NCBI GenBank assembly: GCA_964466705.1
Contig: CAYXSM010000014.1
Span: 28,028 to 92,027, forward strand
Origin: an uncultured Rikenellaceae bacterium
Lineage (GTDB): Bacteria; Bacteroidota; Bacteroidia; Bacteroidales; VadinHA17
Reading direction: 5' to 3'
Length of the DNA: 64,000 nt
Shown here: positions 1 through 64,000 of the stretch, in pieces
How the letters are laid out: the number at the start of each line of letters is the position of its first letter
Position numbering within the stretch: position 1 is the first letter of the stretch
The notes under the pieces: model-generated
Seen by the model: the letters and a program-made list of their open reading frames with translations, nothing else
Database searches by the model: none
Told to the model about the DNA's origin: nothing
Translations under genes and position numbers: made by a program

Positions 1-1826
1 CCCGGCGGCGGCTCCTCATGGTGGGTGTACCGTGGCAGGGGATCGTAGCCGGCCTCTTCAAATGTGGTTGCATAGAGTTCTATTTTTCCGGTAGGGGTAT
101 AAAATTCCACATTCTCGCCCGGCGCAAAATAAAGATCCTCATAAGGTCTTTCAAAAGTTTTGACTCCCAGTTTCATCATCTCATCAAGGCTGCTTCCCAC
201 CTGTTTCAGCTGCCAGTCGAGCTGGTCTTCTATCTTTTCAAAGGGAAAGTAATCGGCTACTCCCAGTCTTTTTGCCAGTTCACGGGCCATCCAGTATGAT
301 GGTTTTGTATTGTACATTGGTTCTGCAGCCGGGGCTCTGAGGGCTATCTGAGGTTTACGGTGCGGTCCGGTTCGTATCTCATCAAAGCGTTCAAGGTATG
401 TGCATTCCGGCAGTACTACGTCTGCCCAGCCCGTGATCTCCATAGGCATGGTATCGATCACTACAAGAAGCTGCAGGGCCTGTATGGCATTCAGCGTATT
501 TTCCTGATTAGGCAGTGTCTCAATCAGGTTGGTCCCGTTGACTATCCATCCCTGAAACTGGCAGTGGCGGCTGGGATCAGGCACAGTGGCATCGCAAAGG
601 CCATTGGCCAGTACAGAATCAGCAAGTTTATACAGATCGGGAAACTCAGTCCTCCATGATCTCTTTGGCTCCGGGTAAGGAGGATGAGGAGGTTCAGGAA
701 GCTCAAGAAACTCCGGACGGTAGAACCCTCCCCTTCGTCCCCAGGATCCGAGCAGGGCGTTGAGTATGGCCACAGCCCTCAGTCTCTGGGTGTCGTCACC
801 GTACCAGGTCACATGACGGCCTGGGTGGATTATAACAGCCGGTGATGCGTTGGCCATCTCTCGTGCAGTTTCGCGGATGATTGTCGGATCAATGGTTGTT
901 ATTCCGTAAGCCCATTCCGGTGTCATGTTCCTGACATGTTCCCTGAGATATTCAAAACCGTAAGTATATTTTTCGACATAAGCTTTGTCGTACATTTCTT
1001 GGGTTATGATGACATTGATCCAGGCCAGCAGAAGGGCAAGGTCAGTAGCCGGCTTTATCGGAAGCCAGTATTTTGATTTTCCTGCCGCGGTTGAATATCG
1101 CGGGTCGACAGTTATTATGGTGGCTCCCTTGTCGATGGCGTCTGACATCTCCTGAACCTGTCCGTTGTGCATGTTCTCGCCAATATGGCTTCCTATCAGG
1201 ACCAGGCATTCCGTATCCCTTATATCTGTTCTTTCAGGACTCTCGACAGTCTCGCCGAATGTAGCCTGGAAGGCCACTTCGCGCGGACCGCGGCATTGGG
1301 CGTAGGAGGGTGCGGCTACATGCGGGGAGCCAAGGGCACGGAGCAGGGTTGAAAAATATTTTCCGCCCGATCCGTGGGTGAAAAGGGCCATACATTCGGG
1401 CCCGTGTTCTGCCGAAATGATCTTTATTTTTTCGGCTATATAATCAAAGGCTTCCTCCCATGTTGCTTCCCTGAATGTTTGTTTGCCGCGTTCCTCGGTT
1501 CGGATGAGCGGAGTCCTCAAACGGTCATCATCATAGTACATACCGATCCCTCCTGTCCCCCTGGGACACAGACGGCCGTTACAGTTCAGATCCTCCGTGT
1601 TGCCGATGATCTTCCTGATAGCTCCTTTATCATCCCTGTAGACCCACCCCGCGCACTTCCAGAAGCACACCTCACAGTATGTGGGGATACGGCGAAGCAT
1701 ATCGCCCGCAGATTCAGAGAGAGTGTCGCCCGGTCCGCGCGCCAGAAGCCTGAAGCCTGCCGCACCGGCCATGGCAGCTCCTGCCCCGATGGCAGAGATC
1801 CTTATGAATTGCCTTCTTGTAGCCAT
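1..1826 (-). CDS. Molybdopterin (bis-MGD) oxidoreductase catalytic subunit, PsrA/PhsA-like; N-terminal 608 aa, C-terminus off the left edge
   Basis: Absent from the ORF track because its stop lies outside the window. Hand translation of the minus strand from ATG (1826-1824) stays open to base 1. Motifs: MATRRQFIRISAIGAGAAMAGAAG (twin-arginine signal), CEVCFWKCAGW..CNGRLCPRG (N-terminal FeS Cys motif), SYAQCRGPRE, ATIITVDPRYS, HPGRHVTWYGDD. Confidence 0.85.
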   Translation of the reverse strand, partial: MATRRQFIRISAIGAGAAMAGAAGFRLLARGPGDTLSESAGDMLRRIPTYCEVCFWKCAGWVYRDDKGAIRKIIGNTEDLNCNGRLCPRGTGGIGMYYDDDRLRTPLIRTEERGKQTFREATWEEAFDYIAEKIKIISAEHGPECMALFTHGSGGKYFSTLLRALGSPHVAAPSYAQCRGPREVAFQATFGETVESPERTDIRDTECLVLIGSHIGENMHNGQVQEMSDAIDKGATIITVDPRYSTAAGKSKYWLPIKPATDLALLLAWINVIITQEMYDKAYVEKYTYGFEYLREHVRNMTPEWAYGITTIDPTIIRETAREMANASPAVIIHPGRHVTWYGDDTQRLRAVAILNALLGSWGRRGGFYRPEFLELPEPPHPPYPEPKRSWRTEFPDLYKLADSVLANGLCDATVPDPSRHCQFQGWIVNGTNLIETLPNQENTLNAIQALQLLVVIDTMPMEITGWADVVLPECTYLERFDEIRTGPHRKPQIALRAPAAEPMYNTKPSYWMARELAKRLGVADYFPFEKIEDQLDWQLKQVGSSLDEMMKLGVKTFERPYEDLYFAPGENVEFYTPTGKIELYATTFEEAGYDPLPRYTHHEEPPP

Positions 1827-2227
1827 ATAAAAAGCTGAATATGTATTGATATAAAGTTATTGAGAAATTGAAAAAATCCTGCCGGACGGTAAGCGAAAGT
1901 ATATATTTTTTTTTCATCAGGCGGAAATATGATTAATGCGATAAATCCATTGAAGAATCGACAGTTTTACAGATATTCAGTCAGGGAAAAAAGATCTTTT
2001 AAAGAAAGGCAATTATAGCCAGTCTGAGTTTGAACATCAAGCAGAACATACTGATTGTGTGAAAACATTAACAGAACCCTGCAGGAGTCTCTTTTAAGTA
2101 TTATAAACGATGCAAACCCGGTGAAGAAAGATCAAAAGAAATGATATGAATATTCTGATTAATAGAGTTGCACTAAATAACTCAGGATCAGGGTACAGGA
2201 ATTAAATAATCATCCCCGGGATTGGAG

Positions 2228-3022
2228 TCACATAATGATTATCTGAAGTTCCCGGCCGTTCTCCTGCTCGAAAAGCCGTTTTGCCATCCGGGCTTTCTCC
2301 TCACTGAATGAAGGATCGATGGAGTGGGCTTTCATATATGATTCATATGCCCTGTCATACTGCCTGACATACATGAAATAATCCCCCTTTGAATCGTATA
2401 CATTCGGGTTCTTCGGATCAAGTTCGATATATCTGTCAAAGGCTTCTTTGGCCTTCTCTTCCTGGTTCAGATTAATGTACGCATACCCGAGCTGATTGTA
2501 AAACGGCGCCGGATTACCGGCGATGGTTATCGCCTTTTTGATGGTTTCAGTCATACCTTCAATGTCGCCATTAAGCGACTGAAAAGAAATTAGGTGGCTG
2601 TACGAATTGGGATCACCGGGGTAGAGATCCACGAGTTTCCTGCCAGGACCGGTAACATCCGCATCTCCGTTCCTCAGCCTGACCAGAGCTTCCTTCAGGA
2701 GCTCCTCCCCTTCGCTCAGCCTTGCTTTGCAGTTTATGGCAGCATATGAATACCTTCTGAAATTATCCCATGACTGGTTCATCAGATAATAAAGTGCCAG
2801 ATGATAATTTGCCATGAACAGATCCGGATCCTCCCTGAGGGCATCATTGAAGGTCTCTGTAGCCCTTTCAATATTGACGGCATCGTAATACTCAAGCGCT
2901 TTTTTATAAAGCGACAAAGCACTTTTGGATGCGGCGGTGACCGGCATAATCTTTCCGGAGGACTGAGAATACGCGATAACCCCGTATGATAAAAGAACCA
3001 ATGAAAATATCAATTTTTTCAT
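2228..3022 (-). CDS. Secreted tetratricopeptide-repeat protein
   Basis: 264-aa ORF. Signal peptide MKKLIFSLVLLSYGVIAYSQ. TPR-like helices (NYHLALYYL, LGYAYINLNQEEKAKEAFDRYIELDPKNP). Confidence 0.8.
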   Translation of the reverse strand: MKKLIFSLVLLSYGVIAYSQSSGKIMPVTAASKSALSLYKKALEYYDAVNIERATETFNDALREDPDLFMANYHLALYYLMNQSWDNFRRYSYAAINCKARLSEGEELLKEALVRLRNGDADVTGPGRKLVDLYPGDPNSYSHLISFQSLNGDIEGMTETIKKAITIAGNPAPFYNQLGYAYINLNQEEKAKEAFDRYIELDPKNPNVYDSKGDYFMYVRQYDRAYESYMKAHSIDPSFSEEKARMAKRLFEQENGRELQIIIM

Positions 3023-3547
3023 TCGTAAATAATTTTAATTTTAAAGGTCGGATGGAACCACTCATGTTTGAAAATTATTTTCATGCGTGTTTGTGTTTTG
3101 GCAAACATGAGGGTTTCATGTGCGGATTTTTTGTGTTTTGTTTCCAGGCTCAAATTACGCATATTTTGTGCCAAACCGGAACGGGCACGTCAGAATGGCA
3201 TAACCTGTTTTTTCTGCTGTCAGGCCAGGCAATGCTGAAGGCATTTTTTTTCTGCCTGCATTTATCGTAAATGAATAGTTCCTTAAAGCAGCAACTCTAT
3301 TTATCCGTTCAGATCGCACATCAATATGAATTATCGTTAAAAAACAGTACCTTTAGTGTGTTAATTGCCGGCAATAAAATAAAGAGCTATTTATCTTTAA
3401 TAACTGATGTCAACAATCCTGTCTGACAGAAATAAGTTATTGAGAGTAAATATAATGATTCCTTTCAGACTGAAACAAGTACATGCAAAGAAGAATTCAG
3501 CAGTATGTTTTCTTATCCCGGCTGATTAGTTATTAACAAGTATTACC

Positions 3548-5140
3548 ATGTGGATATTTTTAATATTCAAACCTGTTTTTTTCAGCGCCTTAAGTACAGA
3601 AATTTACTTATCGGCCGCAGCAGTCCCGATTATTGCAATATGTTTATTTGTCTGCGAATTGCGTGATTCGGGAAAGGGTATGGGAATTCGGGCGAGCCAT
3701 AAATTCTTACTGCCGGTGATTTTTCTGGTTATTCCGGCCGGAATCGGGATCCGGGAGTCATATTCAGTGATGCAGGAAAGCTGTTCAAAGGACGAAGAAC
3801 CGAACCGTCCGGCAGGTGTACCCGTAGGAATAAATCCTGGCAGGGTTGTCTGGGTCTGGAATCCCGATGCTACAAATGAGAACTGCAGATCCACTTTTGA
3901 CGCACAGGACTGGTACTGGAAACCTGAAAACACAGATAAAAAGGTTGTGGGAACCATGTTCCGCGAGGCTATTATGAAACTGACCGGCGAATCATCAGTA
4001 TCTGCATCATGGGATCAGCTTTTTCGTTCTTTTAATTCAGGAAAATCGGGAGATAACTGTGGCTATAAAAAAGGTGAAAAGATCTTTATTAAGATCAATC
4101 AGAGCCAGTCAAGATGGCTGTTGAACCAGGAAGAAAAGAAAAAAGGATACTATCTGCCTCAGGATCTAAAACCCAGGGAACAAAGACGAAGATTGAATTT
4201 GATACCTGTAGAGACAGGACCGGCTATTGTTCTCGAACTTCTGCAGGAACTTGTAAACGACTTAGGTATAGAACAGTCAGATATTGCTATAGGGGACCCG
4301 ATAGCTCATATTTACGGGCACAATTATGATGTATGGGTCAGGGAATTTCCGGATGTTATTTATACTGACAGAACCTCTTCGATGCATGGCAGAACGTTGA
4401 TCAGGACAACGGATGAAGACCGTATCTATTTTTCAAATTCCTGTCTTTCGGATAAGACTTATGATATTGTTGAAGAGGCTGATTATATAATAAACCTGGC
4501 TAATCTCAGGACTCACGGGGCTGCAATAATTTCACTGACGGCCAAGAATCATTTCGGGAGCATCACCTCTCCTACATCAAAGCTTCTTCATCATACACAT
4601 CTTCTTAAAGGAGAAGAAAGATCAACATATGAAGGCTACTTTCAGTATCGCGCCCTTGTAGATCTGATGGGTAGCAGATATCTGGGGCAAAATACCATGC
4701 TAAACATAGTTGAAGCGTTATTTGGCGGCGGATCGGATGAAACAAAGGTACCTGTCAAATATTTTATGGCACCATTTAACAATGACTGGTGTAATTCCAT
4801 ATTTCTTTCACAGGATCAGGTTGCAATTGAATCGGTCTGCTATGATTTTCTCAGGGCGGAGTGGAATGGAATCCATAAGCATGATCCTTTAAATAATGAA
4901 TGGGAAATTATTCCGGACAGAGACGGGATTGATGATTATCTTCATCAGGCTGCAGATCCTTCAAACTGGCCTGAAAATATAATTTACGACCCGGATAAAA
5001 GCGGCAAACCTGTTACGAGCCTGGGTGTTCATGAGCACTGGAACGATCCGGTAAGGAGGCAATATTCGCGAAACCTTGGGAAATCAACTGGAATTGAGCT
5101 TGTTTCTATACCTGACAGTCTGGTGTTAGAGGGGGGTTAA
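3548..5140 (+). CDS. DUF362-domain protein (start codon uncertain)
   Basis: 530-aa ORF. GEKIFIKINQ and EADYIINLANLRTHGAAIISLTAKNHFGS resemble the DUF362 core. Hydrophobic N-terminus; alternative start at M45. Confidence 0.65.
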   Translation: MWIFLIFKPVFFSALSTEIYLSAAAVPIIAICLFVCELRDSGKGMGIRASHKFLLPVIFLVIPAGIGIRESYSVMQESCSKDEEPNRPAGVPVGINPGRVVWVWNPDATNENCRSTFDAQDWYWKPENTDKKVVGTMFREAIMKLTGESSVSASWDQLFRSFNSGKSGDNCGYKKGEKIFIKINQSQSRWLLNQEEKKKGYYLPQDLKPREQRRRLNLIPVETGPAIVLELLQELVNDLGIEQSDIAIGDPIAHIYGHNYDVWVREFPDVIYTDRTSSMHGRTLIRTTDEDRIYFSNSCLSDKTYDIVEEADYIINLANLRTHGAAIISLTAKNHFGSITSPTSKLLHHTHLLKGEERSTYEGYFQYRALVDLMGSRYLGQNTMLNIVEALFGGGSDETKVPVKYFMAPFNNDWCNSIFLSQDQVAIESVCYDFLRAEWNGIHKHDPLNNEWEIIPDRDGIDDYLHQAADPSNWPENIIYDPDKSGKPVTSLGVHEHWNDPVRRQYSRNLGKSTGIELVSIPDSLVLEGG

Positions 5141-5223
5141 TTAAACCGCCTTGAGGTTTTATCTGAAAGAGACACATTTTGCGGTGATCTGTAATACAGT
5201 GCCAAAGCTGTCGGGGGCATTGC

Positions 5224-6108
5224 TTAAAGTTCAAGAGGCCTTTCGTGTTTTATGAATGTCCTGTTATCCAGGTCCCTGAAAGCTTCGTTCAGCTCTTCCT
5301 CGGTATTCATTACAATCGGGCCGCCCCATGCAACAGGTTCCTGAAGCGGTCTGGCAGCCAGAAGCAGGAACCTCGCCCCTTCAGGCCCTGCCATTACCCT
5401 TACCTCATCAAATTCCGAACTGTTCCCTGACGAAGCTTTAAGAAGCATTGCACAGGCTTTATCCTCAAATTCAGACAGAGTTTCATCTGCAGCCAGTGTT
5501 CCCTCGATGAGATACAGGAACATAGTCTGATCATTGGGAGTCTCATTATACTTCCAGACACTGCCGGGTTGCAGATCAACATCCAGGTACTGGACTTTAA
5601 CGTATTCGCCCCTGACTGCTCCCGTCTTTGTCGCGTATCTGCCCGAGAGGACTCTCACAGTTGCGTCCTTCTCGCTGATAACGGAAACATCCTGCTGTCT
5701 GATATCACGATATGCAGGTTGTGTCATCTTATCCTTTTTTGGAAGATTGACCCAGATCTGACAGCCCAGCATCCTTTCGGAAGCCATAGGCATTTCCTGG
5801 TGAATAATGCCCGATCCGGCAGTCATCCACTGACACTGAAGGTCCCTGATGACCCCCTTGTTTCCCAGGCTGTCGCCATGTTCAATCTCTCCCTTCAGCA
5901 GATAGGTCACCGTTTCTATTCCACGGTGAGGATGCCAGGGGAACCCCTTTATATAATCGCGGGGATCTGATGAATCAAAGCCATCCAGCATCAGGAAAGG
6001 GTCAAAGTCCTTTATTGTCCTGTATCCCAGGACCCTGCGCAGACGAACACCGGCTCCGTCAACGGCATGCTGCCCCCTTACTGCATGTTCTAATTTCCTG
6101 AAAGCCAT
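5224..6108 (-). CDS. Pirin family protein
   Basis: 294 aa. PWHPHRGIETVTYLLKGEIEHGDSLGN and SGIIHQE are classic pirin bicupin motifs. Confidence 0.9.
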   Translation of the reverse strand: MAFRKLEHAVRGQHAVDGAGVRLRRVLGYRTIKDFDPFLMLDGFDSSDPRDYIKGFPWHPHRGIETVTYLLKGEIEHGDSLGNKGVIRDLQCQWMTAGSGIIHQEMPMASERMLGCQIWVNLPKKDKMTQPAYRDIRQQDVSVISEKDATVRVLSGRYATKTGAVRGEYVKVQYLDVDLQPGSVWKYNETPNDQTMFLYLIEGTLAADETLSEFEDKACAMLLKASSGNSSEFDEVRVMAGPEGARFLLLAARPLQEPVAWGGPIVMNTEEELNEAFRDLDNRTFIKHERPLEL

Positions 6109-6391
6109 ATTCCCTTTATTTTCATTGAAGAAACTTCCATAATTGATTTCAGATTCAAACCCGTAACGAATATACTATAAAAATAAATGCTGTTTCGCTG
6201 TCGGAGGGAAAAGATCCTCAGCTTGAAAGAGCAGTAGAGGAAGCCCTTAAGCTTCCTGAGCAGCAGGAGGAGATCAAAACAGAACCCCCGGCTTACTCCA
6301 CTCCGGCAAAACGGTTTCGGAAAGCTATCAGGAGAAAAAAAATTGACTTTGGCGTTGCGTTGTGGTAAATTTAATATCAATAATATTTACC

Positions 6392-6799
6392 ATGAAACCA
6401 AAAAATGCCCAACTGAACCGGATCAGATGGATTGCCCGCATTACAGGCACCCTTCTGGCTGTTTTCATCCTCATCTTTGTATCGTTAAGCATTGTTGGTG
6501 AGGTAAAAGAAACTGGCTGCACTTACAGTCTGGCACAGATTCTGACGTTTATTTTCTGGGGAATTGCAATGCTAGGACTGCTGCTTGCACTCTGGAAAGA
6601 GGGACCTGGAGGAATAATCTCCCTGTCAGGACTTGCCATAATGTATATTGCCGGCTTATTTGAGCCCGAAGCCAATAAGAAGGCGATGCTTTGGGTTGTA
6701 ATAATACTGGCAATACCTTCATTTTTATATGTCTGTTACTGGATGGGAAATAAAAGAAGCCAGTCTAAAAAAAATGATCAGAGTTCACAGAGGCGATAG
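6392..6799 (+). CDS. Small integral membrane protein, unknown function
   Basis: The track ORF starts at GTG 6362; the first ATG at 6392 gives MKPKNAQLNRIRW. About 4 hydrophobic helices and a basic C-terminal tail. Confidence 0.6.
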   Translation: MKPKNAQLNRIRWIARITGTLLAVFILIFVSLSIVGEVKETGCTYSLAQILTFIFWGIAMLGLLLALWKEGPGGIISLSGLAIMYIAGLFEPEANKKAMLWVVIILAIPSFLYVCYWMGNKRSQSKKNDQSSQRR

Positions 6800-7065
6800 A
6801 AATTATCGGAACAGATCCGCATCAATTTAAACACATGTTTTTTAAACTCCTTCTGGTATCAGGGATTACAATCAGGCAATAGCTTTGTGCTTTTTTTTGG
6901 TTCAGTTCTTATTTGGCCGATCAGGAGGAATGAATTATACCCGGATTATATGGTTCGTTTTAAGACATTTTGAAACTGGACTAAAGCCATGCTCAGCTTT
7001 TCATCATCAATGCCGGATTTCCATCTGCTATGCCAATTAAAAAAATAATAATTCTGCCATGACAT

Positions 7066-7096
7066 TTTGCATATTTGTAAAAATAAAGTATGTTTG
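7066..7096 (+). promoter_or_regulatory. Bacteroidota-type promoter for the lyase leader
   Basis: TTTG (7066-7069), 19 nt, then TATGTTTG (7089-7096). This matches the -33 TTTG / -7 TAnnTTTG consensus with canonical spacing. Confidence 0.5.
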
Positions 7097-7117
7097 AGCA
7101 ATGATTTATAAGTAAAA

Positions 7118-7174
7118 ATGATCCTGAAGTTAAACATTGGAATCTATTATTACTTTTATTGCAACAGGAAATAA
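7118..7174 (+). CDS. Candidate 18-aa leader peptide MILKLNIGIYYYFYCNRK
   Basis: ATG at 7118, TAA at 7172-7174. Codons TAT TAT TAC TTT TAT at 7145-7159. It lies between the predicted promoter and the leader terminator. It is too short for the ORF track. Confidence 0.25.
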   Translation: MILKLNIGIYYYFYCNRK

Positions 7175-7224
7175 TGGTGAGTCCTGTTTTATGAAATGTT
7201 TATTATATCAAAACTGAAAAATAC

Positions 7225-7254
7225 GGCTTGCCCTGGAAACGGCAAGCCTTTTTT
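7225..7254 (+). terminator. Intrinsic terminator-like hairpin inside the 5' leader of the lyase gene
   Basis: GGCTTGCC (7225-7232), an 8-nt loop, GGCAAGCC (7241-7248), then TTTTTT (7249-7254). It ends 23 nt before the ATG at 7278. Confidence 0.6.
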
Positions 7255-7277
7255 AATATAAATACCAACAACCAATT

Positions 7278-8744
7278 ATGGAAAAAACTCATAAAAACAG
7301 TAAAGTAAAGTTTTTCAACGAACAGGATATACCTCTTGAAATGCATAAGGTAAGGGTTGTCCAGAAACTAAATCTCCTGCCGATTGAGGAGAGGAAGAAA
7401 GCGATGGAAGAAGCAGGATTCAACACCTTCCTGTTGCAGAACAAGGATGTATTCCTCGATATGCTTACAGACAGTGGCACCAATGCCATGAGCGACAATC
7501 AGGTGGCGGCAATGATGGTAGCGGATGACTCTTATGCAGGTTCTTTCAGCTATTCAAAGCTTGAAAAAGCAATAAAAGACGTATTCAACCAGAAATATTT
7601 TCTGCCTGTTCACCAGGGAAGGGCTGCCGAACATATCATTTCACAGGTATTCATTCCAAAAGGGAACATTGTCGTGACAAACTATCATTTCACAACAACA
7701 AAAGCTCATATAGAGCTTGTTGGAGGCGTGGTTTATGAAGCATACCGCGATGAAGCCCTGAATATAAAGAGCGATCATCCTTTCAAAGGCAATATAGATA
7801 CTGATAAGCTCGAAGCTGTCATAAAGCAGTATGGTGCGGAAAAAATTGCATTCATCCGTTTTGAAGCCGGTACAAACCTGATCGGGGGACAACCGTTTTC
7901 AATGCAGAACATGAAAGATGTATGGCAGATATCCCGGAAACATGGAATAAAAGTCCTTATGGATACCAGTCTTATCAACGAGAATCTCTATTTCATCAAG
8001 ACCAGGGAGAAGGGGTATGAAAACCTCACGATAAAAGAGATATTGCATGAAATGATGAGTTATACCGATTTTTCGTATTTCTCCGGGCGTAAGGTAAGCT
8101 GTACGAGGGGAGGCGGTATCTGTACCAACGACAGGGAGATATATATGAAAATGAGAGATCTGGTTCCCTTGTTTGAGGGATTTCTTACATACGGTGGCAT
8201 GAGTGTCCGTGAGATCGAAGCAATGGCTGTCGGGCTGTATGAGACTCTTGATATGGATGTTATAAGTCAGTCACCCGGGTTCATCAAATATGCTGTTGAT
8301 TCATTCGTGGAAAAAGGCGTGCCTGTGGTAACTCCTGCCGGGGGCTTGGGATGCCATCTCGATGCAAGGGGTTTTATACCGCATGTTCCCCAGAGTGAAT
8401 ATCCGGCAGGCGCACTGGCAGCAGCACTTTATATAGCCTCCGGTGTAAGAGGAATGGAACGCGGAAGCATTTCAAGCGTCAGAGACGAAAATGGAAATGA
8501 TATCCCGGCGGATGTTGAGCTGCTTCGTCTGGCATTTCCAAGAAGGGTATTCACCCTGTCGCAGGTCAAGTATATGGAAGACAGGGTAAACTGGCTGTAT
8601 GAGAACAGGAACCTTATAGGAGGACTGGAATGGATCGAGGAACCTCCCGTGCTAAGATTCTTTGTGGGAAAACTTAAAGCCAAGACAAACTGGCCGGATA
8701 AGTTGGCAGAGAAATTCAGGAACGACTTCGGAGATTCACTGTAA
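7278..8744 (+). CDS. Beta-eliminating lyase, tryptophanase / tyrosine phenol-lyase family (PLP)
   Basis: 488 aa. FLDMLTDSGTNAMSDNQVAAMMVADDSYAGS, HQGRAAEHI, GGQPFS and the FSGRK (PLP-Lys region) align by eye with E. coli TnaA. I cannot tell Trp from Tyr specificity. Confidence 0.85.
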   Translation: MEKTHKNSKVKFFNEQDIPLEMHKVRVVQKLNLLPIEERKKAMEEAGFNTFLLQNKDVFLDMLTDSGTNAMSDNQVAAMMVADDSYAGSFSYSKLEKAIKDVFNQKYFLPVHQGRAAEHIISQVFIPKGNIVVTNYHFTTTKAHIELVGGVVYEAYRDEALNIKSDHPFKGNIDTDKLEAVIKQYGAEKIAFIRFEAGTNLIGGQPFSMQNMKDVWQISRKHGIKVLMDTSLINENLYFIKTREKGYENLTIKEILHEMMSYTDFSYFSGRKVSCTRGGGICTNDREIYMKMRDLVPLFEGFLTYGGMSVREIEAMAVGLYETLDMDVISQSPGFIKYAVDSFVEKGVPVVTPAGGLGCHLDARGFIPHVPQSEYPAGALAAALYIASGVRGMERGSISSVRDENGNDIPADVELLRLAFPRRVFTLSQVKYMEDRVNWLYENRNLIGGLEWIEEPPVLRFFVGKLKAKTNWPDKLAEKFRNDFGDSL

Positions 8745-8766
8745 TATTTGGTGCATTCAAGGATAA

Positions 8767-8874
8767 GTGTAAAAGCCGGTAAGGCAAACCACTTTCAGCC
8801 GGACATGCGGTTAAAGATTAAGCCATATGATACCAGGTATTTACAATATGCAGGAGGCGGTAAATCAATTCCGG
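8767..8874 (+). repeat. Intergenic repeat, family B copy K
   Basis: GTGTAAAAGCCGG..ACCACTTTCAGCCGGAC..TATTTACA..TAAATCAATTCCGG aligns with copies at 43609, 24402, 20221 and 35437. Starts 23 nt after the lyase stop. Confidence 0.6.
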
Positions 8875-8884
8875 TTTAAGATGA

Positions 8885-10063
8885 TCATTGTCCCGGCTTT
8901 TGCACCTCTGAATCATATTCCCCAAGGTTCAGCGGATATTTTCCATACTCCCTTACGATCTTAACAATGTAGTCATACGTCTTGCCGGCAACACCGCCTG
9001 AGACTGAGTGGTCGGACTGGAAAATATAGCCTCCTCCCTTTGCAGCATTGAGCTTTCTGAGTGTTTCACGTTTTATCAGATCAAGGTCATTTGTCTCCCA
9101 CACCAGTATGTCATTGTTTCCGCAATAACCCATTCTGTTCCCAAACACCTTCTTCAGGTTTATGGCATCCATGCCCGCCTTGACCTCAAGCGGATTATAG
9201 GCATCAAGTCCCATAATGGCAAAGTCGTCAAGAATTGCGTTAACATTTCCGCATCCGTGATAAATTACGGGAAGTCCGTTTTCATGGCAAATATCAATCA
9301 TTTTTTTTACCCATGGCCGGAAGTATTTACGCCAGTAATCAGGATCGAACAGCAAAGAATGTTTATAGGCCACGTCCCCCCAGATTACAAAACCATCAAG
9401 AAGTCCGTCGGCTGCCTTTATTTGTGCTCTGGCGGAATCGGCATAGAACCGGCCGATCCTGTTGATGACATCACCAAGTCTTTCAGGATACATTCCTATC
9501 CAGAACAGAAAATTTTCCTGACCGACAAGGCGGGTGAGACATTCGGAACATTCAATAATACTTCCGTAAACAGGGAAATCCGGTCTTAGCTTATTGACTG
9601 TTACTATCCAGGGAGGTGAATTGCGTACAAATCCGTCCCCGACACCTGCAATCTGATTGTCACCTGCTGAAAAAAACCTTCTCGGATCGGCAGGATCATC
9701 AAATACGAGTCCTTCAAGTTTTTCTATTGTGTCAATTTCAAAAGACAACCATTCAGGCATTGGTGAGTCAAACTTTTTTCTGATGGTAGCAAGGAAACCA
9801 GTTTTAATTATCACTTCTTCACTGTTCTCGCGGAGAGTTTCGAATGGTCTGATAAAAGGATCCATATTGGGGGTAGTAACTATCCAGTCAAGATCATAAT
9901 AATAATACGGGTCAGCATCAGCCGGGAGTCCTAACTCATTTCGCCATCTGTCAGTAAAGCTTCCCCAGAAGAAATCACTGATTGGAACCCTGTCAGGTTC
10001 CTGGTGATGCAATGCTTTATTCATCCGTTCAAGCTTGGCAAGACAGGTTGTTGTACGTTCCAT
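8885..10063 (-). CDS. Uroporphyrinogen-decarboxylase (URO-D) family protein
   Basis: 392 aa. LPVIYHGCGNVNAILDDFAIMGLDAYNPLE and YIFQSDHSV are typical of URO-D/MtaA-like TIM barrels. Confidence 0.75.
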   Translation of the reverse strand: MERTTTCLAKLERMNKALHHQEPDRVPISDFFWGSFTDRWRNELGLPADADPYYYYDLDWIVTTPNMDPFIRPFETLRENSEEVIIKTGFLATIRKKFDSPMPEWLSFEIDTIEKLEGLVFDDPADPRRFFSAGDNQIAGVGDGFVRNSPPWIVTVNKLRPDFPVYGSIIECSECLTRLVGQENFLFWIGMYPERLGDVINRIGRFYADSARAQIKAADGLLDGFVIWGDVAYKHSLLFDPDYWRKYFRPWVKKMIDICHENGLPVIYHGCGNVNAILDDFAIMGLDAYNPLEVKAGMDAINLKKVFGNRMGYCGNNDILVWETNDLDLIKRETLRKLNAAKGGGYIFQSDHSVSGGVAGKTYDYIVKIVREYGKYPLNLGEYDSEVQKPGQ

Positions 10064-10239
10064 AACAGAGTGATCTTTGAATTATTACTGGCCTGAGGGT
10101 CCAGTTTTAATGTTAAATATAGAAAATTAAGCAGAATGCCTTCAATTATGATGCACATACTGATAAAATGTTTCCCGAATAAGATCCGGAATGGATTTAT
10201 TTTCCTAAATTTTCAATTGTAAACTCAAAAACTCATTAT

Positions 10240-11442
10240 ATGAGCTCAAAAGGAAATTCAGATTCAATAGGCAGAAGGGAGTTTATAAGAAAAAGCTCCC
10301 TGGCGGTCATCTCAGTTCCGGTAATTGGCACCAAATTTTCCGGGAAGGCAAAGAATATTGATACAACCCGGTATAATACAATAGTGCCGGAATGGCGCAA
10401 CAGGCAGGAGGGAATGGTATACCGACAGCTGGGAAGAACAGGATTGATGGTTTCGGAGCTGGTTTATGGCACCGAATTAAACAATCCTGATAATATCCGG
10501 CCCATTGAAATTGCGTTTGAAAGAGGTATCAATTATTTCGATACAGCGCCTTCTTACAATAAAGGCCTGGCGGAAGCTACTCTTGCAAAAGTATTTAACA
10601 CTCCTTCAAAAAGAGACAAAGCTTTCATCGCAACGAAAGTTACCGCTTTTTTCCCGGCAAGAAACCGTCTTTACCGTGATATATTTGACAAGCTTTCCCC
10701 TTCAAGGCAGGATGAGATTAGAAAAAAAGCCGGAAAGCTTCGGCTGGAATGCGGCATAGAGAAACCTGAATATTTTATGGTTTACTGGCCCGGACAGCAG
10801 CAGCAGATGGATGGTGCTTTTCTGAGCGATGCCATGAAAGATGAATACGGAGACAGGGTCGAAAGAAGTCCGGAGCTAAAGAAGGCAATAGTCAGCAGCG
10901 TTGAAGAATCCCTCAAAAGAGTGGGGACGGACTATTTTGATGTTCTGCATTGTCCTCATGCTGCAGCAACTTCGGAAGAGATCAGGAATCCTATGATAAT
11001 TGAAACTTTCAGTGAACTGAAAAAACAGGGGAAGGTACGTTTTCTGGGTTTCTCCTCTCATCATGGGATGGCAGAACTGCTGAAAACAGCAATTGAACTT
11101 GATTATTTCGATGTGGCAATGATCGCATACAATGTTATAAACCATGCATTTCTCGATCATCTCCTCTTAAGTGCAAGAGAAAATGGCATTGGTCTCATAG
11201 CCATGAAGGCAGCCATGGCAGTTGCAACGCCATATGATCCGGTAAAAGTTCCCGTTCCCGAATGGAGGGCAAGCAAGCTCAACAGTATAATCCCTGACAA
11301 GATGAAGCTTCAGGTAAAAGCATTCCTGTGGGTGTTGCAGAATCAGGATATTTCAGCAGTAAATGCCGGAATGTATACTGAGGAAATGGTTCTTGAAAAT
11401 CTTACGGCAGTGGGAAGAAAAACAGATCTTAAACCGGCCTGA
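10240..11442 (+). CDS. Aldo/keto reductase with twin-arginine signal
   Basis: 400 aa. SIGRREFIRKSSLAVISVPVIG (Tat motif), GINYFDTAPSY, KVRFLGFSSH. Confidence 0.85.
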   Translation: MSSKGNSDSIGRREFIRKSSLAVISVPVIGTKFSGKAKNIDTTRYNTIVPEWRNRQEGMVYRQLGRTGLMVSELVYGTELNNPDNIRPIEIAFERGINYFDTAPSYNKGLAEATLAKVFNTPSKRDKAFIATKVTAFFPARNRLYRDIFDKLSPSRQDEIRKKAGKLRLECGIEKPEYFMVYWPGQQQQMDGAFLSDAMKDEYGDRVERSPELKKAIVSSVEESLKRVGTDYFDVLHCPHAAATSEEIRNPMIIETFSELKKQGKVRFLGFSSHHGMAELLKTAIELDYFDVAMIAYNVINHAFLDHLLLSARENGIGLIAMKAAMAVATPYDPVKVPVPEWRASKLNSIIPDKMKLQVKAFLWVLQNQDISAVNAGMYTEEMVLENLTAVGRKTDLKPA

Positions 11443-11458
11443 TATCAGAGTGCAAAAA

Positions 11459-11476
11459 TCGGTGATCCTGACCAGC
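11459..11476 (+). repeat. Intergenic repeat, family A left arm only (copy F)
   Basis: TCGGTGATCCTGACCAGC, 17 nt after the AKR stop and preceded by GTGCAAAAA as in other copies. The rest is replaced by the tandem hairpin units. Confidence 0.5.
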
Positions 11477-11483
11477 TCCAACA

Positions 11484-11630
11484 GGTCTTCTCCTTCCCCG
11501 CAGGGGATAAACCCTACCGCGTAGCGGTTACACTACTGTATGAGAAGGAGTACACGGGTCTTCCCTTCCCCGCAGGGGATGAACATACAACCCTGCCGCC
11601 TGGCGGTTAACTGTACTGCAAAAGCCGGCA
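11484..11630 (+). repeat. Two tandem ~72-bp units, each with two GC hairpins
   Basis: Unit 1 starts at 11484 and unit 2 at 11557. Shared sequence: GGTCTTC..CTTCCCCGCAGGGGAT(A/G)AAC and CCCT(A/G)CCGC.T.GCGGTTA..TACTG. Hairpins are CCCC-GCA-GGGG and CCGC-NTN-GCGG. Confidence 0.8.
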
Positions 11631-11761
11631 GGGCTTACCGTCTTTAGACGGTCATATATTCAATAAAAGATATCACGCCAAACATACAACCGCCCGAAAA
11701 GAGTCAATGTTTCAACTTATTTCTTAATTTGGTCCTTCAAACTTCAGAATGATCCGTACCA

Positions 11762-13153
11762 ATGATCCAACAGCGAAGTCTTGCAAGAACACTCGGACTG
11801 GGTTATGTAATAATCTTTGTCTTTGCAAATATCATTGGTTCAGGAGTGTACAAGAAGATTGCACCCATGGCTGCCGGGCTCCAATCATCCACATGGATAC
11901 TGATTGCATGGACAGCAGCCGGCGCAATCACACTTTTCGGTGCCCTGAGCAATGCCGAGCTGGCCGGTATGCTGGCTGACACCGGCGGGGAGTACGTCTA
12001 TCTTAAAAAAGTCTACAACCGATTCTTTTCCTTTCTCTATGGCTGGTCCCTGTTTACGGTAATACAGTCGGCCACCATATCATCGCTGGCATATGTCTTT
12101 GTTCAGTCGCTGAAAAGTATCCTGCCTTTGCCTGATTTATTTTCATCATTGCAGGATATTACTATCGGGGGTGTCTTCTTCCCTTTCCATGATTTCGGGA
12201 TCAAGCTTACTGCAATATTGATTATAATGGCGCTGACATTTCTCAACATGTCGGGACTGAAGAGCGGGGCCCGGGTTAACAAAGCCCTGTTCTTCATTGT
12301 CTGTGCAGGTCTGGCGGTGATTATTGCATTTGGACTGTTCAACGTATCCCGCGGCCATACAGAAATCTTTGACCTCAGGAGCCTGAAGGGAGGGTCTGTT
12401 AATGTCTCTTCATTCATGACAGCTATGCTGGCAGCTTTCTGGGCATACCAGGGATGGGTCTCGACAGGCTTCATAGGAGGAGAAATAAAAGATGCACGGC
12501 GTAATATTCCCAAAGGAATCATCATTGGTGTTTTTGCAATAACAATAATCTATCTGCTGGTCAACTATTCCTACCTGGCAGTCATGTCGATCCCTGACCT
12601 GGTGAGTGTGCATGAAGCAGGCAATCAGGTTGCCGCCATTGAGATGGTAAGAAGCCTCCGTATAGAAGGAGGCGTACTTTTCATATCATCGCTTATACTG
12701 GTATCGACCCTGGGTTGCCTTAATGCAAGTATTCTGACAGGCTCCAGACCCTATTATGCAATGTCGCGGGAGGGGCTTTTCTTTTCAGGCATCGGGAAGC
12801 TCAATAATCACAATGTGCCTGGCAACTCCCTGCTGTGGCAGGGAATATGGGCATCTGTACTTGTGTTGTCAGGCAACTTTGACCAATTGACCGACATGCT
12901 CATCTTTGCCGTTTACATATTCTACGGAGCCGCGGCCACGGGAGTTTTCATACTGCGCCGCAGGATGCCGGATGCGCACCGGCCGTACAAAACCTGGGGC
13001 TACCCGGTCGTAACGGCAATATTTGTGCTTTTCTGTGCCGGATTGTTCATAAATACCATCATAACGAGGCCCCGGGAAGCCCTGATAGGTCTTTCCCTTA
13101 TCATGGCAGGCATACCGGTCTATTTTCTGTTCCGCAAGAGGCACAAGCTGTAA
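11762..13153 (+). CDS. APC-family amino acid permease
   Basis: 463 aa with about 12 TM segments. N-terminal LGLGYVIIFVFANIIGSGVYKK is typical of the APC superfamily. Confidence 0.85.
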   Translation: MIQQRSLARTLGLGYVIIFVFANIIGSGVYKKIAPMAAGLQSSTWILIAWTAAGAITLFGALSNAELAGMLADTGGEYVYLKKVYNRFFSFLYGWSLFTVIQSATISSLAYVFVQSLKSILPLPDLFSSLQDITIGGVFFPFHDFGIKLTAILIIMALTFLNMSGLKSGARVNKALFFIVCAGLAVIIAFGLFNVSRGHTEIFDLRSLKGGSVNVSSFMTAMLAAFWAYQGWVSTGFIGGEIKDARRNIPKGIIIGVFAITIIYLLVNYSYLAVMSIPDLVSVHEAGNQVAAIEMVRSLRIEGGVLFISSLILVSTLGCLNASILTGSRPYYAMSREGLFFSGIGKLNNHNVPGNSLLWQGIWASVLVLSGNFDQLTDMLIFAVYIFYGAAATGVFILRRRMPDAHRPYKTWGYPVVTAIFVLFCAGLFINTIITRPREALIGLSLIMAGIPVYFLFRKRHKL

Positions 13154-13156
13154 AAT

Positions 13157-13281
13157 GCCGGTGATCCCGACCAACTTTCGCAAGAATAAGCTGATCTTCT
13201 AAAAACGAAGATAAATACATGATCTACAGGTAAATAATAAAGGGTTAATCTTCCCGGCGAAATGTGGTCAAGGGAGCCGGC
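13157..13281 (+). repeat. Intergenic palindromic repeat, family A copy G
   Basis: Left arm GCCGGTGATCCCGACCAAC and right arm GAAATGTGGTCAAGGGAGCCGGC. Starts 4 nt after the permease stop. Its right arm supplies the ATG of track ORF 13262. Confidence 0.75.
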
Positions 13282-13753
13282 ATATTCAGGTATTGGTTCT
13301 GTTCCGGAATATCATTATCATGTTGCAGGCAATGCGAACCTTCCACCTGAGGAAGAATCCCACAGGGCAGAAGCAGCCATGGATGTGGTGTTAGTGCGGA
13401 GTTATATCATGAACGGCACAATAAATGTTCGCTTTACATTTTCAAATGAAAAAAGCATGGTGGGCGGTCATTCTGAGAGCGTGAACAAGGATTTTACATT
13501 TTTTAGTATGACAGCAGGGATCCTGCCCGATGATCCTGATATGAAATGTCCGGACAATTACAGGTTATTGGAGAGCCTGGAGTAATCCTTCGTGACAAAA
13601 TAGAATATTGCTGTTTATTTACAGGATTTTTCATGGGGACCGCCCGGAGATTTGATGCATAAATTTCTTAATTTGGGCAGGAAATTTTTTCCGGTATCCT
13701 GAATTAAATTGTCTTTGGTCTTTTTCATTTATAATCCGGCCTGATTTAAATTA

Positions 13754-16429
13754 ATGAGCCCAGCCATATCAATATCTGTTCCCCTGTTATGTTTACTTAT
13801 TTCGACAGGCCTTAATGATCCTTGTTATTCCTATTCAAAGTTTTCAGATAGGAGTTATATGAAGGACACTGTTCCGGTAAGCAACCAGGGAAGAAAGCAG
13901 CCGGCATATGTAACATCCAGGTTATCGGCACCGCGCCCGGTGATCGACGGTAAGCTTGATGACGAATGCTGGAAGCAGGGCACCTGGGCTGGTAACTATA
14001 CTCAGTTCATTCCTCATGAGGGTGCAAAACCTTCATATCCGACGGAACTTAACATCCAGTACGACGACAAGTATATTTACGTTGCCTTCAGGGCATATGA
14101 CGGAGAACCTGAAAAAATACTCAGGTTTTCGGGTCAGCGTGATGAGTTTGCCGGAGATATGGTAGGCATAAACTTTGACAGTTACCGGGATTACAGAACC
14201 GGATTTGAGTTCAATCTCTCAGCCTGGGGTCAGAAAGTTGACCTGATACTTTCAAACCCCGAGAACATTGATCTGAACTGGAATGCAGTCTGGAAAGGAA
14301 AAACAGGGCTGGAGGATTCTGCCTGGGTTGCTGAGATGGAGATACCGTTAAGCCAGCTTCGTTTCAGCCGAAAAGATGAACAGGTATGGGGAATGCATAC
14401 CTGGAGATGGATTGCAAGGAAGCAGGAGGAAAGTAACTGGAACAAACAAACCCGGACCGGCCGGGGTGTTCTTTATAATTACGGGGAATTGCGGGGAATA
14501 ACAGGTTTGAAAAGTTCGCGCCGGGTGGAGATAATGCCATTTCTTCTTGGTGAACTGAAAACCATGGAAAAGGAACCCGGCAATCCTTTTAATGAAAAAG
14601 GCAGGATGTGGGGAGGGAATATGGGGCTTGATGCCAAGATCGGCGTGTCAAGCAACTTTACTGTAGATGTTACTGTAAATCCTGACTTTGGCCAGGTCGA
14701 ATCAGATCCCTCGATCATGAACCTTACTGCATTTGAAACCTTTTACGAAGAGAAACGTCCCTTTTTCCTGGAGGGATTGACGATATTCGACAACAGTACT
14801 GACGATCAAAGCCTGTTCTATTCACGGCGGATAGGTCATTCTCCTTCAATGGTGCTGCCTGGCGGGGAGAAAACTTACATGAAAATACCCGATAAAACAA
14901 CAATCCTCAGTGCCGTTAAATTCAGCGGTACAACTTCCGACGGGTTATCGGTGGGGCTGATACAGAGCGTAACCTCGAACGAGTATGCAAAAATTGCAGG
15001 TATTGACGGCAATATCTCGAAACGTGAGATTGAACCGCTGACCAATTACCTGGTGGCACGTATCAGGAAAGGGTACAATGCCGGGACCACAACAGTAGGC
15101 GGGATATTTACATCAACTAACCGCTTCATCAATGACGAAGACCTTCAGTTTCTTCCGGCAAATGCCTATACTGGAGGCATCGATCTGCTTCACTGGTGGC
15201 ACGATAAGGAATTCTTCATTGATGCCGGTCTCACAGGAAGCCATATCAGCGGCGCTGCTGAGGCAATAACCGGCCTGCAGAGATCATCGGCGCATTATTT
15301 TCATCGCCCGGGAGCAGATTACCTGAACTATGATACCACTGCAATAAGACTGAGCGGTTTTGGCGGTAAATTCATGATAGGCAAAGGGGCAAAAGGATTG
15401 TGGCGATATTCAGCAGGAGCAAGATGGGCTTCTCCGGGCCTTGAACTGAATGACGCAGGTTATATGAAGACGGCCGACGAAATAAATCAGGAAAATGAAA
15501 TATCATATTTCGTCAACCGGCCTGTGTGGATATTCCGGTCGTATAAGATTGTTCTGGAACAATTTAACTCATGGAATTTTAACGGTACTTTCCTTGGATC
15601 GGGAGGTCATCTTTCAGCTCAGGCCGGATTTATAAACCAATGGTCTGTTAATGCAAATCTTATCTTTCACAGCAGCGCTACCGACCCTAAGTTATTAAGG
15701 GGAGGGCATGACATGATTGTGCCGTCAGGAATTATTTTCTTTGGGGGCTTTGGCACGGATCCATCAAAAAATATTATTGCTCAACTGAATTACAGGCATG
15801 AAAAAGCGGGTAATAACTCAGGATCAGGTTTTGAAGTTGAACCCAGAATAACTGTAAGGCCGCTTAAGAATTTACGGCTCAGGCTCAGCGGCAATTTCGA
15901 ACAAAATTATGACAGGCTTCAATATGTTGCTGCAAAAGAATATCTTGATCGAAAGAGCTATATCCTTGGGAGAATTGATCAGAAAACGCTGGGACTTACA
16001 TTCAGGGCTGATCTTAATCTGACTCCTGAATTTTCTATCCAGTATTATGGCAGTCCTTTTGTATCCAGAGGCATATACACAGAATTGAAACATGTTAACA
16101 ATCCTATGGCAGAAAAGTATGAAGACAGGTTTGCTGTGTTCGAAGATCCTGTACTTAACGGCAATATTTATGCTCTTGATGAAAACAATGATATGACTGC
16201 AGATTACCTGGTTGATAATCCCGATTTCAATTTCTGCCAGTTCCGTTCAAATCTTGTAGCTAAATGGGAATACCGCCTTGGCTCTTTTATCTACCTGGTA
16301 TGGTCAGGTGAGCGCACTGGCTTTCTTGAAGTACCGGATGTCTCTGTAAAAGAGTCATTTAAACAGCTGTTTAAAATTTTCCCGGGCAATATCTTTCTTG
16401 TTAAGTTAAACTACTGGTTCAATCCATAG
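13754..16429 (+). CDS. DUF5916 / CBM9-like domain outer-membrane-type protein
   Basis: 891 aa. RPVIDGKLDDECWKQG..YIYVAFRAYD (CBM9-like N-domain), a long beta-rich C-terminal region, and C-terminal YLVWSGERTG. Confidence 0.75.
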   Translation: MSPAISISVPLLCLLISTGLNDPCYSYSKFSDRSYMKDTVPVSNQGRKQPAYVTSRLSAPRPVIDGKLDDECWKQGTWAGNYTQFIPHEGAKPSYPTELNIQYDDKYIYVAFRAYDGEPEKILRFSGQRDEFAGDMVGINFDSYRDYRTGFEFNLSAWGQKVDLILSNPENIDLNWNAVWKGKTGLEDSAWVAEMEIPLSQLRFSRKDEQVWGMHTWRWIARKQEESNWNKQTRTGRGVLYNYGELRGITGLKSSRRVEIMPFLLGELKTMEKEPGNPFNEKGRMWGGNMGLDAKIGVSSNFTVDVTVNPDFGQVESDPSIMNLTAFETFYEEKRPFFLEGLTIFDNSTDDQSLFYSRRIGHSPSMVLPGGEKTYMKIPDKTTILSAVKFSGTTSDGLSVGLIQSVTSNEYAKIAGIDGNISKREIEPLTNYLVARIRKGYNAGTTTVGGIFTSTNRFINDEDLQFLPANAYTGGIDLLHWWHDKEFFIDAGLTGSHISGAAEAITGLQRSSAHYFHRPGADYLNYDTTAIRLSGFGGKFMIGKGAKGLWRYSAGARWASPGLELNDAGYMKTADEINQENEISYFVNRPVWIFRSYKIVLEQFNSWNFNGTFLGSGGHLSAQAGFINQWSVNANLIFHSSATDPKLLRGGHDMIVPSGIIFFGGFGTDPSKNIIAQLNYRHEKAGNNSGSGFEVEPRITVRPLKNLRLRLSGNFEQNYDRLQYVAAKEYLDRKSYILGRIDQKTLGLTFRADLNLTPEFSIQYYGSPFVSRGIYTELKHVNNPMAEKYEDRFAVFEDPVLNGNIYALDENNDMTADYLVDNPDFNFCQFRSNLVAKWEYRLGSFIYLVWSGERTGFLEVPDVSVKESFKQLFKIFPGNIFLVKLNYWFNP

Positions 16430-16502
16430 AGGAAAATCCGGCACGGGAGAGCAACAGAAACCTGAGTCTCCACCTGTTTAGAAACATAACAGGCTGTCTA
16501 AA

Positions 16503-17552
16503 TCATTCCAGGTTCAGTGTTTTAAATTTTTGCTGGTACTCTTCGGTGAAGGATCTTGCTGACCAGAATGATGTTCCACCGGCTCCTTCTTTTTTTGTGA
16601 TAAGCATATGCTCAGCCATGGTTTCAGGATCTACATTGCGGTGATATCTGTTACCTAACCAGATTCCGACTATAACCTTTGCTTTTCCCTGACTTATTTC
16701 CATGGCCTGAACTACGTACTTTGTAAACACCGGTGTGTTTTTGACATAAATCATAGGACAAACAATATCAAGAAGGCCTTCTTTTACCCATAATTCCCAT
16801 TCCTGCCCGATCTCATATTTGGCTGCTCTTGCGTCAGGGAACACGGCTGCAGATAAGGGAATATCCCGTCCTGATCTTTTGATCATCTCTCTAAGATCTC
16901 TGACAAGCTGAGTAACCTTGCCGGCGTTCCAGTCAAGCCATTCACACCAGAGAGGATCTCCGGTATCTTTATCCAGATCCAGCGGGCTGGTCCCGTATTC
17001 ATTTTTAAATATTTCACATGTCAGGCTATCATAGCTGAAATTCTGGTGAAGATCAAAACGGATATAATCGAGATGCAATCCGTCAATATCGTGATCTAAA
17101 AAAGGAGCTGATAATCTGACAACGAAATCACGAACTTCGGCATTTGCCAGATTAAGATTGGTGGTTTTTTCCCCGTCCATTCTGACAACCATCCATTCAG
17201 GGTGGTTTTTTACCACATCACTGTTCGGATCATTTTTGTATCCGACAATGATATACGGATGCAGCTCTATATTATACCTGTGGCAATCAACAATCAGGCT
17301 GTCGAGGAAGTTCCAGTCAGAATAAGGGAGAAATCCGACACCATAAAAAAGAGTTGATATACCCAGGTTTTTGTATTGGTTAAGAACACTGTCCGCCCTG
17401 TAATTGCCATCGATAACAAATGTGGTTTTATGGCACCATAATGCTTTTTCAAACTTCAGATCATCGGCTGTCTGAGTACTGCATCCAAACTCAACAAACA
17501 GGAAGATTCCAAGGAATAATCTTAGTAAGTAATTAAGTGATTTTTTTTTCAT
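16503..17552 (-). CDS. Glycoside-hydrolase-like family 10 (GHL10/DUF187) lipoprotein
   Basis: Start moved to M32 (MKKKSLNYLLRLFLGIFLFVEFGCS lipobox). GLHLDYIRFD motif. Confidence 0.75.
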   Translation of the reverse strand: MKKKSLNYLLRLFLGIFLFVEFGCSTQTADDLKFEKALWCHKTTFVIDGNYRADSVLNQYKNLGISTLFYGVGFLPYSDWNFLDSLIVDCHRYNIELHPYIIVGYKNDPNSDVVKNHPEWMVVRMDGEKTTNLNLANAEVRDFVVRLSAPFLDHDIDGLHLDYIRFDLHQNFSYDSLTCEIFKNEYGTSPLDLDKDTGDPLWCEWLDWNAGKVTQLVRDLREMIKRSGRDIPLSAAVFPDARAAKYEIGQEWELWVKEGLLDIVCPMIYVKNTPVFTKYVVQAMEISQGKAKVIVGIWLGNRYHRNVDPETMAEHMLITKKEGAGGTSFWSARSFTEEYQQKFKTLNLE

Positions 17553-17840
17553 AGCTGTTAGAATTATTTTTTCCGGTACGGACATACATCTGCCAGAACG
17601 GAGAAATTTATAATTGATCAATATGTTGAAGAACGATATCCTCACTTTTTTCTCATTGAAAGCGGGCTTGCACCATTAAATAAAGTTACGCCGGAAATAT
17701 GTGAAATTCAAAATTTTTTCTCCGTAATAATGTGCTTATAATGACCGGAATTTCCCAACATTATGCCTATGTGGATTAAATTCCATAAATTTATTGGGGA
17801 AATCAAATTTTTTGAAAGAACGAAAAACAGAATAAGAGCC

Positions 17841-18692
17841 ATGAGAGCTATCAGCAACAGATTTATCATCGCTGTTTTTTCACTTGGAATGTTCATTTCA
17901 GGATTAACAGCTGTTAATGCACAAACACCGGGCACAACTCCTGACGATTGTCTGATCACTCTGTGGAATCACCAGAGGAATATAGATCCGACCCATGTTG
18001 TTCAGGAGCTTGGATTTAACCTTATATGGTCACACGACAGAGCTTATGAAGGTCAGGCCTGGGAAGAAACCCACATGTACAAAATGCTTCAGGTACCTGG
18101 TGTTAAATACGTTTTTGCCAAGATTGAAAGGGCAGCCTGGGGATGGACTCATGAACAATCTTTGAAACATGCACGCTGGGTGGCACAGCTATCTCTCGAT
18201 CACCCGGGCATTCTGGGGATGTACCTGAATGACTTCTATGATGAAATCGAGGACGGGCACCGTACTGAAGAACAATGGAGAGAGATCATCGCAGCAGCAA
18301 AAGGGATTAATCCGAAACTTCAACTTTGGGTTCCCGATTACCCGCACCGCAACCAGGGCCGGCACGCTTTTGATTTTGATATCGATGGTGTGATAATGAG
18401 CCTGTGGGGGAACACTCCCGAACTTATGGCACGAGCCAGGGAGCACCTTACAGCCGGACTGGAGAAACACCCTGACAAACCCCTTATAGCAGGACTTTAC
18501 CTTAGATCTGGTCCGGACGGAGGACGCTGGCTCTCAGAAGATGAATTTAAATCTGTTCTCGGATTCTATGTCGAAATGGTAAATGCCGGGAAATTTGCAG
18601 GATTAAGGATCTTTTCTGCAGGACAATTGGAAGAGCGGCCGGAGTATATCGGCTGGGCAAAAGAAATACTTTCAGGATTAAAATGCCGGTAA
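17841..18692 (+). CDS. Secreted hypothetical protein (possibly TIM-barrel glycosidase-like)
   Basis: Start moved to M27 (MRAISNRFIIAVFSLGMFISGLTAVNAQ signal). No motif that I recognise. Confidence 0.6.
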   Translation: MRAISNRFIIAVFSLGMFISGLTAVNAQTPGTTPDDCLITLWNHQRNIDPTHVVQELGFNLIWSHDRAYEGQAWEETHMYKMLQVPGVKYVFAKIERAAWGWTHEQSLKHARWVAQLSLDHPGILGMYLNDFYDEIEDGHRTEEQWREIIAAAKGINPKLQLWVPDYPHRNQGRHAFDFDIDGVIMSLWGNTPELMARAREHLTAGLEKHPDKPLIAGLYLRSGPDGGRWLSEDEFKSVLGFYVEMVNAGKFAGLRIFSAGQLEERPEYIGWAKEILSGLKCR

Positions 18693-18798
18693 TTACGACA
18701 ATTATTTAATCCACACATGAATCAGAGTTACAAAAATGAGCCCCGTTTTATGTATTTCAATGCATAATATAGTTTGCGCGATGTTGGTAATTGCAGAA

Positions 18799-18920
18799 GG
18801 CGGTGACCCGGACAATCTCCCGCCGTCATAACTGCTAACTTTAAGCCATAGTTAATCTTATGAGCTAGAGATTTAAAAAAGACGTAAATCTTTCCGGCAG
18901 AATGCGGACAGGGCGACCCG
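18799..18920 (+). repeat. Intergenic palindromic repeat, family A copy E
   Basis: GGCGGTGACCCGGACAATC..TTATGAGCTAGAGATTTAAAAAAG..CCGGCAGAATGCGGACAGGGCGACCCG aligns along its whole length with copy 62771-62899. Confidence 0.7.
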
Positions 18921-18991
18921 AAGATGCAGATTGCGACCAGTGCTGAGGATTTTGTTGTGAACTTAATATATTGATAAAAAAATTCCTGCTA

Positions 18992-20206
18992 ATGAAAAAC
19001 ACATTCATCAAATCCATAATTCTGACAGTGCCGGCTATCATTTTCGGATGCATATCAGGCAGCCAGTCACCCCGTCAGGAGGAGAAACCGGCAAAAACCG
19101 ATTACTATGTTGCTGCGTATATATGGCCTTCATGCCACGACGATCCCCTGGCACGGGAAAAACTGTGGCCGGAAGGCACCGGCGAATGGGAAGTGATTAA
19201 AAAGGGCAATCCCCGTTTCGACGGACACTACCAGCCCCGTCAGCCACTTTGGGGTTACGAACTGGACAATGATCCTAAAGTGGTTGAAAAATGGATTGAT
19301 GCAGCCACTGACCACGGTGTTAATGTATTCGTTTACGACTGGTACTGGTATGACGAGGGCCCCTTTCTGGAAAGCGCCCTTAACGATGGTTTCCTGAAAG
19401 CTGGTAACAACGAAAAAATGCAGTTCTATATCATGTGGGCCAACCACGATGTAAAATATAATTACTGGAATGTTCACCGCTATAAGGACAATACCGGCAT
19501 CCTGTGGGACGCCAGGGTGGACTGGGAAAATTACAGGATCATCGTAGACAGGGTCATCAACCAGTATTTCAGACGGCCTAATTATTTCAAGATCGACGGC
19601 GAGCCGGTATTTTCCATCTTTAGTGTTAACAAACTTCTTGAGAGCTTTGACAACAGTGCGGAGGAAGCTCGTAAAGCACTTGATTATTTCCGTGATGAAG
19701 TGAAAAAAGCAGGGTTTCCCGGGTTGCATATCCAGTGGAACCAGGGAGGCGGTTCCGTGATGTCGGAGGAGGCAGCAAGGCAGTTTGCCAACAGTGTGAA
19801 AGCAATGGGTTTCAACAGTGTCGCCATGTACAATATGGGCGGACTTGATGAAGATTATATTGTTTACGGCACCACTTCCATCAGGATACGTGAACAAATG
19901 GACGCTATACTGGATGTGCCGGTCTTTCCCTGCGTATCGATCGGATGGGACGATACGCCGCGATTCCCGGCGAAAGGCATTCACGATGTAGTACACTATC
20001 ACAACACTCCGCAAAGTTTTGCAGCCCTGCTGTCCAGGGCGAAAAGATATGCCGACAGCCACCCCGAACAGCCCCGGCTGATCACTATCAACGCATGGAA
20101 TGAATGGGTGGAAGGCAGTTGCCTGCTGCCCGACATGCTCAACGGTTTCGGCTATCTGGAAGCAGTGAAGGAAGTTATTATCAACGGGAAATACGACAGG
20201 TATTGA
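18992..20206 (+). CDS. GH99-like / WbsX-family domain protein (lipoprotein)
   Basis: ATG at 18992 gives MKNTFIKSIILTVPAIIFGCISG. GEWEVIKKGNPRFDGHYQPRQPLWGYELDNDP..HGVNVFVYDWYWY is the family signature. Confidence 0.8.
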   Translation: MKNTFIKSIILTVPAIIFGCISGSQSPRQEEKPAKTDYYVAAYIWPSCHDDPLAREKLWPEGTGEWEVIKKGNPRFDGHYQPRQPLWGYELDNDPKVVEKWIDAATDHGVNVFVYDWYWYDEGPFLESALNDGFLKAGNNEKMQFYIMWANHDVKYNYWNVHRYKDNTGILWDARVDWENYRIIVDRVINQYFRRPNYFKIDGEPVFSIFSVNKLLESFDNSAEEARKALDYFRDEVKKAGFPGLHIQWNQGGGSVMSEEAARQFANSVKAMGFNSVAMYNMGGLDEDYIVYGTTSIRIREQMDAILDVPVFPCVSIGWDDTPRFPAKGIHDVVHYHNTPQSFAALLSRAKRYADSHPEQPRLITINAWNEWVEGSCLLPDMLNGFGYLEAVKEVIINGKYDRY

Positions 20207-20220
20207 ACCTGTCGAAAATA

Positions 20221-20375
20221 ATGCCTGACCAACTTAACGGATAAGATAAACATGCGGGTTACCTGTCTGCCGGATGGCAGGCATGTGACCATTTAAAAAT
20301 TATTTACATAATAACAGTTATTTACAACTGGTTGAAGATGGTAAATAAAGTCCGGAGTGACGTGGTCAATATCAC
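20221..20375 (+). repeat. Intergenic repeat, family B copy H
   Basis: ATTATTTACATAATAACAGTTATTTACAACTGGTTGAAGATGGTAAA..AGTCCGGAGTGACGTGGTCAA. Starts 15 nt after the GH99-like stop. Confidence 0.7.
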
Positions 20376-20565
20376 AGGTTTTTGTAAGTACAGAAAGGAG
20401 CAGTGCAGATCAAACCAAAAATTTTCGGGTCAGTCGGTTTTCCTGACAGGAGAAAACCTATCTTTAAAAATGAATTCATAGATCCAATTTTTGCTGACTT
20501 TAGCTTCGGTTTGATTTCTTGCGATTCTTAAGATATTGCAATTAAAGGTGTGTTTTTTCCAAATT

Positions 20566-21045
20566 ATGGTAATCAATAATAAAATCGATAATTTCTTTGG
20601 ACCGTCAGGTACTTTTGCCGGATATGCCTTTTTAATATCAGGAGCAATCTGGACATATTTCAATCCTGCCGGATTGTTTTTTTTGGCGGCAGGCATATTT
20701 GTGGCTTTTACTTTCGATGGGACAATTATTGATATTAATTCCAGAAGAATTAAAAGCTATACCTGTCTTTTCGGTTTATTCAAAGCAGGTAAATGGTATA
20801 GCATCGATAGATTTAATAAGTTCATTATTTATAAATCCAAGCGTAGTTATACGACCTACAGCAGAGCAAATATACCTTTGACAATAAAAAATATTGATGT
20901 TAGGTTGGCATTTTTAAATGATGACGGATCACTAAAAATCACGATTAATAAATTTAACTCATTTGAAACAGCCAGAAAGGAGATGACTAAACTAATTACA
21001 GAGCTTGGTATCAATGAATTAAAAGAGTGGGCTAAACAGAATTAA
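20566..21045 (+). CDS. Hypothetical membrane protein
   Basis: The track ORF starts at TTG 20536; ATG at 20566 gives MVINNKIDNFFGP. Two predicted TM helices plus a soluble C-terminal domain. Confidence 0.55.
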   Translation: MVINNKIDNFFGPSGTFAGYAFLISGAIWTYFNPAGLFFLAAGIFVAFTFDGTIIDINSRRIKSYTCLFGLFKAGKWYSIDRFNKFIIYKSKRSYTTYSRANIPLTIKNIDVRLAFLNDDGSLKITINKFNSFETARKEMTKLITELGINELKEWAKQN

Positions 21046-21058
21046 ACATCAATCCCGG

Positions 21059-22627
21059 ATGAATAAAGCAGCAAAGTATATTATAGCATTCTTAAATGGC
21101 AGAATCCGTACTTCATTGATCAACCCGGAAGGAGTTCTGAAAATTATTTTGTTCCAAATTCTCATATTGCTAATGGCAAACTCATGCGGAGTTGACAGAG
21201 ATCAAGCTGATAAGGTACGGGTTTCTGTTGACTGGGGAAATAAAGTTAACATTTCCGGGTCATATGCCACCCTTCAGGTTATCCCCAATCCTTCACACCA
21301 GCAGGGTTCTCATCTTCGTGAGCCTTTATGGAACTCATTGCGGGGGCTGAAGGCTCATTATGTTCGCTACAGCCCATGGGGCATCTATCCCGAATTGAAG
21401 ATAGCCGAGTTAAAGCCTCCAACTCCGGTAAGAACATACTGGGATTTTTCTTCTCTTGATCCCTTATTTGATTACTTCATGTCAGCTATGGAAGGAAGGC
21501 CTGTTGTAATGAATTATCAGGCGATTCCGGGATGGATGTTTCTTGATCCACGCCCGGAAAAACCCGGCAAAGAGATTGGCAGCCTGTTCAGAGATAATTC
21601 AGGTATGGAACTTGCTGAATATTTTGCCAGAATAGTTGCATGGTATACAAAAGGAGGATTCAGGGATGAAAATGGGAAATGGCATGAATCCGGGCACAGA
21701 TATGATCTGGGTATCTGGGAGATATTGAATGAACCCGACCATGAGAGCATTGCAATGACAAAAGAGCTCTACACCTCACTTTATGATGCAGTGGTTGGGG
21801 AGATATTAAAAGTGCAACCACAGATGAAATTTATGGGCCTGTCTATGGCCAATATGAATCTGGCACAGGAATGGACCTCTTACTTCCTGGACGGGAATAA
21901 TCATAAACCGGACGTTCCTGTTGACTACATTTCATATCATATGTATGCCACACTTCCCGGGAAAAATGACAGCCCGGAACTCTATCCCATGAATGTCTTT
22001 AATCAGGCTGACAATCATCTGAAGACCATTGGCATTGTTGATTCGATACGTCAGAAACTATCACCGGATACCAGGATTGATATTAATGAGAGCGGCATCC
22101 TGTTCAGGGAACCCCCGGCAGGTTGGGGAAGGATGGAAGGTAATTCTATTGATCATTCTTTCTGGAACCTCTCTGCAGCTTATTATGCATACATATATGC
22201 CGGTCTTGCAAGGATGGGAGTTAACATTATAGGAAAATCAACATTGTGGTCTGATCCGAATGACTGGCCCGAAGTTTCTTTGTTAAACTGGAATAACGGG
22301 AAACCCAATGCAAGATATCATGTACTTAAACTTATTACAGAAAACTTTGGTCCGGGTGATGTTATTGTTGAAACGGTCACAGATCATTCCGGGGATGAAA
22401 GCCAGCTTCTTGCACAGGGGTTTATTACGTCTGGCGGAACAAGGAAGATATTATTGGTCAACAAGAGTAAGAACACTCTTAAGGTAAGAATCCCAGGATG
22501 CAAAGCTGGGACCGTCAGTTATGTAGATCAGACAACAGGATTTGAGCCTCCTGCTTCAATGGAAATTTCAGGATCTGATATGATAATCCGAAGTTTTGGG
22601 GTGGCTCTTTTAACTCTAAAAAGATAA
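21059..22627 (+). CDS. Glycoside hydrolase, clan GH-A TIM barrel (family not assigned)
   Basis: 522 aa. Lipobox LLMANSCG. IWEILNEPDHE (acid/base NEP motif) and IDINESG (candidate nucleophile). Confidence 0.65.
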   Translation: MNKAAKYIIAFLNGRIRTSLINPEGVLKIILFQILILLMANSCGVDRDQADKVRVSVDWGNKVNISGSYATLQVIPNPSHQQGSHLREPLWNSLRGLKAHYVRYSPWGIYPELKIAELKPPTPVRTYWDFSSLDPLFDYFMSAMEGRPVVMNYQAIPGWMFLDPRPEKPGKEIGSLFRDNSGMELAEYFARIVAWYTKGGFRDENGKWHESGHRYDLGIWEILNEPDHESIAMTKELYTSLYDAVVGEILKVQPQMKFMGLSMANMNLAQEWTSYFLDGNNHKPDVPVDYISYHMYATLPGKNDSPELYPMNVFNQADNHLKTIGIVDSIRQKLSPDTRIDINESGILFREPPAGWGRMEGNSIDHSFWNLSAAYYAYIYAGLARMGVNIIGKSTLWSDPNDWPEVSLLNWNNGKPNARYHVLKLITENFGPGDVIVETVTDHSGDESQLLAQGFITSGGTRKILLVNKSKNTLKVRIPGCKAGTVSYVDQTTGFEPPASMEISGSDMIIRSFGVALLTLKR

Positions 22628-22653
22628 TCAGCGGCTAAACAAAATGAATTAAC

Positions 22654-23202
22654 CTAGAGACAGTACCTGTTTATCAGTTCCTGTTCATATCCCGATCTTA
22701 TCGCTCTTTTTGCAATGAGTTTCAGGACAGGAAAAATAAGGGTAAAGAATCCTGGAATATTCATGTCAGACATGTTTGCCACTAATGCCAGATCCTTTAT
22801 ACTTCTGGGAATTCCCTTTTTGTCGGTAAGTCCGTCGGCAGCCATTCCATAAAGGATCCGTAAGGAATTTTCAAAACCCTCATGACCTGGCTTTATTTCA
22901 ATCCTGAACTTAATTTCTCTGCCGGATGGATTAAACCAGTAGTGAAGTGTGTTGGGCTCTACTGTGTGTGATTCTCCGGGTTTCAGGATTTTTGTTTCGT
23001 TTCTGCCCAAGCCAACGCCTACCTCCCCGTCTAATGGTGCAAATGTTTCTGAATAGCTCCTGTGATAGTGCATGGGATTTTTACCACCGGCCTGAAGGAT
23101 AATCTCCATTTCAGAGATCTCTCCTCCTGATTCGGCAGATGTTCTGACAAATTTTACTTCGTCCCTGAACAGCGGATTAACAATTATTCTTTTCATAGCC
23201 AA
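22654..23202 (-). CDS. Cupin-domain protein
   Basis: 182 aa. GGKNPMHYHRSYSETF..GESHTVEPNTLH matches the two cupin motifs. Confidence 0.75.
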   Translation of the reverse strand: MAMKRIIVNPLFRDEVKFVRTSAESGGEISEMEIILQAGGKNPMHYHRSYSETFAPLDGEVGVGLGRNETKILKPGESHTVEPNTLHYWFNPSGREIKFRIEIKPGHEGFENSLRILYGMAADGLTDKKGIPRSIKDLALVANMSDMNIPGFFTLIFPVLKLIAKRAIRSGYEQELINRYCL

Positions 23203-24028
23203 TAATTTGATTTAATCTGAAATAGTTACTTTCGATACTGTATGCCGGGGCTGGTATATAGAACAATTGGTAATTAAAAAAGTTTATTGCACGAAGAGGC
23301 AGAAAATCTGGTCACGCTGAACACTTTATTCCGGACCAGCTGTAAGAACCTGATGCGCTGATGATATTCAGACGGTTAGAAATTAAAGTTATAATCTGAA
23401 TAACATGAGTTCGATATAAGAAAATTACATACAACATTGATTGTTAATAAAATAACACTATATTGACAGTATTTATATGATATATAATCAATTGCAAAAA
23501 AGATTCTTTCCAAATCTGTTGTGCAGGTCTGACAAATACAGACAGAATCTGTAGAAACCGCAGACCCGGATCATCTCTTGCCGTTTTAAACTGTAAATTC
23601 CGCAATATTGAACACCTTTTTCCAGTTTATAATGAACAGTTAATCAATACTTATATTTGATTTCTTTTTACGCATTGATATTATGATGTTTACCAGCCGG
23701 GGTCAATTGTTTTGCCAAATCCGGAATCACAATGATAAATGAACACCGGTATCAGGTGCTCAGTTTGAGCGGATTTTCCGGAAAGGGAGCCTGTAAAGGT
23801 AAAAATCCGCCTTTCTCTGGTTACTTCAGAAGAAGATCTGAAAGCTTTTATTTTATATGTGGAAACAACAGTAGTTAACTCTGGATCCGGGTGGTCATAT
23901 ATATCTGGCTGGTTATGGAAATGATCGGTGACAGACTCAATATTCTCATCAATTTACTTGACTTTCAATATTTAATGGCATACCTTAGGTTTAGTTTTTC
24001 ATATAAACTTAAACTGGGAGGTCATATT

Positions 24029-24406
24029 ATGAAAATTAGCACTTTCCTGATTATTAAATCCGTTGTCTGTATCGTTTTTGGCATTGGATTTGTCGTTTTA
24101 CCGGCTTTGACAGGTTCCGTTTATGAAATCACACCCGACCCTGATGGATTAATCATGACAAGGTTTTTTGGTGCAGCCTTTCTGGGAATAGGCCTTATTC
24201 TCTGGTTTTGCAAAGATGCCGACTGGAAAACACTTAAAGGTATTACACTCTCCTTGCTTATTGCCGACATTATTGGTTTTATTGTAGCGCTTTCTGGTCA
24301 GTTGTCTGGCAACATTAATGCCCTGGGATGGATCAATGTAGCACTCTGGCTCTTTTTCGTCTTAGGTTTAGGGTATTTTCGTTTCCTGAAACCAGACAAG
24401 GCCTGA
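24029..24406 (+). CDS. Small 4-TM membrane protein
   Basis: Start moved to ATG 24029 (MKISTFLIIKSVVCIVFGIGF), preceded by GGAGG. The 23891 GTG extension is AT-rich and non-coding-looking. Confidence 0.6.
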   Translation: MKISTFLIIKSVVCIVFGIGFVVLPALTGSVYEITPDPDGLIMTRFFGAAFLGIGLILWFCKDADWKTLKGITLSLLIADIIGFIVALSGQLSGNINALGWINVALWLFFVLGLGYFRFLKPDKA

Positions 24407-24525
24407 CTGCAAAGGCAGTGCTGGCCGGGCACATCTGGCCGGTCAAATGTTCAAAAAATAATTTACACAATAACAGATATTTACAGCTGGCTGAAGATGG
24501 CCAATCAATTCTGCCGTGAAGTGAT
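24402..24525 (+). repeat. Intergenic repeat, family B copy I
   Basis: Overlaps the stop of the preceding gene. AATAATTTACACAATAACAGATATTTACAGCTGGCTGAAGATGGCCAA..CTGCCGTGAAGTGAT. Confidence 0.7.
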
Positions 24526-24644
24526 TTATGTCATTGTCATATGCAACTGATGTATTATTATCATTTAAAACCGGAATTAATCAACATAATTGTTCAGATA
24601 ACAATACCACGGATAATGTCATGTAAAAAAGGAAGGGGGATATT

Positions 24645-25694
24645 ATGGAAAACAATATTGACCGCAGGGATTTTCTAAAGCTGACAACAGCCACAGGGAC
24701 TGTTCTTATTTTGGGTAATATTATGCCACAGGGTATCATTGAAGAGGAACCTGTTAAGACAGAGGAAGCAGAAAAAATAGTAGTCACGGTAATTACTGAT
24801 AATTATACAGATGCCCTGAGACCGCATGATAAGATTGCCAGGCGACCCGAGGGCACAACCTCTGTACTGGATGTCATAATGCATGCCGAGCATGGCCTGG
24901 CTTATCACATTGAGACTGTTGTGAATGGTCAGACTCATTCTTTTCTTTTTGATTTTGGAACTGATTATCAGGGGATCAAAAGGAATATCGGGTTATTAAA
25001 TATTGATTTAAAGAATGTTGAGGCATTTATTCTGAGCCATGACCATTTTGACCACCAGGCGGCATTGATAGAATTGCTTGAAGATAATAAAGCATACATC
25101 ACGCCTGAGATCCCTTTTTATGTCGGGGAGAAGTTCTTTTCCGGAAGTTATTTCAGAATATCCGGTGATTATGTTGCAAGCCTTCTTGCATTGAAAAGAG
25201 AAGACATTGAGAATCTTGGTCTGGTTAAAATTGTAGAGACAACACTCCCAACGCAAATTATACCAGGAGCGTATCTCATCGGTCAGATTGACCAGGTTAC
25301 GGATTATGAGAGAATACCGCCTGTATTTTTAACCAGAAGGGAAGGTCAGCTTGTACAGGATGATTTTATTGGTGAACAGGCTGTCGTAATGAATGTCAGA
25401 GACAAAGGACTGGTTGTGATTTCGGGCTGTGCCCACAGGGGAATTGTGAATACGGTCAGGCAAGCTCAAAAGGTCACAGGAATAAAAAAGGTTCACGCTG
25501 TCATCGGAGGATTTCACCTTACAGGAGCCAGTCCGGAAACAATTCATAGAACCGTTGCAGATATAAAAGGCTTTTGTCCTGATTATATTGCCCCGTTTCA
25601 TTGTACCGGATTTGAAGCGATTTCAGCCTTTGCAAGGGAAATGCCTGAGCAGTTCATGCTTAACACCACGGGTACCCGATACATAATGACTTAA
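24645..25694 (+). CDS. MBL-fold metallo-hydrolase with twin-arginine signal
   Basis: 349 aa. NIDRRDFLKLTTATGTVLILG (Tat) and ILSHDHFDH (HxHxDH). Confidence 0.8.
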   Translation: MENNIDRRDFLKLTTATGTVLILGNIMPQGIIEEEPVKTEEAEKIVVTVITDNYTDALRPHDKIARRPEGTTSVLDVIMHAEHGLAYHIETVVNGQTHSFLFDFGTDYQGIKRNIGLLNIDLKNVEAFILSHDHFDHQAALIELLEDNKAYITPEIPFYVGEKFFSGSYFRISGDYVASLLALKREDIENLGLVKIVETTLPTQIIPGAYLIGQIDQVTDYERIPPVFLTRREGQLVQDDFIGEQAVVMNVRDKGLVVISGCAHRGIVNTVRQAQKVTGIKKVHAVIGGFHLTGASPETIHRTVADIKGFCPDYIAPFHCTGFEAISAFAREMPEQFMLNTTGTRYIMT

Positions 25695-25834
25695 AGGTTG
25701 CTGATTTTCTATTTGCATAAAGTGAACAATTCAAGGAAGACTAAGAAGAAATCCATCGTTGATATCTGAAACAGTGATATACCCCCGGGAGAGGAATAAT
25801 TAAATAAATCCAATGAGTTACAATTATTCAAAAC

Positions 25835-27715
25835 ATGAAAGCAATTACATTATTATCTTTGCTTGTAATGGCATTTTGCAGTTTTTTAAATGCTCAGAAC
25901 AAAGGATTATATGAGTTCCGTGAATTTCAGAAAGCTGTAAATAACCAGACGAGAACAAGAACCGGAGAACCCGGAACCGGGTACTGGCAGAATTCCTCTG
26001 ATTACAGTCTCGAAGCCAGAGTTGATGCTTCAAAGAATACTCTTTCAGGGAAAGGGTCAATAACTTATCATAATAATAGCCCTGCAACACTGAAGGAGAT
26101 ACACCTCAGACTTTACCAGGATTTGTATAAGAGGGGCACAGCACGCTCTGTTTCACTGCCGGTTGAGGACCTGCATGACGGGACTTTTATAGGAAATTTA
26201 AAAATAAACGGGATCCAGTACATAGCAGATAACAAACCTGTCAACAAGAACCAGGTAACCATCTTTTGCACAGATCTGTGCATAAATCTTGCAGATTCAA
26301 TCCCTTCCGGAGGTTCAGCGGCAATAGAATTAAGCTGGAATTTCACAATACCTTCATCAGCTAAGGTTATGAGACATATGGGCCGGTATGACGATAATTT
26401 TTTTCTTGGCCAATGGTACCCCCAGGTTGCTGTTTATGATGATATAAGAGGATGGGATGATACACCTCATCTTGGGTTGAAGGAGTTTTATAACGACTTC
26501 AGCAATTTTGACATTACCGTGCATGCTCCTGAAGGTTATATAGTCTGGGCAACAGGAGAGTGCGACAACCTGAACAGTGTTCTTGATGAGAAAATAATTG
26601 AAAAACTCAATTTTGCCAAAAGCAATGATTCCATAGTTTCCATAATTGCACCTGAAGATCACCAGAGAAGTATTATCAAAGGAAATGCCTGGCATTTCAC
26701 GGCAGATCATGTGCCGGATTTTGCCTTTGCTGTGGCAAAGAATTACCTATGGAAAGGCACTTCGATAATAGCAGATAAACAATCTGACAGACGCGTCCTG
26801 GTCGATATTGTCTATCCTGCCGATTCTTTGCAGTACTCAAAATCGATAGTGGCTGCCAGGGATGCTCTTTTATGGACCTCCTATGAATTTCCGGGTATTG
26901 CTTTCCCTTATGCTCATGCGACTTCTTTTTTCAATGGTTCGAGAGATGGTGTGAGTATGGAATTCCCGATGATCGCCAATGATGCAACAAGATCTGATCA
27001 TAACCTGCACACTGCCATAGTGGTGCATGAGCTGTTCCATAACTATATGCCCTTTTATATGGGCTTTAATGAAACGCTTTTCGGATGGATGGATGAGGGA
27101 TGGGCGGAGTTCCTTGAGAACAGGTTCAGAGGAGACAATTATTCAATATATGAGCAGAGAGACCTGGAAGATTATGTGAATGCTGCGGGAACTCTTTCTG
27201 ACTCGCCGGTAATAACAGCATCGGCGGAACTGAGCTTTGCCAGTTTCGCATTTATGTATCTTGTGAAACCCTGTATTGCTTTGATGTTACTGGAAGAACT
27301 GATGGGAGAAGATGCTTTTACAAAAGCAACCAAAGAATTTATGACGATATGGAACGGAAAGCATCCAACTCCTTGTGACTTTTTCAATACATTCAATCGG
27401 TTCGCCGGAGGGAATATCAACTGGTTCTGGAACGCATGCTATTTTGAATATGGTTATGCTGACCTGGGAATAAAATCCTTTGGCAGAAACAAAATCATTA
27501 TTGAAAGAAAAGGAAACATCCCTGTGCCAATCAGACTTGAGATCATCTTTGATGATAATTCGAAAGAGAAAATCTACAGGAACCTTGATATATGGGAAGC
27601 AGGTATAACTGAACATCCTATCGGGCTCAAAAAAGGCAAGCATATTCAGAAAATAATCCTGGGAGATAAACTTACCCCGGACGTTGACAATTCAGATAAT
27701 GTTTATCCGAAATGA
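25835..27715 (+). CDS. M1-family zinc metallopeptidase (aminopeptidase N-like), secreted
   Basis: 626 aa. Signal MKAITLLSLLVMAFCSFLNAQ. HELFHNYMP (HExxH) followed by WMDEGWAEF. Confidence 0.85.
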   Translation: MKAITLLSLLVMAFCSFLNAQNKGLYEFREFQKAVNNQTRTRTGEPGTGYWQNSSDYSLEARVDASKNTLSGKGSITYHNNSPATLKEIHLRLYQDLYKRGTARSVSLPVEDLHDGTFIGNLKINGIQYIADNKPVNKNQVTIFCTDLCINLADSIPSGGSAAIELSWNFTIPSSAKVMRHMGRYDDNFFLGQWYPQVAVYDDIRGWDDTPHLGLKEFYNDFSNFDITVHAPEGYIVWATGECDNLNSVLDEKIIEKLNFAKSNDSIVSIIAPEDHQRSIIKGNAWHFTADHVPDFAFAVAKNYLWKGTSIIADKQSDRRVLVDIVYPADSLQYSKSIVAARDALLWTSYEFPGIAFPYAHATSFFNGSRDGVSMEFPMIANDATRSDHNLHTAIVVHELFHNYMPFYMGFNETLFGWMDEGWAEFLENRFRGDNYSIYEQRDLEDYVNAAGTLSDSPVITASAELSFASFAFMYLVKPCIALMLLEELMGEDAFTKATKEFMTIWNGKHPTPCDFFNTFNRFAGGNINWFWNACYFEYGYADLGIKSFGRNKIIIERKGNIPVPIRLEIIFDDNSKEKIYRNLDIWEAGITEHPIGLKKGKHIQKIILGDKLTPDVDNSDNVYPK

Positions 27716-27738
27716 ACGAAGAGACTAAATAACATAAG

Positions 27739-29052
27739 ATGAAATCACTAATCGCCCTTAAGAAAATTCTTTTAACAGTTCTGTTACTGATATCTGTTGC
27801 AGAAATTTTATCTGCGCAAACCGGCATTTATACAGTGATCAGGGCTGGCAGGCTGATTGATACTGAAAATGGGAAAGTACTTAATAATCAAATGATTTTG
27901 ATCAGGAATGATACCATCAAGGAAGTTGACAGCAATATTAAAATCCCTGAAGATGCCAATGTTATTGATCTGTCAAATGCCACTGTTTTACCCGGTCTGA
28001 TCGATTGCCATACCCATATTACAATGGAAATCGGAGATAATTATTATGATGACACTTTTCGTAAATCGTTTATCGATTATGCAATTATGGCTCCCGGGTA
28101 CGCTAAGAAAACCCTTGAGGCAGGTTTTACTGCATGCAGGGATGTCGGTTCATCGGGATTTGTGGATGTTGCTTTGAGAAACGCAATAAACAATGGTGAT
28201 ATTCCGGGTCCGAGACTGCAGGTAGCCGGATTAGGTCTCAGTAGCACTGGCGGCCACGGTGATCTTGTTGGATTCTCTCCCTGGCTGGACTCAAAATTAC
28301 CGGCAGAAATGACCGGAATAGCTGATGGGGTTGATGAGATCAGAAAAGAAGTTCGTTACATTATTAAGAACGGAGCAGATGTTATTAAGTTCTGTGCCAG
28401 CGGAGGTGTTCTGACTGAAGAAGAACTTGTCGGAGCACCACAATATTCACAGGAAGAAATGAATGCAATCATTGATGAAGCAAAGATATGGAGTAGAAAA
28501 GCATGTGCCCATGCTCATGGTTCTGAAGCAATCAGGATGGCAATTAAAGCTGGCGTTGTTTCTGTTGAACACGGCAGTTTAATCGATGATGAGGGCATCC
28601 GGCTGATGAAAGATCGTGGGACTTATTTAGTTGCTGATATTTACAATGATGATTATATCTTAAGCGAATTTACCAGGAAGGGTTATCCCGAGAAAATAAT
28701 TAATAAAGAAAAACAGGTTGGACAAGCTCAACGTGAAAATTTCCAGAGAGCATTAAAAGCTGGTGTAAAAATCGCATTCGGAACTGATGCAGGAGTATAT
28801 CCTCATGGTTGGAATGCAAGACAATTTTCATACATGATCAGATGGGGGATGACTCCAATGCAGGCAATTCAGTCGGCCACCATAATTGCAGCAGACCTCC
28901 TGGGCTGGAAAGACCGGATCGGATCCATTAAGCCGGGAAAGCTGGCAGATATTATTGCCACGTCAGAAAATCCTCTGGATGACATTTCAACATTGGAGAA
29001 TGTCAGGTTTGTGATGAAAGGCGGGAAGGTCTATAAAAACATAAATGAATAA
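27739..29052 (+). CDS. Amidohydrolase-family metal-dependent hydrolase, secreted
   Basis: 437 aa with a signal peptide. LPGLIDCHTHI, ACAHAHG, AFGTDAG. Lies 23 nt after the M1 peptidase, so likely an operon. Confidence 0.85.
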   Translation: MKSLIALKKILLTVLLLISVAEILSAQTGIYTVIRAGRLIDTENGKVLNNQMILIRNDTIKEVDSNIKIPEDANVIDLSNATVLPGLIDCHTHITMEIGDNYYDDTFRKSFIDYAIMAPGYAKKTLEAGFTACRDVGSSGFVDVALRNAINNGDIPGPRLQVAGLGLSSTGGHGDLVGFSPWLDSKLPAEMTGIADGVDEIRKEVRYIIKNGADVIKFCASGGVLTEEELVGAPQYSQEEMNAIIDEAKIWSRKACAHAHGSEAIRMAIKAGVVSVEHGSLIDDEGIRLMKDRGTYLVADIYNDDYILSEFTRKGYPEKIINKEKQVGQAQRENFQRALKAGVKIAFGTDAGVYPHGWNARQFSYMIRWGMTPMQAIQSATIIAADLLGWKDRIGSIKPGKLADIIATSENPLDDISTLENVRFVMKGGKVYKNINE

Positions 29053-29081
29053 TGTTCTGAATTGTCTATACTGCGCAGTAT

Positions 29082-29197
29082 CACGGTGATGACACCTGGG
29101 CAAAGGCGTTTAATCCCAATATCAAATTTACCAGGACTAAAACCTTAATGGAAGGGCATGACTGTTGTGATCATTGTTACAGAATATGACCTGCCCT
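29082..29197 (+). repeat. Intergenic repeat, family A, degenerate copy N
   Basis: CACGGTGATGACACCTGGG..CAGAATATGACCTGCCCTG. Starts 30 nt after the amidohydrolase stop. Arms diverged. Confidence 0.4.
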
Positions 29198-29279
29198 GAT
29201 TAAGTGTTTATGAAAATAACACCTTCATCAATTAAACGATGAAGGTGTCTTGTTGCTCAGTCGGGGTGAGAATATTTAC

Positions 29280-29501
29280 TCAAATTCCCTCATAGCTCTC
29301 AACAAGTACTTTTGTATGTAATTCCGGTTCCTCATTAAAAGGGTAATGCCCTGATTTTTCAAACATAATAAACTTCGCCTGCGGCAGGACAATTATCCGG
29401 AACATGTTGTAAAGCTGATAACTATTGTGGTCAATGTAATACCCTGTTCTGAAAGAGCACAATGTGATTAACCCCCAGTCGATCTGGGGGCAGGCATCCA
29501 C
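29280..29501 (-). pseudogene. C-terminal remnant (~75 aa) of an alpha/beta hydrolase
   Basis: KFIMFEKSGHYPFNEEPELHTKVLVESY is the conserved His-containing C-terminus of proline-iminopeptidase-type hydrolases. An in-frame TAA lies just upstream and no N-terminal 200 aa is present. Confidence 0.6.
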
Positions 29502-29738
29502 CCAATACCATACAGCCGCTTGCGCGGCTTATTGATGCAACAGAATAATACTTGTATGTATCACAGTTTTCCAGTGCAAAAATGACTTCAGCCTGAATAT
29601 GGTGTGAATTTGATATTGGCCTTGATCCGGTCTTGCTTAATGCTGTAAAAAATTGGATTAAACAAGACTGGCCATTTAAGAGAGTTACCTATCCCGGAAT
29701 AGATATCAGCTGGACAGAATGGGAATTATTGGAGTAAT

Positions 29739-30986
29739 TTAAAGCTTGAGGATCCAGTTACATTCTTTATCTAAAGCGTAGGAAATAATCCGGAATTGAA
29801 AACCCGGGTAACATTCGATGAACTTCTTACTTCCGGCAGGTCTTACTCCCGGACATTTTAACTTAACTTCAATTGCCAATCCTTCTTTAGACGACGTAGA
29901 TACAATAAAATCGACCTCCTGCCTATCAGTTGTCCGCCAAAACCTGATCATATCTTTATCATATATTTCAGACAGCCGGTTAAAAACGTAGTTCTCAATT
30001 AATTGTCCCTGGTCTTCCCTGTCTTTGAAATCAAACAGGCGATTCAGGACAATATTTCTCATGCCGGAATCTTTAAAAAACACTTTGGGCATCTTGGTAA
30101 GCTCTTTTCTGTGGTTGGCATAAAAAGGTTTTATCAGCCCTATATGAAAACAATTCTGAAGGACGTAAATGTATTTATCAACGGTTTTATTATCGACTCC
30201 GATGGTATTGGCCAGTTCATTTTTGTTTACAAGGTTTCCTGTCTGTCCCGCTAAAAGGACAAGCAGCAGATAGAATTTTTCGGGATTGGCAATTCCGGCT
30301 TCATCAATATCCTTTTTCAAGAATGCATTCTTTAATTCCTTAAGCAGTAAGACCTTTTCTGCTTTGTCATTTTCCAGTACTATTGACGGGTATCCCCCAT
30401 AAACAAGGTATTCATTGAATAACTGTAAGAGTTGTCTGTAATCAGGAGAAATATATTCACTCTGGACCCTGATCAGGTTAAGCTCATCGAGAAAGTTCTG
30501 GTAGCCCCGGAATATCAACCATTCATCAAATGAAAGCGTTTTAAGTTCAAATATCCGTTTCCTGCCGGCCAGTGAATCTTTGAATTTACTGTCTATATAA
30601 AACGCCCTGCTGCCTGTTGCAATCACCTTAAGGTTTTCACCATATACATCATAGAGGTATTTAAGGAAATTTGAAGGATTTGCAGTATACTGGACTTCAT
30701 CGATAAACAGAAATACCCTTTCAGCCCCGTTTTGAGTTCCGGTTAATGGTTTTACAGGCCGTTTTACAAATGAGAAAACCTCCTCTGGGTGGATATTGAT
30801 CGCTGATAGGATGTCACGGTCCTCCAATGTGATGTAAGCAACTGTTTTGTTTTCATTCTGTAATTCCCTGTATAAGTCCTTGATAAGTGAAGTTTTGCCA
30901 CTTTGCCTGGGACCAGTTATAATTGTAAATTCCTTTCTTACAAGATGTTTCCTTATTTCCGGATGGATTTTACGTTGGATATACAT
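29739..30986 (-). CDS. AAA+ ATPase with C-terminal DUF4143-type domain
   Basis: 415 aa. Walker A GPRQSGKTS and Walker B LFIDEVQ. Architecture typical of stand-alone ATP-binding proteins. Confidence 0.85.
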   Translation of the reverse strand: MYIQRKIHPEIRKHLVRKEFTIITGPRQSGKTSLIKDLYRELQNENKTVAYITLEDRDILSAINIHPEEVFSFVKRPVKPLTGTQNGAERVFLFIDEVQYTANPSNFLKYLYDVYGENLKVIATGSRAFYIDSKFKDSLAGRKRIFELKTLSFDEWLIFRGYQNFLDELNLIRVQSEYISPDYRQLLQLFNEYLVYGGYPSIVLENDKAEKVLLLKELKNAFLKKDIDEAGIANPEKFYLLLVLLAGQTGNLVNKNELANTIGVDNKTVDKYIYVLQNCFHIGLIKPFYANHRKELTKMPKVFFKDSGMRNIVLNRLFDFKDREDQGQLIENYVFNRLSEIYDKDMIRFWRTTDRQEVDFIVSTSSKEGLAIEVKLKCPGVRPAGSKKFIECYPGFQFRIISYALDKECNWILKL

Positions 30987-31226
30987 GGCAATTTTCTTTC
31001 AAAAATACTAAATTAAATAATACTGGACAATAATTCCATAAATATACGATATTATTGGATTCTGATTCCATAATTCCGCACATAATAAGAATTTGTCAAC
31101 TCCCTTTTAAAAAGTTTTGTGCAGATCAGGCTGGATCCTCTTTCTATTTTGTCTTAATCCCATAATTTGTTGAAATACAGCATTTCATTATTTTTATATG
31201 ATCACTTAAAAATCCGTGCTAAATAA

Positions 31227-31257
31227 TTGACTTCAGCCTGAATATGGGGTAAATTTG
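31227..31257 (+). promoter_or_regulatory. Bacteroidota-type promoter (conserved module) for the 31301 gene
   Basis: TTG (31227-31229), 20 nt, then TAAATTTG (31250-31257). Lies 43 nt upstream of the ATG. Confidence 0.6.
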
Positions 31258-31300
31258 ATATAGTAATCATTAAAAATAAGTTAACCATCTTATCTGCGAA

Positions 31301-31780
31301 ATGAAAACGACTCTGATGTTCTTATTTGCTTTTTCTGTTTTAACAGGATGCAACCGCACACCGGTTATTGATATCCGCACTGAAACAGAGACGATTAGAA
31401 ATATCGAAGACCAATGGACCGCTGCCATCGTTGCAAAAGACATTGACAAAATCATGGGAATTTTTGCTGACGAGGCAGTAGCTATGAATCCAAATACCCC
31501 AGCCTGTACAGGGGCTCAGGCTATCCGTGAATCCCAGGAATCCTGGTTTGCTGATACAACAAGTCTCCATGAAACATTTAAATCAGACATTGACACTATT
31601 GAAGTCTCAGCTTCCGGAGATCTGGCCTATGTGAGAGGTAACTCACGATTGAGTATCAGTACACCTAAAGGTATTGTTGAAGAAACAGATAAGTGGGTTA
31701 CGATATTCAGAAAGGTAAACGGTGAGTGGAAAGCCATCGTTGATATCTGGAACAGTGATATGCCGGGATTAAAAGAATAA
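31301..31780 (+). CDS. NTF2-like (DUF4440/SnoaL-type) lipoprotein
   Basis: 159 aa. Lipobox VLTGCN. IEDQWTAAIVAKDIDKIMGIFADEAV is typical of DUF4440. Confidence 0.75.
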   Translation: MKTTLMFLFAFSVLTGCNRTPVIDIRTETETIRNIEDQWTAAIVAKDIDKIMGIFADEAVAMNPNTPACTGAQAIRESQESWFADTTSLHETFKSDIDTIEVSASGDLAYVRGNSRLSISTPKGIVEETDKWVTIFRKVNGEWKAIVDIWNSDMPGLKE

Positions 31781-31992
31781 ACAGATGCAGCCATTGCCAA
31801 AAATTGATGCCATGCGATACCGATATCTGGTATCATTGCAAACCGGCGCCGCAAATTCCTGTTTACAACTAAGAAATATATTAGGTGTAAAATACAATTG
31901 TACTTTCTGTTTTTAATGATGTAGTACCGTTTAATGTGTTTCAATTTACATCAAATGCTGTTCGACAATCGCATCAGAAAAAGGAGGGATAA

Positions 31993-32517
31993 ATGAAGAA
32001 TCAAATGTTGCTCATTCCCCTGGTCTTCCTGCTTTGCTTCTCTGCCTGTCAGAAGCAGGATAAAAAAGCAGCTACGGAAACAGGGGTAAATGTTGAAGCT
32101 GATGTTGCCGCCGTCAAAGCGTTATTTGATGAATGGGCTCAAATTTATAATAAGGGCGATTTTGAAAGGCTTATGTCCATCTATTACGCAGAGAATGCCA
32201 TAATGATGCCGCCAAATGAGCCTGTTTGCAAAGGAAAAGACGCTATTCTTCTTTGGTATCAAAAGGCAGGCGAGTTGATCGAGGATCATGTGGATAGCTC
32301 TGTAGTTGAAGATATGCGTGTTTCTGGGAACCTGGCCGCAGTATGCGCAATAGATATGGATACTCGTACTCCGAGAGGTGGAGGAGAGGCAGTCAGGTAT
32401 AGCGTGAAATCTCTGACGGTATTTGAGCGTCAGCCCGAGGGTACCTGGAAATGCCTTTACGAGATATGGAACGACAACCCACTTCCAGGAACTCCAGAAA
32501 AGGAGCAGCAGGACTAA
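31993..32517 (+). CDS. NTF2-like (DUF4440/SnoaL-type) lipoprotein, paralog
   Basis: 174 aa. Lipobox CFSACQ. VKALFDEWAQIYNKGDFERLMSIYYAENAIMMPPN. Confidence 0.75.
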   Translation: MKNQMLLIPLVFLLCFSACQKQDKKAATETGVNVEADVAAVKALFDEWAQIYNKGDFERLMSIYYAENAIMMPPNEPVCKGKDAILLWYQKAGELIEDHVDSSVVEDMRVSGNLAAVCAIDMDTRTPRGGGEAVRYSVKSLTVFERQPEGTWKCLYEIWNDNPLPGTPEKEQQD

Positions 32518-33129
32518 GTGACAGCCATTGCCATTTCATTCAGGAATCTGCATCCGGACGGCACGCTGATTACAGTTGTCGTTGATCAGGAAGGATCGGG
32601 TAAAGTTTACTCTGAAGCGTCTACTGAACGTGAGAAGGCTTATGTACAGGCATTCATCAAACTGAGAAGCCTGGCAACTAACCTTTACAGAACCGAAGAA
32701 GTCCGGAAAGCATACCTGGAATTATTTAATCCTGACTTTCTTGATCGTATTGCCGACAGGTTGGATTTCGACCTGAGCAGGAACAAGCGGGTAAACCTGC
32801 TTTCGGAGAAATTCGCCCCCGGGGATCTGCCGCTTCTCCTGGAGTATATTCACCACAATATGACCTATGTTCTGAACCTGGAACCATTCTTTACAAAGAC
32901 ATACAGTGCTTATGGTTCTGAGGATGACACAAAAAACTACGATCCCTCTCCCGGTAAAAACGGGCTTTTCAGGATGACCGGCGGTAAAAGCAACGGGCAG
33001 GCAGTCAGGGTGAATTTTTCGGAAAAGAATGGCCAGATGGCTTTGCTCACCACCTGGCTGATTGAGGGAAAAATCAACAGCTTCAGACAACTGGCATCTA
33101 AAAAGGGAATTAAATTGTCAGACTTATGA
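32518..33129 (+). CDS. Hypothetical protein, GTG start abutting the upstream stop
   Basis: 203-aa ORF. TAA (32515-32517) is followed directly by GTG (32518). No internal ATG for more than 100 codons. No signal peptide and no recognised motif. Confidence 0.5.
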   Translation: MTAIAISFRNLHPDGTLITVVVDQEGSGKVYSEASTEREKAYVQAFIKLRSLATNLYRTEEVRKAYLELFNPDFLDRIADRLDFDLSRNKRVNLLSEKFAPGDLPLLLEYIHHNMTYVLNLEPFFTKTYSAYGSEDDTKNYDPSPGKNGLFRMTGGKSNGQAVRVNFSEKNGQMALLTTWLIEGKINSFRQLASKKGIKLSDL

Positions 33130-33212
33130 AATATCCTCTGACCATTCATAAAATAAATAACCACTTTATGATTCCCGGGCGAAACCCACTGGATAACTTG
33201 TCGACTATGCAA

Positions 33213-33533
33213 TTATGTATCCCGGTTTACAAAAGCCGGGTTGGCTGGGCTCATCTGACCGCTCAGATTTACCGGTAAACAATCAGCCTGTGTTGCAGAA
33301 TTAAACTTAATGTCTCCCTCTGTGTAGTATGAATTCGTAGTAACCCGTGGTGAAATTTTCAATATATCTCTTGCATTAAGTGTGCCGCTGATCCTGACAA
33401 GGCAGTTATCAAATTTTCCACAGATCAGGGGAACAACGGTTCCATTGAAAATCTTATGGATCATAAGCCTGGTACTGACATTATGCCATGTGATTCTGTA
33501 ACCGGAGAGATGTCCTGTAAAAATAAACCTCAT
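33213..33533 (-). CDS. Hypothetical small protein
   Basis: 106-aa ORF, beta-rich, no recognised motif. Divergent from the SelA-like gene. Confidence 0.35.
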   Translation of the reverse strand: MRFIFTGHLSGYRITWHNVSTRLMIHKIFNGTVVPLICGKFDNCLVRISGTLNARDILKISPRVTTNSYYTEGDIKFNSATQADCLPVNLSGQMSPANPAFVNRDT

Positions 33534-33717
33534 AAATCTTTCAGATCGACAGGCATCTGAATTTCCGTGAATCTCTGATTAACAAAAATATCAGAAGACA
33601 TAATCTGTTATTTACCGGACGCTGCTGAAAGGGCATTAAGATGTTTTAACAATCATTGTGATTTCATCAAGGCTCATTTTGTTATTTTTGTTCGTTAACC
33701 CATTAACAATTCAAACA

Positions 33718-35394
33718 ATGAAACGGAGAGAAATCATAAAAACCTTATCAGCAATTCCTGTAGCAGGCGGTTTAATGTCGATTGAATCTGTTGTAGCATC
33801 AGGTACACAGAAAAAGCCCGGAAAGGACGCAGGTCTTTTATCCAATCCCGGAAAGGGAGCTTTGGCTCTCGGGCCGCAGATATATCAGTCGATAGGTGTA
33901 GAGCCTGTAATAAACTGCAAGGGAACCTTCACAGCCATAGGTGGTTCTATAGAACTGCCGGAAGTCCGTAAAGCTGTTGATGATGCAGCCCTGAATTATG
34001 TCTATATCGACGAACTGGCAATGGCAGTGGGTAAGAGACTGGCCGGGATCACCGGAGCAGAGTGGGGGATGGTTTCCTCAGGCTGTGCCGCAGGGATGAA
34101 ACATGTTACTGTAGCCTGCATTACCGATGGTGATCCGGAAAAGCTTGTAAGGGTTCCTGATCTTACCGGGTTTACCAAGACAGAAGTGATAGCTCCCCGT
34201 TATTCAAGGAACCAGTATGACCATGCAATAAGAAATGCCGGAGTAAAACTCATCACTGTTGATACCATGGAAGAGCTTAAAAACTCTATTAGCTCCCGTA
34301 CGGCAATGATCTATCTTTTCTCTGCTCCACAGGCTTATTATAATGGACCGTTGTCGATAGATAAAGTTGCTGCCGTTGCAAGGGAGAGAAACATACCTAT
34401 ACTCGTTGATGCAGCTGCTGAGGTTCTTACCGTTCCAAATATCCATCTGGACCTCGGTGCTACCATAGTGGCATACAGCGGAGGAAAGGCAATTAGAGGT
34501 CCACAGTGTGCCGGGCTGCTTCTCGGTAAGAAAGACCTTCTTTTCTCAGCATGGCAGGCCAGTTCACCTCATCACGGTCCGGGAAGGGACAACAAGGTTG
34601 GCAAGGAAGAGCATATTGGCATGCTTGCGGCTGTTGAAGCATGGGTCAGGCGCAATCATCCCGAAGAGGAAAAGACGTGGATTTCCTGGCTGGAGCACAT
34701 ATCAAAGAAAGTGACCTCGGTCAGCGGGGTTACAACAAAGATTACAGAACCGCAGGGTGTTGATAACCGCAGTGCCCGCCTGGCAATTGCATGGGATCCG
34801 GAAGCACTCAATATCACCGGTGAAGAAGTTGTGGAAGACCTTAATGTCAATAAGCCCAGGATAGTACTTGCCGGAGGACGTACCAATCCGCGGGAAGGCA
34901 CCACCTCGATCTACATAAGTTCCCACATGATGCAACCCGGGGATGAAAAGATTGTTGCCGACAGGATCTACAATCTTCTGGCCCGGAAACGCGAAAGGAA
35001 AAACGTTGTTGTTGAAGCGCCTGCAGCCAATCTTACAGGAAACTGGAACGTATCTGTTGAATACTATTCAGGTAAGGGGGAACATAAACTCTTTCTCACG
35101 AAGCAGGACGGCAATAACGTAACAGGTACTCATAAAAGCACTTTCTCAATGCTGGATATGGCAGGAAGAATTGAAGGGGATAAGGTCAGGCTTCAGAGCA
35201 ACTACCGGGAAAATGCTGAATCGGTTCCTTTTACTTTTGACGGGACCCTGAATGGTGATACTTTCTCGGGCGTATTGTATCTGGGAGAATACCGTTCCGC
35301 CAATTTCATCGCAAAAAGGGAAGAACAGAACCGAAGAACTGTTAATAATATAACAGTACCTTCTTACGGAGGTAAGAAAAGTGATTCATGGTAG
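33718..35394 (+). CDS. SelA-like PLP-dependent enzyme with Tat-type signal and an extra C-terminal domain
   Basis: Start moved to ATG 33718 (MKRREIIKTLSAIPVAGGLMSIESVVA). VAYSGGKAIRGPQCAGLLLGKKDLL matches the SelA/DgaE PLP-lysine region. About 130 extra C-terminal residues (NLTGNWNVSVEYYSG..FTFDGTLNGDTFSG). Confidence 0.75.
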   Translation: MKRREIIKTLSAIPVAGGLMSIESVVASGTQKKPGKDAGLLSNPGKGALALGPQIYQSIGVEPVINCKGTFTAIGGSIELPEVRKAVDDAALNYVYIDELAMAVGKRLAGITGAEWGMVSSGCAAGMKHVTVACITDGDPEKLVRVPDLTGFTKTEVIAPRYSRNQYDHAIRNAGVKLITVDTMEELKNSISSRTAMIYLFSAPQAYYNGPLSIDKVAAVARERNIPILVDAAAEVLTVPNIHLDLGATIVAYSGGKAIRGPQCAGLLLGKKDLLFSAWQASSPHHGPGRDNKVGKEEHIGMLAAVEAWVRRNHPEEEKTWISWLEHISKKVTSVSGVTTKITEPQGVDNRSARLAIAWDPEALNITGEEVVEDLNVNKPRIVLAGGRTNPREGTTSIYISSHMMQPGDEKIVADRIYNLLARKRERKNVVVEAPAANLTGNWNVSVEYYSGKGEHKLFLTKQDGNNVTGTHKSTFSMLDMAGRIEGDKVRLQSNYRENAESVPFTFDGTLNGDTFSGVLYLGEYRSANFIAKREEQNRRTVNNITVPSYGGKKSDSW

Positions 35395-35436
35395 AAATGA
35401 CCATATCAGTCTTGTAGCCTGTTAAATGTTCATACC

Positions 35437-35538
35437 GTTGTAAAAGGCACAGACCATATTGAATTACTGATGTTCAAAACCATTGTTTTTTAGCGTATCG
35501 GGCGGGCCATATGTTAAATCAAGTCCGGCGTGAAGTGG
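35437..35538 (+). repeat. Intergenic repeat, family B copy O (degenerate)
   Basis: GTTGTAAAAGGCACAGACCAT..GATGTTCAAAACC..CAAGTCCGGCGTGAAGTGG. Starts 43 nt after the SelA-like stop. Confidence 0.5.
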
Positions 35539-35880
35539 AAATTGTCGCTGGCTATTGCACATATATAAACAACAAATACCGAAATCCAATATATATCACA
35601 GTCGATAAACGTGAAATATGAATTGCCGGAGATGAGTAAATGTTTATGGAACCTTTTAGTCAGAAGATACCAATCCGGATGGTTTATCATCTCGTGAATG
35701 ATAATAATACCTGGCTGGTTGATTTTCCGAGTACCGGTTTTGTTCCGGACAATCAGGATTTAGAAAAACTCAATAAAGCGGTGGAGTAAAATTGATACTT
35801 GTTATTTTCGGCGTATTTCTGGCTGGTAAATGTAAATTTAGCGGTTCAATAATTAATTATACCGTATCTCCTTACTTTAC

Positions 35881-36936
35881 TCAGTAGGTATTTAGTTTAT
35901 CACGGACCGCTTCATTAACTGCGTTTAACAATGATTTTCTGCCGGTAGCGTCATAACTGAGTTCCCATATCATAATCCCTGCAGCTTCCTTTTTCGCCAG
36001 TTTCGTTTTGTTCTTAATAGAAGGTATCCCGTTATAGTACATGATATAACCATTGGGAAGGTGCCAATGGTCTACCCACTCGGCCCCTGCATACGTCGAA
36101 ACAATATCATTATATTTCATATAGGCAATAACAGGATCGGATAATCCCGGACCAAATCCGCGCCCGTAAAAGGGCACGCCCAGAATCAGCTTTTCCTTTG
36201 GTACCATGAGGTTAAATCGATAATGATCCAGATCGTCCATCGCATCTACGTAAGTAGAATGATGGCCGGGGCGATCGGGTCTGCTCTGGCCGGTATGGTC
36301 GTACGACATGATATGGATAAGATCGAATTGGGACAGCACTTCTTGTGTTACCACATCGGCGGGACGACTGGGCAACGCTACTGTAATCAGCTTTTTGTGT
36401 GATCTCAAAGCCTTTGCCAGTTCTATTATAAAAATCCCGTAATTGGGATCTGTCCCAGGTATGGCAGGATTTTCCCTCGGGAAAGAGCGTGATATTGCCA
36501 TGCCGTTTGGCCCAAAAACATAACCCAGTTCCAGATCCACATCCACTCCGTCCACATCATATTGAAGTACATTCGACACCAGGTTATTAATAAGCCCCTG
36601 TCTTGTCTTGTTTTGTTTTAACAGCTCATGGTATTCCGGTGGACTAGCTCCTCCTCCAATGGAATAAAGAACCTTTACACCATGGCTATGCGCCGCTTTT
36701 ATAAAAGGGATCAGGGCATCAAAGTTCCGGTTAAAATTCCCTGAAACGTCAGGATTGACAAAGGCAAGATTTATGTGGGTAAGCTTATCGAACGGAAACC
36801 GGGAAGTGTCCGCTTCCATTGCCGCTTTAATACCATAATATCCGACAATCTTAAAATCCGGTTCAGAATTCCGGGCATTTGTTTTTAAAGAGATAAAACA
36901 TAAGGACACAATTATCAGTAAGAACTTGGCTCTCAT
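35881..36936 (-). CDS. Glycoside hydrolase family 18 (chitinase/endo-beta-N-acetylglucosaminidase-like), secreted
   Basis: 351 aa with a signal peptide. YDVDGVDVDLE matches the GH18 DxxDxDxE motif; also SIGGG. Confidence 0.85.
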   Translation of the reverse strand: MRAKFLLIIVSLCFISLKTNARNSEPDFKIVGYYGIKAAMEADTSRFPFDKLTHINLAFVNPDVSGNFNRNFDALIPFIKAAHSHGVKVLYSIGGGASPPEYHELLKQNKTRQGLINNLVSNVLQYDVDGVDVDLELGYVFGPNGMAISRSFPRENPAIPGTDPNYGIFIIELAKALRSHKKLITVALPSRPADVVTQEVLSQFDLIHIMSYDHTGQSRPDRPGHHSTYVDAMDDLDHYRFNLMVPKEKLILGVPFYGRGFGPGLSDPVIAYMKYNDIVSTYAGAEWVDHWHLPNGYIMYYNGIPSIKNKTKLAKKEAAGIMIWELSYDATGRKSLLNAVNEAVRDKLNTY

Positions 36937-37073
36937 GGCAGTTAATTTTTATAGATTGAACAAATATATGGTTTGATTTTCGAAAAGCTGAATTTACCCC
37001 GTACAAAACTGCTCCGGATAGCTATTCAGTGGCTTAGATTTATTTGACTTCGGTCTTCCGAAGGTGTTGAAAA

Positions 37074-37202
37074 TCCGATGAGTCTGACACCAATCACCGG
37101 TAAAAATTGACCAGTCAAAGCAGGAGTTAATATCATGAGCTATGGATTAACAATATTAAAAAATTAATCTTTCCGTCATAATATGGTCACGTCAACCGGC
37201 TT
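37074..37202 (+). repeat. Intergenic palindromic repeat, family A copy C
   Basis: TCCGATGAGTCTGACACCAATCACCGGTAAAAATTGACCAG..ATCATGAGCTATGG..CCGTCATAATATGGTCACGTCAACCGGCTT. Confidence 0.75.
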
Positions 37203-37242
37203 ATGAACGTCATTTTCAATGCCACTTTATACGTTATTGGTT

Positions 37243-39169
37243 TCATGGTTTCAAACCCGCCCTGTAATCATCATATGCCTTTTGTCCTGTCCTTTTATAA
37301 AGATCCCAATAACGATCATCATTTCGGATATTCTTAAACCCGGGATCAACCTTGAGCCAGGGTATCTCCGGGCAGCGGTTGGTGTATGCCTTCTCAAGCC
37401 AGTAAAAGGCAGAATCAATCTCCCCGATCGCGCTGTAATACCAGCCAGTATAAAATTCCGGACTTCCGGCTAACGAAATATCACTTATTTCAATTAACTG
37501 ATCAATAATTGCCTGAGCTTTGGGATGATCGTTGGTTTTATAATATGCCAGGGCCAGATAAGCCTGGTATTTTGGTCTCAGGATGGATCAATTTTTCTTT
37601 TGTACAGCAGCTTCAAAAATTGATTTGCGATTTCATAGTCTTCCAGCCATAAAAAGTACTACCCTGCCCCGAGTCCCCATTTTTGTGCGATTGAAAATAT
37701 GTATTCAGATAATTATGTGCCTCATCCTTTTTGTCTGGTAATAAGAAGGATAACATTTCTATTTTTATTGGATCATCTTCAGACTTTACTTTATATGCCC
37801 GGGCATCAGCAAGTCTGTTTCTTCTTTGAAGGAACTCACTATAATATCTCATGAATGCCTGACTATTGGGAGTAAGTTGAATAGCTTTCAATAATTCCTC
37901 TACGGCCCTGAAATAATCCCATTTTACAAATTCATAATACCCTGCAAGTCCGCAATGGGCACTTGGATTATTGGGGTAAATTTCAACTGCTTTATCCCAT
38001 AATTTTGTGGTATCCCCAATAATTGTCTGCATTGCAACATCTCCTATAAGGCTTCCTTTTAACATAAGCATATTCCCTGCCAAAGCGTATGCATCCGCAT
38101 AACCAGGGTCTAAATCGATGGCTCTCAGACTTAAATCAGATAATTGATCGTATGATTCGTAGGTTCTTGTATTAAGTTGATTATGCTCCTGTTGTATAAG
38201 CTGGTATGCTTCATGGCTGGTAGTAGGTATTCTTTTTATATTCTGGCCATTCAAATTTGTCTTCAAATGATCTGCAACCTGTATTGCTATGTCTGCCGGT
38301 ATTGTAATTATTCTCTTATATGGTTGATCAAATCCGTTCTGCCATAATATCTTGTCTTTATATGGATCAATCAGGTGAGCTGTTATCCTGACTATCTCTC
38401 CGGTAATATTGAAATTACCTGATATGATATAATTCACTTTCAGTTCACCGGCAATTTTTGATGGTGTTTTGTCAGTTCCCCTATACGGCAATACAGATTC
38501 TATCGGGACCACCCTGTCGAAGGACTTTATTTTATAAAGATTTCCGATTATCTCATTTGTCAGACCATTACACATATATTCCTGCGAAGAAACACTGCTG
38601 TAATTCTGAAAAATCAGAACTGCAATGGTTTTTTCAGTGTCTCCTTCATTTCTTATCAGTTTCGGAATAAAAAAGAAGCCGAATATGATTAATGCCAGTA
38701 ATATTAATGAACCCGTAATAATTTTTGTTTTGCCTGTTTTAGAAGGAATCGAAGCCGGTTTGAAAATATCCTTTGCAACTTTCACAGGTTCATGTTCATA
38801 ATTCTCCAGGGCTGTAATTACATCTCTGACGGCATTGGCTGTTTTATTAATTTGGTTCCTGTATTTTGTTCGGTTCAGGTTTATCTTTTCATCACCATCA
38901 GGCTTAAGGGGTCTGTTAGCTCCGGGTTCCCTGTAAATAAACTCAATCCTGCGAATCACTATATCAAGGACTGACTCAAACAGCAGCCTGATATCATTTT
39001 CATCAAGGTCGTAAATGCGGACCGGCAACACCCTCCTTGCAACATTCCCATTGGGAAGTTTCACCTTCAACCCGAACTGGTCATTTGAAGCAGGTACAAT
39101 AACAACAGCCTTATTTCTTTTCCTGTTTTGAGAGGGTTTTAGAAGGCAAAAATGATAATTGTGTGACAA
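37243..39169 (-). pseudogene. Decayed signalling-type protein: truncated N-domain, TM, TolB-N-like domain, TPR
   Basis: The 518-aa ORF (37613-39169) has a TM segment (IITGSLILLALIIFGFFFIP), TIAVLIFQNYS..GLTNEIIGNL (TolB-N/FlgO-like) and TPR repeats. The reading frame then breaks: YFLWLEDYEIANQFLKLLYKRKIDP is in a second frame after a TAG. LRPKYQAYLALAYYKTNDHPKAQ..YWLEKAYTNRCPEIPWLKVDPGF is in a third frame, ending at the stop at 37243-37245. Confidence 0.65.
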
Positions 39170-39287
39170 TCAAAGTATAATCTGATTCTGTAATGTATAT
39201 TCGAGTGTCTTATTCTGTTTATTAAGATTTTAAAACACGGAAATTCAGAATTTGTCCCCGGAATTTAAGCTCTGAAAGAGCGAACAC

Positions 39288-39317
39288 ATGAATAACCCCC
39301 GGCGCACCAGCCGGGGG
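39288..39317. repeat. REP hairpin, left
   Basis: ATGAATAA-CCCCCGGC-GCACCA-GCCGGGGG, preceded by hairpin GCTCT-GAA-AGAGC (39269-39281). Confidence 0.8.
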
Positions 39318-39384
39318 TAGAGCATCCAAAAACCTGACAGCTCTGAAGAGCCTGTCCCGCTCTGCGGGAAGCGTAATGTGATTA

Positions 39385-39831
39385 TCAGGGGAAGTATCGG
39401 TTATCGATCTCAATGCCTGCCTCTTCAATCAATCTTCTGTACTCATCCTCGAATGACTCCTTGCTATGATGGATCTGCTGATTTTTTATATACGCTATCA
39501 GCCTTTCCAGGTCTCCAAATGAACAGGTGAGACTGGCATATCCCTCTGCCCATCCCTCAAAACCGGGAAATAATCCGCATTTCTTGATCCAGAGTGAGGA
39601 ATAGACCTTTATATCTTTTACAAAATCAGCAGGGGCTATTGAAGGATGTATATCGGTGAGAATATGGATATGATTTTGTACACCGTTGATCCTGTAAAGG
39701 AAACTGTTTTTATTTTTAATAATACCGGTTATGTATGCAAAAAGCTCATCTGAATATTCCTGTTTAATAGCAGGAAGATTATTCTTGGTCCTCGTTACAA
39801 TGTGGTAAAGATGCTGGCGATAACTTGACAT
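39385..39831 (-). CDS. IS200/IS605-family Y1 (HUH) transposase / REP-associated tyrosine transposase
   Basis: Start moved to M25 (MSSYRQHLYHIVTRTKNNLP). HUH motif NHIHIL. Catalytic-Tyr helix LIAYIKNQ. About 149 aa. Confidence 0.85.
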   Translation of the reverse strand: MSSYRQHLYHIVTRTKNNLPAIKQEYSDELFAYITGIIKNKNSFLYRINGVQNHIHILTDIHPSIAPADFVKDIKVYSSLWIKKCGLFPGFEGWAEGYASLTCSFGDLERLIAYIKNQQIHHSKESFEDEYRRLIEEAGIEIDNRYFP

Positions 39832-39943
39832 TAGCACGGATTTTAAGGGTAATACAGCAAGATTTATACTAAGGTAGCAAACAATAACCAATAAATAACA
39901 CATATTACGCCCTTTCAGGGCTTAAGAACAGCTAGCCTTCTGC

Positions 39944-39971
39944 CCCCCGGCTGGCGCCGGGGGTTATTCAT
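39944..39971. repeat. REP hairpin, right (inverted copy)
   Basis: CCCCCGGC-TGGC-GCCGGGGG-TTATTCAT is the reverse complement of the left REP except for a 2-nt loop indel. Followed by hairpin GCCAC-ATTC-GTGGC (39977-39990). Confidence 0.8.
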
Positions 39972-40180
39972 TTAACGCCACATTCGTGGCTTATATAACA
40001 GGTATAATTTTGTTTAGCTTATGGATAAGAAGATGTGTGAAAAGACAAGCTTCAAAAGAAAGAATGCTAAAAGCAGCTAACAATAATCCTCTCCACCAAA
40101 AATCAATGAAATAAAAAGAATATCTTAATTTTTGGGCGTATTTCGCACAAAACAGGAAACAAATGGATTTTATCCATCTT

Positions 40181-40972
40181 TTATTCAGCATTAAGCCCCT
40201 CAATTCTTAATTTCAGATAAAGCCAATCGAGCAGACGGGGAAATATATTATTCAGGGGTCCAAGTATAAAGTTTGATGCTGGTACTATAACAACTGCTTT
40301 ATTTCTCTTGATTCCCTTTACAATAGCTTTCGCTACTCTGAAAGGAGAAATCTTCGGAGATATCCAAGGTACTTTTATGTTTTCAATCATTGGTGTATCA
40401 ACTCGTGCAGGGAAAATTGAGGTTATTCCTATTCCATATCTTGTAAGCTCCTGGCGAAGAACATCTCCGTAACCATCTAAAGCTGACTTGGCAGCTACAT
40501 ATGGAGAATCACCAATGATCCCTTTCCTGGCATCAAGGCTGTTAACTATTACAATATGGCCTTTACCCCTGCGCTTCATTTCAGGAAGAACACTTTTTAT
40601 GGAATTTAATACACCAAAAAAATTTATGTCAAAAGATTCCCGGAAGGATTCAATATTTATTTCATGACTTCTATCTTTAATATATGCACCTGCGCTGGCA
40701 ATTAGTATATCTATATTGCCCCACTTCAAAATTGATTCCATCACCATTTTTTGAGTATCTTCAAATGAAGTGACATCTGTTTTGATAACTAATGCCTGTC
40801 CACCGGTTGACTCAATTTCCTGTTTCAGGGACTCTAATTTTTCTTCGTTTCTTGATGCTAAAATTACTTTTGCATTTAAGTGGGCAAAGATCAGTGCAGT
40901 GGCTCTTCCAATACCGCTGGATGCTCCTGTAATTAAGATCACTTTGTTCTGAAAAAAATGTTGAGCTTTCAT
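40181..40972 (-). CDS. SDR-family oxidoreductase
   Basis: 263 aa. TGASSGIG cofactor motif and YVAAK (YxxxK). Confidence 0.9.
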   Translation of the reverse strand: MKAQHFFQNKVILITGASSGIGRATALIFAHLNAKVILASRNEEKLESLKQEIESTGGQALVIKTDVTSFEDTQKMVMESILKWGNIDILIASAGAYIKDRSHEINIESFRESFDINFFGVLNSIKSVLPEMKRRGKGHIVIVNSLDARKGIIGDSPYVAAKSALDGYGDVLRQELTRYGIGITSIFPARVDTPMIENIKVPWISPKISPFRVAKAIVKGIKRNKAVVIVPASNFILGPLNNIFPRLLDWLYLKLRIEGLNAE

Positions 40973-41051
40973 TTTTCTTTAACACAGAAACAGTTTATAG
41001 TGAAAAGTTAACAATAATTTAGCAATTGATCAATTTTACAAAAGTAGGCAA

Positions 41052-41170
41052 CTCTAACCTCCACTCACCGGTAAAAATTGATCAGTTAAAGCCGGACTTA
41101 ATATAATGAGCGATAGATAAATATTAAAAAGTAAATCTTTCGGGAATAATGTGGTCAGGGCAGCCGGCTT
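41052..41170 (+). repeat. Intergenic palindromic repeat, family A copy B
   Basis: ..CCACTCACCGGTAAAAATTGATCAGTTAAAGCCGGACTTAATATAATGAGCGATAGATAAATATTAAAAAG..CGGGAATAATGTGGTCAGGGCAGCCGGCTT. Confidence 0.75.
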
Positions 41171-41460
41171 ATTTGATTATAGGTGTAATTAATACATTAT
41201 CAAAGGCATATATGATTTTGCCAAAGACAATTCTTTACCATTTTGTGAAAAGGCAACCGAACTTAAAAGTCTGTACACGAAAGGTTTTAATGCCATGATT
41301 TACGAATAAGTGTCTCAGATTTATTTGATTTCGGCTTTTATAAGGTGTAACTTACATAAATACAGTTAGCACTTTGAAGCTTAAATAAATTATAAAAACT
41401 AATTTCTGGAAAATAACCTAAATTGCAAGTGAACATGCAAAACAATATTAATTGAGGTCA

Positions 41461-42267
41461 ATGAATACATTTAAGCATTCCATTATTCTGATAATAGCAG
41501 GCTGCACCCTGAACTGTTATTCGCAACAGGATGGTTTTTCGTGGCCTGGTGGTGCAAAAGCCGCTGTTTGCCTGACATATGACGACGGAATTGATTCACA
41601 GTTGAATATTGCAATCCCTGACCTTGAAAAAGAACATCTCAGAGGGACTTTCTATATTGAAGGTCGTAATCTGACCCCGGAGAGAATAGGAAGGTGGAAA
41701 GAGGTGGCCGGAAATGGTCATGAACTGGGGAATCACACAATATTTCATCCCTGCTCGGAGAAACTGAATTTCATAAGAAAAGAATTCGCAAGCGAGAATT
41801 ATACAGTAAACAGATTTCTGAAAGAATTGGCAGTCATGAACAACTTTCTTTATGCTGTTGACGGTAAAAAATCGAGATCATTTGCCTACACCTGTGGTGA
41901 AACAATCTACGGAGGAATATCAGTTATTGATACCCTGAGGGCATCCGGGCTGTTTCCGGGTATCAGGGGCGGATCACCGGAGGTTGTAAGGGATATGAGG
42001 ACATTGGATTTATTTAACATCCCAAGCTTTGTATCATTGGATGAAACTGCTGACAAGATGATACCTTATGTTGAAGAGGCCGGGAAAGTCGGGGGGATGG
42101 CTGTTTTCATGTTTCATGGTGTCGGTGGCGATTACCTGAGCATATCACGGGAGGCTCACTATAAGCTTCTCAGTTATTTGAACAAGAACAGGAAAGATTA
42201 CTGGACGGCGCCTTTCCTTGAAGTCGTGGAACACATTATTGCCGAACGAAAAAGGCTAGGATGGTAG
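41461..42267 (+). CDS. Polysaccharide deacetylase (CE4-like), secreted
   Basis: ATG at 41461 (MNTFKHSIILIIAGCTLNCYS). CLTYDDG and GNHTIFHP motifs. Confidence 0.8.
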   Translation: MNTFKHSIILIIAGCTLNCYSQQDGFSWPGGAKAAVCLTYDDGIDSQLNIAIPDLEKEHLRGTFYIEGRNLTPERIGRWKEVAGNGHELGNHTIFHPCSEKLNFIRKEFASENYTVNRFLKELAVMNNFLYAVDGKKSRSFAYTCGETIYGGISVIDTLRASGLFPGIRGGSPEVVRDMRTLDLFNIPSFVSLDETADKMIPYVEEAGKVGGMAVFMFHGVGGDYLSISREAHYKLLSYLNKNRKDYWTAPFLEVVEHIIAERKRLGW

Positions 42268-42294
42268 AATTTTGAGTATTACCTGAAGGAGAAT

Positions 42295-42394
42295 CCGGTC
42301 AGTGCGGGCAACGGAGACCGGAGCACATCTCTTGAGGGATAGATAAATATAAAAATGTTAATCTGGCCGGCGGAATATGGTCAGGGTAACAGGC
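42295..42394 (+). repeat. Intergenic repeat, family A right half (copy D)
   Basis: ..GGGATAGATAAATATAAAAATGTTAATCTGGCCGGCGGAATATGGTCAGGGTAACAGGCT. Starts 28 nt after the CE4 stop. It seeds track ORF 42355. Confidence 0.65.
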
Positions 42395-42682
42395 TCATGC
42401 ACTTTGCGGACGGTGGTTCCCGGAAACCAGATACCAGCCTTACTACAAGCTATACCTCGAAATGTATCCCGAAGGACGGAAGGAGGATCATTTTAAGGCA
42501 GAAATATGCGTTCCTGTTAATACCTTATGAAACTTAAAAGACCGGGCCATTTGGTCCGGGCTATTCGGGTTCAGGCATTTTATTTCAATACGCTATCCGC
42601 ACTAGGTTAAAGTTTTAAAATTTAAGTGAGTAAACAGAGCCGGATCGAATAAACTCTTATACTTTTATGAAAACGATTTATC

Positions 42683-43600
42683 ATGGCTATACCTACTTCA
42701 AGAACAAAGGAACCCGGCAGTGTAATTATCGACAGCCAAAACTGCGATGGCTGCGGACTGTGCGTTAAGGTTTGCGGCGACAATACCCTGATAATATCGG
42801 ATGGAAAGGCTGCCGTTAGCGACTCACCGCTGTTCGGGTGCATTGGGTGTGGTCACTGTATGGCAATATGCCCTAACGATGCGATAAGAGTCACCGGCAG
42901 GACACTTTCACCAGACGATCTTTTTACATTGCCTGATGCCGGCGAGTCTGCTGATTACAACCGGCTGCTGAATCTGCTTAAGAGGCGCAGGTCGGTGCGC
43001 GAATTTCAGGACAGGCCTGTAGAACCAGAGGTAATCGAAAAGATACTGGCAGCTGCGAAAACATCACCAATGGGCCTTCCTCCGTCAGATGTTAACGTGC
43101 TCATTTTCGACACTGTGGGGAAATCACGTGAGTTTGTAACCGACTTTTGCAATCTGCTTGAGAGGATGAAATGGTTCGTCTCACCCTGGTTCCTGACCAT
43201 TATGCGTCCCTTCTGGGGTAAAACCAATGATGAGCTTTTCAGGGATTTCATACGTCCTTTGTTCAGCATTTATCCCGACAACCTGAAAAAGGGTGAAAAC
43301 GTTGTAACATACGATGCACCCCTGATAATGTATTTCTATGGTTCACCCTACGCCGACCCTGCAGACCCGTTAATAGCTGCCACAACCGCAATGTACGCCG
43401 GGGAGTCGCTCGGGCTTGGTACCTGTATGCTTGGTGCCGTACACCCCTTTCTGCAGAATGCCGGCGCTCGCAGACTGAGGGAAAAATATGGTATTAAGTA
43501 CAAAAGCCGCGAAGGACTGCTGGTGATCTTCGGTTATCCGGACATAAGATACAGTAAAGGAATAAACCGTACTTTCGCCTCAGTAACAACATATAATTAG
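42683..43600 (+). CDS. 2x[4Fe-4S] ferredoxin domain fused to a nitroreductase-family domain
   Basis: 305 aa. CDGCGLCVKVCG and CIGCGHCMAICP, then RRSVREF..PPSDVNV of the nitroreductase fold. Confidence 0.8.
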   Translation: MAIPTSRTKEPGSVIIDSQNCDGCGLCVKVCGDNTLIISDGKAAVSDSPLFGCIGCGHCMAICPNDAIRVTGRTLSPDDLFTLPDAGESADYNRLLNLLKRRRSVREFQDRPVEPEVIEKILAAAKTSPMGLPPSDVNVLIFDTVGKSREFVTDFCNLLERMKWFVSPWFLTIMRPFWGKTNDELFRDFIRPLFSIYPDNLKKGENVVTYDAPLIMYFYGSPYADPADPLIAATTAMYAGESLGLGTCMLGAVHPFLQNAGARRLREKYGIKYKSREGLLVIFGYPDIRYSKGINRTFASVTTYN

Positions 43601-43608
43601 CCGTAAAA

Positions 43609-43727
43609 GTGCAAAAGCTGAACATGCGGACCACTTTCGGCCGGTCTGTTGTTCAAAGAAATAATTTCGATAATAACAGCTATTTACAGCTGGCAGAAAA
43701 TGGTCAGCCAAGTCGGGCGTTAAGTAG
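43609..43727 (+). repeat. Intergenic repeat, family B copy J
   Basis: GTGCAAAAGCTGAACATGCGGACCACTTTCGGCCGGTC..AATAATTTCGATAATAACAGCTATTTACAGCTGGCAGAAAATGGTCAGCCAAGTCGGGCGTTAAGTAG. Starts 9 nt after the stop. Confidence 0.7.
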
Positions 43728-43899
43728 TCTTTGCCTCTGGCTCAAAAGATCCGGAATGTTTTTGTCTTCCTGATTTCATAATTCACTGGTTTAGAGTTAT
43801 TAAATTTAAACCTGATCAGTGGTCTTAATTAAGGGTAGTATTACATGATATTGTTGAAATACTGGCACTAAAAAGGCACCGGTTTATTTAACAGGTTTG

Positions 43900-44970
43900 A
43901 TGAAATGGATTTTTAAAAGTGAAATTAATCTTGTAGGTTTATGCAAAAGATATTCATTTTTATTTGTAATTCGACCTATGGAAATACAGAACGAAGAAAA
44001 GTTCATTAAAGGAGTTGAAAGCCTGATCGATCCTATGGAAGTAAGTGATATCCTGTTCTTCCAGAAATTAAAGAGACTGTTGCCTCCAAAAATGATGAAG
44101 CGATTTCTGTACAGAGCGTCAAAGAATACTCCCTATATAGGTTTTGCCATTGATCCGTACAGTCTTTTTTTGTTCTTCAGGCTCAGCAATACCGAATATG
44201 CAAAATCGCTTCTGCATGACCGTTATGAACTTGCAAAAACCAGATTGTTTGACGATGATGAACCTGACTACTACATGGGAATCGGCAACCTTAACACCCG
44301 TGCAAGTACATTCTGGGGCACAAGGGTGGAGGTTTACCTTATTGCAACAGATAAAAAAACCGGATTAATGTCTTTCATTTTCATTGATATTTTAAGCAAT
44401 ACGATTATTGCCCTGCCAACCAAAGGTATTGCTGATCCCAACTGCAAAAGAGCAATTTTTACGACTAATTCAAAAGGAGAAATCTTACTCGACATTCAGG
44501 AGAATAACACAAACAGGAAACTTTTATTGACAGGCAGCCTGAAAAGGGGGAAATTCCGTAGGCTGGATCAACCACTCTGGCTCATGGGAAATACTTCAGT
44601 AGGTCATTGTAAAAGATTTACAGAGGGGGAAGATAATCCTTTTGCAGTGATATTTGATCCGGCCGAAGTTCATGAAGCACTTGATATTCCTCCGGAGGAT
44701 ATCCGGATAGCCGAAAATACTCTTTTCCCGGGCCTGGCATATCCTCAGATAAGTAAAGTAATTTGTTTTCCTTATGCCCAGCATTATATTGCCGACAGCC
44801 CGGGTATTTATACCGACGTAAAGGACCGTAATGATTTGATCAGCAAGTATAATAAGCTTGCCGGACTTGAAAAATTCACAACCTTTTCTGCCAGGACAAT
44901 AGTAAGACAGGTCACTGCCGGAATATTTATATCCTTACTTATTGCAATTATCCTTCTTCTGATATTTTAG
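43900..44970 (+). CDS. Hypothetical protein with C-terminal TM anchor
   Basis: About 356 aa, no recognised motif. C-terminal AGIFISLLIAIILLLIF. Start uncertain (TTG 43897, ATG 43900, or M28). Confidence 0.55.
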   Translation: MKWIFKSEINLVGLCKRYSFLFVIRPMEIQNEEKFIKGVESLIDPMEVSDILFFQKLKRLLPPKMMKRFLYRASKNTPYIGFAIDPYSLFLFFRLSNTEYAKSLLHDRYELAKTRLFDDDEPDYYMGIGNLNTRASTFWGTRVEVYLIATDKKTGLMSFIFIDILSNTIIALPTKGIADPNCKRAIFTTNSKGEILLDIQENNTNRKLLLTGSLKRGKFRRLDQPLWLMGNTSVGHCKRFTEGEDNPFAVIFDPAEVHEALDIPPEDIRIAENTLFPGLAYPQISKVICFPYAQHYIADSPGIYTDVKDRNDLISKYNKLAGLEKFTTFSARTIVRQVTAGIFISLLIAIILLLIF

Positions 44971-44976
44971 GTCTTC

Positions 44977-46572
44977 TTATGTGCTTAAAATTTTCCGTGC
45001 AGCCAGTTTACCGGTAAGAATTGACATGGGAACTCCGGCCGGACTGTAAGTCCATTGTCCTGCCTGGAATATTGAAGGTATGGGAGTTACAACTGACCTG
45101 TTTGCAGCCATGATCTTATTGATTACCGGGACGGGCTCCCGGAAGGACCACCCTGTGATCGCTCCTTCGGAAGAACCGACCCTCTTTGCATAGCTCAGTG
45201 GAGAGAATGAGAATTTTTCCGTTACTTTATCATTCAGCATGGGGAAAACTGTAGAGGAAAGTATTTTAATGATCCGCGCCTCAGTTTCCTTAACAAACTC
45301 TTCATGCCAGCCAGCCTGATCGATTCTGCTGAACAGATCAAAATCTGCGAGTATACTGATTATAAGTCCGGTTTTGCCTGCAGGCGCCATGCCGGGATCC
45401 TTGAGAGCCGGGATTGAGATCTCGTATGTATTCAGAGCAAGAAATTTATTCAGCCAGGACAGTATTTCAGTCCTGTCCGGCTCGCCCGGCTTACACAGTA
45501 TCCGGTCAAGGTCTCCCCAGCGGATTTCTCCCAATCCTTTTCTTGAAGGAGTGTAAAAGAAGTGCCCGTTCGCAATGCGTTTAAAGCTTTCAACCGGTTC
45601 ATCGACTTCTGCAAAAATCGTAAAGACGGAATCCCCTCCTCTTTTTCCCAGCAATCGATTTCCGGCAAGTTCGAATTTTGCCCTGACCTTAGCAGTAAGG
45701 CCTTCTGTGCTGGTAATTCTGTAAAGGGTTTTAAGATCGGCAGCCCAGACAAGATTCTCGTAAGTATAGTAAATGTTCTTTTGGTCGGTTATTCTTTTTT
45801 CAGAACCATGAACATTTTGTACCGTTGTTTCCCGAAGCACCTCACCTCCCAATTCAAGAAGTTTATTTTCAATCGCTTCCGAAAGCCTGCCGACACCACC
45901 TGCAGGATAGAAATAATCGAGGTAGAGACTAAAGTAGCTAAGGGCAAAAAAGGCAGGCGTATTTCTGAAAAAATGCTGGGAGATAATATCCCGGAGAGAA
46001 GGATTTCTTACAATTTTTTCCAGGTAAGGCTCAACCGGAATATTCATACGTTTAATCATCCTTAGTGTAAGCAGGAACTTCGGCAGCCATGGAAGCAGCT
46101 CCCTTAAAAGATAGATCATATCCCGGGTCATATCTTTGAAATTGGGATTTTCCACTCCGTAAAGCACATCCATATGCTTCATTACCTTCCGGATTATTCC
46201 AATTATCTGATCAGTTTCGGCTTCGCTTTCAGGATACAATCTCTTAAGAAGGTTACCGTATTCGGTCAGGCTTTCAATGTCTTTGATATGCAGTATTTCA
46301 TTCTCCACACCAACAGAAACAGGACTTTTTACGATATCGAGCTTAATTCCCATTTCATTCAGCATGGGGAAAATGATCCCGGCATTTTCAAGGGCTCTGA
46401 TCCCGGCATCAAACCTGAATCCATTGTGGGAAAATGTATTGACAAGCCCACCGCATTCCCTGTTCTTTTCAATTAATAAAACCCGAGTGCCTTCTTTGGC
46501 AAGATAGGCAGCACAGGTAAGTCCTGCTATACCTCCTCCGACAACTATTGAATTATATTTCTTTTGAGCCAT
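44977..46572 (-). CDS. CrtI/phytoene-desaturase-family NAD(P)/FAD oxidoreductase
   Basis: 531 aa. N-terminal Rossmann motif SIVVGGGIAGLTCAAYLAKEG..VLLIEKN. Confidence 0.8.
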   Translation of the reverse strand: MAQKKYNSIVVGGGIAGLTCAAYLAKEGTRVLLIEKNRECGGLVNTFSHNGFRFDAGIRALENAGIIFPMLNEMGIKLDIVKSPVSVGVENEILHIKDIESLTEYGNLLKRLYPESEAETDQIIGIIRKVMKHMDVLYGVENPNFKDMTRDMIYLLRELLPWLPKFLLTLRMIKRMNIPVEPYLEKIVRNPSLRDIISQHFFRNTPAFFALSYFSLYLDYFYPAGGVGRLSEAIENKLLELGGEVLRETTVQNVHGSEKRITDQKNIYYTYENLVWAADLKTLYRITSTEGLTAKVRAKFELAGNRLLGKRGGDSVFTIFAEVDEPVESFKRIANGHFFYTPSRKGLGEIRWGDLDRILCKPGEPDRTEILSWLNKFLALNTYEISIPALKDPGMAPAGKTGLIISILADFDLFSRIDQAGWHEEFVKETEARIIKILSSTVFPMLNDKVTEKFSFSPLSYAKRVGSSEGAITGWSFREPVPVINKIMAANRSVVTPIPSIFQAGQWTYSPAGVPMSILTGKLAARKILST

Positions 46573-46578
46573 GGAGTT

Positions 46579-47550
46579 TCAGGCATATTGGGTTATATCC
46601 CGGATGCCGGTCATTTCGAGGCTTTTTGTCCAGAGTTCGTATGCCGCCTCTTTGTCAAGGGCAGGTGGAGCAGGCTCTTCCTCGGTGGTCAGATTAAAGA
46701 ACTTTCCGCTCACACCTTCCATTTCATCCGAGACGCTGAGAAAATATATCGCTTCTGCTGCTATATCAGTAGGCCTCAGTATCTTATCATAAATATGTTT
46801 TTTTATCCAGCGGTAAACAGGACCATTTTCACGGCCGGTCTCTGATCTGACAGCGCCCGGGTGCATTGCATTTATTGTTACTCCGTGGGGCAGGAAGTGA
46901 TCTGCAAATATGAGCATCGACAGCAGCTGGGCAAGCTTGGCCGATCCATAGCTTTTCAGTCCGGAATACCGCCGTTTTTCCCAGTTGAGGTCATCGATAC
47001 GCAAGCCCCAGGCAGCAAAACGATGGCCTTCCGAACTAACCAGTATGATTCTGGCCTTTCCCTGGGATTTTAACTTCTCGCTCAGCAGGGTGTTTATCAC
47101 GAATGAAGAAAGGTGGTGTACGACAAAGACCTTATCAAATCCTTCAGGAGTCAGTTCTCTTCGGGTTAGATAGATACCTGCATTATGTATCAGCACGTCA
47201 ATTGGTTTTTCAAGACCCGAAAGTTCCCCTGCAACCCGTTCAATATCCTTCAAATTACTGAGATCGGCTATTTTGAAATCACATCTCACGCCAAATTCAG
47301 TTTCAATCTCATTTTTTAAAGCCTCCGATTTCTCCCGATTACGGTTAATGCAGAGCAGGTCTGCACCATGAGAAGCAAATTTCCTTGCAGTCAGATAACC
47401 AATGCCCGATGTGGCTCCGGTTATAACAACGTTCCGGTTCCTGAAATCCATGGTACATATCTTTGGATCCCGCCGGTTGTTTTTAATCATGGCAGCGATA
47501 TTCGACCACTGATACTCTTTAAAATATTTTGCAAACTTCTTATTCTTCAT
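46579..47550 (-). CDS. SDR-family oxidoreductase (retinol-dehydrogenase-like)
   Basis: 323 aa. VVITGATSGIG, NNAG-like HNAGI, YGSAK. A 6-nt gap separates it from the downstream gene. Confidence 0.85.
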   Translation of the reverse strand: MKNKKFAKYFKEYQWSNIAAMIKNNRRDPKICTMDFRNRNVVITGATSGIGYLTARKFASHGADLLCINRNREKSEALKNEIETEFGVRCDFKIADLSNLKDIERVAGELSGLEKPIDVLIHNAGIYLTRRELTPEGFDKVFVVHHLSSFVINTLLSEKLKSQGKARIILVSSEGHRFAAWGLRIDDLNWEKRRYSGLKSYGSAKLAQLLSMLIFADHFLPHGVTINAMHPGAVRSETGRENGPVYRWIKKHIYDKILRPTDIAAEAIYFLSVSDEMEGVSGKFFNLTTEEEPAPPALDKEAAYELWTKSLEMTGIRDITQYA

Positions 47551-47614
47551 ATTTGCAACATGGACATTATTAAGAAAGAATCATGTGCAATTCACCATAA
47601 TCCTTGAAAGAATT

Positions 47615-48307
47615 TTAAAAATACAAACCCAGTGCAAAAATATAGTCCTGGTTACGCAGAGGTACAGGATCTGCGCCTGAAGCGTTTGGCATTGCAAGAG
47701 TATTCCATCCGACTGTCATACGGTATTCAAAGAAAAAGTCCTTCTGAAGAAGTATAAAATCTGCACCTGCTCCATAAACGAACGAATAGTCAAAAGTATC
47801 CAATCCTGCCATATCGCCAGATTCTTTGGTTACTATCAAGGGAGGGGCGCCTGTATTAATTGTATTGGTAATATTGTATTCCCCGTCGATCAGAAGAGAC
47901 AGAGCAATGCCTGTGCTGCCATAAATCCCAACATTCTTGATATTGACGAATTTGTATTTTACTACTATCGGCATTTCGAAATAGTTCAGTTTATATTCAG
48001 ATACAGTATTTATGTTAAAAGGGGTCGTAATGGTTACATCCTGTCCTGATCCCTTCATAGCGTATAAAAGTTCCTGTTGAATGCCTACTGATTCAGTTAT
48101 GGGAAAGTATACGAAAATTCCCCCTGCAAAAGCTTTCCTGCTGCTGGTTTCTACTTCGTAGATATCATCTGCAGGTGAAATACCATATTGAGTTGCAAGG
48201 CTGAAGCCCGTTTTCAGACCAAAACGAGCACCTGTCTGGGCTGACAATGATCCACAAGACAGGACTACAAGTAAAACTACAGAACATGTAATCTTTTTCA
48301 TTTTCAT
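47615..48307 (-). CDS. Outer-membrane beta-barrel (porin-family) protein
   Basis: Start at M13 (MKMKKITCSVVLLVVLSCGSLSAQ). Alternating beta-strand pattern and a terminal aromatic (ALGLYF). Confidence 0.7.
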   Translation of the reverse strand: MKMKKITCSVVLLVVLSCGSLSAQTGARFGLKTGFSLATQYGISPADDIYEVETSSRKAFAGGIFVYFPITESVGIQQELLYAMKGSGQDVTITTPFNINTVSEYKLNYFEMPIVVKYKFVNIKNVGIYGSTGIALSLLIDGEYNITNTINTGAPPLIVTKESGDMAGLDTFDYSFVYGAGADFILLQKDFFFEYRMTVGWNTLAMPNASGADPVPLRNQDYIFALGLYF

Positions 48308-48355
48308 CTTATTAACTAGTGTAACAATTGACCTGATTTTCATGCCAGTGAAAAT

Positions 48356-48829
48356 TTATCCGAACTTTTTTATCATAAACCGTCGGTAGGCTTTTCCGAA
48401 TCGTGGTATATTGTCAAAAATGTCGCCCCACAGATCGTAGTAATCTCTTTGTTCAATTATTTTACCCTGCTCATTTAATGTCAGCCGGCTTGATCCGTAT
48501 AAGACTGAGCTTGGGTTCTTCTTAAACTTAATGGTCATCTCCCATTCAATAAAAACAATATTGTTATGCATGACCGCATTTACAATATTCATTTTCAGAT
48601 CCTTTGACCGGTTAGTCAAACGTTCGGTCATTGCGGTGAAATCTTTTATCCCGTGTATTGCCTGAATAGAATCCCTGAAGTATATATTATCATCGTAAAA
48701 GGGGAGTATGTGTGACCAGTCGGGCTTACCCTGGGTGTTATAAGTTTTCGACCATAATTCTTTAATGGTTTCAGCATTTAAACCTGCAGGTATGGAATTC
48801 TTTTCCTGTTCTGTTGGATTCTCAGACAT
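48356..48829 (-). CDS. NTF2-like (SnoaL-type) protein
   Basis: 157 aa. YDDNIYFRDSIQAIHG..FIEWEMT is typical of the SnoaL-like fold. Confidence 0.65.
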   Translation of the reverse strand: MSENPTEQEKNSIPAGLNAETIKELWSKTYNTQGKPDWSHILPFYDDNIYFRDSIQAIHGIKDFTAMTERLTNRSKDLKMNIVNAVMHNNIVFIEWEMTIKFKKNPSSVLYGSSRLTLNEQGKIIEQRDYYDLWGDIFDNIPRFGKAYRRFMIKKFG

Positions 48830-48965
48830 ATTTTAACATGTTATCGGGTTTAAATTTTATTCCTGCTTTGGGACGCCATTCATTATTTGTCATACGAAAT
48901 ATATCATAAAATATCATACGAAAATTTTCGCAACTTGACATTTCAGGATTCTCAGAATCTCCATC

Positions 48966-49832
48966 CTATTTCTTCTTTTTATGAAATTCGGGTTCTTTTG
49001 GGAATATCTCTTCTCTTATCTGCCATAACTCTTCGGGAGTATCTATATCCGGGTCGACTTTAACCAGCAAAACCGGACTCAGCCCTTTGTCAGGATGTTG
49101 AATGTTATTGGATTTTTGATTCAGTATTTTTTTTGAAGCTCCGACAACGAACTGCTCCGATCTGTCAACAACATATCCACTCAGGGTTCCTTTACTGTTC
49201 AGAGTCAGATAATTGCTGAATATTTCCTTGCGAGTCAGATAAATCTCGCCCCTGAAAAACTTTCCCACACTAATCTGAACAGTGACTCCGGGATGCCCGT
49301 CGTTATCAGGATCTGTTAAATTGGGATCATTGGGATCCGTCGAAAGGGGTTTCATTGGATCTCCCTCAATTCCCAGAAGGCTGGGGCTTTCTGGCCTGTA
49401 AATATGCCAGGCTCCATCTTTTTGATATAATTCAACTTCCTGAACCCTGGGTTTTATTGCCTGGACAGCTTCATCACTGAATAACGATTTAGCATTCTTT
49501 CTGCTTAACTTTTGCTCTGCATGCACAAACCGGTCCAATTGCATAAGTTTGCCGTCCTCCAGGTAAAAATCAGTAAATCCGTATGAAATGATAAAGGTAC
49601 GCATGGTCGTTCTGGTTGTGGTGTCTTCATATGCCACCACATCATAGTGTGCATAATGGCCTGCAACCGCTTCTTTTGCACTTTCGGGGTCTTGCAGCTT
49701 CGACGTGTCAGCTTCTGCCTGTTCAAAGACATACAAAGGCGATTCAGGCCAATCCAATGGCCGTGAACAGGAATACAGTATAAATATAATGACCAGAAAT
49801 ACCGAATATAGCCAACTACCTTTTTGCATCAT
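48966..49832 (-). CDS. Hypothetical lipoprotein
   Basis: ATG at 49832 (MMQKGSWLYSVFLVIIFILYSCS lipobox). No recognised motif. Confidence 0.6.
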   Translation of the reverse strand: MMQKGSWLYSVFLVIIFILYSCSRPLDWPESPLYVFEQAEADTSKLQDPESAKEAVAGHYAHYDVVAYEDTTTRTTMRTFIISYGFTDFYLEDGKLMQLDRFVHAEQKLSRKNAKSLFSDEAVQAIKPRVQEVELYQKDGAWHIYRPESPSLLGIEGDPMKPLSTDPNDPNLTDPDNDGHPGVTVQISVGKFFRGEIYLTRKEIFSNYLTLNSKGTLSGYVVDRSEQFVVGASKKILNQKSNNIQHPDKGLSPVLLVKVDPDIDTPEELWQIREEIFPKEPEFHKKKK

Positions 49833-50083
49833 ACTTATGAGAGCATAGCATGGTTTCAGCAAATCTATTTAAAAGTCTCTTCATTTCCAAACCTTTAGCT
49901 TACATACCTGAGTTGATCCGCAGACGAGGTAATGGATAGGGCTGGTAAAGATGGAAATAAGCATTGGGAAATACAATTCCATTATATGACCCTTACATTT
50001 TTAATTGTATTTTCTGTCGAACTAATACGCCATTGAATCTGAGAGACACGATTTTACAATGTTGGTGAGGTCCCAAAATAAAC

Positions 50084-50114
50084 TTGACTTCTGCTCCGGG
50101 AATGTTTAAATTTG
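50084..50114 (+). promoter_or_regulatory. Bacteroidota-type promoter (conserved module), 250 nt upstream of the 50363 gene
   Basis: TTG (50084-50086), 20 nt, then TAAATTTG (50107-50114). Confidence 0.5.
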
Positions 50115-50362
50115 ATAATGAGATGGAAAAGAATTGTTTTAAGCTAAATTTCTGTAAGGATCACTTTTGTAATATTTCATTATTTTAAAATTCTCTTGTA
50201 ATCTTTCTGTCATTTCATGTGGAAAAAAGCATTATTATATTGTTGAAAAATAAGCAGTTCACATGGAATCCACATGAATTCATATTTTTCATATTTATTC
50301 GTGATTTTATATAATGTGGGTTTCAAAATTGTTCCTTTTATGAATTTTAAAACAAACATGCA

Positions 50363-50824
50363 ATGAAAAAGTCATTATTATTTTCAGCAGGAATTGCGTA
50401 TTTGACTGTAATTCTGGTTTTAGGGGGATGTGCAAATTTCAATGGACAAGAGAGAACAAAAGCTCAGGAAAAAGTAACGATTTATCTGAGATCAATCGTG
50501 ATCAATAATGAAAAACACCTCTCAATGTTCGATACAAACGGACATTTAGTTATAGATAGTCTTACAACATATGTTAGGACAGGCGGTACTGTTTTCTGGG
50601 AATTAGAAAAAGCGAGCGGGATTAAGAAAATAGAAAGAATATATGGCAGAAAAGGGAAATTAATCTTCAGGGAAGATGCAAAAAAAGTTCTTTTCGGTCA
50701 GAGATTTAAGCTTGAAGTGCCAGATAGTCTGATCAGAGGTACAAAAGAAGAATATTGCATTGATTATATCGATCAGGATGATTCACCAGTAACAATAGAT
50801 CCTTATATAAGAATAGAACCATAA
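50363..50824 (+). CDS. Hypothetical lipoprotein
   Basis: 153 aa. Lipobox VLGGCANF. Confidence 0.65.
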   Translation: MKKSLLFSAGIAYLTVILVLGGCANFNGQERTKAQEKVTIYLRSIVINNEKHLSMFDTNGHLVIDSLTTYVRTGGTVFWELEKASGIKKIERIYGRKGKLIFREDAKKVLFGQRFKLEVPDSLIRGTKEEYCIDYIDQDDSPVTIDPYIRIEP

Positions 50825-50837
50825 TATCTCTACGTTA

Positions 50838-52877
50838 GTGTATTGTCGTTTTGTTTCCTTTTTTTTAGTTGTCTTTTTTGCGACAATTAATATATCCATC
50901 ATTGTTACCGGGCAATCCACCGATAGTCTGGTCTATTTACTGGAAAACAACCTGGTTAAAGATGATTCGGCCCGATACGAACTTTTACGCAGGATCATCA
51001 AAGACACGCCTGATGTGGAAAGCAAGCTGCTTTATTGTGACCAGGCCATAAAGCTTGCTGAAAGGCTCACTATTATGCTTCCCAATACTTATATCTTAAA
51101 AGGCAACTGTTATATGGATTTAGGCGATCTTGTATCAGCGCTCGAATGGTTTATCAGGGCAGCAAATTATTACAAGGATCAAGGCAATAACATTGGCCTG
51201 GCAACGGTCTATATGTCAATAGCTGAAGCCTATAATATTCAGGGGAACCATAATAATGAAAAACATTACCTCCGGAATGCCATAGAAATCTTCAGGCAGG
51301 AAAAGGATTCGGTTAAGCTTGCTATTACCCTGACTAATCTGGGGTATGCAAATTACAGCATGAAGCAATATGACAGTGCGCTTATCTTTTACTCCGGAAC
51401 AGCTGATATATACAAAAAACTGAATCTGCAGCTGGAATATGGGTATTGTATAGGAAATACAGGTCTGGTTTATTCAAAACTGTCAGATTTTGAAAGAGCG
51501 GAAGAATATCTGCTCCGGGCAATAGAAATACTTACAAAACTTGATGACAAACGGGCAGTCACCGAATTCATGATAGAATATGGAAGGGTTCTTCAGAATA
51601 AGGGAGAAATTGATAAAGCAATTACATGTGTTGTCAGGGCTTTTGGCATTGCTGTAATAAATGATTATAAGGAATATGAACGCGATGCTGCCCATACACT
51701 TGCCCGACTTTACCAGTTTTCCGGAAGATATGACAGCGCTTTCCATTATCTGACCTTATACATCAATGCCAATGACAGTATTGTAAATGAAGAGGCCATT
51801 CAGAAAATGGCGGATCTGCGTACAGAATTTGAAGTTGCCAAAAAACAGACCGAGGTCGAGATATTGGAGAAAAACAAGGTAATACAGCGCATGGTTATTT
51901 TTGGACTGGCAGTCATCCTGTTGCTGGCCATAGGCATTATATTGCTCTATTATTCAAGTCTGAAGCGTTCAGGAAAGCTTATGGCTGCTCTTGAAGAGCG
52001 GCGGTTACAACTTGAAATACAAAGCTCGGAACTGAAAGAAAAGAATGATACAATAGTTAAATCCAATGAAGAGCTGAAACAATTGTATGAGATCACCAAT
52101 GCTCAAAAGCAGGAAATTATCAGCAGCATAAACTATGCGGAAAGAATCCAGAAAGCAGTCCTGCCGCCGGAGGATTATGTTACAGAGTTAATTAATGAAC
52201 ATTTTATATTCTTTCAGCCAAAAGAGATTGTCAGCGGAGATTTCTACTGGATAAAACAGGTAAAACAATATATTATTCTGACGTCAGCAGATTGCACAGG
52301 GCATGGAGTACCCGGAGCTTTGATGAGCATGCTTGGCATAAGCTATCTGAACGAAATTGTTCAGAGAAAGGAAATAACGATGGCAAATCAGATCCTGAAT
52401 GAGCTGAGAAAGGAAATCAAGCACTCCCTGCGGCAAACCGGGAAAAATGAAGAATCAAGAGACGGGATAGATATGGCTTTATGTGTGATTGATACTTCTA
52501 CCGGTATAATGCAGTATTCAGGCGCTTGCAGTCCGCTGTATATTGTGAGCCATAATAACGGTGAACCGGCACTCAGAGAAACAAAAGCTGATCAGATGCC
52601 GGTTGGTGTAAGCTTTTCAAGCGATAAGTCATTTACCAATCATGAAATTCATCTTGAAATAGGAGATACTTTTTACATCTCAACGGATGGCTTTATTGAT
52701 CAGACCGGGGGCAGTAACAAGACCAGATTCGGCAGCAATAATTTTAAGAAGCTTCTCCTTGAGATCCACGACAACCCTCTGTTCGAACAGAAGAAGATTT
52801 TACAGCAGACTTTTAAAGACTGGATGGGAGATAATCCCCAGAGAGATGATATACTGGTAATAGGTGCAAGATTGTAA
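50838..52877 (+). CDS. TPR - TM - coiled coil - SpoIIE/PP2C-type serine phosphatase
   Basis: 679 aa, GTG start. TPR block, TM segment (MVIFGLAVILLLAIGIILLYY), then VSGDFYW..DCTGHGVPGALMSM..DDILVIG of the SpoIIE domain. Confidence 0.85.
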   Translation: MYCRFVSFFLVVFFATINISIIVTGQSTDSLVYLLENNLVKDDSARYELLRRIIKDTPDVESKLLYCDQAIKLAERLTIMLPNTYILKGNCYMDLGDLVSALEWFIRAANYYKDQGNNIGLATVYMSIAEAYNIQGNHNNEKHYLRNAIEIFRQEKDSVKLAITLTNLGYANYSMKQYDSALIFYSGTADIYKKLNLQLEYGYCIGNTGLVYSKLSDFERAEEYLLRAIEILTKLDDKRAVTEFMIEYGRVLQNKGEIDKAITCVVRAFGIAVINDYKEYERDAAHTLARLYQFSGRYDSAFHYLTLYINANDSIVNEEAIQKMADLRTEFEVAKKQTEVEILEKNKVIQRMVIFGLAVILLLAIGIILLYYSSLKRSGKLMAALEERRLQLEIQSSELKEKNDTIVKSNEELKQLYEITNAQKQEIISSINYAERIQKAVLPPEDYVTELINEHFIFFQPKEIVSGDFYWIKQVKQYIILTSADCTGHGVPGALMSMLGISYLNEIVQRKEITMANQILNELRKEIKHSLRQTGKNEESRDGIDMALCVIDTSTGIMQYSGACSPLYIVSHNNGEPALRETKADQMPVGVSFSSDKSFTNHEIHLEIGDTFYISTDGFIDQTGGSNKTRFGSNNFKKLLLEIHDNPLFEQKKILQQTFKDWMGDNPQRDDILVIGARL

Positions 52878-52941
52878 AATTACTGTTGGAAAATCAGGTA
52901 ACGGGTTTTCAGTAATTCCAATGTGATTGACTATTGCATGA

Positions 52942-53063
52942 GCCGGTGACCCTGACTACTCCCGGCCGGAGTTAATTGACCACCTCCCGGCGGTTGTATG
53001 TATCTGTCATGTAGCTTATATTTTAAACTCCAGACCGGCTGAAGTGGTCAATACTTCCGGCTT
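52942..53063 (+). repeat. Intergenic palindromic repeat, family A copy L
   Basis: GCCGGTGACCCTGACTACTCCCGGCCGGAGTTAATTGACCAC..CCGGCTGAAGTGGTCAATACTTCCGGCTT. Starts 65 nt after the phosphatase stop. Confidence 0.7.
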
Positions 53064-53273
53064 CTGCATTTCATCACCAAAGAGCTTTTATTAAGTATCT
53101 GATAAAATTGTAACTTTACTTACGGCCCTGATAATCTTTGTTATTTAAAGTATTTGTGGTTCAATGCTAAATAACATAATACCAATATTTAAACCACACT
53201 TATTAACAAAACAACATAACACAAAGAAAATCAATCGGTTGAAATTTATATCTTGTACTATGATTTTGTAGTT

Positions 53274-54353
53274 ATGCGTATATGTAAACAGCATAGAATT
53301 AACAGGAGAGGTTTCTTATTTGTATTTTGCCTTTTTCTGTCTTCTCATATTTACAGCCAGAACGATACAATCGATCTTTCCTCGGTTTTCGGGGATTACC
53401 GCACAACTCTTTTCGACAGTAATGAGCTTCTTGAAGCAACTCTTCGTCTTGATGTTACAAGGCTCAGCAGGCCCCGGCAGACTAATGACAACCAGGAAGC
53501 AATTATTACCTATTATATCCCGGACAGCGATACTGTTACCAGAACAGTACAGCTCAGAGCAAGGGGTAATTTCCGGCGGAATTATTGCGACTTCCCACCC
53601 ATCAGGCTAAACTTCAGAAAGAATGAATTGCCGGGTGACATATTTCACCAGATAGATAAGATAAAACTTGTGACTCACTGCAAGGCAGGTACCAGTGATT
53701 ATGTCATCAGGGAATATCTTGTTTACAGAATATTCAATATCCTCTCTGACTATAGTTTCCGTGTCAGGCTAATGAAAATCAATTATATCAATATAAGACG
53801 GCCTGGCAGGGTTCTGGTTGAATACGCATTCCTGATTGAACCTGTTGAATTCCTTGCCTCCCGTACCAGATCGATTGAAGTCACAAACAAAGCACTTTCG
53901 CAAAAGCTCATGAAGCCTGATCACATGGACAAAGTGGCGATATTCAATTATATGATTGGCAATTACGACTGGTCCGTTCCCGGACTACATAACCTGGTTG
54001 CCCTCACTCTTCCTCTGTCGGAACAACCGGAGCACGGAATAGTGGTCCCATACGATTTCGATTATTGCGGACTAGTAAGCCCTTCCTATGCTGTACCTCC
54101 TGAAGAACTTCCTATCAAAACTGTCAGAGAAAGATTATATCGTGGATTATGCAGGGACGAGGCGACATTCAGGCAGAGACTTGATGAATTTGTCGGGAAG
54201 AAGGAAGCTATTTACAATCTCATTGACGAATCCCCCTACCTGAGGGACAGTCACAAAAGGGATATGAAGAATTATCTGGGCAGTTTTTTCCGAAGCATCG
54301 AAGGACGCAATGTTCTTCTTAATGATCTCCTCCGGGAATGTATCAATTTATAA
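53274..54353 (+). CDS. Exported hypothetical protein (possible CotH-like kinase fold)
   Basis: ATG at 53274 (MRICKQHRINRRGFLFVFCLFLSSHIYSQ). FNYMIGNYDWSVPGLHNLV..VVPYDFDYCG resembles the GNxD..HN..PxDxD pattern of CotH-type proteins. This is an impression only. Confidence 0.65.
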   Translation: MRICKQHRINRRGFLFVFCLFLSSHIYSQNDTIDLSSVFGDYRTTLFDSNELLEATLRLDVTRLSRPRQTNDNQEAIITYYIPDSDTVTRTVQLRARGNFRRNYCDFPPIRLNFRKNELPGDIFHQIDKIKLVTHCKAGTSDYVIREYLVYRIFNILSDYSFRVRLMKINYINIRRPGRVLVEYAFLIEPVEFLASRTRSIEVTNKALSQKLMKPDHMDKVAIFNYMIGNYDWSVPGLHNLVALTLPLSEQPEHGIVVPYDFDYCGLVSPSYAVPPEELPIKTVRERLYRGLCRDEATFRQRLDEFVGKKEAIYNLIDESPYLRDSHKRDMKNYLGSFFRSIEGRNVLLNDLLRECINL

Positions 54354-54548
54354 AATATTTATTTACTAAAAACCAAATGATATCAACCGGTTAATACATA
54401 GCTCAGGTTAAATCAAATTACAGACTTTTTTTATTTTCTTTAATAAGATCATAAATGTCTTGGCTCCACAATAAGATGGGCATAATTTGAATAACTGCTG
54501 TAATGATCTATCTGGGAAAAAATCATAATAAATATTAAGACAGCAAAA

Positions 54549-55832
54549 ATGAAAAAGACACAGATCACCAGAAGAGGATTTACCAAAGCAATGGGTTACG
54601 GTTCTCTGGCTGCATTAGGACGTCCAATGCTTTCAGCTTCAACTTTGGAAGCTGTACAGAAAACCGATACTATGAGAATTATAAAGGTAGATGCGGTGCG
54701 GTTCAGTGATAAAATTAAGATCGGTGGAGGGTCCGGAGGTTCGGGTGCAGCTGAATTCTGTTGGGTCAGGCTCCATACTGATTCAGGTATTATTGGCACC
54801 GGCGAGACCTATCCTTTCGCAAGCGGGGAACTGGGAACTCTGAGAGATTACACAAAGCAGCTGATAGGGCGCGATCCGCGGGATATTGATGGTATATGGC
54901 AACGTTTTTACCATGCCATGGCCATGAGGAACGCAGGTGGAGCTGACATGCGTATACTCAGCGCCATAAATATGGCTCAAATGGATATACTTGGGAAAGC
55001 CTCAGGCTTACCATTATACCGATTGATCGGGGGTAAAACAAGGGCTTCTGTGAAGGTCTATAATACAACCACCGATTACTGGGCAATAAATAATATGAAG
55101 ATGGGGACGGATACGGAAAAAATAGTGAATTTCCTGCTGGACAGAGGTATAACTGCAATTAAAATATATCCTTTCAGTGCACGAGGTCCACATATAACAA
55201 CTGCCGAAATTGAGAGCGGACTTGACTGGATCAGGCAAATCAGAAACACTGCGGGAGAAAAAATGGATATCTGTGTTGATTGCTGGGGCCGGTTTGACCT
55301 GCCCGGGGCCCAAAGAATTGCCAGAGCGCTGGAACCTTTTAGCATTCTTTATCTTGAAGATGTGATGCTGATGAATAATGCACAATCCTATGCTGTCCTT
55401 GCCCGTGAAACATCGGTTCCTGTTTGTATGAGTGAAACACTGGCCACAAGATATGAATTCCGGGAATTTCTTGAATACAAAGCATGTGATGTGATTATGT
55501 ACGACCTGTCATGGTGTGGTGGTATTACCGAAGCCAAAAAAATATCAGACATGGCCGACACTTATTTCATTCCAACTTCACCTCATACCTGTGGAGGCCC
55601 CTTGCTGTGGTTTGCTTCAATCCATCTCACAACCGCCCTCCCTAACTTTATGATAATGGAAAGCAACTACTGGAAGTATACTCACCAATATCCATATTTC
55701 ATCAATAATGTGCCTGTACCGGAAAACGGTTATGTAAAAGCACCGGAGGGCCCGGGTCTGGGTGCAGAGATTCGGCCGGAAATATTTAAAAACGGGGATG
55801 CGATTGTTGAAACGGTTGCACAAGCTATGTGA
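54549..55832 (+). CDS. Enolase-superfamily (mandelate racemase/sugar-acid dehydratase-like) enzyme with Tat-type signal
   Basis: 427 aa. TQITRRGFTKAMGYGSLAAL. Metal-ligand context ICVDCWGRFD, LYLEDV, MSETL. Confidence 0.85.
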   Translation: MKKTQITRRGFTKAMGYGSLAALGRPMLSASTLEAVQKTDTMRIIKVDAVRFSDKIKIGGGSGGSGAAEFCWVRLHTDSGIIGTGETYPFASGELGTLRDYTKQLIGRDPRDIDGIWQRFYHAMAMRNAGGADMRILSAINMAQMDILGKASGLPLYRLIGGKTRASVKVYNTTTDYWAINNMKMGTDTEKIVNFLLDRGITAIKIYPFSARGPHITTAEIESGLDWIRQIRNTAGEKMDICVDCWGRFDLPGAQRIARALEPFSILYLEDVMLMNNAQSYAVLARETSVPVCMSETLATRYEFREFLEYKACDVIMYDLSWCGGITEAKKISDMADTYFIPTSPHTCGGPLLWFASIHLTTALPNFMIMESNYWKYTHQYPYFINNVPVPENGYVKAPEGPGLGAEIRPEIFKNGDAIVETVAQAM

Positions 55833-56074
55833 CCGTGTTTTGCGGGATACTGAATACATTAAGCGGGGATGCCGAATATGTCAATGCCGGTCATAATCCG
55901 CCTTATTTGCTACCTTCTTACGGGGAAGATAAACTTAAGACTTTACTTGAGGAGCATTTTGTACTGCCAATTGATTCCATAAATAAAGAATTGCCGGAAG
56001 ATGTAAATGCTTTCGCAAATGGCACTAACGGATCTGACGATATAGCATTAATGGCAATTGTTTTTAATGGATAG
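55829..56074 (+). pseudogene. Remnant of a SpoIIE/PP2C phosphatase C-terminus
   Basis: VFCGILNTLSGDAEYVNAGHNPPYLL..SDDIALMAIVF keeps the NAGH and DDITL-type motifs. It lacks the N-terminal two thirds and about 40 internal residues, and it starts on top of the upstream stop codon. Confidence 0.6.
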
Positions 56075-56120
56075 GATGGTTCCTGGTAACCTGATTGGAA
56101 GCGAACTAAAACTTAAAGTT

Positions 56121-56573
56121 TCAGGCATGGTCTGACCGAAATGCCTTAGAATCAAGCGACCATTTTCCTCCGCCATAAATGATCAGAACAATTAAAAGCA
56201 TAGTCATGGAAAAATCCGTTGTATACTGATGGGCAAATGCCCAGAAACCATTTGAAGAAAGCAAAGGCAATTTAGTAGTCAGGAACGCAGTAATCATTAT
56301 GATAATCAGAGGGATGGAAGCCAGTCTGGTCAAAAGGCCCAAAATAACCAACGTTCCGCAGAGAACCTCTATTGCCCCTGTGAGATAAGCCCAGAAAAAA
56401 GCATTGCGGAAACCTATCTCATCAAAAAAACTTGGACCGTATACCTCAACGACCAGGTATTTCAAAATACCTTCAAGAATGAATACTGACCCGACTATCA
56501 GTCTGATGAATATCATTTTATAGTCATCCCCTGTATTAAACACCAGTGACTTTATTGTTACTTTACTCTCCAT
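56121..56573 (-). CDS. DoxX-family membrane protein
   Basis: Start taken at M20. IRLIVGSVFILEGILKY and 4 TM helices. Confidence 0.75.
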   Translation of the reverse strand: MESKVTIKSLVFNTGDDYKMIFIRLIVGSVFILEGILKYLVVEVYGPSFFDEIGFRNAFFWAYLTGAIEVLCGTLVILGLLTRLASIPLIIIMITAFLTTKLPLLSSNGFWAFAHQYTTDFSMTMLLIVLIIYGGGKWSLDSKAFRSDHA

Positions 56574-56999
56574 GGCTGCAGTTGTTATAGTCACTTTACC
56601 CTTCACTAACAGTTTATAAACAAATAACATCAGTTGTTTGTTAATTCCCGGGCCGATTTAATTTCAGATAATTTGTTCAAACTGCGGTATAGTTATAACC
56701 TCCAGGGAGCAGATCACAGATAAATTAAGTTATGCCATTTCTGGTCTTATGTTTTGCTAACAGGGTCAAACTTTTTACCATTTACAGTATATTTTTTACC
56801 TTATAGATCAAATTACTTACCTGTAAGGGCCTTAATTTCTGCTGGCAAATGCTTTTAACCGAACGTCGGACAAAGAGTTATAATCTGGCTTAAAATTTTT
56901 CAGGAGATATTACCAAACCCTGCCGGATCTTGAAATCACATCCCTGATAATATAATCTGACATCGAAAAAAATGCAGATGATACCACCCATAGATTTAT

Positions 57000-57030
57000 T
57001 TGACTTTGCCTGTGGAATATTGTAAATTTC
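57000..57030 (+). promoter_or_regulatory. Bacteroidota-type promoter (conserved module) for the 57120 gene
   Basis: TTG (57000-57002), 20 nt, then TAAATTTC (57023-57030), with one mismatch to TAnnTTTG. Confidence 0.45.
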
Positions 57031-57119
57031 AATAATAATCACTGGTTGAGTTCTGATATAGAATCGAAGTGTAGCTCAGTTGCGCAGTGTGACAAATTAC
57101 AGATCAGCATGGAAATCAG

Positions 57120-58010
57120 ATGGAAATGAAAAAACATATAGTGTTCGCTTTCTCTTTGGTTTTCATTACAATGAACCCTGAATCCTTTGGGCAGAATCTG
57201 CCGGATACAACAACAACAATGAGGATAGAAACCAACGATGGGAATATTTTCACTGGTTATCTTATATCTGAAGATTCTTTGGCTCTGGTATTATCAACTC
57301 AGATTTATGGTGAGGTAAAAATTCCGGCGAGTTACATTAAATCAAGACGTCGGCTCACACAGGTTAAGAAAGTAGGTGACGAGATCTGGCTGCCAAATCC
57401 ACAGTCATCCCGCTATTTCTGGGCTCCAAATGGTTATGGTCTCGATGCAGGAACATCATATTACCAGAACATCTGGATATTATATAACCAGTTTTCATTC
57501 GGAGTAACAGACAATTTCTCAATAGGGGCCGGAATGCTGCCTCTGTTTCTTTTTGCAGGAACTTCAACGCCTTTCTGGATAGTACCAAAATTATCCATTC
57601 CTGTAGTTAAAGAGAAATTCAATATTGGGACAGGTGCCTTTCTCGGGACCATTATCGGTGAGGATGCAGGTATTTTCGGGCTCCTGTATGGCACAACTAC
57701 ATTTGGTACACGAGATAAGAACATAAGTTTTGGACTTGCATATGGGTTTGCCCAGGATGACTGGCTTGATATTCCGGTAATAAATATCAGCGGAATGGTA
57801 AGAACAGGTCCGAGAGGCTATTTTATAACCGAAAATTATGCTATCACAGCCGAAGGTGAATTGGTATTAATGATATCAGCCGGAGGACGAAGCATTATCC
57901 GTAATATCGGACTTGATTACAGTCTCTGGGTCCCGATCGGATCTGAAATAGAAACCTTCGTAGCCTTACCTTTCCTGGGAATAACAATACCAATCGGAAA
58001 AAAGAATTGA
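57120..58010 (+). CDS. Secreted hypothetical protein, Gly/aromatic-rich (possible beta-barrel)
   Basis: 296 aa. Signal MKKHIVFAFSLVFITMNPESFGQ (from M3). Confidence 0.6.
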   Translation: MEMKKHIVFAFSLVFITMNPESFGQNLPDTTTTMRIETNDGNIFTGYLISEDSLALVLSTQIYGEVKIPASYIKSRRRLTQVKKVGDEIWLPNPQSSRYFWAPNGYGLDAGTSYYQNIWILYNQFSFGVTDNFSIGAGMLPLFLFAGTSTPFWIVPKLSIPVVKEKFNIGTGAFLGTIIGEDAGIFGLLYGTTTFGTRDKNISFGLAYGFAQDDWLDIPVINISGMVRTGPRGYFITENYAITAEGELVLMISAGGRSIIRNIGLDYSLWVPIGSEIETFVALPFLGITIPIGKKN

Positions 58011-58157
58011 TCAGGGTCTAAAGCAAAATGAGATTATGGTTATACTTCCAATCAGATAAGAAAAGGCTATTCAAAATTCATGGCTTTAATCTCGAAGAAG
58101 GTACCTGCTACGGACAAAAGTTGCAACCTGATAACGGATCTTTTAATCTCTAAAATC

Positions 58158-59615
58158 CTAACCTGAAACTACACGCGGTTTCTTTCGCAGGATATTAACT
58201 GCGCATAAATAACCTCCATAAATAGCGCCGGAAAAGCCGCCCCCAGTCCTTCCCCATGCAGAAGCAAAATGAAGATTTTCAGGTAGTCTGGAAGTATCAG
58301 TAAATGTTCTGGCGGGTGTCTGTGCAAATCCATAAACCGCACCTCCGGGATTTAATGTATAGCGTTTGAGTGTTAAAGGAGTTCCAACCTCATAGTATTC
58401 AATTACATTTACAATACCAGGGATCAGCTTTTCAAGCCTTTTAATGAAAACTGAAGCCACCATTTCCTTTTTAGAAATATAATCCTTTCTGTTAAGGCCC
58501 TCCCAGTCCTTCAGATAGTCTATGCAGCAAATTGCTCCGACACTTTTCCCGGCGGGAGAGAGCCCGGAGTCAACCTGTCCATAATCTACAAAAGTAAAGC
58601 TACGCGATCTGAAATCATCCATATTGTTAGTGAAAATATCTTTTTGGGATTTTATGGTACTGTCAAATATAAAAGTTGAGTAATTATTGTATCCCAGCTC
58701 CTTAAGCGGAGTATTAAATCCCAGATAAACTGTCAGCAGGGAGGCACCTGTATTCTGTTTAGTTATTTCATTTTTAAGTTCTCTGCCATACTCTCCGGGT
58801 AAAAGATCTGCTACATTGGGAATTGCCGTATTTGCAATTAATTCATCAGCTGAAGCCTCAAAATTTATGCTTCCACAATCATTTTTTCTTTTATAGAGAA
58901 TACCTGTTACTTTATTGTCGTCAGTTTTGATACCGGTAACAAGATGATTTAAAAGAACAACACCTCCATGATTCCTGATAAAGTCAGCCAGATGATTTGA
59001 CAACTTCTGGGAACCCCCTTTGATAAAACTCGCCCCTTCAATGAAATATCTTCCCTGTGCTGCAGTGTAGTATGCAAGCGAAAGGGTGTAGGGATCGTCG
59101 TGAAAATATCCAAGATTTCCAAGAAGTATCAGCTTCAGATCTTCAGTGGTAATTATCGAGTCAATAAATTCGCCGAGACTTTTATCCTGCCCTTCCTTTC
59201 CGGGAGTTTTCTTCTTTGGTTTGATAAGTTGATCAAAATATGCCTTTATGCCGTTTATCTCCTGTGGAAACAGAGCTGACAGTCTTTCAGCTGCAACTTC
59301 AGGATCATGGGGTATCGTCACGTCGTAATTATTATTTATGAACCTGTAGAATTCAGGCAACTTTATGAATTCCACATTCTTAAATACCTCCAGATCGTTG
59401 AATATCCTTGTTTTAATATCCTCTGGTGAGGGTCCGTTCATCTCATGTAATCCCACTTCAAGAATGAAATCTCCTCTTTTAAATGTTGTCGCGTATCCTC
59501 CTGGCCGATCATGCTGTTCAATTAGAAGCACCTTTTTCCCTTCTCTGGAAAGTTTTGCCCCGGCTGTCAATCCGCCAAGGCCTGAGCCGATTATAATTAT
59601 GTCATATTTCATCAT
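58158..59615 (-). CDS. CrtI/phytoene-desaturase-family NAD(P)/FAD oxidoreductase (second paralog)
   Basis: 485 aa. MMKYDIIIIGSGLGGLTAGAKLSREGKKVLLIEQH. Confidence 0.85.
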   Translation of the reverse strand: MMKYDIIIIGSGLGGLTAGAKLSREGKKVLLIEQHDRPGGYATTFKRGDFILEVGLHEMNGPSPEDIKTRIFNDLEVFKNVEFIKLPEFYRFINNNYDVTIPHDPEVAAERLSALFPQEINGIKAYFDQLIKPKKKTPGKEGQDKSLGEFIDSIITTEDLKLILLGNLGYFHDDPYTLSLAYYTAAQGRYFIEGASFIKGGSQKLSNHLADFIRNHGGVVLLNHLVTGIKTDDNKVTGILYKRKNDCGSINFEASADELIANTAIPNVADLLPGEYGRELKNEITKQNTGASLLTVYLGFNTPLKELGYNNYSTFIFDSTIKSQKDIFTNNMDDFRSRSFTFVDYGQVDSGLSPAGKSVGAICCIDYLKDWEGLNRKDYISKKEMVASVFIKRLEKLIPGIVNVIEYYEVGTPLTLKRYTLNPGGAVYGFAQTPARTFTDTSRLPENLHFASAWGRTGGGFSGAIYGGYLCAVNILRKKPRVVSG

Positions 59616-59710
59616 ATAATTTTTATTTTAATGGTCTGATTGCCTCTGATTTTTATTAAAGAGTGATCAAAGTGGCATAAGGTAAAAGAAATTGTTTTTA
59701 AATAATATCT

Positions 59711-60883
59711 TCAACTCCCATTTTCCGGTATGGGGTATCGTTTGAATTCTTTTGATCTGTCGAACAGGTACCTGTATGTGATATAGTTCTTAGCGGGCTT
59801 GCAACCAACGGCAATAAATATTTTTCTCATTCTGGGATTGAAATCTGCAACCCAGGAGAACTCTATTTCCGTGTAATGAGGTTTATGCCTGAAAACATTT
59901 ACAAGGTTATGAATAAATGCCGATTCAATTCCATGATTCTGATACTGTGGGATAACACCCATCAGCAGGCCTTTTGCCCTTGTCATTGTCTTCCTTCTTT
60001 TAAGCCAGAGGAATTTCAGCATGCTTAAAGGATCGAGTTTCCCGTTCAGGTGCCTCAGGATCTGATTAAGATCGGGGAACATCAGAAATATTGCGATCGG
60101 CTTATCTTCAAAATAAGCCAGCCAGATGAACTCCTCATCGACAATAGGCTTTGCTTTTTTAAGGGTTGCACTTATGTATGCCGGCTCAAGAGGTTCAAAA
60201 TGTTCTTTAAAAGAGGCCCATGCCTCATTGAACACTTCAGCAAAGTCCTTTGTGTATTTTTCCTCTTCTTTCCATGAAAAATGCCGGAACTCGTATCCCG
60301 GCTTATTGAGTACCCATTCAGCAATTTTACTTAGTCTTTCCGGCAACGGTTTTGTTATGTCAAGATGAAAGCCTTCCATTTTATAATAAACCTGAAATCC
60401 ATACGATTCAAAAAGTGCCTGATAATAGGGAGGATTATAAGGTACATCGAATGAAGGATGTGTGAAACCGTTTACCAGCAGGCCCCAGTACTTGTCTGTC
60501 TCTCCGAAATTAATGGGGCCATCCATCGCCTCCATTCCTTTCGTTTTCAGCCACTCTTTTGCAGTATCAAAAAGAAGGAATGCGGCATCCTTATCATTAA
60601 CACATTCAAAAAAGCCGATACCTCCTGTAGGTTGGTCATAAGAGCCCGAAAGGTTGAAATCTATGAATGCTGCTATTCTTCCTGCTGATTTTCCCGAAGC
60701 ATCAGCCAGAATCCACCTTTCAGCGATTCCATGCCTGAAATAGGTATTCACGTTGCGATCAAACACTCCTTTTATATCCTTATCGAGAGGACATACCCAG
60801 GTTTCGTCATTCTTATTGATAATCCGGGCAGTATCAAGAAACATCCTTTCCGTTTTCCTGTCTGTTACTTTTAAAAGGTTCAT
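59711..60883 (-). CDS. GNAT-like acyltransferase-fold protein
   Basis: 390 aa. GVIPQYQNHGIESAF resembles the GNAT acyl-CoA-binding Q/RxxGxG/A motif. Confidence 0.6.
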   Translation of the reverse strand: MNLLKVTDRKTERMFLDTARIINKNDETWVCPLDKDIKGVFDRNVNTYFRHGIAERWILADASGKSAGRIAAFIDFNLSGSYDQPTGGIGFFECVNDKDAAFLLFDTAKEWLKTKGMEAMDGPINFGETDKYWGLLVNGFTHPSFDVPYNPPYYQALFESYGFQVYYKMEGFHLDITKPLPERLSKIAEWVLNKPGYEFRHFSWKEEEKYTKDFAEVFNEAWASFKEHFEPLEPAYISATLKKAKPIVDEEFIWLAYFEDKPIAIFLMFPDLNQILRHLNGKLDPLSMLKFLWLKRRKTMTRAKGLLMGVIPQYQNHGIESAFIHNLVNVFRHKPHYTEIEFSWVADFNPRMRKIFIAVGCKPAKNYITYRYLFDRSKEFKRYPIPENGS

Positions 60884-60910
60884 AAGAACAAAATAAAAAG
60901 AACTTTTAAA

Positions 60911-62683
60911 TTATTTCATATAGATCTGCGAAATGAGGCTTTTATATTTATCATGGATGAATTGTCTCTTTAGCTTTAAGGTTGGAGACAATTCCCCGGT
61001 TACAGGCGTCCATTCGTCCTTAACAAGTCTGAACCTGTTCAATCTTTCAGGAGGACTCAGCTTCTTATTCAGGTTTTCAATTTCAGAATAAAAGAACGAC
61101 TGCACCATTGGTTCCCTGATAAGTTCATCATTGTCGGAGAATGAGATCTTCTTTAATTTCTTCCAGTCGTCGAAATATTTAAAATTTGGGGATATTAATG
61201 CACTTGCAAACTTTTGGTGCTCTCCGATCACCATGATCTGGTCTATAATTGGTGATTCCTTAAAAATATTTTCAATTATCTGGGGTGCAATAAACTTACC
61301 ATTTGAGAGCTTGAATATCTCCTTTTTCCTGTCGGTGACCATAAGAAATTTTCCGTCCTCGATATGTCCTATATCTCCTGTGCGGAACCACCCTTCATTA
61401 TCAAAGACCATTTTCGTAAGTTCAGGATCCTTGTAATAACCGGGTGTGACATTCGGGCCTTTGCACAGTATTTCTCCGTCATCGGCTATCTTTATTTGAA
61501 CGCCTTCAATAACAGTTCCTACAGAACCAAGCCTGACATTCCCTTTTTCTGTCCTGTTGATTGTAATGATCGGAGAGGTTTCTGTAAGGCCGTACATATT
61601 TATTATTTTAATCCCTGCTGCCCAGAATATCCTTTCGAGCCTTGGCTGAAGGCTGGCTCCTCCACAACCCACTATTCTGACATTGCCACCCAGGGCCTGG
61701 CGCCATTTGGAGAATATCAGCCAGTCTGCAATTTTTAGTTTTATTCCGTACAGCCATCCGTTTTCACCAAATGGTTTAAATTTCAGTCCCAGATCAACGG
61801 CCCGGAAAAACAATCTTTTTTTCATCCCGTCAAGCTTGTTGCCTTTTGAAATAATGACATCATAAAATTTTTCAAGCACCCTTGGCACAGCATCAAAACC
61901 ATCCGGTTTTATTTCAGCCATGTTTGCGGCTATTGATGCCATGTTTTCGGCATAATAAATACTCGATCCGCTGTACTGGGTCTGATAATTCCCCAGCCTT
62001 CCGCCTACATGGCATAAAGGCAGGATGCTGAGGAATTTATCTTCAGGTTTCAGATTGAAGACATCTGCTGCCGCCAGGAAATTACTTACCATATTCCTGT
62101 GAGTAAGTATTACGCCTTTGGCTCTGCCGGTTGTTCCGGATGTATAGATGAGGGAAGCAAAATCGTCAGGACTGATCGTGCTTTTTATTTTTTCGACAGT
62201 CTGCCTGTGTTTCATGGAGTTCCGCTTTCCGGTTTCCACAATTTCCTTCCAGTTTTTCACTCCGTCGATCTTATCGAAGGAATATATCTTAACAGGCTGA
62301 CCGGATGCTGTGACCGCAAGATCCATAACCTTATGCAGCTTCTTGTCAGATACAATTATGAGTTTCGCTTCGCTGTGGTTGATAATATGTTGATAATCAT
62401 CTACACTAAGGGATGTGAAGACCGGGACGTGAATAACTCCGATAAGTGACATTCCCATGTCGACAAAGTTCCATTCGGAGCGATTGTTCGATACAGTTAT
62501 TATCTTTTCACCTTTCTTTATGTCCAGATCAAGGAGGCCGTAGCTGAAATTATATGAGTAATCAATATAATCTGCCGAACTGTATTTTATCCATATGCCG
62601 TTCTGTTTGGTGCAGAGAGCATCTTCCTTAATGAAATTATCCCTGTACCTGTCAAGAAGATCAAACGTCCGTTCCAAACTCAT
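60911..62683 (-). CDS. Long-chain fatty-acid--CoA ligase (AMP-forming, FadD-like)
   Basis: 590 aa. YTSGTTGRAKGVILTHRN (AMP-binding motif), GYGLTE-like YGLTETSP, TGDIG. Confidence 0.9.
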   Translation of the reverse strand: MSLERTFDLLDRYRDNFIKEDALCTKQNGIWIKYSSADYIDYSYNFSYGLLDLDIKKGEKIITVSNNRSEWNFVDMGMSLIGVIHVPVFTSLSVDDYQHIINHSEAKLIIVSDKKLHKVMDLAVTASGQPVKIYSFDKIDGVKNWKEIVETGKRNSMKHRQTVEKIKSTISPDDFASLIYTSGTTGRAKGVILTHRNMVSNFLAAADVFNLKPEDKFLSILPLCHVGGRLGNYQTQYSGSSIYYAENMASIAANMAEIKPDGFDAVPRVLEKFYDVIISKGNKLDGMKKRLFFRAVDLGLKFKPFGENGWLYGIKLKIADWLIFSKWRQALGGNVRIVGCGGASLQPRLERIFWAAGIKIINMYGLTETSPIITINRTEKGNVRLGSVGTVIEGVQIKIADDGEILCKGPNVTPGYYKDPELTKMVFDNEGWFRTGDIGHIEDGKFLMVTDRKKEIFKLSNGKFIAPQIIENIFKESPIIDQIMVIGEHQKFASALISPNFKYFDDWKKLKKISFSDNDELIREPMVQSFFYSEIENLNKKLSPPERLNRFRLVKDEWTPVTGELSPTLKLKRQFIHDKYKSLISQIYMK

Positions 62684-62770
62684 TTTGTGATCTTTTAAGT
62701 TAAAATTACTAATTGAATGAATATTAAAAAGAAAAAGACCTTCTGATATTCAATTGTTAATTCAGTGCGA

Positions 62771-62899
62771 AAGCCGGTGATCCTGACCACCTCACGCCGG
62801 TAAAAATTGACCACTTAAAGCCTGACTTAATATCATGAGCTAAAGATAAATATAAAAATGTTGATTTTTCCGGTAGAATGTGGTCAGGGCAACCGGCTT
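62771..62899 (+). repeat. Intergenic palindromic repeat, family A, best-preserved copy (A)
   Basis: AAGCCGGTGATCCTGACCAC..CCGGTAAAAATTGACCAC..AT-rich centre..GTTGATTTTTCCGG..GTGGTCAGGGCAACCGGCTT. The outer and inner arms are reverse complements. Confidence 0.85.
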
Positions 62900-63050
62900 C
62901 TGTGCCCAATGACAAAAAATCCATGGACAAAATCATTTTTAACCTGGTAAAGACATAGAATGTGCAAAATCATGTGCTCAGAATCTTACTCATTTTACAG
63001 TTTTGTCCTTAATCCTGAAAGCCCCTTATCAAAGAATTAACTTCGGCACC

Positions 63051-63064
63051 AGGTGGTCAGGATC
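63051..63064 (-). repeat. Family A left-arm fragment in inverted orientation (copy M)
   Basis: AGGTGGTCAGGATC is the reverse complement of GATCCTGACCACCT. Lies about 60 nt downstream of the minus-strand DUF5916 stop. Confidence 0.45.
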
Positions 63065-63122
63065 TCAGACTTCTCCGGGGATGACCACGACAGAAATAGA
63101 ATATAAAGATGACCATTTGATC

Positions 63123-64000
63123 CTACCTGGGCCAGATAAACGTATAGGTATACTTAATCGTAAAAAGATTTCTGTTCATGAAAGGTAGTTCGGGCTGCTT
63201 CCGGGTTAGATTCGTATTATAATCTCCGTTATACACTATATAAAGATCATTCCCTTCGCGGGGATTGTAACGGAACCTGATATTGTTAACACCGAATTTC
63301 TCACTGCTGCTGTACTGACAGAACATCAGAAGCGAAAGTTTAGTGTTAAAAGTATATTCAGATTTGAGCCTCATCAGATGAGATCTGAAATGCTGATCAC
63401 GATCCCGGGTATCAACCTGGCTGTATTGGTAACTTAATCCAAGATTAATATTTGAAGAAATCCTGAAATTAACCTGAGCCGGAGTCAGATCGATGTACGT
63501 ACCGTCGTAATATCCTCCCATTGTTATCATATAATTAAAAGATATTAACTTGTTAGAAGGAGTATTGAAGCCGGTTTCGAAATTATAATAATTATATAAT
63601 CCCACAGGGAAAAATACATTATCCGACAAGTCGAACTGTTCGGTAAGATAATCCTGGTGCCAGAAGAGGTCAAGCCAGCCGCCATACCCATTTTTAAAGG
63701 CGAAATTATAACCAAGTGAATATGTTGAAAGAAATGTCTTCCAGTCTTCATTGGTCTTATTGATCCATGCCCAGGCCATTATATACTGCCTCAGCAACTT
63801 TTTATTTTCATCATTATAAACCCACCCGTAGCCTGTTTGACCATAAAACTGGGTATAGTTTTCCATTTGTTCAAAGCCCATCTGGGGGTCATAATATTCC
63901 CCTGCCCGTGCAAAAGTAAAGTCATAGTTCAGACCGACTGTTGCACGATTTTGCCAGTCAAAATTGAACTTGGCATGATTCAGCGGATTTCCTGTGTATG
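63123..64000 (-). CDS. DUF5916-type protein, C-terminal part (N-terminus beyond the right edge)
   Basis: The frame is open to base 64000; the track starts it at the first internal Met. C-terminus RFRYNPREGNDLYIVYNGDYN parallels WEYRLGSFIYLVWSGERTG of the 13754 paralog. Confidence 0.7.
   Translation of the reverse strand, partial: YTGNPLNHAKFNFDWQNRATVGLNYDFTFARAGEYYDPQMGFEQMENYTQFYGQTGYGWVYNDENKKLLRQYIMAWAWINKTNEDWKTFLSTYSLGYNFAFKNGYGGWLDLFWHQDYLTEQFDLSDNVFFPVGLYNYYNFETGFNTPSNKLISFNYMITMGGYYDGTYIDLTPAQVNFRISSNINLGLSYQYSQVDTRDRDQHFRSHLMRLKSEYTFNTKLSLLMFCQYSSSEKFGVNNIRFRYNPREGNDLYIVYNGDYNTNLTRKQPELPFMNRNLFTIKYTYTFIWPR

Follow-up and report, generated by a model that had tools for sequence, protein, structure and literature searches.

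The stretch of DNA analysed here (the window, 64,000 nt) belongs to an uncultured Rikenellaceae bacterium and corresponds to positions 28,028-92,027 of contig CAYXSM010000014.1, forward strand (assembly GCA_964466705.1). All coordinates given below are positions within this window. The plus strand carries a gene for a beta-eliminating lyase of the tyrosine phenol-lyase (TPL) type, preceded by a compact leader that contains a promoter, a short open reading frame (ORF) with a run of tyrosine codons, a first hairpin and an intrinsic terminator (Table 1). The promoter follows the TTTG/TAnnTTTG pattern, which we take to be the Bacteroidetes promoter consensus, and the leader ORF starts 21 nt past its -7 box. 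Hairpin 1 is formed by AACAGGA (7163-7169) and TCCTGTT (7182-7188) over 7 bp, with the stop codon of the leader ORF (7172-7174) in its loop, and its 3' arm overlaps region 2, the antiterminator. The intrinsic terminator has an 8-bp stem with six G-C pairs followed by T6, and 23 nt separate this T-tract from the lyase ATG. A preliminary description of this DNA had listed the promoter, the mini-ORF, the hairpin and the terminator, and all four are present as it had placed them. Its remark that no plus-strand gene ends near the terminator holds as well, the closest plus-strand ORF upstream of the leader terminating at 6799. A function as terminator of a minus-strand or upstream gene was rejected, because no such gene is present and the upstream genes vary among loci.

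Table 1. Features of the lyase leader and the regulated gene, in window coordinates
Feature	Position	Strand	Details
Bacteroidetes-type promoter	7066..7096	+	-33 TTTG 7066-7069, N19, -7 box TATGTTTG 7089-7096
Leader ORF	7118..7174	+	18 codons plus stop; peptide MILKLNIGIYYYFYCNRK, then stop
Putative regulatory codon run	7145..7159	+	TAT TAT TAC TTT TAT = Y10 Y11 Y12 F13 Y14
Region 1, hairpin 1 5' arm AACAGGA	7163..7169	+	within the final leader codons; partner 7182-7188
Region 2, predicted antiterminator	7176..7190	+	core GGTGAGTC 7176-7183 with 7225-7232; extension UGUUUU 7185-7190 with AAAAUA 7218-7223
Region 3, terminator 5' arm GGCTTGCC	7225..7232	+	common to terminator and antiterminator helices
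Region 4, terminator 3' arm	7241..7254	+	GGCAAGCC 7241-7248 plus T6 7249-7254
Putatively regulated gene, TPL-type beta-eliminating lyase	7278..8744	+	488 aa

The lyase scores 170 bits against the Pfam family Beta_elim_lyase (PF01212) and passes the cutoff of the broad NCBIfam 'tryptophanase' subfamily PRK13238 (596.5 bits, cutoff 285). Against the TPL equivalog TIGR02618 it reaches 486.5 bits, which is below the cutoff of 720.7, and against the TnaA equivalogs 378-413 bits. Its top PDB matches are TPLs (423 bits, compared to 346 bits for tryptophanase), and its clade is a divergent one with approximately 50% identity to characterised TPLs. Residues T139, M393, R395, F461 and F462 of the lyase align with T124, M379, R381, F448 and F449 of Citrobacter freundii TPL, and K272, the tyrosine of DDSYAGS and the arginine of PRRVFT align with K257 (the PLP lysine) and the catalytic residues Y71 and R404 of that enzyme. 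The TMRFF residue pattern is found in all homologues examined. Tryptophanases carry Asp, Ile and His at the positions of Thr124, Arg381 and Phe448, respectively. The roles of Thr124 and Arg381 in TPL have been covered elsewhere (PMC10170061). The TPL residues T139, R395 and F461 at the substrate-specific positions support the assignment of the lyase to the tyrosine phenol-lyase type (EC 4.1.99.2) and not to the tryptophanases, in agreement with the phenol-lyase function that the preliminary description had suspected. As these residues are TPL-specific, the regulatory codon would match the substrate of the enzyme.

In the window alone, the promoter pattern has two matches versus 1.28 expected, and 5-codon windows with at least four Tyr are seen three times versus approximately 1.2 expected in 128 k positions, neither of which is above chance. 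The z-score of the leader fold energy (-1.76) is likewise unimpressive. The leader elements are judged to be real on account of their recurrence upstream of orthologous lyases at 18 loci, and not on single-window statistics. At these 18 distinct loci, 17 of which lie outside the window and carry homologous leader ORFs, the lyase is preceded by a promoter, an ORF of 18-27 codons with a Tyr run from about codon 10 and a terminator. The loci belong to two separate lyase clades, in neither of which a sampled member lacks the leader (12/12 and 6/6). CAVUVD010000002.1 and CAVTSB010000001.1 are examples of leader-bearing MAG sequences. In the alignment, a TAnnTTTG box and an upstream TTTG stand at the equivalent position in nearly all orthologous leaders. 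A chance AT-rich ORF beside an ordinary terminator would be compatible with the promoter pattern and the 4-of-5 Tyr window being within chance in the window alone, but is effectively refuted by the 18 loci, the two clades, the synonymous variation, a compensatory change in the terminator and the fixed spacings, and its probability is negligible. The earlier caution that TAT and TTT runs may arise by chance in AT-rich DNA thus holds for the Tyr run in the window alone, but does not extend to its conservation across 18 loci.

The conservation comparison that had been suggested for the mini-ORF, its Y/F run and the terminator was carried out over these loci. Tyr runs of at least two codons, usually 4-7, which start at codon 7-12, are present in 15/18 leaders of type 1 as well as in three leaders of type 2, a second architecture that lacks the terminator of type 1. 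The N-termini of the leader peptides are of at least two kinds that are unrelated to each other, M(G)I.KLNIGI and MKF.N...R, and the Tyr run, which occurs as YYYFY, YYYYY(Y), YYYHYYYY, HYYSF or FYYCC and in type 2 as YYYSY, is the sole peptide feature common to all leader types. Among more than 60 other TPL homologues, a Tyr-rich ORF was found upstream only in L066, L068 and L082. In the six codons preceding the Tyr run, differences between the clades amount to 18, 19 and 82 at codon positions 1, 2 and 3, respectively, a pattern which indicates that the leader ORF is translated and under peptide-level constraint. The KLNIGI segment before the run is kept as amino acids with mostly synonymous third-position changes, even though the lyases of the two clades are only about 65% identical. 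The occurrence of the ORF and its Tyr run upstream of orthologous lyases in two clades therefore argues for the Tyr-rich regulatory mini-ORF proposed in the preliminary description.

The RNA elements of the leader are conserved to different degrees. The terminator is 100% paired over the 18 leaders and includes one fully compensatory pair (G-C in 12, A-U in 6), and the helix of hairpin 1 is 71.7% paired with two-sided changes in 4/7 pairs. The preliminary description had found no convincing antiterminator pairing; one is provided by GGTGAGTC at 7176-7183, which pairs with GGCTTGCC at 7225-7232. The motif GGYRRGYC is kept 35-44 nt upstream of the terminator arm, and 87.5% of the cells of the antiterminator are paired over the 18 leaders versus 19-56% when the partner is slid. 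The changes in this helix among the 18 leaders are one-sided and wobble-compatible only, with no double compensatory change, so that covariation of the antiterminator is not demonstrated and something else could account for its conservation. The minimum free energy structure of the full-length leader is the state with the terminator and hairpin 1 (-30.4 kcal/mol), and the antiterminator state has an energy of -20.2 kcal/mol.

The position of a translating ribosome is predicted to decide between these two states. When a ribosome is placed at the Tyr run of the window leader in a nascent-RNA fold, the antiterminator pairs with the 5' arm of the terminator at 8/8 positions, and with the ribosome at the stop codon at 0/8. 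This result is matched by 1/500 shuffles for the window leader and by 0/500 for six other leaders. Over the whole set, the antiterminator forms in 13/18 leaders with the ribosome at the last Tyr codon and is essentially gone with the ribosome at the stop. The antiterminator begins 11-17 nt past the last Tyr codon, or 11-22 nt when all 18 leaders are counted, just outside a stalled ribosome. Relative to the first base of the stop codon it begins at -19 to +5 nt, where a terminating ribosome would cover it. The distance between the Tyr run and the stop codon itself varies from 2 to 11 codons. Coupling as in pyrBI, in which the ribosome melts the terminator, was rejected because the ORF ends at least 25 nt (approximately 50 nt in the window) before the terminator.

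The leader is best read, with a confidence that slightly outweighs doubt, as a ribosome-mediated (leader-peptide) transcription attenuator that controls the TPL gene, a reading that draws on the presence of the elements and on how they are conserved, complementary and spaced. Transcription would start from the TTTG/TATGTTTG promoter, with the 18-codon leader being translated behind the advancing RNA polymerase. A ribosome that clears the Tyr run and reaches the stop codon would cover GGUGAGUC (7176-7183), and after its release hairpin 1 would sequester the flank of GGUGAGUC, upon which the terminator (7225-7248) with its U6 would fold and the transcript would end 23 nt before the lyase ATG. 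The leading edge of a ribosome stalled in the Tyr run, however, would remain short of 7176, leaving GGUGAGUC-C-UGUUUU to pair with AAAAUA-C-GGCUUGCC (7218-7232), so that the terminator would be blocked and the lyase transcribed. The model predicts constitutive termination when GGTGAGTC is changed to CCTGAGTC. Both stalling as the trigger of the switch and the cause of the stall are what we infer from this arrangement, and the tyrosine responsiveness suggested in the preliminary description would probably consist of induction upon ribosome stalling in the Tyr run. Region 1 is covered only when the ribosome has come to the 3' end of the Tyr run. Stalling already at the first Tyr codon would allow hairpin 1 to form, which counts against this explanation.

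Five of the 18 leaders (L089, L093, L094, L001 and L002) deviate from the common plan, which counts against the attenuator reading. L089 and L093 have Cys, Gly and Ser codons in place of the Tyr run and TTG as start codon, and retain the terminator, hairpin 1 and much of the antiterminator; L094 retains the terminator and lacks the antiterminator motif; and in L001 and L002 the antiterminator motifs are weak. Preservation of RNA elements despite a decayed Tyr run in L089 and L093, the terminator without antiterminator in L094 and the missing double covariation in the antiterminator would all suit a genuine terminator-antiterminator switch that is run by an RNA-binding protein, a small ligand or the rate of transcription, with the mini-ORF being incidental or tuning translation or stability. 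This appears improbable given the coding-type substitution pattern in the leader ORF and the sharing of the Tyr run by otherwise different leaders, including the second architecture without this terminator. Furthermore, without a ribosome it is hard to see why the antiterminator keeps a fixed distance from the Tyr run when the stop position varies, and no Rfam riboswitch or protein-binding leader was matched.

The unit of leader and lyase is embedded among genes that vary from locus to locus, and these neighbours give no physiological clue. The leader is always co-oriented and directly 5' of the lyase despite these differing flanking genes, with a gap between terminator and lyase ATG of 24-38 nt that has neither a TTTG/TAnnTTTG motif (-7 box) nor room for a separate lyase promoter. 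The covariance model R1, for which the 18 leaders served as training set, recovered only the training copies and reverse-strand echoes of the terminator in the window and 96 loci (593 kb), and a regex scan likewise gave no further leader copies. These observations make it very improbable that the promoter, mini-ORF and terminator are a small gene in their own right, for an sRNA or a small hydrophobic protein, next to a lyase with a promoter of its own; in such a gene, the conserved antiterminator would moreover have no role. The idea does draw on the leader having its own promoter and a strong terminator, on the resemblance of the hydrophobic peptide with its basic tail to some small membrane peptides, and on the ability of attenuator-derived RNAs and peptides of other bacteria to work in trans (PMC6614838, PMC7298713). 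Of the two roles that the preliminary description had offered for the terminator, the end of a small RNA or a leader terminator, the latter is favoured by its conservation, by the competing antiterminator and by the lack of a separate lyase promoter motif in the gap.

The classical leader-peptide attenuators are those of amino-acid biosynthetic operons, represented by trpL, hisL, pheL and pheM of E. coli. These have been treated elsewhere (PMC1183508, PMC3082878). The present leader resembles the trp, his and phe attenuators in having a promoter-proximal short ORF with a codon run for one amino acid, and four RNA regions that would pair exclusively as 1:2 and 3:4 (terminator) or as 2:3 (antiterminator). 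As in those systems, a terminating ribosome at the stop would mask region 2, and the intrinsic terminator lies just before the structural gene. It differs in that the regulatory amino acid is tyrosine, in that the downstream gene is a single lyase known as catabolic instead of a biosynthetic operon or an aminoacyl-tRNA synthetase, and in that the host is a Shine-Dalgarno-less member of the Bacteroidales with a -33/-7 promoter. In addition, region 2 is overlapped by the 1:2 hairpin at its 3' flank only. Attenuator-like leaders have a precedent in Bacteroidetes, the Bacteroid-trp motif (RF01692; Weinberg et al. 2010, PMC2864571), which is also a cis-regulatory leader of an aromatic amino-acid pathway in this phylum, but has a different sequence and structure, precedes trp biosynthesis genes instead of a lyase and gave no cmscan match here at any of the thresholds listed. 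At gathering thresholds, an Rfam scan of the window and seven leader loci returned no leader family and a single tRNA, in L082. A permissive scan of 6700-7400 gave sub-threshold matches only, to Thr_leader (RF00506; 18.7 bits with a gathering threshold of 55, driven by the terminator), isrD and AaHKsRNA41.

To our knowledge, leader-peptide attenuation is known almost only from biosynthetic operons, mostly in Proteobacteria, and we know of no characterised attenuator with a Tyr run. A full-text literature search retrieved no paper in which a leader peptide or attenuator is connected with TPL or with tyrosine codons. Naville and Gautheret (2010) do not mention such a leader, and only generic predicted attenuators are given near tyrA (PMC1173090). 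Judging from the sequences compared, leader-peptide attenuation with tyrosine codons, or over a beta-eliminating lyase, therefore appears to be both real and new, no earlier version having been found. The element would constitute a family of cis-regulatory RNAs that comprises 18 members plus a second architecture and is absent from Rfam. Its phylum departs from the model systems in translation initiation and promoters. It also bears on the regulation of a phenol-forming (or phenol-consuming) TPL in uncultured Bacteroidales of anaerobic habitats, and microbial phenol production is relevant to gut-derived uraemic toxins.

The preliminary description had drawn an analogy with TnaC. The tnaC-tnaA and speFL-speF systems are similar in that a leader peptide precedes tnaA, which encodes a paralogous beta-eliminating lyase, or the gene of a different catabolic PLP enzyme, and stalling on the leader prevents premature termination, as is proposed here. 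TnaC and SpeFL, however, sense a free ligand by means of a specific nascent peptide with a defined stall codon and no codon run, and block Rho-dependent termination, whereas the present leader combines an RNA antiterminator with an intrinsic terminator, and has 4-7 Tyr codons in a run and a variable run-to-stop spacing. The TnaC residue pattern W-x3-D-x7-P is absent from the leader peptides. The analogy is not supported on these grounds, and TnaC-like arrest at the stop codon in particular is excluded by the spacing of 2-11 codons between run and stop.

A shortage of charged tRNA-Tyr would be the most parsimonious trigger of the stall by analogy, since every codon-run leader known to us senses a shortage of a charged tRNA. 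If so, the lyase would be made when tyrosine is scarce, which would be sensible only if the reversible enzyme makes tyrosine, from phenol, pyruvate and ammonia or from phenol and serine. The same RNA switch could also be operated by abundant tyrosine, with the nascent Tyr-rich peptide (KLNIGIYYYFY) and free L-tyrosine arresting the ribosome at the end of the run; a peptide resembling TnaC or SpeFL would then be coupled to an intrinsic terminator instead of Rho, and the lyase would be induced by its substrate. Such arrest, which we regard as rather unlikely, fits the induction of tpl by Tyr (PMC10170061) and of tnaA by Trp. It also agrees with the preservation of KLNIGI at the amino-acid level between the clades, with the start of the Tyr run at codon 10-11 in almost all leaders, and with region 1 being covered only at the 3' end of the run, as expected for a stall after Tyr incorporation. 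It is at odds with the runs of 3-8 cognate codons, which typify sensors of tRNA charging and not the known ligand-sensing arrest peptides, with the varying number and arrangement of the Tyr codons, with the presence of at least two unrelated N-terminal types, and with the variable run-to-stop distance in a leader without similarity to TnaC. The conservation of the KLNIGI peptide exceeds the needs of a pure codon-run sensor and counts against a shortage of charged tRNA-Tyr as the trigger.

Given the predicted sign of regulation, one has to choose between a starvation-induced tyrosine-salvage enzyme and a new ligand-sensing arrest peptide. Arrest by tyrosine would add a third case to TnaC and SpeFL, the two natural nascent peptides that sense small molecules, and the first with an intrinsic terminator. 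The classical reading, in which tRNA-Tyr runs short, would make TPL a starvation-induced enzyme that acts in vivo as a tyrosine synthase scavenging phenol. The tpl genes of Erwinia herbicola and Citrobacter freundii belong to the same enzyme family, and their expression is similarly tied to tyrosine status. In those species, control is exerted at the promoter by the activator TyrR with Tyr, CRP and IHF, and tpl is induced by Tyr (PMC10170061, PMC1173090), whereas the control predicted here is based on RNA and the ribosome, with a topology that predicts induction upon stalling at Tyr codons. Induction by Tyr shortage is opposite to the known enterobacterial induction of tpl by Tyr, which counts against the tRNA-Tyr explanation. 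The TPL reaction itself is reversible and is exploited for the production of Tyr and DOPA (PMC10170061). The Km values of the reverse reaction of the Erwinia enzyme are 1.1 mM for phenol, 12 mM for pyruvate and 20 mM for NH3 (PMC10170061), and such high values count against a tyrosine-making role.

The lyase gene encodes a product of 488 aa with the Beta_elim_lyase domain. Among the NCBIfam models, the product passes that of the broad 'tryptophanase' subfamily alone and falls below every equivalog cutoff, scoring higher with the equivalog model for tyrosine phenol-lyase (TPL, 486 bits) than with those for tryptophanase (378-413 bits). Among solved structures, its closest relatives are again tyrosine phenol-lyases (423 bits, compared to 346 bits for tryptophanases). 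In an alignment to the Citrobacter freundii TPL, residues T139, R395 and F461 correspond to Thr124, Arg381 and Phe448, three specificity positions at which tryptophanases carry Asp, Ile and His. Furthermore, M393 and F462 align with Met379 and Phe449, K272 with the PLP lysine 257 and the tyrosine of the DDSYAGS stretch with Tyr71. In TPL, Thr124 and Arg381 bind and activate the phenolic OH (PMC10170061). The T139/R395/F461-type pattern is present in all collected homologues (58-100% identical). These residues and the higher TPL scores support the phenol-lyase function guessed in the preliminary description, and from its sequence we would class the enzyme as a divergent tyrosine phenol-lyase. 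On the same strand, 3 kb downstream of the lyase, lies a gene for an amino-acid permease (AA_permease_2, 463 aa, 11762-13153), which is not conserved beside the lyase in other loci. In a leaderless relative (L097:1-2970, lyase 70% identical), an ACT-domain gene is followed by a class I/II aminotransferase gene and, 11 nt further on, by the start of the TPL gene; this gene order suggests an operon linking TPL with aromatic amino-acid transamination.

The promoter, mini-ORF, hairpin and terminator reported earlier upstream of the lyase are each present, with the closest plus-strand ORF upstream ending at 6799. The pattern TTTG-N18-20-TAnnTTTG matches twice in the window (1.28 expected), 5-codon stretches with at least four Tyr occur three times in six frames (~1.2 expected) and the leader folds no more than 1.76 sd better than its shuffles. 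Within the window alone the elements are statistically unremarkable, which justifies the earlier caveat on AT-richness, and the case therefore rests on the comparison between loci. The sole other exact promoter match (49860-49891, minus strand) is located at the 5' end of the minus-strand ORF 48966-49862 and overlaps its listed TTG start, so that the true start is probably further downstream. The sole other Tyr run, PYYYYD (9907-9921, minus strand), lies inside ORF 8885-10063, a URO-D/MtaA-like methyltransferase gene convergent with the lyase, and was taken as a chance control.

Features of the leader in the window and of deviating and second-type leaders in homologous loci (positions within the locus for the latter)
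Feature	Position	Strand	Remarks
Promoter	TTTG 7066-7069; TATGTTTG 7089-7096	+	19-nt spacer; sequence reading of 6400-7500
Leader ORF	7118-7174	+	MILKLNIGIYYYFYCNRK, then stop; ATG ATC CTG AAG TTA AAC ATT GGA ATC TAT TAT TAC TTT TAT TGC AAC AGG AAA TAA; sequence reading
Hairpin 1	AACAGGA 7163-7169; TCCTGTT 7182-7188	+	leader stop codon in loop
Terminator	GGCTTGCC 7225-7232; GGCAAGCC 7241-7248; T6 7249-7254	+	8 pairs, 6 G-C
Lyase ATG	7278	+	23 nt past T-tract
L089 leader	2842-2898		TTG start; TGT TGT TAT TTT ATT (CCYFI)
L093 leader	1343-1399		TTG start; TGT GGT TAT TCT ATT (CGYSI)
L094 leader	1345-1401		YNYFW; perfect 9-bp hairpin 1; weaker T-tract (TTTCTT tail)
L068 second-type uORF	2299-2358		lyase start 2498
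L066 second-type uORF	2375-2434		lyase start 2498
L082 second-type uORF	1299-1379		lyase start 1466

Seven full loci from a genome scan (Rikenellaceae/Bacteroidales MAGs), 80 more distant ones from a metagenome scan with clade alignment and eight further loci from exact-protein look-ups were compared. The leader unit of promoter, Tyr-rich ORF and terminator is found in 18 distinct loci and aligns well from promoter to T-tract, the sequence 5' of the promoter being unrelated between loci. In a neighbour-joining tree of the lyases the carriers form two separate clades, with the leader in 12 of 12 and 6 of 6 sampled members, and no leader was found in the intervening Prolixibacteraceae-like clade (75-80% identical) or in the human-gut clade. 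The peptides of the window clade (lyase 83-100% identical) are MILKLNIGIYYYFYCNRK, MILEFNIGIHYYSFINRKK, (GTG)IRKLNIGIYYYFYCYRNL, MIFTLNIGMYYYFYCSSDIGKS, MIVKLNIGIYYYFYCSRILW, MTFYFKTEIYYYFYRKKIW, MAFKLIFGFYYYFYCSSAKLVGRVV, MNNLLLIIGNNYYYCCRSSKVSPVV, MKFINHNERFYYCCRMKKVGPAVF and (GTG)TRGLNIHIYNYFWCNRI, in addition to two decayed versions; those of the distant clade (58-65%) are MCIVKLNIFIYYYYYYRE, MGIIKLNIGIYYYYYYSLLKIRKSCNI, MGIIKLNIGIYYYYYCWKI, MGIIRLNIGIYYYYYCRRKT, MKFRNNLHRYYYYYFMIPMVSQNME and MILSGCYYYHYYYYHGLPGVSQDW. Mini-ORF, Tyr run and terminator, for which a conservation check had been proposed, are thus kept 5' of orthologous lyases in both clades. Since the genes flanking the lyase vary by locus, the lyase is the sole constant partner of the leader, and a covariance model built from all 18 leaders found no further copy in the 593 kb searched, rest of the window included. 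Between-clade differences in the six codons that precede the Tyr run number 18, 19 and 82 at codon positions 1, 2 and 3 (Gly, for example, is GGA, GGT or GGC), a bias which argues that the leader ORF is translated and its peptide under constraint.

All 18 leaders have a completely (100%) paired terminator; at one pair the two clades differ by a full compensatory change, with GGCTTGCC/GGCAAGCC in one and GGCTTACC/GGTAAGCC in the other. The preliminary description had found no convincing antiterminator pairing; however, the terminator 5' arm also pairs with an 8-nt motif, GGYRRGYC, that copies the 3' arm while tolerating wobble. Its sequence is GGTGAGTC in the window (7176-7183) and GGTAAGTC in most of the remaining leaders, and in the window UGUUUU (7185-7190) extends the helix by pairing with AAAAUA (7218-7223). 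The motif lies 35-44 nt 5' of the terminator arm in every leader, separated by a spacer of unconserved sequence. Across the 18 leaders 87.5% of cells pair, compared to 19-56% with the partner slid by 1-3 columns; the changes are all one-sided (U-G to U-A, A-U to G-U) and thus fall short of strict covariation. Hairpin 1, the 7-bp hairpin described earlier, represents the 1:2 element, with 72% pairing across leaders and both-sided changes in four of its seven pairs. Nascent RNA ending with the terminator 5' arm was folded for two ribosome positions. With the ribosome at the last Tyr codon, masking the RNA as far as 13 nt beyond the first base of that codon, the antiterminator is predicted to form in 13 of 18 leaders (7-8 of its 8 pairs), and with the ribosome at the stop codon the terminator 5' arm is predicted to be unpaired or weakly paired. 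Dinucleotide shuffles equalled the real antiterminator once in 500 for the window and never for six other leaders. In the full-length RNA, terminator plus hairpin 1 is the MFE structure (-30.4 kcal/mol, compared to -20.2 for the antiterminator state), so that termination would be the default and read-through would need kinetic help.

A 6-codon ORF (7174-7194, ATG GTG AGT CCT GTT TTA TGA, MVSPVL) in TAATG overlap with the leader stop spans the antiterminator, and the leader frame itself crosses the motif as ..MVSQ.. in locus L060 and ..GVSQ.. in L084; these readings are probably a by-product of the conserved GGTRAGTC nucleotides and not coding. Within 7110-7155 of the window, predicted folds join the leader translation start (AAGUAAAAAUGAUCC) to the Tyr-run region (GGAAUCUAUUAUUACUU), and an equivalent 5' hairpin of other sequence (GCAAUGG/UUAUUGC) is seen in the distant-clade loci L038, L039 and L042. 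With weak energies (-6 to -10 kcal/mol) and A/U-rich partners, this hairpin may be chance.

The strongest argument for a putative control by the ribosome is the spacing. In leaders with a good motif, 11-17 nt separate the last Tyr codon from the antiterminator (11-22 nt in all 18), which places the latter just past the leading edge of a ribosome with this codon in the A site. Relative to the first base of the stop codon, the antiterminator begins at -19 to +5 nt and would therefore always be covered by a terminating ribosome or one on the last codons. The distance from Tyr run to stop varies from 2 to 11 codons; the run is thus coupled to the RNA switch, whereas for the stop codon it suffices to lie at or beyond the antiterminator. 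The terminator precedes the lyase ATG by 24-38 nt without a -33/-7 motif in between, so the lyase would be transcribed only through the terminator. Elements, conservation, complementarity and spacing are all visible in the aligned leaders, which by structural criteria classify as a leader-peptide transcription attenuator. We infer that ribosome stalling flips the switch: a ribosome stalled in the Tyr run would allow 2:3 (antiterminator) pairing and read-through into the lyase, whereas smooth translation would lead to 3:4 (terminator) pairing and termination. This 2:3 versus 3:4 logic is shared with the trp, his and phe attenuators. The TnaC/SpeFL arrest-peptide systems keep a fixed distance to the stall codon and terminate in a Rho-dependent way, whereas the leader has variable spacing and a canonical intrinsic terminator; the earlier comparison with TnaC was not borne out on either point. 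The leader matches no Rfam family, and in full-text literature searches neither a TPL leader nor a tyrosine-codon leader came up, in agreement with the preliminary description, which knew of no described case. We rate the regulatory amino acid, the target-gene class and the SD-less Bacteroidales host as new, and leader-peptide attenuation itself as a known kind.

As trigger of the stall we lean, by analogy, toward low charged tRNA-Tyr, the classical and parsimonious reading; in all codon-run leaders known to us the trigger is low charged cognate tRNA. Tyrosine shortage would in that case induce the lyase, a paradox for an enzyme whose known role is catabolic. In Erwinia and Citrobacter the tpl enzyme is catabolic and tyrosine-induced through TyrR (PMC10170061, PMC1173090). 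The paradox would resolve if the enzyme acted here as a tyrosine synthase (from phenol, pyruvate and NH3, or from phenol and serine). The TPL reaction is reversible and in industrial use, but for the substrates of the reverse reaction the Km values of the Erwinia enzyme are in the millimolar range (PMC10170061). A tyrosine-dependent nascent-peptide arrest would fit the physiology, the conservation of KLNIGI at the amino-acid level and the constant start of the Tyr run at codon 10-11, but we consider it rather unlikely, as the Tyr codons vary in number and order, the N-termini are of two unrelated types and codon runs in such peptides are without any precedent. The direction of regulation, by shortage as with low charged tRNA-Tyr or by tyrosine itself, is a point of interest.

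The expected conservation of the Tyr run holds for most orthologous leaders, but not for those of loci L089 and L093 (lyase 90-91% identical), where TAT has changed to TGT or GGT while the RNA elements, terminator and hairpin 1 among them, are kept. The run thus appears not to be absolutely required for the element to persist. The leader of L094 lacks the antiterminator motif (the lyases of all three loci are 88-91% identical), and in L001 and L002 the antiterminators are weak; these leaders look like decaying or re-tuned versions.

A second leader architecture precedes TPL genes on three contigs, L068, L066 and L082, which form a subclade of what we guess from contig names to be a termite-gut clade. 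The uORF peptides (MIFRTDFTRYYYSYFCPSV, MFFKFDSNRYFYSYLSPSL and MAITFHANCYYYSYLCPSPGNLPAIV) again carry a Tyr run from codon 10, and the contigs have TTGACA-type promoters and a AAGGAGAC Shine-Dalgarno sequence. The stop codon is overlapped or followed by a GCCCCTC/GAGGGGC hairpin, and a T-tract terminator is absent from these three leaders. The conserved TAC/TAT-TCC-TAT includes CUCCU/UUCCU, complementary to the lyase SD, which makes translational attenuation conceivable. The N-terminus of the second type resembles the MKF.N...RYYY type of loci L003 and L060.

Follow-up and report, generated by a model that had tools for sequence, protein, structure and literature searches.

A lineage-restricted, probably MITE-like family of palindromic repeats between the genes of an uncultured Rikenellaceae bacterium

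We analyzed a family of palindromic repeats in 64 kb of DNA from an uncultured Rikenellaceae bacterium. We refer to this whole stretch of 64,000 nucleotides, numbered from its first letter, as the window. Our main finding is that the repeats, which comprise family A and a set of B-type relatives, are probably a non-autonomous family of mobile elements of the MITE class that is decaying and restricted to one lineage (we put the probability of this reading at roughly 0.6). The window contains 10 full copies and 4 fragments, every one of them intergenic, and the family occupies approximately 2.5% of its length. In all, we examined approximately 20 copies drawn from approximately 250 kb of sequence. 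A preliminary description of the repeats had offered two interpretations: (i) an RNA-level role as a 3' hairpin, terminator or stabilizer, and (ii) a strongly targeted MITE. The family is partly confirmed as it was first described, and the interpretation placed on it is partly supported.

The existence of a repeat family was borne out in two ways. The 20-nt outer arm, AAGCCGGTGATCCTGACCAC, has six matches in the 64-kb window at three or fewer mismatches, against 0 expected from shuffles. One of these six is the arm's own partner on the opposite strand (62880-62899), complementary at 17 of 20 positions, as anticipated by the claim that the outer arms of the best copy are reverse complements. 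We then used an nhmmer profile built from the six copies that had been called alignable end to end, and it recovered all six on the plus strand, beginning at 62771, 13155, 18797, 37072, 41042 and 52940 (E-values from 1e-37 to 4e-25). A right half, a lone left arm and an inverted arm fragment, all reported previously, were also recovered by the profile. A supposed degenerate copy at 29082-29197 aligned poorly and had no profile match even at E = 10; it is not a copy. Weaker nhmmer matches on the minus strand identified four full-length, diverged relatives, the B-type copies, which constitute a repeat family in their own right (D3), and the copy at 52935-53068 is an intermediate that joins them to family A. 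The original list of copies had not linked the four minus-strand relatives to the family, and it lacked a partial minus-strand copy at 11616-11710. The length first given, approximately 125 bp, was too short: about 5 nt must be added at either end, and the true unit measures 134-141 bp (typically ~139 bp). The copies in the window are as follows.

62766-62904, plus strand: 139-bp A-type copy, the best preserved of its type, located 83 nt upstream of the minus-strand acyl-CoA ligase gene
13150-13288, plus strand: A-type copy whose left tip, TGTAAAA, gives the permease its stop codon (13151-13153)
18792-18928, plus strand: A-type copy with decayed arms (fold z = -0.7), 100 nt past the stop of the plus-strand gene 17769-18692
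37067-37207, plus strand: A-type copy with decayed arms (z = -0.7), flanked by minus-strand genes on both sides and 131 nt upstream of where the GH18 gene starts
41037-41175, plus strand: A-type copy with a decayed left arm (z = -0.1), in the divergent gap between the SDR (minus) and CE4 (plus) genes
52935-53068, plus strand: intermediate subtype with a B-like core, 58 nt past the stop of the TPR-SpoIIE/PP2C gene
42328-42403, plus strand: right half only (profile positions 69-144), past the CE4 gene stop at 42267
11450-11509, plus strand: left-arm fragment, 8 nt past the aldo-keto reductase stop
11616-11710, minus strand: partial copy (profile positions 42-143, E = 5e-5), in the same gap as the fragment 11450-11509
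63035-63075, minus strand: left-half remnant, 48 nt past the stop of the minus-strand DUF5916 gene
8768-8904, minus strand: B-type copy in a convergent gap, overlapping the stop of a URO-D-like gene (8885-10063, minus strand)
20247-20386, minus strand: B-type copy, 41 nt past the stop of a plus-strand WbsX-like gene
24408-24545, minus strand: B-type copy, 2 nt past the stop of the plus-strand gene 23891-24406
43610-43748, minus strand: B-type copy, 10 nt past the stop of a plus-strand nitroreductase-ferredoxin gene

A second repeat (D6/D14) is found on the plus strand of the window at 6341-6377, 29580-29616, 31225-31261, 37028-37067 and 41309-41359. Its ending, TAAATTTGATAT, agrees with the -7 promoter box of Bacteroidetes (TAnnTTTG), and three of its copies stand 15-93 nt upstream of the starts of plus-strand genes. 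The copy at 37028-37067 ends exactly where the element at 37067-37207 begins, as if split by that element.

Each unit of the main family runs from TGCA to TGCA, with tips TGCAAAAGCCGG ... CCGGCTTWTGCA that start with TG and end with CA. The consensus carries terminal inverted repeats, TGCAAAAGCCGGTGAYCCTGACCAC ... GTGGTCAGGGnnACCGGCTTWTGCA. An arm consists of two direct modules, GCCGG-N6-TGACCAC, each 18-19 nt long and approximately 24 nt apart, and these are mirrored in the opposite arm around an AT-rich core. It is because this two-module layout is mirrored between the arms that the unit appears as a nested palindrome. Within the A-type subfamily, arms, spacers and core are all 64-75% identical and hence have decayed equally; between subfamilies, identity is 55-70% in the arms and 38-43% in the cores. 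The repeat unit is non-coding, with stops in most frames. We also took the reverse frame of the element, which is mostly open, and compared its translation with 5.8 billion proteins in search of spurious ORFs; this yielded a single match at E = 0.06 and nothing real. The predicted ORFs at 13262 and 42355, attributed to the repeat from the outset, do both start at an ATG inside the right arm, and the family seeds such spurious ORFs from the ATG in AATGTGGTCA.

Two signal-like motifs were observed inside the unit. The A-type consensus contains a rightward sigma-70-like pair, TTGACC-N18-TATCAT, at 37107-37136, at 41078-41107 and at the same place in 62766-62904; it is probably irrelevant, as the primary sigma consensus of Bacteroidetes is different. 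The B-type core contains a small hairpin, CAGCTGTAAATAGCTG TTATTAT, with a T-rich tail (43677-43692 on the minus strand, and at the same place in the other B-type copies). This hairpin lies on the strand opposite the upstream genes and is therefore unable to terminate them.

We examined the distribution of the family in relatives and in sequence databases. The named homologues of the window proteins are all labeled "MAG: Bacteroidales bacterium", and the proteins also occur in ENA metagenome contigs. The family is present in the close relatives represented by loci L025 (permease 90% identical), L026 (acyl-CoA ligase 93% identical) and L027/L028 (94%). Relatives at 80-88% protein identity contained no copy in approximately 165 kb of partly redundant loci, orthologous sites included. 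To search more widely, we used an arm-independent core pattern, TTAATNTNATGAGCNANNGAT N20-45 AATRYGG, which matches four of seven window copies. This pattern found no genuine copy among 185,579 GTDB species genomes; its two matches there, in an alphaproteobacterium and a SAR324 MAG, had no profile match and were rejected as chance. In JGI metagenomes it matched six loci, three of them real (L007, L008 and L011) and three by chance. L007 and L008 are the same locus, differing by two indels; the genome that L011 comes from is much richer in AT, and the three copies there have flanks that bear no relation to the window. The copies of this AT-rich organism (L007, L008, L011) are 83-86% identical to the family. 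Nothing was found in viral contigs with two patterns, by BLAST against plasmids and phages, or by searching for the arm sequences as literal strings in the searchable literature. Contigs that extend the window by 7.8 kb to the left and 1.8 kb to the right, reached through exact protein matches, contained no further copies.

Comparison of orthologous loci suggests how these copies arose and what became of them. Mobility is inferred here from presence and absence between lineages and not from a clean pair of empty and filled sites. The site upstream of the acyl-CoA ligase gene is occupied by a full unit in the window and in L026 and by a 25-nt solo arm (L027 4592-4628), fused behind a peptidase M19 gene, in L027/L028; L029/L030 have nothing there. 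Orthologous sites without the element were found in L012-L018, L029 and L030. The permease gene at 11762-13153 encodes 463 aa, compared with 467-471 aa in its homologues (4-8 aa shorter), the homologue tails are unrelated, and its TAA stop lies inside the tip TGTAAAA of copy 13150. The sister contig L025 shares this insertion, at an identical permease codon, with approximately 60 nt of the core deleted and the tip read as ...LHKSQ followed by a stop. The site behind the DUF5916 gene holds a full copy in L027, a left-half remnant in the window and, in L026, another subtype with its start 20 nt earlier. At the site that follows the FAD oxidoreductase gene, the flanks diverge after approximately 35 nt in all three genomes compared. 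No target-site duplication is visible at 14 copies, which are 65-85% identical, an age at which a short (2-4-bp) duplication would be mostly erased. The insertions are younger than the separation from relatives at 88% identity or less and older than the divergence among the closest relatives. These are old copies, already in place before the window's species parted from relatives with 7-9% coding divergence, and they have been eroded by internal deletions and solo-arm rearrangements.

Several observations connect the elements with rearrangement. The window and L026 align at 91% nucleotide identity up to the outer border of an element (62904 in the window, 9777 in L026) and exactly there cease to be homologous, a synteny break of the kind expected from recombination between dispersed copies. 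The genes around the acyl-CoA ligase operon are arranged differently in the window, L026, L027 and L028, and contig L024 ends inside an element fragment. We considered two further candidate events and rejected both. An inverton (an invertible promoter) was suggested by the recombinase gene in L008 and by the differing orientations behind the DUF5916 gene in L026 and L027, but the L026 copy is a different subtype and a separate insertion, with no flipping of the core. A split of an ancestral permease-CE4 pair by the 28 kb that lie between copies 13150 and 41037 was set aside, as the two CE4 genes are dissimilar and nothing else is syntenic. We also note that L012/L013/L017 and L014/L018 differ in whether the permease is preceded by a block of two genes, one multihaem cytochrome-like and the other for a PQQ beta-propeller, and that L013 has a permease-CE4 spacer of 86 nt, compared with 135 nt in the other loci.

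For the MITE-class reading, we envisage the following course of events. The four modules of a unit would probably be bound by a transposase encoded elsewhere in the genome, which may once have cut-and-pasted or copied the unit in trans. The old copies are now decaying without constraint, internal deletions and rearrangements that leave solo arms are eroding them, and the dispersed copies appear to serve as breakpoints of genome rearrangement.

We next consider where the copies lie relative to genes. Intergenic sequence accounts for 21% of the window, and every window site is intergenic. By approximate gene models, 10 of the 13 window sites fall within 110 nt of a stop codon, compared with 32% of intergenic bases once the elements are removed (p = 0.001), and with the non-orthologous sites in relatives added the count is 13 of 16 (p = 8e-5). 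The preliminary description had placed six of the copies 4-107 nt after the stops of co-oriented genes. Proximity to stops holds at this level of significance, but a co-oriented upstream gene is present for only three of the six full A-type copies, and the proposed orientation bias vanishes when the count takes in the minus-strand relatives and the gene contexts on the minus strand. Behind genes, A-type copies are co-oriented and B-type copies inverted, so that both orientations occur. Copies 37067 and 62766 sit between minus-strand genes, nearer the start of the downstream gene. Divergent promoter gaps are occupied at 41037 in the window and at 15597 in L026, and the L026 orthologue of 62766 also lies in a divergent gap. 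Hence stop-codon proximity is real, and a consistent orientation to transcription is absent. The best explanation for the stop-proximal placement would be that the insertions doing least harm are the ones that survived; a true target preference for gene ends is a possible cause as well.

Position behind ORFs, together with unit size, imperfect dyad symmetry and the single orientation of the window's A-type copies, recalls the attC sites of a sedentary chromosomal integron, such as the 120-130-bp repeats of Vibrio cholerae. We regard this identity as extremely improbable: the RYYYAAC and GTTRRRY core sites are absent from the ends, no integron integrase is found among the window genes scanned, and the related B-type copies are inverted. 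Moreover, distances of 1-20 kb separate the units, and these intervals hold blocks of several genes on both strands and not single promoterless ORFs.

The excess of sites near stops (10 of 13, or 13 of 16 with relatives) also speaks for a functional transcript element, in which a 3' hairpin would terminate or stabilize the upstream mRNA. The intact consensus has an A-tract, a GC-rich stem and a T-tract (AAAAGCCGG...CCGGCTTTT) in the layout of a bidirectional terminator, and the best copies fold strongly. The best copy (62771-62899) forms one long nested hairpin with a folding energy of -47.6 kcal/mol (z = -6.6), in agreement with its first description. Folding was better than in shuffled sequences for three of the six full A copies, and the copies at 18797, 37072 and 41042 gave z between -0.1 and -0.7, such that half of the copies have lost the hairpin. 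RNAalifold on 14 copies gave essentially no consensus structure (-0.45 kcal/mol). For the covariation test, the hairpin of the best copy was imposed on the alignments, and the 3' partners were shuffled between copies as a control. With 14 copies, 68.2% of cells were paired, compared with 67.4 ± 1.0% after shuffling, which is no excess; with 19 copies the values were 66.1% and 64.9 ± 0.9%, and the covariation score was 0.160 compared with 0.151. The pairing of the arms is that expected for two arms drifting independently from a palindromic ancestor.

We compared the rate of change with that of neighboring sequence. Between window copy 62766-62904 and its orthologue in L026, identity is 76% for the element and 74% for the adjacent spacer; for the neighboring gene, it is 85% at third codon positions and 93% over the whole CDS. 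This element diverges at least as fast as neutral sites (third codon positions). One substitution in copy 13150 and its orthologue runs counter to this: a T:A pair has changed to A:T on both sides with the pair kept, which would be an expected product of structural selection or of hairpin-templated repair and would count against unconstrained decay. Terminator scoring in the window rated none of the outer hairpins as a stem plus T-tract (5 or more T in 8). Terminator-like sites occur in the window at chance frequency, and the outer tail of family A reads CTT(A/T)TGCA, with a T run of only 2-4 nt. A search of Rfam returned 0 matches at the gathering threshold in the window, L008, L011 and L025, and at an E-value threshold the same sequences gave only sub-threshold chance matches to plant miRNA hairpins. 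This accords with the earlier impression that the family corresponds to nothing catalogued.

There is thus no sign of selection on the hairpin, and the copies are unconstrained in sequence and in structure. With no covariation or consensus fold, divergence between orthologues at the neutral rate, no outer hairpin resembling a terminator, four sites on the promoter side of genes or in divergent gaps, and both orientations behind genes, we consider the proposed RNA-level role quite improbable. What emerged is the "plain decaying MITE" that the preliminary description had itself set against its RNA idea, except that the stop-proximal placement is real.

A MITE-class family calls for a partner enzyme. 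Among the window genes scanned with Pfam (all but a few of 48 gene models), neither a DDE transposase nor an integrase was identified, and no autonomous element with matching ends was found in the approximately 250 kb examined. The window does encode a RAYT-like Y1_Tnp gene (39385-39903, minus strand), located between two family copies. If this enzyme were the partner, the repeats would be REPIN-like, that is, inverted REP doublets moved as single-stranded DNA by a RAYT (Y1/HUH) with no target duplication. The absence of a visible target-site duplication is consistent with such a system, as is the form of the repeats, which are inverted, hairpin-forming doublets with an extragenic position behind genes. 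These are features shared with the REP/REPIN systems and their RAYTs (GTAG- and CGTC-tagged REPs; PMC3733652). However, the RAYT gene is flanked (39265-39970) by REPs of its own, an inverted, GC-rich palindromic pair, CCCCCGGC..GCCGGGGG, with a GTAG tag; one REP lies at 39294-39320 (AACCCCCGGCGCACCAGCCGGGGGTAG) and its mate at ~39940-39966. These REPs fit the GTAG-tagged class described in PMC3733652, and the GTAG REP has no other copy in the 64-kb window. The family A arms, in contrast, carry neither the defining tag (no conserved GTAG or CGTC) nor a palindrome inside a single arm, which agrees with the original observation that they do not match the REPs of this gene. They also do not occupy a RAYT-flanking position: the nearest family A copies are 1.1 and 2.2 kb from the RAYT gene with genes between, and none abuts it. 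We therefore regard a REPIN-like element moved by a RAYT as unlikely.

One copy outside the window lies close to a recombinase gene. The L008 copy is located between a tRNA gene (4080-4153) and a GIY-YIG endonuclease gene (4199-4507) on one side and a tyrosine recombinase gene (5469-6701) on the other, 344 nt upstream of the latter. L007 corresponds to the L008 locus minus the 390-bp GIY-YIG segment and minus 293 bp that abut the end of the element. Because the two are the same locus apart from these two indels, the copy looks like an element inside an island edge and not like a functional link to the recombinase. ORFs of 155 aa beside the copies in L008 and L011 were considered as a partner gene and rejected, being mutually unrelated and without a Pfam hit. 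In L011, within 9072-9383, the copy L011a (9165-9303) seems to interrupt an ORF whose beginning, at 9072, resembles a signal peptide (MQQKNVKLFAVTLFYVGLTGLNAQ...); past the element, a frame is open again. In the same locus, the stretch at ~7370-7420 has the appearance of the 3' part of a minus-strand tRNA gene (GGGCCCAACTGGGATCGAACCAGTGACC), a candidate that lies inside a gene-poor, AT-rich region of 1.9 kb with two head-to-head copies of the element.

The proximity of the L008 copy to a recombinase gene and a tRNA gene bears on another explanation, namely that the unit is an array of binding sites for a host protein (nucleoid-associated, regulator or recombinase), with functional modules and only incidental hairpin symmetry. 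Such an array would account for the 2+2 arrangement of modules at a regular spacing of approximately 24 nt and for arms that are better kept than cores between subfamilies. Yet within the A type the modules decay like the core, between orthologues they decay like neutral sites, and solo arms and half units persist. The window genes scanned include no recombinase, and the narrow clade would be odd for a site recognized by a host regulator. We judge a host binding-site array to be very improbable.

The module layout, the TG...CA tips and the lack of a visible duplication also allow a more specific proposal. The units could be the ends of an undescribed Bacteroidales transposon or recombinase system that prefers gene 3' ends, sometimes provides the stop codon, and has copies that drive synteny breaks. 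We hold this proposal to be possible, if rather unlikely.

The MITE-class reading can be placed among known systems, to which we compared the family by description. ERIC/IRU elements of enterobacteria are imperfect palindromes of approximately 127 bp that have no known transposase and no obvious target duplication. Family A resembles them in its size class, long imperfect hairpin, intergenic and often gene-distal sites and old copies in related species, as well as in having no known transposase or obvious target duplication. It differs in its sequence, which appears unrelated, its Bacteroidota host, its narrow lineage and its two direct modules per arm. With Correia elements of Neisseria (NEMIS/CREE) and other bacterial MITEs, among them RUP, Nezha and those described from P. 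gingivalis (PMC4596501), it shares a short non-coding unit, terminal inverted repeats of approximately 25 nt, high density, subfamilies that differ in their cores, insertions that can overlap gene ends, and the marking of rearrangement breakpoints. Correia elements duplicate a TA target and carry a defined IHF site; in family A, neither a duplication nor a partner IS is seen. The best-supported verdict is that the family is MITE-like and akin to ERIC and Correia in kind, though not in sequence; its sequence is new, its kind is not.

The family opens no new kind of mechanism, and its significance is genomic. For annotation, besides seeding spurious ORFs, its copies break metagenome contigs (as in L024), shorten at least one real protein and mark places where the genomes of close relatives have been rearranged. 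Few MITE-like families have been described in this phylum, to which a lineage-specific one is now added, and its module architecture could, given complete genomes of the clade, help to trace the transposase that once moved it.
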